From Perkinsus chesapeaki ATCC PRA-425 (lineage: Eukaryota > Protista > Perkinsozoa), in contig JAAPAO010000306.1 of the NCBI GenBank assembly GCA_013115145.1, positions 1 to 41,215 of the forward strand: DNA of 41,215 nucleotides, read 5' to 3'. The translations under genes were made by a program, and so were the position numbers. The notes beneath the pieces are model-generated. The model had not been told where the DNA came from, did not search any database, and was given only the letters and a program-made list of their open reading frames with translations. How positions within the stretch are numbered: position 1 is the first letter of the stretch; each line of letters begins with the position of its first letter. Below, in pieces: positions 1 to 41,215 of this stretch.

Positions 1-701
1 TGTTAAGCTATCGAATGGTTGGCGGTCGCGAGGAGGTCGAGATAGCTGTTCTGGAAGCCGTCCGGCAATTCAATGTCACTCCATTATCACCAACCTTCCC
101 AATATCGCCTCATGAATGTATGTACATCATGTCCCCTCGCATACACTCCATTGCGAGAGTGACTGGAGGAATCGATGGTGATTTACGAAGTGCTGAAGAG
201 TTATGGCCTGGTCTGGCAGAACTATCGAACAACAACTTCAATAAGCTCAAGTCTTATGTCGACGAACAGACGGCCCGGAAGTTAGAATCACTTGCTCAGT
301 TCACTCTCGAGTGGCGCCGAAGACATTCGCGAGCTCAGAGTTACCTGCAGAAGAAGTGGCGCAGGCTACGTGGAGCTATCATACCTGGTTCGGTGGTGTA
401 TCGCTACAACCCCAACCGTATGAAACTTGGACCGAAGTGGGTCGGTCCCTTCAAGGTGGTGCGCTCGCTATCCCATCATGTTATCCTAATCGAGGATAGC
501 GAAGGAGCTAAAGTTCCAGAGCTGCTTCACAACTTAAAGGTTGTGGACCTCCCGGAGAAGTCCGTTGATCCCGCTGCTACCGCTGAAGACCTAATCCAAC
601 TTGACAAGATTGATGGACCCCCGGTTGTTATTATTGACAGTATCAGCTCTGAGACCCTCCCTAGAAGAAGTGCTCGTATTAGAGGCCGTGACGGACATTA
701 A
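1..701 (+). CDS. Retrotransposon pol C-terminus (integrase C-terminal region), 5'-partial
   Basis: Sequence IPGSVVYRYNPNRMKLGPKWVGPFKVVRSLS and terminal RRSARIR; stop at 699-701 runs into the PPT. Confidence 0.85.
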   Translation, partial: LSYRMVGGREEVEIAVLEAVRQFNVTPLSPTFPISPHECMYIMSPRIHSIARVTGGIDGDLRSAEELWPGLAELSNNNFNKLKSYVDEQTARKLESLAQFTLEWRRRHSRAQSYLQKKWRRLRGAIIPGSVVYRYNPNRMKLGPKWVGPFKVVRSLSHHVILIEDSEGAKVPELLHNLKVVDLPEKSVDPAATAEDLIQLDKIDGPPVVIIDSISSETLPRRSARIRGRDGH

Positions 702-711
702 AGGAGGATAA

Positions 712-941
712 TGTTGAAGGTATGATGATGTGTTCAGATGACTGGTGTCGCTCGCCCACAAGCACGCTAGAAGAAACGGTTAGATACTCAGGATAATTAT
801 TGACTTATTATTGATATGATGATATTAGTTTGTATAGCGCATAGATTGATATAAGTAGAGTGATGAATAGGCAAATGTCTCAGTTGGATTATTCTTCCAC
901 GCAACCTTCTTTGTATTGTGTTCCCACTACGACCTTCAACA
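712..941 (+). repeat. 3' LTR (230 bp)
   Basis: Begins tgttgaaggt (712-721) and ends accttcaaca (932-941), a perfect 10-bp terminal inverted repeat; directly follows the PPT. Confidence 0.9.
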
Positions 942-1167
942 AGGGACTTCCCCAGCTGTGAGCATCATCGCTGGTGTGGCTGCGATGCTCTACAGCCTTG
1001 CTCCAGGCCTCTCTAATGCTGATGTTAAGGACATACTCAAGAATACCGCAAAGATGGGTGTAAAGGATTCGAGGGAGAGGAGAATTTTTCCCTTCGGACG
1101 AATTGATCCGACAAGGGCCTGGCGAAGCTCATTCCTAGCGAGTTGGAAGGTCCGTTGTAGTCTCTGA
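942..1167 (+). pseudogene. C-terminal part of a subtilisin (S8) serine protease, cut off by the LTR insertion
   Basis: GTSPAVSIIAGVAAMLYSLAPGLSNADVKDILKNTA...FGRID matches the S8 catalytic-Ser segment GTSxAxPxVAGvAAL; GTS codons 943-951 abut the LTR end. Confidence 0.8.
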
Positions 1168-1323
1168 TGTTATCGTTCCGCCGTCCGCTGTCACTTCAAG
1201 CACAACTTAGTACGGTGTTTTCATGTTACGTCATTGGTTGTGATGCGTCTTAAGTCAAATAATTTTTCTGCGCTGGTGGCACACGTGTGTGTTGTGATAT
1301 TACACATTCACATGCACAGCGTA

Positions 1324-2623
1324 AAGGGTGTCCCATAACTTTTCATCCAATTTCGAATGGGAGTTTCTCCCGAACCAGGAAGTGTTTGATGATGAAATTT
1401 TGAAGGTATATTCGGAGGAGTTTCAAAATTATACTGCCGGAGTTATGCGCCGCTACTCGGCCTCTGGTCTTCACACGAGCTCTGCGCGTGAAAATTTTTC
1501 GGGAGGTCAAAAACTCGGGAATTTTGACCCAATTTTTTTTCATCCCGATCGTTTAGTAACCCAACCAGGATGCTAACCGCGGAAAAAATCATCTCGAAAC
1601 ACGTTCTAACTCGGTCAATTCGAGTTTTTTCCCGGAGTCCATGTCCGAAAATCGCCCGAGGACAGGAGATGAGCGTTTCTCCTGCCGCAGTGTCTGACAC
1701 TGCGGCACTGAGTGTCATGCCCTATTTGAAGCTGAGGGGATTTACCATCCCGACCGCACAAGGGGAGGTGATTCAGACCATGGGTTTTCATGTGCCGCTT
1801 GGAGCGGTGAAATTCTGGTGGCGTCCAACGTCATCGATAAGGTCATCAAAGGCAAGGGAAAGGAGGAGGGCCAAAAACCCGGCGTTGAATCGGAGGGCGC
1901 CCGGTGGATCATTGCTCGTCGCCAAGGACTTCGGACTCAGTCCGTCATGGAGCTCCGACAAGTGATCGCGGACATCCGCGGAAAGCGGGTCGGCAAGTCA
2001 TCAGCCCCACGCATCTTCAAAGGACTCGGGCGAGTCGACGACGCACGGCCAATGGAATGGGTCCTCGTCTCAAACCATGTCATGAAGACAAACAACTGCC
2101 CCGAATCAAACGACAAGGTCGATTGGAAAAAACCTGATCGAGGATGCTTGGAAGTCCATCCTGGCTAAGCTCGCAGAGATCGTCCGCGTTGGAGGCGAAC
2201 GTTGCACTTTGGTCCTCGATAGGGAAGGAAAGGCCGTGTGATTCCTCGACATGCATCAGTTACGATAGCGACTTGTTGGATGGAGATGATCTACCGACCT
2301 TCGTGTTGTCACGCTCCGAGGAGGATTCTGACTGAGTTAGGACGTAGTTTCGAGATGGTTTTTTTCCGCGATTAGCATCCTGCATGGGTTACTAAACGAT
2401 CGGGATGAAAAAAATTGGGTCAAAATTCCCGAGTTTTTGACCTCCCGAAAAATTTTCACGCGCAGAGCTCGTGCGAATACCAGAGGTCGAGTAGCGGCGC
2501 ATAACTCCGCCAGTGTAATTTTGAAACATCCCCGAATATACCTTCAAAATTTCATCATCAAACACTTCCTGGTTCGGGAGAAACTCCCATTCGAAATTGG
2601 ATGAAAAGTTATGGGACACCCTT
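1324..2623. mobile_element. Non-autonomous Tc1/mariner-like DNA element with ~293-bp TIRs
   Basis: Ends aagggtgtccc / gggacaccctt, flanked by TA at 1322-1323 and 2624-2625. TIRs 1324-1616 and 2330-2623 are about 94% identical by hand count, with the outer ~89 bp identical. No DDE domain seen inside. Confidence 0.88.
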
Positions 2624-2634
2624 TACAGTCCAAG

Positions 2635-4164
2635 ATGGTGGCTGTTATTACTGCATGGCTCTCCAAGTTGGGTAAGCACTACAGCTGGTATGCCGCCAAC
2701 AAGCCATATTTAACCAATTTCATCTCCGGTGGAGTTCTCGGCTTCCTTGGTGACCAAATATGCCAGAGGGTGATTGAAACTGAAGATGCTGCTGGAGTGA
2801 GCTGGAAGAGATGTTTTGCTGTCACAGCATTCTGTGCCTATTATCAAGGAGGAGTCGACACGTTAATCTATCGATTATATGACAAACGCTTGCTTCTACC
2901 AAAGGGTATCGGGCTCTTTGGAAAGGGTATGATTATCTCATTGGTTGATAACTTTATCCATGTACCTATATTATATACTCCTGCATTTTATATTACTATT
3001 GGTATGTTACAAGGACATAGCTGGAAGGAGACAATTGACACAATGGTGAGGGAGTATTGGCCAACACTGTCTTTATGTTGGGGTATGTGGATACCATTAC
3101 AAGCTATTAACTTCTCAATAATACCATTGAGATATCAGGTAACAATAACAACAATTACTATCATCATTTACTCTAAATATACTGTGTGTTAAATTTCAAT
3201 AGTAGAGCAAATCTCAAGCATCGTCGTCTTTGTAATTTAATAGTAATAATTAATAGGGCGACTAAGGACTCTAACTGTTGAATAATCTTGTATGAGAAAT
3301 ATGGATTAGTACTTGTAAGAAATATAAATTGTGTGGCGGGGGCGGGGGCGGCGGCGGCGTTGGTGGCAATAAAGGCATGAAGTAAAATGGGTAATAATGA
3401 TGACATGTAGGATTCCTGTCGCATGAGAAATTGTGTGAATAGTGCCTGCCTGATGATGATGAATTTCATGGTCGTCCTTGGTGGTGGTTGTTGAAGTTGT
3501 TGTTGTCACTAAATAAGATAACCTTGTGATTGCTGTCATACAACATCATTCGATCACACTTGGCGATGGCCGCCGCCGCCCCCCTGGAAAGTTTAAAAAT
3601 AGATCATCGTTAGGCAACCTTTCAACAAGGTAGCAGATCTAGTAGATGGTAGTTTGACATACGACACAGTACACGACGACGATGACGATGACGACCGCCA
3701 TCATCATCATCATCGTATTACATATCCAGATACAACTACTATACGATAGACTATGGTACTATACACAAGGACACTCTAACACAAGTTTAAACGATATTTT
3801 ACTCGTTTACAAGTCCTTAGTCGCCCTGCTGCTGCTTATCATTAAATTACAACATCTTTCAGCGTATCAGTGTATCCCAACTAAGTGTCCATATAACACT
3901 GTAGAATGATAATAACACAGACTGTATTATTATAATTGTCATTATTATTACTGCTGCTGCTCTTACTTTCAGGTTCTATTCGTAAACATAAGCTGCCTTA
4001 TATGGAATGTAGCTTTGGATTTTGTAGCTCATGGTGGTTTAACTACTGATACTGATAATGAAGATTTTATTAATAAATGTCATAGTCATTGTGATCATGA
4101 TAGACCAGTTAGTTATCGTGATATTAAACTTCATACGCATCATAATAGAGGTGAAGCTTGGTAG
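2635..4164 (+). CDS. Mpv17/PMP22 family membrane protein; exons 2635-3138 and 3973-4164
   Basis: LGFLGDQICQ, SWKRCFA, VDNFIHVP, WGMWIPLQAINFSIIPLRYQ. Splicing across the GT-AG intron 3139-3972 continues in frame as VLFVNISCLIWN, the expected family C-terminal motif; stop at 4162-4164. Confidence 0.9.
3230..3852. repeat. Degenerate inverted repeat inside the long Mpv17 intron
   Basis: agggcgactaaggact (3255-3270) is the exact reverse complement of 3812-3827; ttgtaatttaat (3230-3241) is the exact reverse complement of 3841-3852. Confidence 0.75.
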
Positions 4165-4780
4165 TCAGCAACAGCAGCAGGTTGGTTAGAGTATTATAAC
4201 GGTTGTATGTTAATATACTGTCACTACTACTAATGTCGTGTTGGTATAAATTAAAGATAAGACATGTTAATGATAATGAAAGATATTACAACAACAACAA
4301 CAAGACACCACTGATGAGGCCATCATGTAAACTTACAACGACCTCTTCAGGGCTTGTCTATGTTTCGACAGTAGCCACAACGACTAGTTCATTGTCGATA
4401 ATATACTCGACTCGATATAGTTTAGCATTCGATGAGTGCTTTATTGAAGGCTCCTGAAGGGATAGGGAGGCTTGCACACGGTGCATCAGTCAAAGATGGC
4501 CTAAAGGAGGCGACACAGCAGTGACCGGCAGCAGCTGAAGCAGTTGGAGCCCAACTTCTCGTAGCCCACTTTTTGTCCACAGTTTTTCCCTGAAGAAACT
4601 GCGTTCTCATTTTAACGGCATGTTAACGGTGTTATCAGAGATAACTAATCTGTAGGAATAGTTCACCAATTGCTGCAACCTGCTGCATACTGCTGCAGTT
4701 GATTAACTGACGAGATGACAGTGACAGTGACGGTCATCACCGTAATAACTTGAAAAACCCCGAAGCCTCTAAATGGTAAC

Positions 4781-5360
4781 ATTATCGCTATTTACCTCAA
4801 TCCACCTGGTGCTGCTACTGAATACAAAGGTTACCTTTTATTTGGCGAAGTTGTACACCACTTATCTTTATACGAAGCTGCTCCACTGAGGTGTACACCA
4901 CTTATAGACCCAAAGACGCGGTGCGAATGTGATTTCTCAAAGTTGCCAACGGTGATACTACTACTGTTTTGATGAGTGACACAGCAATAATCGATAGCGG
5001 TTGTAACATGATGATTGTCCCACCACGTCACAGAGGGAATATTATGTCGGCTTTACAAAAGAAGACGAGCAAAGCAGCAGCAGCAGCCGGAACTACTGTT
5101 GATGATGCCAGAGATGGTTGGTACACTTTCAATTGTTGTGCATACCTCAAGTTCTTGCCTACTCTTTATATTGGATTTGGTTTTGCCGGCGGTGATGATG
5201 TAACGAATGAGATATCTCATCAGGGCTACTTTTACGGAACGTATCTCGTGAACTGTATCCTAGGAATCAGTTTCAGGTAGGTCTCTGGGTCATTCCAGAT
5301 ACTGCCTTCATCTGTAACTATTTTAATGAAGATAATGAAGGAATTGGATATGCCAAATTG
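4781..5360 (+). pseudogene. Degenerate pepsin-family (A1) aspartic protease, C-terminal lobe only
   Basis: IIAIYLN..GYLY, TAIIDSGCNMMIVP (second catalytic DS/TG site), C..LPTLYIGF, CILGI and FNEDNEGIGYAK resemble the A1 C-lobe. Segments lie in different frames with stops (e.g. TGA 4930-4932, TAG after FR). No N-lobe found. Confidence 0.6.
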
Positions 5361-5938
5361 ATGGCAGTTATATATTACTACTATCGCCGTAGAACTACTA
5401 CTTATCAGATATACAACACTATACTGTGTTTGGTATGATGATGATGATGATGATGAAAGGTATGTTGATATACAACGATTGTCATCATTTGTCTTATAAT
5501 ACATTCTCCTTCTTCCATATTTAACCATTTAGGTCGTCAATATGAGATAACTCCCATAAGGTTTGCAATATATTATTATGTTGTGTTTTATAAGTATCAT
5601 CATCACAACAACACCTTATGATGACATAATATATTCCATTATTTCAGCAACTGATATACTTTTCATGCTCTCCCAAGGCGGTAAATTAAACCAAGATAAT
5701 AACATTTAATAATAACACACCAGTATACGTTAATGCACCTACTCATTTGTCTACACCTTCATCTCCCTCCACAGGTGTAAAGTGACTGAATATTATTGAG
5801 TGCATTGATTCAATCCAATCTCTCATCATCGGGGGGTTATTGACGTTGATTATTATGTGATCTATTAACTGGGATAATAACACAACACACCAGAACTGCT
5901 AAAAATGAAAGTCTGTAGTAGATAAGTTGATTGTTGTT

Positions 5939-6864
5939 TTATACGCTTAATATTTTAATACCACATCTCATTAGCAAATTAATATCTTGTGAGACCAGCT
6001 TAGCTCCAGTTGGATCGACATAGATACCATTTTCATATTTAGGATTAGTGAAACAATCATCTAATAAAACATCACCAGTGCCAATCCATTCAAACTGGCA
6101 ACCTTCACCACGCTCTTCAGCACGTCTCACTAAGAACTCGAAAAATGCCTTCAACTCATGTTCAGCATATTGAGGATAATCAAATAATTCATCCATAACA
6201 ATAATAGTGCCAGGGACGACCATATGGCCGACATTATCGAATATGCTCTTAGTTGACTCGTACATTACAGAGTCATTATGAAGTAGAGCTATAGTTTCAT
6301 TAGCATGCTCTTTGGCAAAACCAGGTAGAGTGTCATCAAACATACCAACAACAAGCTCCACGTTATCGGGGACTTCTGGTAGCTTAGTTTGAGCAAATGA
6401 ACCTTTGGCTGTCTCTGGCATGGCACCCTGAGCTGGTTAATAACTAGCAAACACTCAATAAATTGTGTAATACCTACCTGTTTAGGTACCCAATCAGATG
6501 GTAATCCTTTAAAGCTGTCAAAACCATACATCTTCCGACCGTTCAGTTCACCAGCAATGTATCTAGTAAACCAACCTGATAATAATACAAGTTATGATAA
6601 TAAGGGGCAACCACCACCACAGCCACAACACTTACCAGTGCCAATACCAAAATCAAGAATAAGACCGTTTTCCGGTATAAGATTTCTTTTGAAAATCTGA
6701 TCCAATGGCGCTGTTGGTAACTTGGGTATTCTACCATCATCAAGGGATGCAATAGTATCAGCCACGAACTTCTTATAGTCAGTATCGGTATTCACAGTGA
6801 CTATCGTTTTGACAGTCTCCTGTGGTGGAGGAGAGGTATCCGAGGAGAATTCATTAGGGGCCAT
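5939..6864 (-). CDS. TylF/MycF-like class I SAM-dependent methyltransferase; exons 6864-6636, 6575-6478, 6427-5939
   Basis: ILDFGIGTG, YGFDSFKGLPSDW, LVVGMFDDTLP, ALLHNDSVMYESTK, PGTIIVMDE; two GT-AG introns (60 and 50 nt) preserve frame. Confidence 0.82.
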
Positions 6865-7077
6865 TAATAATGAACTGGATACACGTAACGGAGTTATCGA
6901 GTATTAAATTGCCAATATTCATCAAGATGATGATGATGAGGAATTAAGCACGCATGCGCTCCGACACAAAAAGGGACAGAATAGTGCAGAATTATTATTG
7001 AAGTACTCAACCCAAATAGACGTATCTCAATAATAATTAGAGACTCATTTCTTATCATGTTAACATGCTGTTCGTGT

Positions 7078-8633
7078 TATAACTCATACCACTCTCTCCG
7101 TTTCAACAGCAGTTCATTAGGTATACCCCTGTGAATATTATTAACACAATAACCGTCCCCTTCATCTTACCTGGTATAATGGTACCAATGGTGGTGGTGA
7201 CACATCATAATTATTAAACCTTTCATTTTGTAGCATGACTAATGTCTCGCATAGGTTATATATTTCATATATTGTAGATTGTCGAACTAATGATGATTTA
7301 ATTAATAATTACCAAGGTCATTATTATAACCACCTTCCAGCACCTTGGATAATATAGAGTTTTGCTCTTCAAGGGTTTTAATCTTATTTCTGATAATAAA
7401 CATTATCATTATTATCGTCATTATTAAAACTTATTATCCTCTTTTTGCATCATTTCTATCATCTTAGCCCTTGCCTTAACCATATCCTTCAATATCGCAA
7501 TCTAATGAGTATCCTCCTCCGCTGCCTATTATTATAAGTCCGACTACTCCAACCTCTACCTCTTCGTCAAGGTTAATATCTCTTGCTTTATCGTCATTCT
7601 CGCTTGTAGTTGATGATGATGATGTGTCACCATTTTCTGATTTGTTACTTTCACTAATATCTTAATGATATATATTTCACACTAATCAACATTACTAATA
7701 CCATCATCATCATCCCCCTCCTCATCCTCATCAGTAAATGATTCATTAATAATAATTTCTTCTTCTTCAACCACTTCATAACTATCTTCAGTTACTATCT
7801 AATACATGATGATGTTCGTTATTATTATATATTATAATAATATCAATATGAAATGCTCTAATCTACGGCATCAATATGATATTGATTATTAATACTCAAT
7901 AATAACAACAACTACCACCCTATCTGGATTTATAATGACCGTCTTTCCCACCTCCCCAAATGATGATGGTATTGGACTGTCACTATTATTATATTTATCG
8001 TTTAATATCTTCTTGAGTGCATCAAACCTGCGCATGTAAATGATGTTTAATCTCTGTATATATTATTAATAACCATAAGTTAGCATCATCATCACAGCTA
8101 AACATTAATTTAATAAATCTATTATATTGCGGCGGTAGTTCCTAATAATAATAATCTACTAATAATGGCTCATAATAGATACCAATATAATAACAGGAGT
8201 ATCATCTTTGTTATAATAAGATACTTCACCAATACTTGATATAGGCACCTTCATTAGACCACTATTAGATGATGAAGATAATGATGTACCTAAAGATTAA
8301 AGGATAAATTAAAAACTCCGAAAATTAAGAACAACCGACAATAAAGATATAACTAATGCATCCGAGTTTCTTATTTTTACCTAGAGTGTTTTTATCATTA
8401 TTATAATTTAATGGTTCAAATACTAGCTCATCATGATTAGGTGTAATACCACCAGTACCTGTATATGTTATTATTATACTTATTAATAATATAAACCTAC
8501 ACACAGCAGAGTGTCCTCCTCCACTTCTATCTGTATTATTATTAATTGATAATATAACAGGTATTCTAATAACCATTATTATATTATATTATTTATATTA
8601 TTACCCTTTAATTAGTTTATCAATATTAGACAT
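7078..8633 (-). CDS. Hypothetical multi-exon protein (compact N-terminal domain, acidic linker, coiled-coil C-terminus); boundaries approximate
   Basis: Spliceable exons MSNIDKLIKG|IPVILSI..., KVPISSIGEVSYY, RFIKLMFSCDDDANLW, ILKDMVKARAKMIEMMQ, KIKTLEEQNSILSKVLE. No family recognised. Confidence 0.5.
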
Positions 8634-8777
8634 TATTATTACAAATATCACTAATAATAGCTTCAACAATAGATGCTGTTCTATAAAGGTGAAGATTCCG
8701 AAACCAGTTCCCAACACCACCAACTCGGAGGAGCCGCCTCCTGCTCTGTGCATGCGTGCGAAATGGCGCCGTCCTCC

Positions 8778-8848
8778 TCCAATTTGGTGTAATGGTAGAG
8801 CATCTGACTGACAAGGCCATAGTCTCGGGTTCGAATCCCACAGAGTTT
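8778..8848 (+). other. tRNA-like element (tRNA pseudogene or SINE head) with Pol III A and B boxes
   Basis: A box tggtgtaatgg (8785-8795); B box ggttcgaatcc (8828-8838); tggtagagcatctgactg resembles the tRNA-Cys D-arm/anticodon 5' side. Acceptor and anticodon stems do not pair. Confidence 0.6.
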
Positions 8849-9091
8849 ATATCAGTGTAAAATCTTTAACATCGGCTTGTCATTGTGTCCTGATATTCCC
8901 GTAAGTTAGGGTCAGGAACATGCTATGCTTAAATATGTCAAATAGACAGTATAGCTGGTCATGAAGGATAAATCAAAATAATTATAGTTTAATATATCTC
9001 TGTAATCTACAAGTGGAACAACTCTATAGATCGGGAATACATATTAATACGAATCTTAGCTTGAAGCTCGCTCTAAACTCCTCATTCAGTT

Positions 9092-11335
9092 ATGGCATTA
9101 TTATTATCATCTTCTTCTTCCTCGTTGCAACATCGTTTAATGCCATCTCTGTGCTGCCAACCTACTGTTTCCTCTACTACTACCCTATTATTATGCCTAT
9201 TCTATGCTTGTTTATCTGGTTTTGCTTATGGTTATGATTTATCTGTTATATCTGCAGTCCTCCCCGATATTACTTTACATTATAACTTAACATCGACCAC
9301 TAAAAGCCTTGTTGTCACACTATTCTCGATAGGTATGTTAATTGGTAGGGTTTCTGGTGGTATCTTACAAGATACTTTTGGACGTAGGATTGGCCTAGCA
9401 GTAGCTGATATATTTATTATTATATCAGTATCATTAACCTGGGCGTTGGGCCCTATATATTATACATTATTATTAATATGTAGATTATTACTTGGTATCG
9501 GCATCAGCCTTGCATTATTAATAGGATGCACGTATTTATCTGAAATATCCCCACCAAAATGGAGGGGTAGAATGGTTACCTCTCATGAATTATCGGTTTG
9601 TATTGGATCACTTATTGGTTTTACCACCACAGCCTTTACCAATAAAGTAAGATTAAAAATCAAAGGAGCGGTATGAAACATATTGAGAAATATGTCGATT
9701 AGTAAAATAGTTTTCTATTGCGATTATTATCTTCACGTAATGTATAAAATGTAATGTAATTATTTATTGTTAATAAATCTCAAATTCCTTCTTAAAGTGT
9801 TGTTTTCATTAGTCTTGCCTTCTCCTTTATTATAATTATTGTTGTTAGGAGGTCCTGACACCATGGGCATTAATAATAGGCATTGCGGTATTCCCAGCTC
9901 TATTACAGCTAATATTAACGTAATAATATAATTGGTTTTATTGATATTAATACTTTATAGATACTTCCTACCTGAATCACCAAGATGGCTGATAACAATA
10001 GCAAATGGAAGTAATACTATAGACGAGAAGGATAGGAGACTTACACAGTTTAATAAGGTGGTTAAAAGGTAATAAAGGATCTGATAAGGAGGAAGAGGAT
10101 ATATTATTAAAATTGGGTATAAATGTATATATCCTATGCCATTCTATTATTATTGTATATATCATCACATTTTAGATTGGGTTATTCTCTGAATGATGAT
10201 GAAGTTAAGAATATGATTAATTCAAGTACTGAAGATGAAGAGGAAGGAGCAGTAATATTAAAGGGGAGGAGGGGCAGCAGTCGGGTATATGTCAAGGATT
10301 CATTTCAGGTAGCTATCGATAATAATAAAATAACATGGTTAGATCGTTGTATCCATGCCATTAAATATAATAAAAAGGCATTATTATTAACAATAATAGT
10401 GTGTGGTACAGCATCGGCTTGTGGCTTTTATGCCTTTCAATCCTATGCTGCTGATGTTATTGCATTATTAACAGATAGGACTATACAATTTGTACAAGTA
10501 CATTATTTGCCTTATGTTGGCCTTATGAAACTAGCTGGTACAATAGTAGCACTGTTATTGATTGATGGCACTAGGTTGGGGGCTAGAGGTGGTAGAAGGA
10601 AGTTGTTATTAACATCAATAATAGGCATTGCTATAAGTGAAGGAATATTAGCAATATTATTACAAATAGTAATAATAATTATGATAATAATAATATTATA
10701 TATTTATTAATAGGTTAATTCATCGAATAATACAACTACTATACCTGAGGCGGTTGCTATTACTTTATTTTATCTTGTTATATTCTTCTGGAGCATTGGA
10801 TTAGGACCAATATTACTAATGGCTGCTAATGAGTAATAATAAAGGAGAAGAGCATTAGGTGTATTAATAGTATATAGTTATTTCACGACTAGTGTGGTTT
10901 ATATAATAAATACTTATTAGACAATTACTTTCATCATTACTTGATTCAGTTTCATTGCCATTTGATAATAGGTACATGCCAACATTGACCCGAGGTGTTG
11001 GTAATAGTATAGCCTTAACTGTTACATCTATATTTGAGATAGCCTACCAACAAGTATGTAATAATTTATAATATATTTATAATTATAACCTTTAGACATT
11101 TGAAAGTATGTTGTATTCGAGCCCATCTCCTTCCTTGCCATTTTTTATATATTCTATAACATCATTATTATCCTTTGTGGTGTTATTAAAGCTATTACCG
11201 GAGACTAAAGGCTTGACTTTGGAGGATAGCAGCAGTTATGCTATAACAGTTGGCACCGGCACTGGCAATAAGGATGAATGTAATAATATAGAATCTTCGG
11301 GTAGGATTAATAAGATACTTTTCAGGTCGGAATGA
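9092..11335 (+). CDS. MFS sugar porter family transporter (multi-exon)
   Basis: GFAYGYDLSVIS, DTFGRR, YLSEISPPKWRG, PESPRWL (after splicing), GRRKLLL, LPETKGLTLE. Confidence 0.92.
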
Positions 11336-11925
11336 GGTCGTTGTCGGTAATGGGTTATTGGATAGAATAAAGAGATTGTTTATCGGTAATAATAGATATA
11401 TGTCAATAAATAATAATAATGATACTAGTGATAATTAATATTTATATTAATTATATTGTGTTATTATAAAAGTACTACTAGTCATTTCATAATACTCGGG
11501 GGAAGGGGGTTAAGCAGTCGAATAAATAATGACCAAGTTAACTTATTATCATAGTTGCTGTTGTACTAATATATAATATACTATTAAATGATAATAAATA
11601 TAATGCATTATTAAATATCTTGTTTTTCTTTGTTCAGGTGGTGGTGGCTGCTGCCGTACTGTACGGCAAGATGGAAAGGAATAAACGTCATAAGTTGCAC
11701 ATTGGAGTTATATTAATTTACTATTACTACTACTTCTCCCTTCTGCCTGCTTTCGCATCATCTGTTACTCTTGTTTTCTTTATTAATAATTATTGTTATT
11801 GTCAATACGTATGGGGGGGGAGGGGGATGTTTGCCGAACTGCTGCTGCTGTCAATCGAAGGTGTTTTTTTGATATCATTGTATAGACGAGTGTTTAATTT
11901 GAATATTAGGTTGTTGTTGTTAATA

Positions 11926-13372
11926 ATGTTCAACAACGGTATCAATGGTAATACAGATGAGCTTTTGGATCCATCATTAAACGAAGGTCACCGTATAGTA
12001 TATGATAGGGAGATACCTTTAGAATTAAGAGTTATGGGTAATAATAAAAGAAGAAGGGTTAGTAGTAGTAGTTATTATTATATAATATTATTATTTAAGA
12101 TAATTGTATAATACTGGGGGGTTTGGCTATAGATTGTGAGTAGAATGATGCAGAATATGAGCAAGATATAAGGGACAGATATTGTGTTGTGATGATATGT
12201 TAAGATGTTGTTAACACTTGCTGATGTTTGAGTATCATTTTAATACTGTTGTTGTTATTATCTTCCTTCTTTCCTTTAGGTTCTTCTTGCCCTCCACCTC
12301 CACCTCCTCCAGTTGATGTTGGTACACTGGAAGCTATTAGATGCAAGGTTATGATATTGGGCGAGAATGAGAATAGTTTTAAACATTGCAGAGTTGAATT
12401 AACATCTGAAAATGATATATTCTTTCATTATACACATTCACTTGATGAGATGCAATTTAGTAATATAATAGCCTATAATAGCCTTTAATAGTGGTATTAT
12501 TTAGGGGAGGTACAGGAGGAGCAAAAGTTAATGATAGAATTCAGCGAATATGTTAATGTATTTATTAAGATGTGCAACTCCTGTATAGCAGGTAATAAGA
12601 TCAAAGAGCAGGAGACAATAATAGTGTTAGTAGTGATGATGAGATAGTAGTATTTATTATTCAGAACCACATGCCTTCTTGGGTGTATTGGTAATGACTA
12701 GAGATGGTACTGCTAGATTAGACTTTGTACAGAATATGGAGTAATAGGAGGATGGGAGGAGGAGGAGGTATGGATATAATACTATTAGATATAAATTTAT
12801 TGAACTATTAAGTGCTGAATTTATAGCATCACCAGAGGAGATTATTAAACAACAGATAACATATAGGTAAGTGATAGGAAGGGGGGGAGGGAGGGAGGTA
12901 TACTGTAATAGTACATATAATCCTAGCATCAAGCTAAGATTCCTTTGCTTGAACTCGCTTAAAGATACAAGACCGTTTAAATTATAGTTATCAATAGCAG
13001 ATAATGCGATATATTTACACATCATCATCATCATCGTAATCATTGGTGGTGGTGCCAGATATAATGCTATTAAGAGTAAATTACAAGCATCTCAAAGTAG
13101 ATTACAAGATTTTCAAGCTATAGTTAAATTAAAGAATCCAAGCCTTTTATTACAAATACAAAAAGGTAATATAACACTATTATTATAGTTAATATTATAT
13201 CACAGCAGCATCATCATCATCATCGAATGGTGGTATGATGGTAGTAGGAGGTAATAATAATAATACATCACTATCATCAAGTATGATGATGAGAAGTGGA
13301 GATAATTCCCCTATAGGAGGTAATAATAGAAGTGTTATGTCAAGTAGCAGCATGACCAGGATGATGGCGTAA
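11926..13372 (+). CDS. SAS6L: SAS-6-like protein (SAS6_N domain plus short coiled coil)
   Basis: Spliced exons give DPSLNEGHRIVYDREIPLELR, DVGTLEAIR, RVELTSENDIFFHYTHSLDE, QEEQKLMIEF, RLDFVQNMEYKFIELLSAEF, KLKNPSLLLQIQK. The protein ends soon after, lacking the long coiled coil of canonical SAS-6. Confidence 0.85.
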
Positions 13373-13650
13373 CGTTAATAATTAATATTAATATTAATTT
13401 GTTGGGTTTTATCATTATAATATTTTTATGGGAATGTTATAGTGTTAAGTTATCCAATAGTTATCCAAGGCTATCATCATAAGGAGAAGATGATGATGAT
13501 GATGACCAACAGCAGCAGTAGCAGTGGGAATTGGTGGATAAGAAGTGTCTTATATAGTAGTGTATAATAGTGTTATCATTATGAAGTGGTAGTAAATGAT
13601 GACACTACACCTATTAAGAATTTAGGCTTTATTTTACAATATAATGATAA

Positions 13651-16600
13651 ATGAGAGTATTGTCAATATCATCACCGGGTAGAAGGAGAAGGCCAACATC
13701 ATCGTCATCATCAGCATTAATATTGAACCATAATAATTTAATAAATATTACTATTGGTGGTATCATATATGTTATATTATTAATAATGTAATATTATATA
13801 ATAGTGTATAATATTATTAATAATAATATTAATACGTAGATATGTATCATATAGGCTCAGCAGTTCTGATAATGATGAAGATATTAATTATAATAATATA
13901 AATGTAAGATTACTGTAGATTATTATTATTGTGGTGATGATGATGAATAGTAATAATAATGTTAATAATAATAGATAGGCCTTCGAGGGGGACAGAATGT
14001 TGCACAATTACATACCACAACAACAACAGTAGTAGTAGGTTTGTTGATGGATAAGGTAATTAATAATACGAAGGTTAAGGCTTACTTTAATAGTAAAGTA
14101 ATAATCAGGATGATGATGAAGAGGATGATAATAATACAATAATACTAAGAGATAATAATGTAATGATTGTAAGTATGTATTATTATTACAGTATATATAA
14201 TCTTAGATAGCAACAACCTATAACAAGAACAACAACCATACGACAGCAACTACAACAACAAGAAGAAGAAGAACAGGGATGCAGCAGCAGCAGCAGACTA
14301 GTATACATGATGATAATAATAAGGTTGTTATATTTAATAATAATACTTAATAAGGGCCCTATGATTGATTAGGATACATTATTATTATCAAATGATAATA
14401 TTACTTCTGTTGGGGGGTGTAATAATATTATGATGATGTATATTACGATATTACCATTTATATTTATTATTAGGTATATATAATAAATATTTATCTAGAT
14501 ATCTGGGGGAATATGCTGCTGGTGATTCAACTATATATAATACAATTAATGATGCTATTAATAAATGTAATGTACTTGGGTATTATTGTAAAGGAATAAC
14601 CTGTATTAATAATAAGGATATAAATGATGAATGTAAGGAGGAGGGGAAGGAGGAGGGGAAGGAGGAGGGGAAGGAGGAGGGAATTATATTAACATCACTA
14701 TTATTATTATTATTATTATCTTATACAATGATGATGATGATGCTACTCTAACTATCCACGATAATGTCGGATATTATTAATTTCAATGTTTAATTAAGAT
14801 AGTAATACATTATTAATATAAGGTACGGTTCGTGCTGGCACACCATACCTTGCAGTATCTAATGATAATGAGATAAGTTATGTTAAATATAATTGTACTA
14901 ATAATATAGGAGGATTATTGGTAATAATAATATTAAAAATAATAACTAAAGCTCTATTATCAGGCACCAGATGGTGGTGGTGGTGAGGTTAAAAAGGATA
15001 TTACGAAAGGTAATGGTAATCATAGTATATTGAAGAATAGTGCAATAGTGGTAATATTGTCATATGATAATGGGGAAGTTGGTATTAGATTATGGCACAT
15101 AATAGGGAACAATATTTAAGTGCATGTTTAAGTTCATTATTAAGCCAGAATGATATTGATCTATTCACAGTGTAATAATAATTATTAGTTGTTATTATTA
15201 TTATTAATGTTGTTGTTATTAGATATGTATCAATTGATGATAATAATGCATTTAATAAAATGGACGATATTATAAAGGAAAAGGAAAAACAATTTAATAG
15301 ACATATTGGTAATGTTATTGTGAATAAATAACAACAGCAATACAGTTACTATTAACAGAAGGCTTCTTCTTCTGTCTTTTCTTGTTATTGTGAATATTAT
15401 TTTTCTAATAACTATATATGGATAGAGTGATCTACTTTTACTTGACTACAGTTACGGAGGATATATGATTTAGATAACATCGTCGTCGTCATCATCATCA
15501 GATACATTCTTTCTTGGCCTCCTCCTCCTCCTTCATCATACTTAGGTATATGGCATAAGCCACCACCTCCTTCATTGATGATGATGAATAGAGCATATGA
15601 TAGTTTATCTAGTATAATGATATCATCACATTATCAATATGCACTTAATAATGTATATACCATACATGGACATGATTATGCAATATTTATTGAAGATGAT
15701 TTAATACTAGCTCACGACTTCTTAAAATTATTTATTCATAATGCTTGGTAGTAGTATAATATAAAGTATCTATTATTATACCACCACTGTTTATTATTAT
15801 TAGGTTATTAAATGTAGATGATACATTATACTGTATAAGTGCATGGAATGATAATGGTTTTAAAGAGTATGTTAATAATAATAGTGTATTATATAGGACT
15901 AACTTCTTCCCTGGTTTGGGGTGGATGGCTAATATTAGTATGTGGTATAGAATTAAAGATAAATGGCCAATAGCACCAACTACAGGATGGGATCATTGGA
16001 TGAGATTAAGTAATAATAATAATAGGGATGGTAAAATAATAGGGATACATAACATTATTAATATAAGTATTTACTACTTAACCACCACCACCATCACCGC
16101 CTTTAGTGGATGAAGTAGATAATAGTATGACGAATTAAGAATGATATATTAATAGTAGTATTATTAACTTAATATTATTATTATCCCATACTTTTATATA
16201 TTTTATTATGGCACTATTATTAACTAGAATTATTTAATAATAATTACTCTACCTAATTAGTGACTGGGAGGGTGAATTATCATTTAAAAGCTTAGTAACA
16301 TCATCATCATCATCCTCCTTCTCTTCCTCCTGCTGTCATGCTTTATATCAATATTATAATAATAGGTACCACTCATGACGGTAGGGAATGTATCTATCCA
16401 GAGGTACCTAGAACTAAGCATACAGCAATAGAGGGATCTAATGTACATATTAATGATCAAACTAATATATATGATAGAATGGTATTAAGTGATGGCAGCA
16501 GCAGTAATATAGAGAAAGATAAGTGGTTTGGATATAATATGATAGTAAAACAATATGATGATGATTTAAAGGATATTATTAATAAATCTAATATTATTAA

Positions 16601-17840
16601 TATTGATGATTTACAAAGGGTATTGGACAATAAGGAAGGGATAAGCAACAGCAACAGCAGCAGCAACAGCAGCTATATTGTAATAATGATACAGCTATAT
16701 CAACATCATAATACATAATCATATATGGATGAATGGTTATGGTTATATAGTATAATTGTTATTAATCAATATACTATCTCTCCCTACTCCTATTCCTACT
16801 ATTCATCATAGTCTTATGTATCTTACTTGATATTACTCATATTATAGTTATATGCTCATCATCATCATCATCACCACATAGGCCGTTATTAATATTATTC
16901 ATGTATAATGATATTATTGTGATACTACTACCCGTATATCATATTTATACGTATAAAGTATCGGGTCGTCTTATGGGTATAATAATATTAGTTATTATTA
17001 GATACCATATATGAGAGAAGAGTATCCAATAATACAACAGAAGCTTAACTTATTTCCTAATTATTTTAGAGGACAACATAAAGGACTTGTTATTATTAAA
17101 TTATATAATGCTCGAATACGGTATTAATACCAGGTTCGATCCCTGGTAGAGGTATTTTATTATTAGATTAATATTTATTGATCGTCGTAAAGGAGGTGAA
17201 TGGTTATTACCTTATAATAATATAGCATTAACACCACCAGCTGATATGATATATATAACAGGAGCAAGAGGTATGTCATGTCATGAGGCATGCGAAGAAG
17301 GAGGAGGAGAAGGGGGGAGATATGTATGTAAAGATGATTTAATAGAATATGGTAATGATTGTAATATAATGTAATAATAATAATTATTATAATAATATAT
17401 AAGTTGATAATACTAAGGTTATCTTACTTCCCATGTGAACAAGGATGCGGTCATCAATTAGGATTGGAGTTGCCAGCTTATGTAAGAATATCATGCCGCC
17501 AAGGTGGTGGTGGTGGTGTGATTAAACAGTAAAAAGACGGCTAGAGGAGCTAGAAGAGGAGGAATGATAATTTATTACTTTGTGAATAAATATTTATCGT
17601 AGTTGCTATTACGAACTAAGTAAGCCACGTAGTAGATAAGTTTTATCAAATCCAATACGGTTAATGAATGAAACGGTTGATCGATAATATTATCTCTTCT
17701 TCCTGGTGTGATAGTGGTGGTAGGTGATGGATGGTTCATTACAAACATATGGACAATGTTTAATAACAGATCATGGTCAACCGGCATGTGCTGCAAAACA
17801 TGTATCAACAGCAAGGATGTGTACATGTATTAATAAATAA
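13651..17840 (+). CDS. GT13 (GnT-I/POMGnT1-like) beta-1,2-N-acetylglucosaminyltransferase, type II membrane, with Cys-rich C-terminal extension; many exons
   Basis: N-terminal hydrophobic anchor; SHYQYALN, AIFIEDDLILAHDF, YCISAWNDNG, YRTNFFPGLGWM, WDHWMRL, GRECIYPEVPRTKH; C-terminal SCHEAC...C...NDC...PC...C...CAAKH..TARMCTC*. Confidence 0.85.
14635..14681 (+). repeat. 12-bp minisatellite (aaggaggagggg) x~4, reads as KEEG repeats
   Basis: Direct tandem copies at 14635, 14647, 14659 and 14671. Confidence 0.9.
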
Positions 17841-18125
17841 TATCATTTCTAATATCATCATATTATTGAGTTGTAATAATAAAGGTTGGTTATTATAATA
17901 ATACAGTTTATGCTTTATAACTTTTAATAATAATATTGTTATTGTTCGTATTGAGCATATTATAAAATGTAAAGTTATTATTATTGATTCCTTCGTCAAG
18001 AAGTAGAATGTTATATAATTAATGATATTCTTAATTATGTTTTAATATATAATTATTATTAATCTTTATAGTTGACTATATTATGTTGTATATACAGTAA
18101 TATTATTACATTCCAAATCCATTTG

Positions 18126-21100
18126 ATGTCATCATCAACAGATCTAACTATGATGACATATGACCAGCAGCAGCAGGAGGAGGATGATGACATACCATCG
18201 ACTATAGACTTCTTGGGGGTAGTATGATAATTAATGATAAGTATAGAAGAATACGGTATAAATGTATTAGCCAAACCATGCATTAATGCAACCATTACAG
18301 AAGGCATTATTAGACAGGATGATGAGGAAGGTTAATAGGATAAGTATATTATTAAAGTAATGGTGTTAGCGGAGGGAGCGGTATGAATATTGATGGGATT
18401 GATAGGGATAAAGAGGAAGAGAATAGAAGATTAAGTCGATATAGGGAGGACTTAGGCAGTCAGTTATATACATTTCAACAACAATTAGGGACATTACAGA
18501 CAAGTATTGAAGATGCTAATAATAATAGGAATAATAAAGATGATGAAGGTAGTAGTATTATGAGTATTGTTAATACAGTACTAGATGATGATGATGTTGT
18601 TATTGGTGTTATTGTTAGTGAGGATAATAAAAGATAAATTAGAAGGTTTAATACAGGAATATGACGAATCTAATAAAGATATGAATAAACAAATAGTATT
18701 ATTGGATAAAGCAAGAGATGAAAGGAATGAGGTAAATTATATATTAACTAGTACGCCATGCTTAGGATGAGGAGGTTTATACATATCCTATTAATAGATT
18801 CAATTCTCGCTGGTTCGATTGCCATGTCTGGCATTTTTATAATGATGATGATGTATTGCTGTTGTTGTTGTTATTAGGTATTACATGTATTAGATCAACT
18901 TAAAGGTTATAGAGATAATATAGAAGGTTATATAGCATTAAAGAAGAGGGAGGCATATAAAGGGGAAGATAATATACAAATAGTAGAAAAGGATAAGTTA
19001 GAGCAAGATGTAGGGAAAGTATGGTATAGAGAGTAGAGGGGGTTTATGGTGGATTAATAATAGTTACTAATAGATGATTTAAATAGAAGGATTAAAGTAG
19101 ATTCAGAGAAATTGATATTATTAGAAGGACAGATAGAAGTACAAATAAAGGAAAGAGATGGAGCTAAAGCAATGATAAGGTAAAGAGGGAGTGAGGTTGA
19201 TGTATTAGAATACAGTATTTATTATTATAAATTAATTGTTATTGTTAATACCTCCTCTTCCTCTTCCATTAATATATTGTTGTTGTTGTTTTCAGGGATG
19301 CACTAGAGGCCTTAAATGATATAAATGGCGAAAGAAAGATAATAAAACAACAGGTAGAGGGGAAAGGGGTTGGAGGAGGAGGAGGGAGGGAATAGTTTAT
19401 TATTAGATTATACTATGTATAGAAGTATTATAGTATAATTAATGTTCACAATGAATAATAATATGATTAATTATATAATACAATAACGTGTTGTCATCTA
19501 CTATTACTACTACTTATTAGGTTGGTAATAATTATATAGGAATAAGAAAGAGAGATGAGACTATGCAAAAGATGATGGAAGAGACTAATAATATAACAGC
19601 TAATATATTGAGTAATACACATTAATTAGGGTAGATTGATGATAGATAATAATAATAAGGTATGGATACAGAGGAAAGGAATATAGGGAAGGTGGTAGTA
19701 AAGAAAAGGGGGATAGAGGAGATGTTACAGGGGCATGTTATAAAGAATAAATATGAGATAATGCAACTTAAAGGGTTAATAGAAGGAGGGGAGAGGAATA
19801 AGGTTAATATGACAGAGGAGTATGATATGTTAAATAAGTCATTATTAAGTATTAATAATGATAATAATGCATTGGATGGTATTAAGGATAGATATAATAA
19901 AGAATATAATAATATAGAAAAGTAATACCATTTAGGAGATGATAGGGAATTATCATTATTATATAATATAATCATATTAACCACTATTACATATATATAT
20001 TATTTCAGGGACATTGAAAAGATAAACAGAGAGATTAATAGTATTGGTGAAGGCATATTAGAGCATATAGGACAAGAGACAACTATTGATAGAAATACTA
20101 TAAATACAATTAAAGGTAGTAGTAGTAGTTATAGGAAAGATGGACGGTATGGAAGATGGTGATGTTGTTGTGCACGCTGATAGAGGCAAAAGATGTCGAA
20201 GAGAATAATATTAAAAAGGAAGGTGATATAGCATTAGCACAGAATGATAGAGCGAGAGGAGTAGTGGATGTTATTAATATTAAAGTAATAAGACTGTATA
20301 AGGGTTGTTAATAATAATGTAGTGTAATGGCTATATAGGCACATAATAATGTATTAGCTGATAGGATACAGGAATTAGAAGGGGGATTAATAGAGATGGA
20401 GGAGATATCTGATAAGTAATAAATGATGACGTGAAGGATGTATGTTAATAATTATTATCAGATACGAGGAAGATATAATAAAGAGGATGAGGCAAATAGA
20501 TAAAAAACAATTGATGGTTGAAAGATTAAATAAAGAATATGATGATAAAAGGAATAGTTTTGCCGATGTTGCAGCTGAGGAGGCAGAAGCATTAGGGCCA
20601 TTAGAAGCTAAGATAAGGGGATTGAGGAATATGGTATGGATAGAGAAAAGAGGAAGAGGAGGGAGGGTGATGTTGTTATTGTTGGTAGATTGATGAATGT
20701 CGACGGAAAAGTGATGAAATGCAAAAGAAATGGATTATAACACAGAGTGAACTGAGAGAGATAAATGATAATGAGGATGATATTAAAGAAAGATGTGACA
20801 TATTAAATACTAAAATAATAGTAATAACAACACCACCACTGGGCGGGTGGGGGGTAGGGTATTAAATATAGTAACTCTAAGGTTGGGGAATATAGTATTA
20901 CTTAAACCGGCCGGCGTATAGTCGTTAATAATGAGATTAGATTAATGATGTTGATATGATTGGTATTATAGGTGTTGGAGGAGAAATATAGGAGATTAGA
21001 AGGTGCAATAAAGAGGAGAGTTGATGAAGGTAAGATATGTAAAAAGGAGATAATACAATTAAGAGAGGATATGGTGAAGATTAATAAAAGTAGTGGAGGG

Positions 21101-22404
21101 AGCGGTATGATAAGGGTAATGATGTTATTAGAAATTGGGGAATATAGGAAAAAAGAGGGTATAGTTAATAATGAGTTAAAGGATGTTGAAGGGGATATTG
21201 CTAATAGATTGATTATATTAGAGGATAATAAAAGTAATAATAGGTATTAATTGTGGTTATAGTGATAATAATGGTGTTATTGTTGTTAGGTAAAACATAT
21301 AAGGCAGTTAAAGATAGTAAAGAGAAGAGTATTGAATTAGAAGAGGAATTAATAGAAAGTGAGAGACAACTTGCACAATGGGAGAAGAAGATTAAACTAG
21401 AGGAAGTAACGATAATAATAATATATTATTATTAAGTGCTATTGTTATTAGGAGCTACAAGCCAGTCTAGACCCTAATGTTGGACAGTCAGAGATAGGGG
21501 CAATGAAGAAGGAGATACATAGGATGGAATTAAGATATAGGCAGTTGATAAGGAGACAAGAGGAGATGGTTAAAGAGATGACAAGAGCTGTAGAAAAGAG
21601 GGATATTATTGAATTAAAATATGAAGGGGGAAAGAATGATAATAGAAATACTAGAATAAAGAAGGATATTAATACTAATAGGAATATATTAGGTTTACAG
21701 AGAAAATTAAATGTAATAATAATTAAGTAGGATGATAATAATGATGATGATGATGTTAGTCTATGAGTGAGGCAGTGACAATGGTTGATGTTGATATGAA
21801 GGAAAAGGAAGGAAAGATAATAACAACAACAGAACAGATAAGAGATTTAAATGAAGTATTAAATGGTACAGATGAGGAGGCTGGAATGATGTTAAAAGAG
21901 GTATTAATAATAATAATAATTATAATTATATGGTTATGATGATGATAAGGTATGCGAAGGGATAGTTAGGAAAGGTAGACAATTTAGTGAAGTAGTTGGT
22001 ATTCAACATGAAACAAGAAGATTAGAGAAATGGGCTAATAAATTAGGAAAGTCAACAAAAGGTAGGAATAGTTACATAGTTATTGTTATTATAGTTTATT
22101 AAGATAATGTTAGATGATAATAATATTAGTATTAACGGCACTGGTGAAGGATCAGCAATTGATGCACAAAGGAGACAGTTATTAACATATCAAGAAGGAA
22201 TACATAATATATTAATAGATATGGCTGATAGGTGAGATGGTGTTAGTGGTGTTGGTGGAGGTGGTGTAGGTGGTGGAGGTAATATTATTGAATAGATACC
22301 CGACATTACAAGAAGCATGGTCTGAACTTATTGATTGGTCAATGGAAAATAATGATATAATAAAAACAACAACAACAAGAACAACTGGCGAATATTCATC
22401 ATGA
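18126..22404 (+). CDS. CCDC40: Coiled-coil domain-containing protein 40 (axonemal 96-nm ruler, FAP172); many exons
   Basis: FLG|PNHALMQPLQKAL, REDLGSQLYTFQQQL, KKREAYKGEDNIQ, GIRKRDETMQ, LGPLEAKIRGL, QKKWIITQSEL, MKKEIHRMELRYRQL are characteristic CCDC40 segments in the expected order. Confidence 0.85.
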
Positions 22405-22493
22405 ATATGATAATGAGCAAGTTGTGGTTATTATTATTAAATGTTGAGTTAATAAATAGTAAACACAAAGACATAACAGAAGGGAAGAAACGT

Positions 22494-24034
22494 TTAATGA
22501 TTTAGGATGGTATTCCATCTGTTGGACCAAAAGTCATCTTGATAAGGTTTATCATAACTACTACCAAATAGTGGTGGATGATACCTAATGATAATAATAA
22601 ATAGGAAGGGATAAGAGGGGATTACCAATAATTAACAGCAAGATGCCCAACATCATCATTGGATTGTTGTTTGGTTGAATATGATATAACTTCATGAAAG
22701 TAGCTGGCAGGAAGATAAAGCATATCACCAGGCAACAGTTCTATTTCAATATATTTACTATAAGTATTATCAATAGATGGATTTGTGTTATGTAAACCTA
22801 ATATAAATAATATCATAATATTTTATAATATTATATTACAGAAATGCAATGGTCCTGCTGCTACTGCTGCTGCTGTATTGTTATTATCGACATCATCATT
22901 AGTATCATCATTAACTCTAACCTTTTTACTAACAGGCTCCTCCTCCTCGTCATCCTCCTCTTCATCATCAATATCATCAGCATCAGCAATAGCAATATTC
23001 AATAGTTTATCCAATTCATTATCATCTTCCTCTTCATTATTATTATTCATATTCATTATTAGATTTTGTCTTACCTAATCATCATCAATCTAATTATATA
23101 TTATTAAATATGACTATTAATACTTACCACATCAACCTCTCTAGCACCATCTTGTCTAACACTATATTTATTATTATTTAATTTATGACAGTTATAACAT
23201 ATCAAACCATTATCTAATATAACAGTATTATTATTATTATCATTAGTTGTTCCATTAGTATCCAATCCTTTAACTAATCCATCTGGACTATATATTCTAA
23301 ATATCTTCCTTCCTCTTAATAACATATATATATTATCATGATAATCATGATGTAATCCAGTACTACTACCATTTTTAGCATCACCAAACCACATATTAAC
23401 TTGATATTGTATTAGATTAGTATCCTTTAAAGGTGCTGGATGTAATGGTATCTAAATAATATTATTAGATAATAATAATTAATACCAATTATTATTAATA
23501 CCAGATTATTCTCTATTAATTTATCAATATGTGATCCCATTCTTTTAATAGGTCCATTATCCTCTTCAGTTAATGGTATATCTTGTGTTGTCATATAAAC
23601 CTTACTTGTAGCAACTCTATTAATGAATTCTTTAAATGTTATATGTAGTCTCTTATCATCACTCCAATCAGTCTTACCAAAACTATCATTTTCATCTAAT
23701 AATATTAATCCTACTTAATCTTATATTATTAATACCTTTCCTTTCCTCTGCAGTAACCATCTCATTACCAGCTACTTTAATCATATTATCGTTAGACATT
23801 AATTTAATATACTCCTTTGCCTTACCACGAATGACACATGGTTTTCCTATAAAACATATAATAACAACAACAACAGCATACATTACTTTGTGCTATATAT
23901 TTATTCCAAAATGCTTTAGTATCATCATCATGATCACAATCTTCTTCTTTTATCTCATCAACTACTTTATTATTATTCTGTAAAGTAGATGGGCCCTTGT
24001 ATTGACATGGTAGTAGTTTTGTTTCTTTAGACAT
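22494..24034 (-). CDS. JmjC/cupin_8 2-oxoglutarate Fe(II) dioxygenase (multi-exon)
   Basis: KPCVIRG, WFG...TGLHHDYHDNIYMLLRGRKIFRIYSP (HxD), LLPGDMLYLPASYFHEVIS (distal His), AVNYW|YPP. Confidence 0.88.
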
Positions 24035-24206
24035 GGTTGATATTTATGGTAGTAGTAGTTTGATATTCCTTAATGTACTTGTACTACTATAAATAAACTC
24101 AATAACAATAATAATAATACTTGTTAATATTTATTAACAGTAACATATAGGAATATGAACAATAATAATATAAATAATACATAGTAAAGAGTAACTAACA
24201 GTATCA

Positions 24207-26533
24207 TTAACAAGTAGGAATAACAGTAGTCTTATTATTGTCAGCAGCGGCAGCAGCCAAGGGAGTTGTTGTTGTTATTCCTTCTATTGTTGGCGTTGTA
24301 GATGATGAGGATGAGGATGGTGTAGATGACGGGTTAATATTACTTGATGATGAGGATGGTGGTATTGCTTGTTGTTGTTGCTTTTGTTGTTGTTTAGATG
24401 ATAATGTTTCTACTACTTCATTCAATTCAGCATCCTAAAATATACAATACTATATAATAATAATGATTGTTATTATTATTACCTGTATTGATGGATCTGG
24501 TGGTTGTGTTAGATTAGGTTCTACCATAGTAGCATATATCTCATCAATAGTATCCTCATTAACTCCACTTTCCAAAGGTATATTTCGTAAATATACAATT
24601 AGATTACGAATACCCGTTGAATACTCCTCATCTGGACCACTACTTGATGGTAACTAATAATAATTATTATTACCATCATTACAGACTATTAATAATAACT
24701 CTTTTATTATTACTATTGAGGTATGGGCAAAATCAATCATTTTAACAGTACCATTTCTTTGATCTGTACTTTCAGCATCAAATACAAATAATAAACTACC
24801 AGACCAGAATCGGAAACCGTTTAGATTTTGTAATATCTAATAATAATAACAATAATACCCTCCCCCCCCTAACGTATTAATCAATACTATTATTATTACT
24901 ACCCCAAGTAATCGTTCCAGTTTATCAACTAATCTTTTGATAAGTGTCTTTTTACAACATTCATCAACCGAATCAAAGAATGTATTAATAGTTTGAAAGA
25001 CTCCTTGCTCTGATTGTTTCCTTCCATAATATTTATTATAATAAACCCTTTCACCACTTATTCTGTCATATAATTGTACACCACACATACGGAAGGCAAG
25101 GCTGTGACTTGTTGTTTGCCTTGATTTCTTTATTTTACTTTCCATTTTAGCTTTTGATAAACCATATCTTACTGCTCTTTGTTTAGCCCCCATCTTTAAA
25201 TCTAATATACCTAATAATAACAATGTTATTATTATTACCTATATAAATAATATACGGTTAGTCTTTCATTATTACATGGTGTCTTCATTCCATGCGCTAA
25301 ATCTTCCAATACAACCTATATATTAATAACTATTATTACTATTATAACTAATGATTACATATTTCATCCTTTCATCCTTCTCTACCCTATAACCAGCAGC
25401 AGCTCCTCTATCTATTGTTATTGTATTATCATTATTGTTATTACTATTATCATCAACAACAACACCATCATTATTAATATTATCATCATTGTCTCCTTCT
25501 CCTCCTGCTCCTACCCCTTCTAGTTCCCCTTCATCTTTATCCTTCTCATTATCCTCTTCTTTATCTTCGCCTACTACTACATCCTCTTCTTCCTCTTCCT
25601 TTCCTTCATCTTCCTCTTCTTGTGTATAACCTCTATTATATTTTACTCCTCCTTTCCTTTTGCCATGATGTGCAGCAGCAGCTGCTGCCGCTACTGCTGC
25701 TACTGCCTCTTCCCTTTTCCTTCTTGACTTCTCTCTTTCTCTATCTATTTGTTCGTGTAATCTATGTTGTTCTTCTTCCCCTTCTTCCTCTATTTTCCTT
25801 ATCTTTTCCTCTTGTGCCCCTTTAGCTGCCTCTATAGATGCCCGTGGCTCTACTGCCCCTAATGGTGGTATTGGTCTTCTTGTTCTTGTTGATGGTGTAA
25901 TATCATATAATAATGTCGGACATGATGACCTCCTTCTTGCATGTGGTGATGAGGATGATGATGTAGAACATGGTGAGCTTGATGATGATGGTATGATCCC
26001 ACCAACCTCTTCACTATTAACATTGGTTCTTGGACTACCACTACTTGTTCTTCTTATTGATGATGGCTGTATGACACTCTGCTGCTGCTGCTGTTCCTCC
26101 TCTTGCTGCTGCTGCTGCTGCTGTTGTTGTTGTTCTTCTTCTTGTCTATTTCCTTTAGTAGTAAGATTAACCTATCAATAATCCCCTCCCCCCTCCTCCT
26201 CCTTTCTCCTTTACTATTACCTCTCCATAACATCTAGGTGTAAACCGTAATAGTTTAGGGCATCTTTCCGGTATTATACTTGAATAAAAGTGATATTCAT
26301 CAGGATTACATGGTTTTAATACCTATACCAATAAAATAATGATGACAACTATGCATAAATACCAAGTACATGACGACGACGAGGAGGAGGAAGAAGACGA
26401 AGATGATGAGGAGGACAGAAATATTATATGTTATAATAGTCATGAACCCCATTAACGCCATCATTTTATTATTATCTATCAGTAGTAAAGTGAGCCAGTA
26501 GTCCGATGTTGTTATTTAGTTAAGTAACAGTTC

Positions 26534-26577
<44 letters not shown>

Positions 26578-29390
26578 TTGTTACTATTATTACTACCAGA
26601 TATGGTGAATTTTGTGGTTTAACAAATCTAGTATGTCCTCCAACTTGTAAACCATATACAGTTAGTTGTTGACCAACTAATGATGATGTTGATGCATCTT
26701 CTTCCTCCTCCTCTTCTTCCTGTTCCTGCTGCTGCTCTTCTTGCTTATGGTTATCTTCTTTATTATCCCCGCCACCACCAGGCACCATCGGCACCCCTTC
26801 ATTCATTTTGCTCCTCTTCTCACCCATATCTAGTTTATCTCCCTTAAGTATATCATTATTATCATCTCCTTCTTTTTTAATGGCCTCCTTATCTTTACTA
26901 CTTCGTCCTCCTCCTCCTACTCTACTACTATTATCATCCTCTTCCCTTATTCGTTCCCCTCCTCCTCCTTCTTGTCCATTATGCTGTATTATATTAGTAT
27001 TATTAACTTCTCCTTCTTTATGTTGTAGTATGGTTATCTATACTCATAGTAATAACACATTATTATCATTCCCCTTACCTCTTCCTCCTCTTCCTGCTGC
27101 TGCTGCTCTTCCATTGATGATGCTTTTGGATAATGAGGATGCTCTATTGGCCCTATTGGTACTAATGTAAGCATCTTGGTTCCTCCGCCTCCACTGCCGC
27201 CTGGGGGAGCTGGTGATGTTGTAGATGATGATGATGATGAGGAGCAGGATGATGATGATGATGAGATATTATTATTTAATTTCTAGATAGGATATGATTA
27301 CTATTAATATCTTACACTGTACCACCTCTTTACTACCTTAACAACAACCTTATCATCTGACATTGATGTTATATCATCATTCTCATTCTTTATTAAATAA
27401 TCCCTTCTTATAGGTGATGATGACGATGACGAGATTTGTCCTTCATCTTTTCCTTCCTTCTCTTTATATATTATATTATCCTTCTCTTCCTCCTCCTTCT
27501 CCTTCTGTACTATACCCCCACTACTACTACTATCATCATCATCATCTTCATTCTCCTCCATTATAACAGCTACTGCAGTAGTATGTGCTCTCCTTCTCCT
27601 TCCCTTTATTATCTCTCCATCACCACCACCACTACAACAAGCATCCTTCTCCTTCTCTTCTTCTAATAATGCAGCACTACTCTGCCATTGTACTGGCATT
27701 AAATGTCCCCCTAATTGCTCAGCTACTGTTGTTGTTGTCTTATGTCTACATATAACCCCTTTTGCTAATAACCGTCTACGGTAATATCGACACCTTTTAC
27801 AATTACACTCCAACCTCCTATCCAACCGCAGCCGCCGCCGCAGCCGCCCTGCCTGCTGCTCAGAATGCTGAGACTGCTGATGCTTACTATCATTATTATA
27901 TGGTAATAATGATCTTCCTGCTGCCATCGCTTCCGCCTCCCCCGTCGGCAACTTTTCATTATCTATTATACTAGTATCTCTTTCCTCATTCTCCTTCTCC
28001 TCTTCTCCCTCTTCACCATCCTTACCCTCTCCTTCATGTAATGCTGCTATACACTCAATATCATCATCATCGTCTTCATCATCATCTTCATCAAATTCAC
28101 CATCTAATATATCATCTATAGTATATGAATCTGAGTCCATTTCATCATACTCATAATCATATATATAATCACCACCACCAACACTAGTATTCAGCAGAGT
28201 AGTGGTATCTTTATCCCCTCCTTCAAAACCACCACCGCCTCCTCCACCACCCTCATTTTCTTTTACTGCTGCTACTGCTGCCTGGTCTATACCATCCCTA
28301 GTGTCATCATCATCACCATCTACTGCTGCTGCTGCCTTTACTTCCTCTTCCCCTACTACTTCCTCCTCTTCTTTTATATTACCATCTTGCATGCCATCTA
28401 TAGTGATTACCAATTTACTATCATCATTATCCTCAACCACCCCCTTCTGTTGTTGCCCAGATCCTCCTCCTCCTCCTCCTCTAGATCCCACTACAGGAGA
28501 GTGAGGATGACCATGTTGTGCATAAGCCTAATAATAATACCATCACTTCTCCATGTTAATGTATCACTATTGTATATTACATTAGCAGCCATATGTAATG
28601 CTAACCTATAATGTGGTTTCTTTTTACCCAATAATGATAATGCTCTTGATACACTACACCACATTCTCTCACGGAATTCACACTAACAATAATAATAATA
28701 AACAGCAGGTAGTAATAATCTAATAACCATTATTATTACCTCTCTCCATGATGATAATATATTACTACATTGCGCTAAGAATAATCTAGTTACTGTAGGT
28801 TGTCCAGTCTTAGTTGATGATTTAAACCATCCTAGATCCCATAATACTTTACATTCAACACCAGCTTCTTCAACAGTCTCTCTAACTGCTGCTGTCTCTA
28901 AATCTTCATCAAATGTTTCAACTTTACCAGATGGTATTGTATGTGTCATTCTATCAGAACCATGTCTTATGGAATTAACTACTAATATATTAGTACCAGA
29001 TTCATCATATACCACACAACCAGCTCTTAATTTATATTCTTTACTAGGTGACCATACTTCTGGATCTGCATAATGTGTAGTTGTTATATCATTATCACTA
29101 TTATATCCAATATCGTGATGATTATTATTATTATGATGATGGTTGTTATCTACTCTCATAGCTGGTTCTTCACGTAGCTCATATTGTTGATAACAGCATG
29201 TATTAGATGCTATTGATTTATCATCATTATTATCTTCATTATTATCTTCCGAATAAGATGATGATGATATCGAATCATAGTCATCATCACCAGAAGTAGA
29301 GGAGGTGGAGGAAGGAGAAGGAAGTGGTGTATTGGAGGTATAATGAGGTATAATATTATTAGTAGTAACAGAAGAAGAAGACGACGACAT
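24207..29390 (-). CDS. Fusion protein: N-terminal DIPP-type Nudix hydrolase + low-complexity linker + inositol polyphosphate kinase (IPK family, IP6K/IPMK-like); ~12 exons, ~1,450 aa
   Basis: Nudix: YKLRAGC, PSGKVE...AAVRETVEEAGV, ERMW..KP. Kinase: QVGGH, LKP..EYHFY..FTPRCYG, VLEDL..KTP|CILDLKMG, RMCG, NKYYGR, WSGSLLFVFD, KMIDFAH, GPDEEY. Introns 28683-28739, 28528-28580, 27283-27336, 27038-27078, 26323-26596, 26172-26220, 25316-25358 and 25211-25275 are all GT-AG and frame-preserving. Confidence 0.8.
26535..26577. repeat. (AGT)n microsatellite, ~14 units, intronic
   Basis: Perfect agt run within kinase intron 26323-26596. Confidence 0.95.
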
Positions 29391-29576
29391 GATAATAAAT
29401 AATAAAACAACAACTACAGCTAACATCATCATTAAACTCATAAGCCAGATAAGATAAGCTTTAGTGGCGTCACGGCTGTATAAGTAGTAAAGACGATCTT
29501 ATTAATACAATATTGTAGAGGAATCCCCTCGGCTTGTCTAATCCGTGTTGGTGTGAGAGAGAGATCTTCGGCCGGT

Positions 29577-29940
29577 GGTCCCAACGTATGTACTTTTCGG
29601 TCCCAACGTATGTGCGCGGGAGTGGCGCTTCTGCCTAAGCCTGAACGCGGGCCTTCGGCCCGCTTTTACTTACTATGGTCATGACACATCCCTAGAGGGG
29701 TGGGCCATGGATGGCCTAACTTAGATCGTGTCAGGGTCAGCCTATATAGCCTACCGAGTGAGCTGTACCAGTGATCCCGGGCTCGTTCCCTGGCTAAGGT
29801 ATTTTTCCCGTATTTTTCACAGCAGCGCTCGCCCAGGAGCAATTAGGTGTGGCATGTACTTTCACGCGCCCCAAAATTACTCGCAGCGCCCCTAAATTTC
29901 TCGCACTGCCCCTAAATTGCTTCTTTTGCCCCTAAATCTC
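29577..29940. repeat. Repeat-rich GC island: 15-bp direct repeat x2, GC hairpin, 20-bp tandem repeat x4
   Basis: ggtcccaacgtatgt at 29577 and 29599; gcgggcc-ttc-ggcccgc at 29647-29663; gcccc(t/a)aaat at 29868, 29888, 29908 and 29928. Confidence 0.85.
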
Positions 29941-30233
29941 TTAAGAATGCCACGAATCTCTTGATACGCTAAATTAAGACTGTGTGAAACAGCTAGTTGC
30001 TATTTTCGATGCTTTGATAATTACATGGAGCAGTGTGGAAAAATGTGCACGTGGCTGGCTACATCTGTAGTCGAGCTTGAGGAAAATTTGAGAAAAAGAT
30101 GGGAAATACCCAGCCAAAAACACGCTTTTTGACCATAAGTCCCGTATAAAACGGAGAGGAAATCCAGCTCACAAGCCCCCATCGGTTGAGGAAGAAGCCG
30201 AACAGATATTCCCACACTGACATGGAGTCGTAG

Positions 30234-30408
30234 TGTAGAGGAATACCCCTCTATTATGATATCACTCCCCAATGATGATAACACAACTTTATATTAGTTT
30301 TAAGTTTATATGATGATCCAGATGACACTAAGTATTACTAAGTATGTACAGGCTTATATCAGCGCATTATTAATCTTTGTTGTAGTAGCGCTCGCCTCAT
30401 TAGCTACA
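30234..30408 (+). repeat. Candidate 5' LTR of the host gypsy element (175 bp)
   Basis: Starts TGTAG, ends CTACA and is followed by TGG (30409-30411); AT-rich with motifs like those of the 712-941 LTR. No second copy in the window to confirm it. Confidence 0.5.
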
Positions 30409-30412
30409 TGGA

Positions 30413-31174
30413 TTGATCGATGAGAGACGGAGACGTAGATATCTCCGTGATTTTTATCCATTACACTATAATACTGTATCAGCAAATATGCCCGTGTTGG
30501 ATTCTACGGAAAGTACGGACGCAAGGCGATTCATATTATCAAACTTGGGGGCTGTGCCGAGAAATCGCCTGATATCTGCTGTGAGAAGCATGGAGAAGGC
30601 CATTAACGAGAACAGAAGCTTCAGTTATTTGAGCCGACTCGAGAGCATCGGGGAGGCCATAGAAACAAGTCTGGTGGAAAACGACACTTTTAAGAAGGAT
30701 GTCCAAGAAGCGTCCGATGGTTCTATCCTGGCTTAGCTATGGTTATCTGGTTTGGAGTGGGTTTATGATGAATTGGTTTATCCGTACCCCGAAGAGAAAA
30801 TGGTCCTCGGGGAGGAAAACGCCGGGGGATGGTTGCGTCCATCTTTGATGTGGGCAGTAGCTAATACCGGCACAAAAACAGACGGAGGGGAGACTCTGCG
30901 TGGTCGTCGAGAACTATGTGCTAAGGTTCAGGCAGCGGTGACAGTGTATAGGCATGTCATGGAGACGGCTTCTCAAAGAGACCTGAGGAACACCGACTCG
31001 GTGACCACCAAGAGCGAGCCCAGACTCCAGAACCTCCGAAAACCGGCTGACATCACGGCGGAGGACACGGCGTACTACAGAGCCAGTCAACGGGCAGAGC
31101 AGCTAACCAAATCTTGCGGTGTTGGTACCTTTGATGGTGACTGTGATAACTATATATCTTTCATTACTGAGCTT
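30413..31174 (+). pseudogene. 5' part of host gypsy gag, with one in-frame TAG at 30734-30736
   Basis: ORFs 30413-30736 and 30752-31198 share a frame; the segment ends GTFDGDCDNYISFITEL at the insertion site. Confidence 0.7.
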
Positions 31175-31390
31175 TGTCGCGATTTACCAACGCGGTAGGA
31201 GTGTAGATGAATAACGCCTCGGGTAGAGGTAAAAAAAGGTGTTTGAAACTCTCCTAATCTATGAGTACAACGTCACGCTGGGATAGCGTCACGTCACGTG
31301 ACGCGCCACGGCGTGCTTTAGATGGCGCGGCTCTATAAAAGGAGCGTCACGGCGCGTGACACCGTCTACTTGCTGAGTTTAATCAGCACA
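31175..31390 (-). repeat. 3' LTR of Bel/Pao element
   Basis: Direct repeat of 36824-37039; preceded on the minus strand by the PPT. Confidence 0.97.
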
Positions 31391-31541
31391 TCCTCCCAAC
31401 CACAGGGCTGGTTAAAAACAGAGCCAATAAAAACTCCTAATACGGAGACAGAATAGCAGATAAAATGAACGAATGAATGAGATACCTAGTATAGGCCACA
31501 ATGGCTGGAGGAGGAGAACACAAAAAGGGCAAGCTGGATGA

Positions 31542-34500
31542 TCACTTGGTCGTTATAAGCTTGTACAGAGGCTGTTGAATCTTCTTGTTTGTTGATAAAT
31601 AGGTGTGGCCTCGAACCTCTTCCACGACGTAAGGCCCTCGAGCTAATTCACCAAGCTTCATAGGCGACGGAGTTCGCAGATACACATGGTCGCCCACATT
31701 AACCTCTTTAGCCTTATCACCGAGTCTTTCACGCACACGAGCTCGGTCATCTTCCCAGAATCCTTCAATCCATTCTTCTAGTAAACGCTCAGGACGAGGT
31801 GCACAAAGCTGTGTTTGATCTTGCGGGTAAGTATGCATCAAATCCCACGACGAGATAGTAGACCACCTTGGGCGACGATTGGATAGAGATACGGCTTCAG
31901 CGACGAGAGTTCTCCAGTCGAGACGGGATTGGGTAGTCCTCAGCATTTTCAAGTTCTCGTTCAATGGGCCATGAGACCTTTCCCATTTACCACCGTAATG
32001 AGGGCTTCCTGGTGGGACCAAATGATGCTGTATATTGAGGGTAGAGGTGAAAAGCCGAAACACGCCGCTCAAATACGCTTGTCCTCGATCAGTGCATATT
32101 CGACGAGGAATACCTGAACGTGAGAAGATCCGTTTGACGGCTGTTATAAGCTGCATCGCAGTGGTTGAAGTTGTCGGTTCAGCATCTATATAGCCCGTTA
32201 ACAGGTCTGTGCAAACCACCAAATACTTCTGCTTATCTCCATTATTATCATAAGCACCACAGTGATCGACCCCAATGGTAGACCAAGGAACCCTATCTAT
32301 CTTCTTGGGGGTAGACCCTTGAATAGCCAATCTTCGTGGACGTATTTTAATGCATACCCCACAGGCCGTGACGACCTTTGCAACCATCGGTCTTATACCC
32401 GGCCAGTGAAACATCTTAACGAGCTCGTTGTAAGTGGCGTTAACACCATGATGGAAGTGCCCATGTACTGTTTTCACGATCAGGCGTTGTAGAGGACGAT
32501 CTTTAGGAGGAACTACGTACTGCGGGTGGACCAGGCCGTTGGTGTCTTGTCGGCAGTGTCGGACAATTAGGCCATTATCATCAATCGACGTAAATGGAGC
32601 TCTCAGCAAGCGAGCTTGACCATACCGATGCTGGGCTTTGCCGACGACCATAACCAGAGGAGATAGTATCGGATCTTGTTGATGATGAGGATCTCCGAGA
32701 CTCATGCAGTACTTTTGCCATTCCCTGAAAGCACGTGATAGGCGACGTTGTTGATGGAGTTGACTTGCGATATCTTCGTTTTGATATACTTGGTAACCAT
32801 CGTCACCAGCGGCGGCGTCATTCTCAGAATTCATTTGACTCGCTTTTATTGCTAGCACTGCTTCAGGGTGGGCGGGGGTGAGCTTGGACGGTATCGGGAT
32901 AGGTGTATAATCCTGCGGAAGAGTGTAGAAGGATGGTAAGTTCTCGATGCTCGATGTATCAGGTGAACGGAGGAGACCAACCAAATATGAGACATATGCT
33001 TCCCGTGCAGACCGGTGAATGTCTTCAGATATCTTCCCACGGGAAGGGAGGTCTGCAGGATTTAGAGCACCTTCAATATGAGTGAAGAGCACACGCACGC
33101 TGGTCTTCTGCTGGAGCTCGTGGACAGTATTACGGATCTTGATTACCCTTCTCTGACGTACCAATTCATCAGGTGTCTTGATAGTTGTTGACGTTCTTCT
33201 CAACCTTGCTAAGTTAACTTCAGAATCCGTACAGATGATGAGCTTGTTGATACCCCAGTAATCCGTAACATCCACAATGAAGTTCTTCAGTAGTGTTGAT
33301 GAGGTGCATAAAGCATCCAATTCCATTCGTGGTGCGGTAGGTTTGACGTCTACAGGCGTGACGAAACCCCTTGCCCAGATTCTACACCCGCCAAGGGTCT
33401 CGACGATCACAGCTGAGGCCTTGTTCGAAGCGTCGACAAATGCAATAATTGTATCAAAGTCATGGTTGTCGGGGTATAATAGTCTCGGAACGGGGCTCGC
33501 ACTCCTTAGCATGGATAGCCAGTCTTGGATGGTAGACTTCTGTTCAGCAGTCAACTTATTGGTCTTACCAGCCATGCCAGATTCTTGTAGATGCAGGCGA
33601 GCTTTCATCATGTATTCAAGGTAGAGGCCACACGGGTCAAAGAAGGTGGCCAAGAACTTGCGATAGTCACCAACCGTTTCCACGCTCTCGAGGAGTCTCG
33701 TGGCCGAAGCACAAGCCGATATTATCAGTGTATCATCATTTGACGACCAATGATATCCCAACATAGAGCCAGATTTAGCTGAACCTCCCTCCGACTCTAC
33801 TCTTTTCGCTTCATTCTCTTCGAAGCCACGTTTGGCAGCATTGCGGAGAACTATCTTAAGAACTTCGTGGGCTAGATGATGGCTAGAAGCACCAATGCTG
33901 AGGTCGTCCATGAGAATGCGAAGGCCGTACTCACCAGTGTCATCTACCTGTAAGGCCTGACGAATCTCAGCTCGGCTGGTACATAGATTATCATCCAATG
34001 AGTGGATGAGAGCTCCTGGACTGTCCGGGAGTCCAAATAGAACTCTCTGATAGGAATATAGTATACCCCGCCACCAAAAACAAAGATACCTGCGGTCTTC
34101 CTCGGATTCATACTCGACCTGCAGAAAAGCAGCTTGAAAATCACATGAGATGAAGTGTCGGAACCTTCTTAACAGATAGATAGAGCTGGTAACATGTTGC
34201 TTGTCACTGTCAGATATATTAGGGCTCACAATACCGCGTAGGCTGCTACCGTCGAAAACAGGGCGCACTTTCATGCTGCTTAGTTCGTTTCCATGTTTGC
34301 GGACCACTGGGAAATGATTCAGACAGAACTTCGCATAGTTAGGATCGATGGGCTTGATGTAACCTTTCTGCTCGAACTTCTTAATCTCGGCATCGTATAG
34401 GTCCAGAATACCTTCTCGACGTAACCTTGCCTCCAGACGGTCAGCCTGTTTGCGCAGGGCTTGGACATTGTTAGTCGGCTTCGGTCTTAACCATTTGATC

Positions 34501-36806
34501 TTATGTTTGTATCGGGTAGGTAGTACCATGTCAATATCCACTGCACTGGGGTCAGCATAGGTTGTACATATACTGTAATCGTTAGCGACGCTATTGTCGG
34601 TGACACCTTCCAGAGATATGCCATATATGACAGGTGCTTGAGGAAGGTTGCTAACATCAGGACTGGCCGAGGAGTTGCCGATGTGCTCACAGTCTTCTTC
34701 TCTAGTCACATCATTCAATAGAGGTTCAACCGTATCGGTGCTTGGTGATAGCCTTCTAGTCTCTAACTTACTAAAGAAAATATCCCACAACCTCCTCAGT
34801 TCGGGATCTAGAGAACCCAAGTTAACCAACCGGTCTTCCGTTTTAGAGAATAACCATAAGGTAGGATCGTTGAATTGGCGAAACAAGTCTGCGCTTACCA
34901 AGGCATCCTTGCTGAGGCCTCGGATAACAACCACGGGTGCTACAATGTGTTGAGAACCATGAACAAAGGTAAGGTTGTGGATAGGGCATTCTCGAATAGG
35001 TTTACCATCCGCCATCAAGGCTGTACAGAAGGACCTAGGCTTAGGAACATGGACCCCAGCGCTGATCAAACGCTCTACGAGACTTTGGCTCATAGCCGTC
35101 ATCTCAGCACCTGTGTCAATGAGGCCAGTGAAAGGGAAGGTACCGTTGCTCGAAAGAACTTTCAAAGTGGTTGATCTCAGTGAAGACGTAGGAACCGGAG
35201 TAGTAGTTCCCGCAATAAGAACATTCTCGAAAGTCAGCGATGTTGTGTTGGCCCTTTGCTTGTTGTCAGAATTACTTTGACTTGGTGGTAATGAGCCGGG
35301 GCAATGAAAAGGATGATGTTGACCTTCAGCAGCGCAGCGGGGGCATTTTCTATTTGTGCTTGCAGTGCATTTCGATGGGTCTTGACAACAGTTTTTACCG
35401 GATCCTATGGTTCTATTACAGTGGACACATCGACCATCCTTCTCGACAGGGTTCGGACTTGGACAGTTACGGTGATGGTGACCTGGAGGTTCGACTGTAT
35501 CTAGGCACCTCAAACAGCTCCAACGCTTGGGCTTGGAAGGCGCTGGCCTTCGGTCTCCACGTCTACGCTCTGGCTGGCGATTATCCGGAGCCACGTAGTT
35601 AGCATCGACGGAGTTCACGGCCTTAGAGCTGACAAGATGACCCGACTTACGATGAGCCGTAGCAAGCTGTCGAACTCGGTCTAGTTGTATCAGCTCATGT
35701 AGTAGTCCGTGGTAGCCGACAGTAGACATCTTCGTTAAACCAACTTCTCTATGCACATTCGGCAAGGTCATTAGTAGCTTATGCTTCAATACACGATCGT
35801 CAATAGGAGAACCTTGGAGTCTTTCGACCTGTTGTCTTGTTTGCTCGAAGAACTTGAGGTACTCCGACAAAGACTGCTTATCACCCATAACTAAAGAGTT
35901 CCACCGGAATAGAGCTTGGACGAGCTCGGTCTCAGAAGAGTACTCGTTATGCAGAAGGGAACAGAGACGATGGACTTCAGAACCATAAGCCGCGGCGCTA
36001 GGTTGAGGTTGTGGACATATTTTCCGGCGAACCTCTTCTGATACTATCCTTATTAAGAAGAAATAATACTCGACAGCCGTCCATGCATTATAGGCCGCAG
36101 CTTCATTAGCTGCTTTCAGTATGTCGCTGATCGGGCGGACGTCATCAATACCAGAAAAGATCTTGCCGTTCGGCACAGCTGCAGCATTCGCCGCAGTTCG
36201 GGCGTGATGGATCACCTTACCGTCCACCGGGGAATGTTCATTAGGCAATACAACATATAAGGGTTCCTCGTAGTAAACACCTGAAGTAGATACCGGCGCC
36301 GCACCAGATACACCTAGGGGAGATTGGGGGCTCGTAGCTTGCTTGTGTGCGGACTTCACTGGTGACGTTCTAATACCGGTTTCACCACCCTTAGAACTCA
36401 AGCTCATGAATTCCTTGGCCAGGTCATCTTCGGGGGCGGGTCCTTCTTCAAAATGTTTTGGAAGCTCTGGTAGTTGCAAGTCAACAGGGATATCTTCAGG
36501 TAGAAGAGGGTCTCCTTGTGAGCCTATGCTCTTTCCGATGGGGACCGTATCAGCACTGACCCGCCAGTGGGCCTTATGAGCTCCGGAAATCCAAGCTCCC
36601 AGATATGGCTTATTAGCGAGGTTAAAGAAGTGAACGTCGTCGCCGAGGAGTTGTGCGCTTGCAGTAGCCAGGGGCGCTTCCACTATTATGAAGAGGGCTT
36701 GGCCTGAATCTGATGCTCGAAGAACATAACCGGGGACAAATCTGTCCTTGTTCGGAACCTTGAAGTACCGTAGGGTAGGTGAAGTAGATGTTGAAGTAGA
36801 GGGCAT
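31542..36806 (-). CDS. Bel/Pao gag-pol polyprotein (Gag, Cys/His knuckles, PR, RT, RNase H, IN)
   Basis: LIDTGAE; FPVVRK..VRPVFDGS, DFQAAFLQV, YQRVLFGL..SP, LMDD; Pao-type RNase H FVDAS..PRMELDA..TDS..NPADLPSRG; IN H..HHG..C..C, VDHCG, TDRG..(35)..WER. First ATG after the LTR is at 36806. Confidence 0.92.
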   Translation of the reverse strand: MPSTSTSTSPTLRYFKVPNKDRFVPGYVLRASDSGQALFIIVEAPLATASAQLLGDDVHFFNLANKPYLGAWISGAHKAHWRVSADTVPIGKSIGSQGDPLLPEDIPVDLQLPELPKHFEEGPAPEDDLAKEFMSLSSKGGETGIRTSPVKSAHKQATSPQSPLGVSGAAPVSTSGVYYEEPLYVVLPNEHSPVDGKVIHHARTAANAAAVPNGKIFSGIDDVRPISDILKAANEAAAYNAWTAVEYYFFLIRIVSEEVRRKICPQPQPSAAAYGSEVHRLCSLLHNEYSSETELVQALFRWNSLVMGDKQSLSEYLKFFEQTRQQVERLQGSPIDDRVLKHKLLMTLPNVHREVGLTKMSTVGYHGLLHELIQLDRVRQLATAHRKSGHLVSSKAVNSVDANYVAPDNRQPERRRGDRRPAPSKPKRWSCLRCLDTVEPPGHHHRNCPSPNPVEKDGRCVHCNRTIGSGKNCCQDPSKCTASTNRKCPRCAAEGQHHPFHCPGSLPPSQSNSDNKQRANTTSLTFENVLIAGTTTPVPTSSLRSTTLKVLSSNGTFPFTGLIDTGAEMTAMSQSLVERLISAGVHVPKPRSFCTALMADGKPIRECPIHNLTFVHGSQHIVAPVVVIRGLSKDALVSADLFRQFNDPTLWLFSKTEDRLVNLGSLDPELRRLWDIFFSKLETRRLSPSTDTVEPLLNDVTREEDCEHIGNSSASPDVSNLPQAPVIYGISLEGVTDNSVANDYSICTTYADPSAVDIDMVLPTRYKHKIKWLRPKPTNNVQALRKQADRLEARLRREGILDLYDAEIKKFEQKGYIKPIDPNYAKFCLNHFPVVRKHGNELSSMKVRPVFDGSSLRGIVSPNISDSDKQHVTSSIYLLRRFRHFISCDFQAAFLQVEYESEEDRRYLCFWWRGILYSYQRVLFGLPDSPGALIHSLDDNLCTSRAEIRQALQVDDTGEYGLRILMDDLSIGASSHHLAHEVLKIVLRNAAKRGFEENEAKRVESEGGSAKSGSMLGYHWSSNDDTLIISACASATRLLESVETVGDYRKFLATFFDPCGLYLEYMMKARLHLQESGMAGKTNKLTAEQKSTIQDWLSMLRSASPVPRLLYPDNHDFDTIIAFVDASNKASAVIVETLGGCRIWARGFVTPVDVKPTAPRMELDALCTSSTLLKNFIVDVTDYWGINKLIICTDSEVNLARLRRTSTTIKTPDELVRQRRVIKIRNTVHELQQKTSVRVLFTHIEGALNPADLPSRGKISEDIHRSAREAYVSYLVGLLRSPDTSSIENLPSFYTLPQDYTPIPIPSKLTPAHPEAVLAIKASQMNSENDAAAGDDGYQVYQNEDIASQLHQQRRLSRAFREWQKYCMSLGDPHHQQDPILSPLVMVVGKAQHRYGQARLLRAPFTSIDDNGLIVRHCRQDTNGLVHPQYVVPPKDRPLQRLIVKTVHGHFHHGVNATYNELVKMFHWPGIRPMVAKVVTACGVCIKIRPRRLAIQGSTPKKIDRVPWSTIGVDHCGAYDNNGDKQKYLVVCTDLLTGYIDAEPTTSTTAMQLITAVKRIFSRSGIPRRICTDRGQAYLSGVFRLFTSTLNIQHHLVPPGSPHYGGKWERSHGPLNENLKMLRTTQSRLDWRTLVAEAVSLSNRRPRWSTISSWDLMHTYPQDQTQLCAPRPERLLEEWIEGFWEDDRARVRERLGDKAKEVNVGDHVYLRTPSPMKLGELARGPYVVEEVRGHTYLSTNKKIQQPLYKLITTK

Positions 36807-36823
36807 TATCCCGGTAGAAGAAA

Positions 36824-37039
36824 TGTCGCGATTTACCAACGCGGTAGGAGTGTAGATGAATAACGCCTCGGGTAGAGGTAAAAAAAGGTGCTTGAAACTC
36901 TCCTAATCTATGAGTACAACGTCACGCTGGGATAGCGTCACGTCACGTGACGCGCCACGGCGTGCTTTAGATGGCGCGGCTCTATAAAAGGAGCGTCACG
37001 GCGCGTGACACCGTCTACTTGCTGAGTTTAATCAGCACA
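36824..37039 (-). repeat. 5' LTR of Bel/Pao element
   Basis: 216 bp; differs from the 3' LTR only at ggtgcttga vs ggtgtttga. Confidence 0.97.
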
Positions 37040-37043
37040 GCTT

Positions 37044-38603
37044 AAAAGCACTCTGTCATGTACTCCGTTCGTGTCAGAGGCGGCCAAAATCGAGTTTGTC
37101 TTTCTGAGCTTGAGGGGGCCAGCTCAAAAATATGCTAGAAAACAGGCTGCCAAAGCTGAAATATATGAGATGGATTCCGGTGAAGGTTACAAGACTCTGT
37201 TAAAGATTTTGGATGACAAATATGATAATCTGAGAGCGAGAAGATCTGCACTGCACGAGTGGGAAAACCTACGCCAACAACCATCTGAGACGGTGAAGCA
37301 ATATTATCAACGCTTCGAAGAAGCAGTGCTACAACAGGAGGACGCGGGTAGAAGCGACCTCACGGTTGAACTAAGGAAGGAGAGGTTCGGCAAAGGACTT
37401 ACTTCAATCGCAGGCTTGGCGGCCAGGGCAATGGTAGACCCTCTAACACATCTAACTTTTACTCAGTATTCTGAAATGGTATGTGGCTATGCGCAATCAT
37501 TCGAGGCATTTCCATCACTAATAGGATATGGTAAATCCTCACCCGCAGCGCAAAAACCTGTAAGAACACAACTCATGGCTGCGGATATGAAAAACTCTGG
37601 TGGTGGTAACCCTAATGATATGAAAAACTCCGGCGGTGGTAAACAATATACGTCAGGCAGCGATCCGCATTGTCGTCGGTGTGGAGCCAAAAATCACACC
37701 GAAACTTCATGCTGGTCGGGCACTATTAAAGATAAGGAGAGGAGATGCTCGAAGTGCGGGAACTATACTCACCGCAGAAAAGACTGTCCTGATAGGGACG
37801 CCAAATGCCTGCGTTGCGGGCAGAACGGGCATACAGCACAGATTTGTTGGTCGAAGATTCGCCCGGGATCGACTCAATCACGACCGTCGAAGGAAGCCAG
37901 TCATGAGACAATGCAGACAACATCCGAGGTGACGGCTGACAACGAGGCTGAGGTGAAGAAGATCGACTCGGCGGCGTCGACCATCGAAGTGTGCAATGAG
38001 GGCGCCAAAGTGGAAGGAAAAATAGAGGACTTTGTTGACACCAACGCCCCAACTATATCACTGCGGGTGGGCGAGAAACCTCCCGCAGGACAGAAGGCGG
38101 ACTGCGTGCACTTGGATGCGCTCATCGACAGTGGAGCGGGAGCGTGCTTCGTACATGCGGATCTGATAAAACTTCTTATAAAGCATAATATCATATCGGA
38201 GGATGGCATATGCAGCATCAAAGGTGTGGTGGTTACCTATGCAAATGGGGATAAGGCAAATTGCACTAGCGCGGTACGGTTACCTATACGGCCGAATGGC
38301 GACTCTCTTCATGATACTAAATGGTTACCTTGCCTCATCTCCGATACCTGTCAACATTCACTGGTCATTGGGAGACCAGGTATGAGAGTTCTGGACATAT
38401 CTATAACGGCGCTTAATGGTGGTGACTTCGAGCAATACAGCCAGGTCCCCAATCGAATGTCCGTTTTATCTATGGTGGCATATCATGCCATAGAACCCAC
38501 CCTATGCAACAAAAGACCACATGAGGATACTGTTGATACCGACTACACCTTCGAGACAGTGAAAGACTCTACCGGCCAGAGTCTGGCCGCCAGACTCGGC
38601 TAA
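37044..38603 (+). CDS. 3' part of host gypsy gag plus aspartic protease
   Basis: In frame with 30413-31174 once the nested element and one TSD copy are removed (FITEL|KSTLSCTPFVSEAAK); CRRCGAKNHTETSC, CSKCGNYTHRRKDC, CLRCGQNGHTAQIC; LIDSGAG. Confidence 0.88.
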   Translation, partial: KSTLSCTPFVSEAAKIEFVFLSLRGPAQKYARKQAAKAEIYEMDSGEGYKTLLKILDDKYDNLRARRSALHEWENLRQQPSETVKQYYQRFEEAVLQQEDAGRSDLTVELRKERFGKGLTSIAGLAARAMVDPLTHLTFTQYSEMVCGYAQSFEAFPSLIGYGKSSPAAQKPVRTQLMAADMKNSGGGNPNDMKNSGGGKQYTSGSDPHCRRCGAKNHTETSCWSGTIKDKERRCSKCGNYTHRRKDCPDRDAKCLRCGQNGHTAQICWSKIRPGSTQSRPSKEASHETMQTTSEVTADNEAEVKKIDSAASTIEVCNEGAKVEGKIEDFVDTNAPTISLRVGEKPPAGQKADCVHLDALIDSGAGACFVHADLIKLLIKHNIISEDGICSIKGVVVTYANGDKANCTSAVRLPIRPNGDSLHDTKWLPCLISDTCQHSLVIGRPGMRVLDISITALNGGDFEQYSQVPNRMSVLSMVAYHAIEPTLCNKRPHEDTVDTDYTFETVKDSTGQSLAARLG

Positions 38604-40905
38604 GACTGAGGGTGCCCCAGATAGAGAAGGCGGGGGTTATGCCCCATGCGGAGCCGATAAGGCCACGCAGTTATACTGATGCGAGGATCCTTCACCACCG
38701 CTTCTTACAAATGGAGAAGGAAGGAAAGGTTGAGAGGGTCTCTGTCAGTGAGGCAGTGGTGCAACTTGAACCGGTGCTGGTAGATAAACATCAACATGCT
38801 GGGGATAAACCCAGGATATATCCAGTGGACGCGGATGAGCTGAAGACCAGATATAGAGTGACCTTAGATATGAGACCTGTCAATAAGATGGAACTAGCAA
38901 CTGATAACAAAGAGTTTATGTGGCTACCTAATAAGATGGCGTCGAGGGTCCGAACGGCGAAACCAACTGATCAGAAACAGCACCAGTCGAGTGCTCAAGA
39001 TATCCTGAGATCCATACCTGAAGATTGTACCTCTTTCTACGCAAAGATAGATTTGAGCGAGGCGTTTTACGCCATCGAAACCCCTAATGGAATCAGGAGA
39101 TTGGCCAGTACAAGAACCCAAGCTGATGATGGAAGTTCAGTATTCTGGCGTTTCACACGTTTGGTGCAGGGCTGGACATGGAGCCCTATATACTTTAGCA
39201 GAGCCGTCCAGTATACACTCGACATCATCCGGGAAAAACTCCCAAAAGGAGTAGTGGTGAGACATTATCAAGACGACCTACTGGTATGTGGTTCCAACGC
39301 CGACGATGTCAACTCTGCTCTTGTCGAGTTGAGCTCCGCTTTTGTATCATACGGCTTTCATGTGAATGAGAAGAAGACTGTGTATGCCACAGATACCATC
39401 GTTTTCTGTGGATTCCTTCTAAGCAAAGGTTATTATCGACCTTGCCCATCGAGGAAGAATCTGTCCAAAGACGCTGCCGAGGCAGCATGGCTCGAATTCT
39501 GTGGGTTCATCAAGAACCGCGCAGAGAGGCAGGCAGCCTGGTTGCGCTCATGGACGGGCCGATTCCAGTTCTTGAGAGGCTGGCTTACCCCACAGTTGAT
39601 GGAAGACCTCAGCAAGATGTGCAGCTACATCAAGACTACGCAGAGTGGTATTGTGGTATCTAACACTGATGAACAGCTACAGGGAGCATTCGAGCGCCTG
39701 TGCGAGCATGTTATCGCTGGGCGACTACCAGCCCTACGTTTCGGTATTCCCGGTCCACGGTCCCTCGGGACCATCGTCTGCACAGACGGCAACAAAGAAT
39801 CTTGGTCTGGTATTATCCTGAGACTGTACGATGCGGACACCGAGGAAGACCAGAACATTTCTACGTCTGACGACGAGCGCCTGAACAACGCCGTAGATGA
39901 ATTATTGACAGTACTCAAGTCAAGTGGGCGATATAAGGCCAAAAATTTGGTAGAACCCATCAGGATAGTGGGAGGCCGATTTACGGCAACTGAGTCGACG
40001 AGCTCATCTACATGGAGAGAGAGAGCAGCCCAGCTAATGGCAATACATGAAGCCCAAGGATATCTGACAACACCGGTGACTATAGTAAGTGATAATATGA
40101 ACGTTGGTCGAAGATGGGGTGACATCCAAGAAAACTTCGGCGGCAGATGGTTAAACCTGATCGCTTTGTATGATCGCACCGTTACTGACATGATCTGGGT
40201 GCGTCGGGATGGCTTACCAGCGTTCACCGATGCGTTGGCCAGAGTCTTCGCGGGGAGGGGAGAGCAGTGCGAGGGGGCGACCCCAATAGCACGGGACCCC
40301 GGGATCCTAGTCGACTCTGGCAACATCGAGGTCGAGATCCAACCAACTCATGTGGATTATGCTAATGATATAAATGTAGACGACGACATCGCCTATGACG
40401 ACACACCTACTTCAGACCGACTCTCCGAAATCTCCTTTGGTGAAGACACCGATGGAGACAGTCAGGGTGACGTGGAGACCAGAGCGGTCTTGGAGAATCT
40501 GAGAGCCGTATACCAGAGCGCTGAACTGAACAACTTCCTCGAGGAGATCAAAAATGCGCAGAGTCTGGACGAGGAGACGAAGTACCTGGGAGTACGGCTA
40601 TCATTGGTGCGGCAGTATTTACTGGGCGACGCCATTGACCACAACGACAAGTTAACCATTGACCGAGTCAAAAAGGTGACCACACGCTTCCTGGTAGAAG
40701 CCGGTATCCTGTTCTATAGAGGCCGGCCAGGTGTGAAACTGGTCGTGCCTAAGGCCAAAAGCAAGGAGCTGTCGACAGGAACGGGGTTACCTTGGCTAAG
40801 GTCATGGGTGTTATGCAAGTACCACGATCTGACGGCCAACTGCCACAGAGGCACCGCGCGGCTCGCTGAAGCAGTATTGAGGCTTCATTGGTGGCCCAAA
40901 GGGGT
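38537..40905 (+). CDS. Host gypsy pol (RT-RNase H-start of integrase), in the -1 frame relative to gag-pro, 3'-truncated
   Basis: Frame open from 38537; YQDD RT motif; RNase H D-E-D-D residues; integrase HH..WWP without the CxxC or DDE core. Confidence 0.85.
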
Positions 40906-40907
40906 GA

Positions 40908-41215
40908 GTATCATATCGTACAGTGCAAGCTGGTACATAGCCAAACTCGTACGCAGTTAAACTGGTACAAACTTATTTCGTACAGCATAAATTGTTTCAG
41001 TGTCATGTCGTACAGTTGCAACTCGTGCAGTGTCAAATGGTACAGTTTCAACTGTGTTTGTGGCAGTTGGTACAGTGTCATTTCGTCTTGTTGCACTTCG
41101 TACAGTGACATTTCGTACAGCTGTATCTCATACAGTTGCAACTGGTACAGTATCACTACGTACAGTTTCAACTCGTACAGTGTCACTACGTACAGTTTCA
41201 ACTGGTGCAGTGTCA
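40908..41215. repeat. Degenerate 15-bp tandem array (~20 units, consensus gt(g/t)tca(a/c)ytcgtaca), runs off the window
   Basis: Periodic gtaca-gt cores every ~15 bp; the minus strand reads as xxLY(E/Q) pentapeptides. Confidence 0.92.

Follow-up and report, generated by a model that had tools for sequence, protein, structure and literature searches.

The window, a stretch of 41,215 nucleotides from Perkinsus chesapeaki, contains on its minus strand (29390-24207) what is probably a single gene for one protein, in which an N-terminal DIPP-type Nudix domain is tethered to a C-terminal IPK-family kinase and which would thus bring the synthesis and breakdown of PP-InsPs together. This NUDIX-IPK combination is a real and conserved domain architecture of predicted function, for which we found no published description.

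The gene model, which we assembled by hand from the sequence, joins 12 exons across 11 introns into one coding sequence of 4374 nt with no internal stops. The resulting 1457 residues comprise the Nudix domain, a low-complexity linker of ~600 residues and an intact kinase. Introns 1 to 11 measure 57, 53, 54, 41, 274, 49, 43, 65, 66, 60 and 48 nt. The first eight had been proposed in the initial annotation, and their sizes, GT...AG ends and preserved phase all held; the last three complete the kinase. All 11 introns start with GTA and end with TAG, and their G+C content is 27%, against 38.5% in the exons.

Exon 1 (28740-29390, residues 1-217) has a low-complexity N-terminus with a conserved island, YQQYELRE, and from about residue 113 encodes most of the Nudix domain, with the Nudix box at residues 154-178. 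Intron 1 (28683-28739, GTAATAA...TTGTTAG) separates it from exon 2 (28581-28682, residues 218-251), which supplies the C-terminal part of the domain (FRERMW...KKKPHYRLALHMAAN). The Pfam match to NUDIX (E 9e-12) lies in exon 1, and the motifs YKLRAGC (119-125), AAVRETVEEAGV (167-178) and ERMW (222-225) are present as originally quoted. When solved Nudix proteins were ranked by sequence, DDP1 and DIPP1-3 came ahead of all others, in agreement with the initial assignment to the DIPP type. The full-domain alignment covers DIPP1 residues 14-134, exon 2 matching residues 109-134; the GYKxRAxC, SxRH, REx2EExG, RxRxW and KP positions are common to both proteins, and the Nudix box has DDP1-like spacing. 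The best sequence and fold matches are DIPP1-3 (NUDT3/4/10/11), Ddp1, S. pombe Aps1 and Arabidopsis proteins of the NUDT17/18/21 type; in a Foldseek search of Swiss-Prot the first non-kinase match was AtNUDT18. Known DIPPs are small stand-alone proteins of about 140-190 residues, whereas the Perkinsus domain is joined to a kinase. According to a 2026 review, the DIPP subfamily is absent from protists (PMC13573052).

The junction that decides the fusion is intron 2 (28528-28580, 53 nt). Its removal yields ...LALHMAAN/AYAQHGH, as initially claimed; left unspliced, the frame terminates at a TAG (28493-28491). Across four Perkinsus loci, those of P. marinus and P. olseni included, the GT and AG ends of the intron are conserved while its interior varies (52, 53, 48 and 63 nt), so that conserved exon, variable intron and conserved exon follow each other. 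The P. olseni intron contains no stop and keeps the frame, and Nudix exon 2 and the linker therefore form a single ORF of about 500 codons there (500-503, from SEFRERMW into the linker motif); the P. olseni GenBank models splice it out, giving HMAAN/AYAQHGHPHSP.

The linker begins in exon 3 (27337-28527, residues 252-648) with the conserved AYAQHGHPHSP. The frame of this exon is open for 407 codons (28527-27307), 397 of them exonic up to the intron 3 donor, and the other two frames contain many stops. A Pfam scan of the exon 3 linker gave no match. The exon holds three conserved islands: DSDSYxIDD (382-390), the Cys/Arg motif CxCxRCRYYRRRLLAKGVI...TTTTVAEQLGGHLMPVQW (492-533) and RAHTTAVAxIM (564-574). 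Following intron 3 (27283-27336, 54 nt, or 66 nt from an in-phase alternative donor at 27348), exon 4 (27079-27282, residues 649-716) contributes the island K(M/L)LTLVP(I/V)GPI. Intron 4 (27038-27078), based like intron 3 on the model and on the chain test described below, precedes exon 5 (26597-27037, residues 717-863), in which the linker ends and the kinase N-lobe starts (SLVGQQLTVYGLQVGGHTRFVKP).

Intron 5 (26323-26596) contains an (ACT)n run; its counterpart in P. marinus and P. olseni has roughly 30-65 nt instead of 274. Exon 6 (26221-26322, residues 864-897; VLKPCNPDEYHFY...CYGE) carries the two N-lobe residues that bind ATP, a Lys and a Glu. Exon 7 (25359-26171, residues 898-1168), part of an open frame of 282 codons (25326-26171, 271 exonic), encodes a low-complexity insert within the kinase domain that is conserved in part with P. 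marinus. Exon 8 (25276-25315, residues 1169-1182; VVLEDLAHGMKTP(C)) is followed by intron 8 (25211-25275), which interrupts the Cys codon of PCILDLKMG, and by exon 9 (24903-25210, residues 1182-1284) with PxxxDxKxG and with the segment that binds inositol phosphate (TTSHSLAFRMCG). Exon 10 (24714-24836, residues 1285-1325) carries SLL and IDFAH, exon 11 (24483-24653, residues 1326-1382) the C-terminal kinase helices (PDEEYSTGIRNL...), and exon 12 (24207-24434, residues 1383-1457 and the TAA stop) a low-complexity tail. Introns 6 (26172-26220), 7 (25316-25358), 9 (24837-24902), 10 (24654-24713) and 11 (24435-24482) are taken from the model. The ATG of the next gene, at 24034, lies about 175 nt beyond the stop.

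Comparison with other Perkinsus species reveals how the individual parts are constrained. At the protein level exon 2 shares 97% identity with P. marinus and P. olseni, its codons differing by 11-12 silent changes and 1 replacing one; over the first 12-13 codons past the junction there are 5-7 silent and 2 replacing changes. Silent changes also predominate in the exon 4 island (6-8 against 1-2), in the Cys/Arg island and, relative to P. olseni, in RAHTT; replacing changes predominate in the DSDSY island and, relative to P. marinus, in RAHTT. Among the kinase exons protein identity is 88-100%, and each exon has 8-47 silent and 0-6 replacing changes: exon 6 is 100% identical to P. marinus and P. 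olseni (8-15 silent changes), exon 9 94-96% (34-47 silent against 4-6 replacing) and exon 11 91-96% to the other species. By these counts purifying selection acts, in the reading frame that exon 2 sets, on the peptide after the junction and on the strongly conserved islands along the linker, and the kinase exons display the same pattern.

A model built by hand, with a mostly low-complexity linker and with no RNA from its 3' two thirds, might have arisen by joining unrelated ORFs through chance GT...AG pairs, or might describe a kinase pseudogene behind a live Nudix gene. We regard this as extremely improbable. In a chain test, the path from Nudix exon 2 to QVGGH took 3 short introns in the sense direction against 8 in antisense and 11-14 in shuffled sequences, and over all four Perkinsus loci 2-3 against 8-14 in the controls; the continuity of the frame is thus more than chance and far above controls. 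Chance joining or decay is further contradicted by the uniform ends and composition of the introns, by the codon changes in the kinase exons and by the intact catalytic motifs. Moreover, introns 3 and 8 are missing from P. marinus, whose frame reads through both joins, with a 686-codon ORF over exons 3 and 4 and with exons 8 and 9 contiguous.

RNA evidence comes from the only two runs of the species that appear to be RNA. They are very small (about 4 Mb of contigs), and their strain departs from the window at 28611. Contigs map to exon 1 with 0 differences, and contigs of both runs skip the 57 nt of intron 1 (CT..AC). No contig of either run enters intron 2; contigs end exactly at 28580. Intron 1 is thus spliced and intron 2 is not seen retained, but the two runs contained essentially no words from the linker and kinase (kinase-exon word share 0.00), compared to a word depth of ~20-70 over the Nudix exons, and no transcript spanning both domains.

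This strong 5'/3' imbalance is what would be expected if the conserved frame comprised two expression units, with the full-length fusion rare or absent in Perkinsus. An abundant Nudix-only mRNA would then end early, by polyadenylation or through an alternative 3' exon, and a separate mRNA formed by spliced-leader trans-splicing would give the kinase, starting at an internal linker Met (e.g. M685, M787). One RNA contig indeed leaves exon 2 at its donor and continues for 206 nt into unlike sequence, which has no place in 24100-29500 at >=90% likeness and may represent either a divergent allele or an alternative 3' exon. The locus is likewise split in public annotations, into two gene models 145 nt apart in P. 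marinus and into truncated Nudix models with no kinase model in P. olseni; an in-frame TAA interrupts the linker of the P. marinus reference; and since the genes of this island are closely packed, with the next ATG ~175 nt on, short intergenic gaps are normal here. We still consider two units distinctly unlikely. The TAA is the one position at which the reference departs from a second P. marinus contig, where the codon is GAA, and there is no in-frame stop between the domains in the window, in both P. olseni haplotypes or in this second P. marinus contig. A Nudix-only mRNA with intron 2 spliced would have no stop codon, and the P. olseni exon 5 ORF has no Met upstream of QVGGH and is therefore not a first coding exon there. 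Selection on the post-junction peptide and the linker islands, in the frame of exon 2, the small size and strain difference of the RNA runs, and the expression of a fusion in the sister lineage also count against two units.

The two domains are colinear in every Perkinsus locus compared, and the fusion extends to dinoflagellates. Among the 150 best IPK matches, 3 carry a Nudix domain near the Perkinsus one (E 3e-24). Searches for the same architecture, which the initial annotation had suggested for alveolates, yielded about 15 dinoflagellate clusters of NUDIX+IPK proteins of 578-766 residues, including a Kryptoperidinium foliaceum transcript (MMETSP0120 CAMPEP_0176044732, P0078), a Polarella glacialis genome gene (P0168, 'unnamed protein product'), further members (P0086, P0026, P0163-P0175) and ~2-kb mRNA-like contigs with a single ORF each. 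Dinoflagellates thus express a compact NUDIX+IPK protein from single mRNAs. Its domain order is that of Perkinsus, the same motifs are conserved in both domains, and catalytic residues of both are invariant in all 13 fused proteins aligned. The Nudix domains of the two lineages are each other's nearest relatives (E from 1e-25 to 2e-16, compared with about 1e-10 for DIPP1). An AF2 model has both domains at pLDDT >90 and a disordered tether. In dinoflagellates ~40-60 disordered residues lead from the Nudix fold to the kinase region, whereas in the Perkinsus protein the linker is ~600 residues long and carries conserved islands of its own, and the kinase contains a ~270-residue insert. The fusion call of the initial annotation is supported by these proteins and by the conservation of intron 2 and the following peptide in three other Perkinsus loci.

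A Pfam scan of the spliced protein found IPK (E 8.5e-22 in exon 9, 3.6e-9 in exon 10) alongside NUDIX, as had been anticipated. Every catalytic motif of the family is intact, among them QVGGH (847-851), PCILDLKMG (1181-1189), SLL (1298-1300) and IDFAH (1318-1322), and QxGGH, LKP, ExxFY, PxxxDxKxG, SLL and IDF(A) are all shared with IP6K1-3/Kcs1 and IPMK/Arg82 (PF03770); in fold the kinase resembles EhIP6KA and IPMK (TM about 0.8 by target). In the kinase tree, Perkinsus falls into a myzozoan clade with dinoflagellates, apicomplexans and chromerids that is separate from the animal IP6K clade and the fungal Kcs1-like clade. The Perkinsus group pairs with the fused dinoflagellate clade (SH-aLRT 93), and the apicomplexan/chromerid kinases are the sister group of this pair. 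A point against the fusion is that the closest stand-alone relatives of the kinase (P0002-P0005) are unfused, one lying on a contig with no Nudix gene nearby.

A real fusion need not imply that one activity undoes the work of the other on a shared molecule. The kinase might be IPMK-like, producing InsP4/InsP5, or the Nudix domain might mainly remove the 1-beta-phosphate or cleave polyP/ApnA; in the latter case the protein would direct joint flux to one species (e.g. 5-InsP7) or couple PP-InsP synthesis to polyphosphate, and would not act as a futile-cycle switch. In profile and fold searches IPMK and IP6K scored alike, which gives no assignment (human IPMK 76 bits, EhIP6KA 66 bits; Foldseek E 1e-15 and 2e-14). 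In the apicomplexan sister clade the kinase lies at the N-terminus of long proteins, an arrangement shared by the Plasmodium gene labelled IPMK1 in PlasmoDB (PMC12694804), and DIPP substrates are ambiguous, comprising 1-, 5- and 4/6-InsP7, InsP8, polyP and Ap5-6A (PMC13573052). The P. gallinaceum member of that clade is named only 'inositol polyphosphate kinase, putative'. Non-opposed activities nonetheless seem unlikely to us: all functionally named proteins among the best sequence matches are IP6Ks, none IPMK or IP3K, the Perkinsus kinase is closest to IP6K/Kcs1 among named proteins, and the simplest reading of a DIPP joined to a kinase of a PP-InsP-making family is a shared pathway.

For the preferred reading of opposed activities, we propose that the kinase would add a beta-phosphate to InsP6 (or InsP5) and that the Nudix domain would remove beta-phosphates from PP-InsPs, possibly also cleaving polyP or ApnA. 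Synthesis and breakdown would have a fixed 1:1 stoichiometry in one polypeptide, of ~160 kDa in Perkinsus with a long, mostly disordered linker and few conserved islands, and the protein would set a PP-InsP level responsive to ATP, Pi and metal ions. The Perkinsus gene may be seen as an expanded version of the compact dinoflagellate one; the fusion therefore probably predates the split of Perkinsozoa and dinoflagellates and originated in their common ancestor. A full-text literature search, reviews included, found no description of a NUDIX-IPK fusion; the architecture is, however, not unique to the Perkinsus genome and sits unnamed in public protein sets.

Among known systems, Plasmodium HDA2-IPMK2 (PF3D7_1008000) is a further alveolate example in which an IPK-family kinase is joined to an enzyme of another kind (PMC12694804). 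Its partner is a histone deacetylase and therefore lacks the logic of pathway reversal, whereas the Perkinsus partner is a predicted PP-InsP phosphatase. Closer in concept is PPIP5K/Vip1/Asp1/VIH, which likewise has a PP-InsP-making kinase and a beta-phosphate-removing phosphatase on one polypeptide, as predicted for Perkinsus; the logic that we propose, of fixed stoichiometry and set-point control, is the same. In PPIP5K, a bifunctional 1-kinase/1-beta-phosphatase, an ATP-grasp kinase is followed by a histidine-acid-phosphatase domain, whereas the Perkinsus fusion places a Nudix hydrolase before an IPK (PDKG) kinase. The fusion is made from unrelated folds and is not a member of this family; if our reading is correct, it would be a functional analogue.

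On the minus strand between 29390 and 24207, open frames chain through short, AT-rich GTA...TAG segments into a single gene of 12 exons and 11 introns, which we refer to as NUDIX-IPK. Its joined coding sequence of 4374 nt yields 1457 residues and has no internal stops. All 11 introns start with GTA and finish with TAG; they measure, in order, 57, 53, 54, 41, 274, 49, 43, 65, 66, 60 and 48 nt, with a G+C content of 27% against 38.5% in the exons. The initial annotation, which had proposed a bifunctional Nudix and inositol phosphate kinase enzyme from the sequence alone, agrees exactly with our model in its eight introns, and the final three (66, 60 and 48 nt) complete the kinase part. The junction it had singled out, LALHMAAN|AYAQHGH across intron 2 (28580-28528), and the stop reached without splicing, TAG at 28493-28491, are both as it described. 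Intron 5 (26323-26596, minus) has 274 nt, compared to roughly 30-65 nt in its P. marinus and P. olseni counterparts, an inflation due to an (ACT)n microsatellite and other insertions. All database queries were made with single exons or with database proteins, not with the spliced 1457-residue protein.

The window (1-41215) is a compositional mosaic: a gene-dense, AT-rich island with about 26-34% G+C extends from 7 to 25 kb between flanks of about 45-52%, and the NUDIX-IPK gene, at 25-29.5 kb, has 36-41%. The next gene on the same strand (23822-24034, minus) starts only ~175 nt past the NUDIX-IPK stop codon, and P. marinus has its first exon (MSKETKLLPCQYKGPST...) conserved in the corresponding position. 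Genes packed this closely would fit polycistronic or SL-resolved expression; given this neighbor, we dropped the argument that the intergenic distance would be too short for two genes.

A Pfam scan of exon 1 identified a NUDIX domain (PF00293, E 9e-12), whose Nudix box, SGKVETFDEDLETAAVRETVEEAGV, has the RE..EE.G pattern of metal-binding glutamates intact. Its spacing departs by one residue from the strict Gx5Ex7RE[ILV], and a threonine occupies the [ILV] position, but yeast DDP1, to which the box aligns without gaps, has exactly the same box spacing and the same threonine after RE. In comparisons of exon 1 with the sequences of solved structures, the top 18 matches were DDP1 or DIPP1/2 (one of them labelled MS0616), and the first match to a non-DIPP subfamily, an Ap4A hydrolase, had an E-value of 2e-4. 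The exon is 86-90% identical to P. olseni and P. marinus proteins, and in the P. olseni orthologue, which is 86% identical, the complete domain matched residues 14-134 of DIPP1 at 1.6e-10, with the first non-DIPP match at 1.3e-4. Kept in this alignment are YK.RA.C, S.RH, RE..EE.G, R.R.W and KP, for which the window has YKLRAGC, SIRH, RERMW and KKKP. The basic residues of DIPP1 that presumably clamp the inositol phosphates are K18, R20, R41, R115 and K133, and by these motifs the window domain appears to retain the clamp. A profile of the fused family scored 7e-11 to 7e-9 against DIPP1-3, and Foldseek matched DDP1 with a TM-score of 0.80 by target. Judged over the whole domain, this member of the Nudix superfamily is nearer to DIPP/Ddp1 than to any other Nudix subfamily, in agreement with the DIPP-type assignment of the initial annotation. 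Enzymes of the DIPP subfamily hydrolyze the β-phosphates of PP-InsPs, and also polyP and Ap5-6A.

Scanned in the same exon-by-exon manner, the C-terminal part matched the IPK family (PF03770) in exon 9 (E 8.5e-22) and exon 10 (3.6e-9), so that both expected domains were found. The motifs QVGGH, LKP, E..FY, PCILDLKMG, SLL and IDFAH are present, that is, the catalytic PxxxDxKxG, SLL and IDF as well as the N-lobe QxGGH, LKP and ExxFY, and the earlier claim of intact kinase motifs stands. A low-complexity insert of ~270 residues (exon 7) splits the domain. As to subtype, the functionally named proteins among the best sequence matches were all IP6Ks, PDB profile scores were 76 bits for IPMK and 66 bits for EhIP6KA, and in Foldseek searches S. 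pombe IPMK, IP6K3 and IP6K1 all fell within one order of E-value, so that the profile and fold comparisons rate IPMK and IP6K nearly alike. In a kinase tree built without a labelled IPMK or IP3K reference, the myzozoan clade lay outside the animal and fungal IP6K clades. On this evidence we call the kinase an IPK-family, IP6K-like one; IP6K/Kcs1 enzymes convert InsP6 to 5-InsP7. Proteins of the apicomplexan sister clade are long and carry the kinase at their N-terminus, a layout similar to that of the gene labelled IPMK1 by PlasmoDB (PMC12694804).

The reference annotation of P. marinus has a Nudix gene (205 residues) and a separate 433-residue model, with 145 nt between them; the Nudix models of two P. 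olseni assemblies stop short at 244-329 residues, and the next ~9 kb contain no annotated kinase. Searches with tblastn showed that Nudix domain and kinase are colinear and on the same strand in all three loci. In a four-way DNA alignment of intron 2, exon 2 is highly conserved and the donor GCTAAT|GTAATA invariant, the intron interior (52, 53, 48 and 63 nt) is unalignable, and the conserved acceptor (T/C)AG is followed by conserved coding sequence. Both P. olseni haplotypes have an intron 2 that is a multiple of three and free of stops, with an ORF of 500-503 codons that connects the Nudix domain's SEFRERMW with the linker, spliced or unspliced; the GenBank P. olseni models splice it, giving HMAAN|AYAQHGHPHSP. 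In the first 12-13 codons past the junction, comparisons to the other species yielded 5-7 silent and 2 replacing changes (differences by codon position 2, 0 and 7-9), an excess of silent changes indicating that the peptide is under selection in the frame that exon 2 passes on.

Further downstream, P. marinus lacks the interruptions at introns 3 and 8: a 686-codon ORF spans exons 3-4 and VVLEDLAHGMATPCILDLKMG is unbroken, which confirms both joins at the DNA level. In P. olseni the kinase cannot start in exon 5, since the ORF has no methionine upstream of QVGGH. We also computed the shortest path between exon 2 and QVGGH when every intron had to be GT..AG and 30-120 nt long. Three introns sufficed on the sense strand of the window, as opposed to 8 for the antisense strand and 11-14 for shuffled sequences; the corresponding numbers were 2 vs 13 in P. 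olseni and 3 vs 12-13 in P. marinus. Exon 9 differs from its P. olseni counterpart by 47 silent and 4 replacing changes, and both catalytic domains are, by this type of comparison, under strong purifying selection. The gene model, an intron 2 that is either conserved or open, and the path lengths place both domains in one frame, Nudix first. In the linker of the P. marinus ATCC 50983 reference (L005) there is an in-frame TAA at 12791-12793, where a contig of the P. marinus run SRR12548988 (L001) reads GAA at 1111-1113. It is the sole difference between them across 4218 aligned bases; either a sequencing error or a nonsense allele might account for it, and such an allele would break up the fusion in that strain.

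For expression we could draw on only two small runs, apparently of RNA, with the species label in the index. Their contigs confirm the splicing of intron 1 (they skip 57 nt, CT..AC) and cover exons 1-2 at a word depth of ~10-70, in two variants. Within exon 1, at 28740-29078 (minus), one variant is identical to the window, at a depth of about 19-38, and the other, at about 49-69, is about 8% divergent and could be a second haplotype or a paralogue; at 28611 every RNA contig differs from the window. The contigs end exactly at 28580, the first base of intron 2, and none goes into the intron, which argues against termination at TAG 28491. The initial annotation had considered that the Nudix gene might always end at TAG 28493-28491; we reject this as the main form, because intron 2 is conserved, free of RNA contigs and followed by a selected peptide.

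Low-complexity scraps aside, neither run yielded an RNA contig from exon 3 onward, and the kinase exons alone as query returned the same two runs with a share of 0.00. The contigs thus cover exons 1-2 of the span from Nudix to kinase, with intron 1 spliced and intron 2 not read into, and a fused mRNA is for this species a prediction. This limited coverage, together with a 294-nt contig in which exon 2 is followed by 206 nt fitting nowhere in 24100-29500 at 90% or more, makes a shorter Nudix-only isoform, or a divergent expressed allele, possible in this Perkinsus species. A search of the protein collection with the 63-residue read-through of exon 2, aimed at contigs running past the donor, gave no candidates, and both the spliced exon 2-exon 3 junction and the conserved exon-2 DNA had 0 matches in metagenome contigs. 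At the other end of the gene, an RNA contig fits 36 nt upstream of and into the ATG at 29390 (29386-29421, minus), followed by 126 nt of unlike sequence; the point of divergence, an acceptor-like ttag|ctg near 29420, is suggestive of a 5'-UTR exon spliced on from farther out, or of trans-splicing.

The linker is mostly fast-evolving and of low complexity, yet open in every locus, and its exons gave no Pfam matches. Four islands within it are kept in three species: DSDSYxIDD, the Cys/Arg-rich CxCxRCRYYRRRLLAKGVIC...TTTTVAEQLGGHLMPVQW, RAHTTAVAxIM and K(M/L)LTLVPxGPI. In most island comparisons the silent changes are the more numerous; the exceptions, with slightly more replacing changes, are the DSDSY island and, against P. 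marinus, the RAHTT island. The Cys/Arg-rich island (27662-27822, minus; residues 492-533) is 84-88% conserved in the three Perkinsus species and carries, without a Pfam match, a second QxGGH motif resembling the start of the kinase N-lobe; it may be left over from a partial duplication, or serve as a regulatory element. An additional intron, absent from the window and from P. marinus, interrupts this island in P. olseni, between ...GGHLMP and VQWSSAS (about 11900-11981 in locus L003 and about 9033-9124 in L004).

In HMMER searches with kinase exon 9, three of the 150 best matches (626-677 residues) also carry a Nudix domain, with E-values of 1e-20 to 3e-24 to that of the window; one of them is an MMETSP transcript of the dinoflagellate Kryptoperidinium foliaceum. 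Renewed searches with a fused protein returned about 15 clusters annotated with PF00293 and PF03770, 578-766 residues in length, among them a gene that extends over 5.7 kb in the Polarella glacialis genome, as well as contigs of ~2 kb that hold a single ORF together with UTRs. The architecture, which the initial annotation had suggested seeking in other alveolates, therefore occurs in dinoflagellates, where the MMETSP transcript and the single-ORF contigs place both domains on one mature mRNA. Thirteen fused homologues, 33-55% identical, share the REx2EExG residues and every kinase motif without variation. One fused protein modelled by AF2 reached a mean pLDDT of 80; each of its two domains exceeds 90, residues 156-198 form a disordered tether, and its folds match IPMK/IP6K and DDP1 with TM-scores of about 0.8 by target. 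No dinoflagellate spliced leader was present on two mRNA-like contigs (L006, L007), which may thus be 5'-incomplete; L007, a 2.2-kb Logan contig encoding the fused protein P0165, has Nextera-type adapter sequence at 1-25 and 2190-2209. A search of the ESM Atlas for look-alikes of another fused protein, P0086, turned up nothing above 0.75; the matches were bacterial NUDIX-APH fusions and generic IPK clusters, which did not help to place the kinase in a subfamily. These bacterial fusions of NUDIX with an APH/RIO-type phosphotransferase form clusters of 50-140 members and are an unrelated, formally similar pairing of hydrolase and kinase.

In an unrooted tree of the kinase domain, Perkinsus and a few stand-alone environmental kinases (SH-aLRT 98) are sister to the fused dinoflagellate clade (93), and the resulting group is sister to a clade with kinases of Plasmodium, Cystoisospora and Chromera (93), so that the gene tree mirrors myzozoan relationships. 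The simplest history for this unrooted tree would be that the domains fused once, in an ancestor common to Perkinsozoa and dinoflagellates, and that the stand-alone relatives arose later by loss or fission; one of these relatives lies on a compact contig with no Nudix domain nearby.

Full-text literature searches gave us no description of a Nudix-IPK fusion, and neither did recent reviews of PP-InsP enzymes or a eukaryote-wide survey of inositol kinases. The impression of the initial annotation that the fusion was undescribed holds for this literature, but the proteins are already in public sets, unnamed; NUDIX-IPK is an unrecognized architecture, not a new sequence. Its recognition mends the locus annotations of Perkinsus marinus and P. 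olseni, in which the kinase was split off or missing. Perkinsus species are parasites of shellfish with a polyphosphate-rich biology, which makes their phosphate and energy signalling of practical interest. The compact dinoflagellate versions (about 630 residues, both domains confidently folded in the model) would be ready material for studying how a tethered kinase and phosphatase adjust the messenger level to ATP and phosphate. According to a June 2026 review, the DIPP subfamily 'is not found in protists' (PMC13573052). This published view would, if our assignment is true, be overturned and the stated absence corrected.

The sequence contains a single conserved frame, in which both catalytic domains are intact and joined by a flexible tether. 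In the mechanism we propose, the kinase would make PP-InsP, the Nudix domain would take off β-phosphates, and the single chain would set the level of the messenger at fixed stoichiometry. The two activities might instead converge, for example if the Nudix domain trimmed the 1-position or polyP while the kinase made 5-InsP7. As to opposing activities, we consider it an evenly balanced proposition that Perkinsozoa and dinoflagellates have a second, independently evolved bifunctional PP-InsP enzyme, in which the level of 5-InsP7 (or of total PP-InsP) depends on an IP6K-like kinase and a DIPP-type pyrophosphatase sharing one chain, as that of InsP8 does on PPIP5K, and whose tether has in Perkinsus grown to ~600 residues with conserved Cys/Arg-rich and acidic islands that may regulate or localize the enzyme. 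The fusion would also be a 'Rosetta stone' link, indicating that both enzyme families act on the same pool in vivo.

To our knowledge, PPIP5K/Vip1 is regarded as the only enzyme able both to make an inositol pyrophosphate and to destroy it. It joins an ATP-grasp kinase to a histidine acid phosphatase (RHxxR), and these hallmark domains are absent here, as Pfam gives only NUDIX and IPK, without ATP-grasp or His_Phos_2. The June 2026 review lists bifunctionality for the histidine-acid family only, and describes that of PPIP5K/Vip1 as retained and extremely rare (PMC13573052). An IP6K-like/DIPP fusion occurring in nature would solve the control problem of PPIP5K/Vip1 a second time, by structurally unrelated means: the likeness lies in the proposed control logic, whereas the folds are unrelated and the domain order is opposite, so that NUDIX-IPK is an analogue in logic only.
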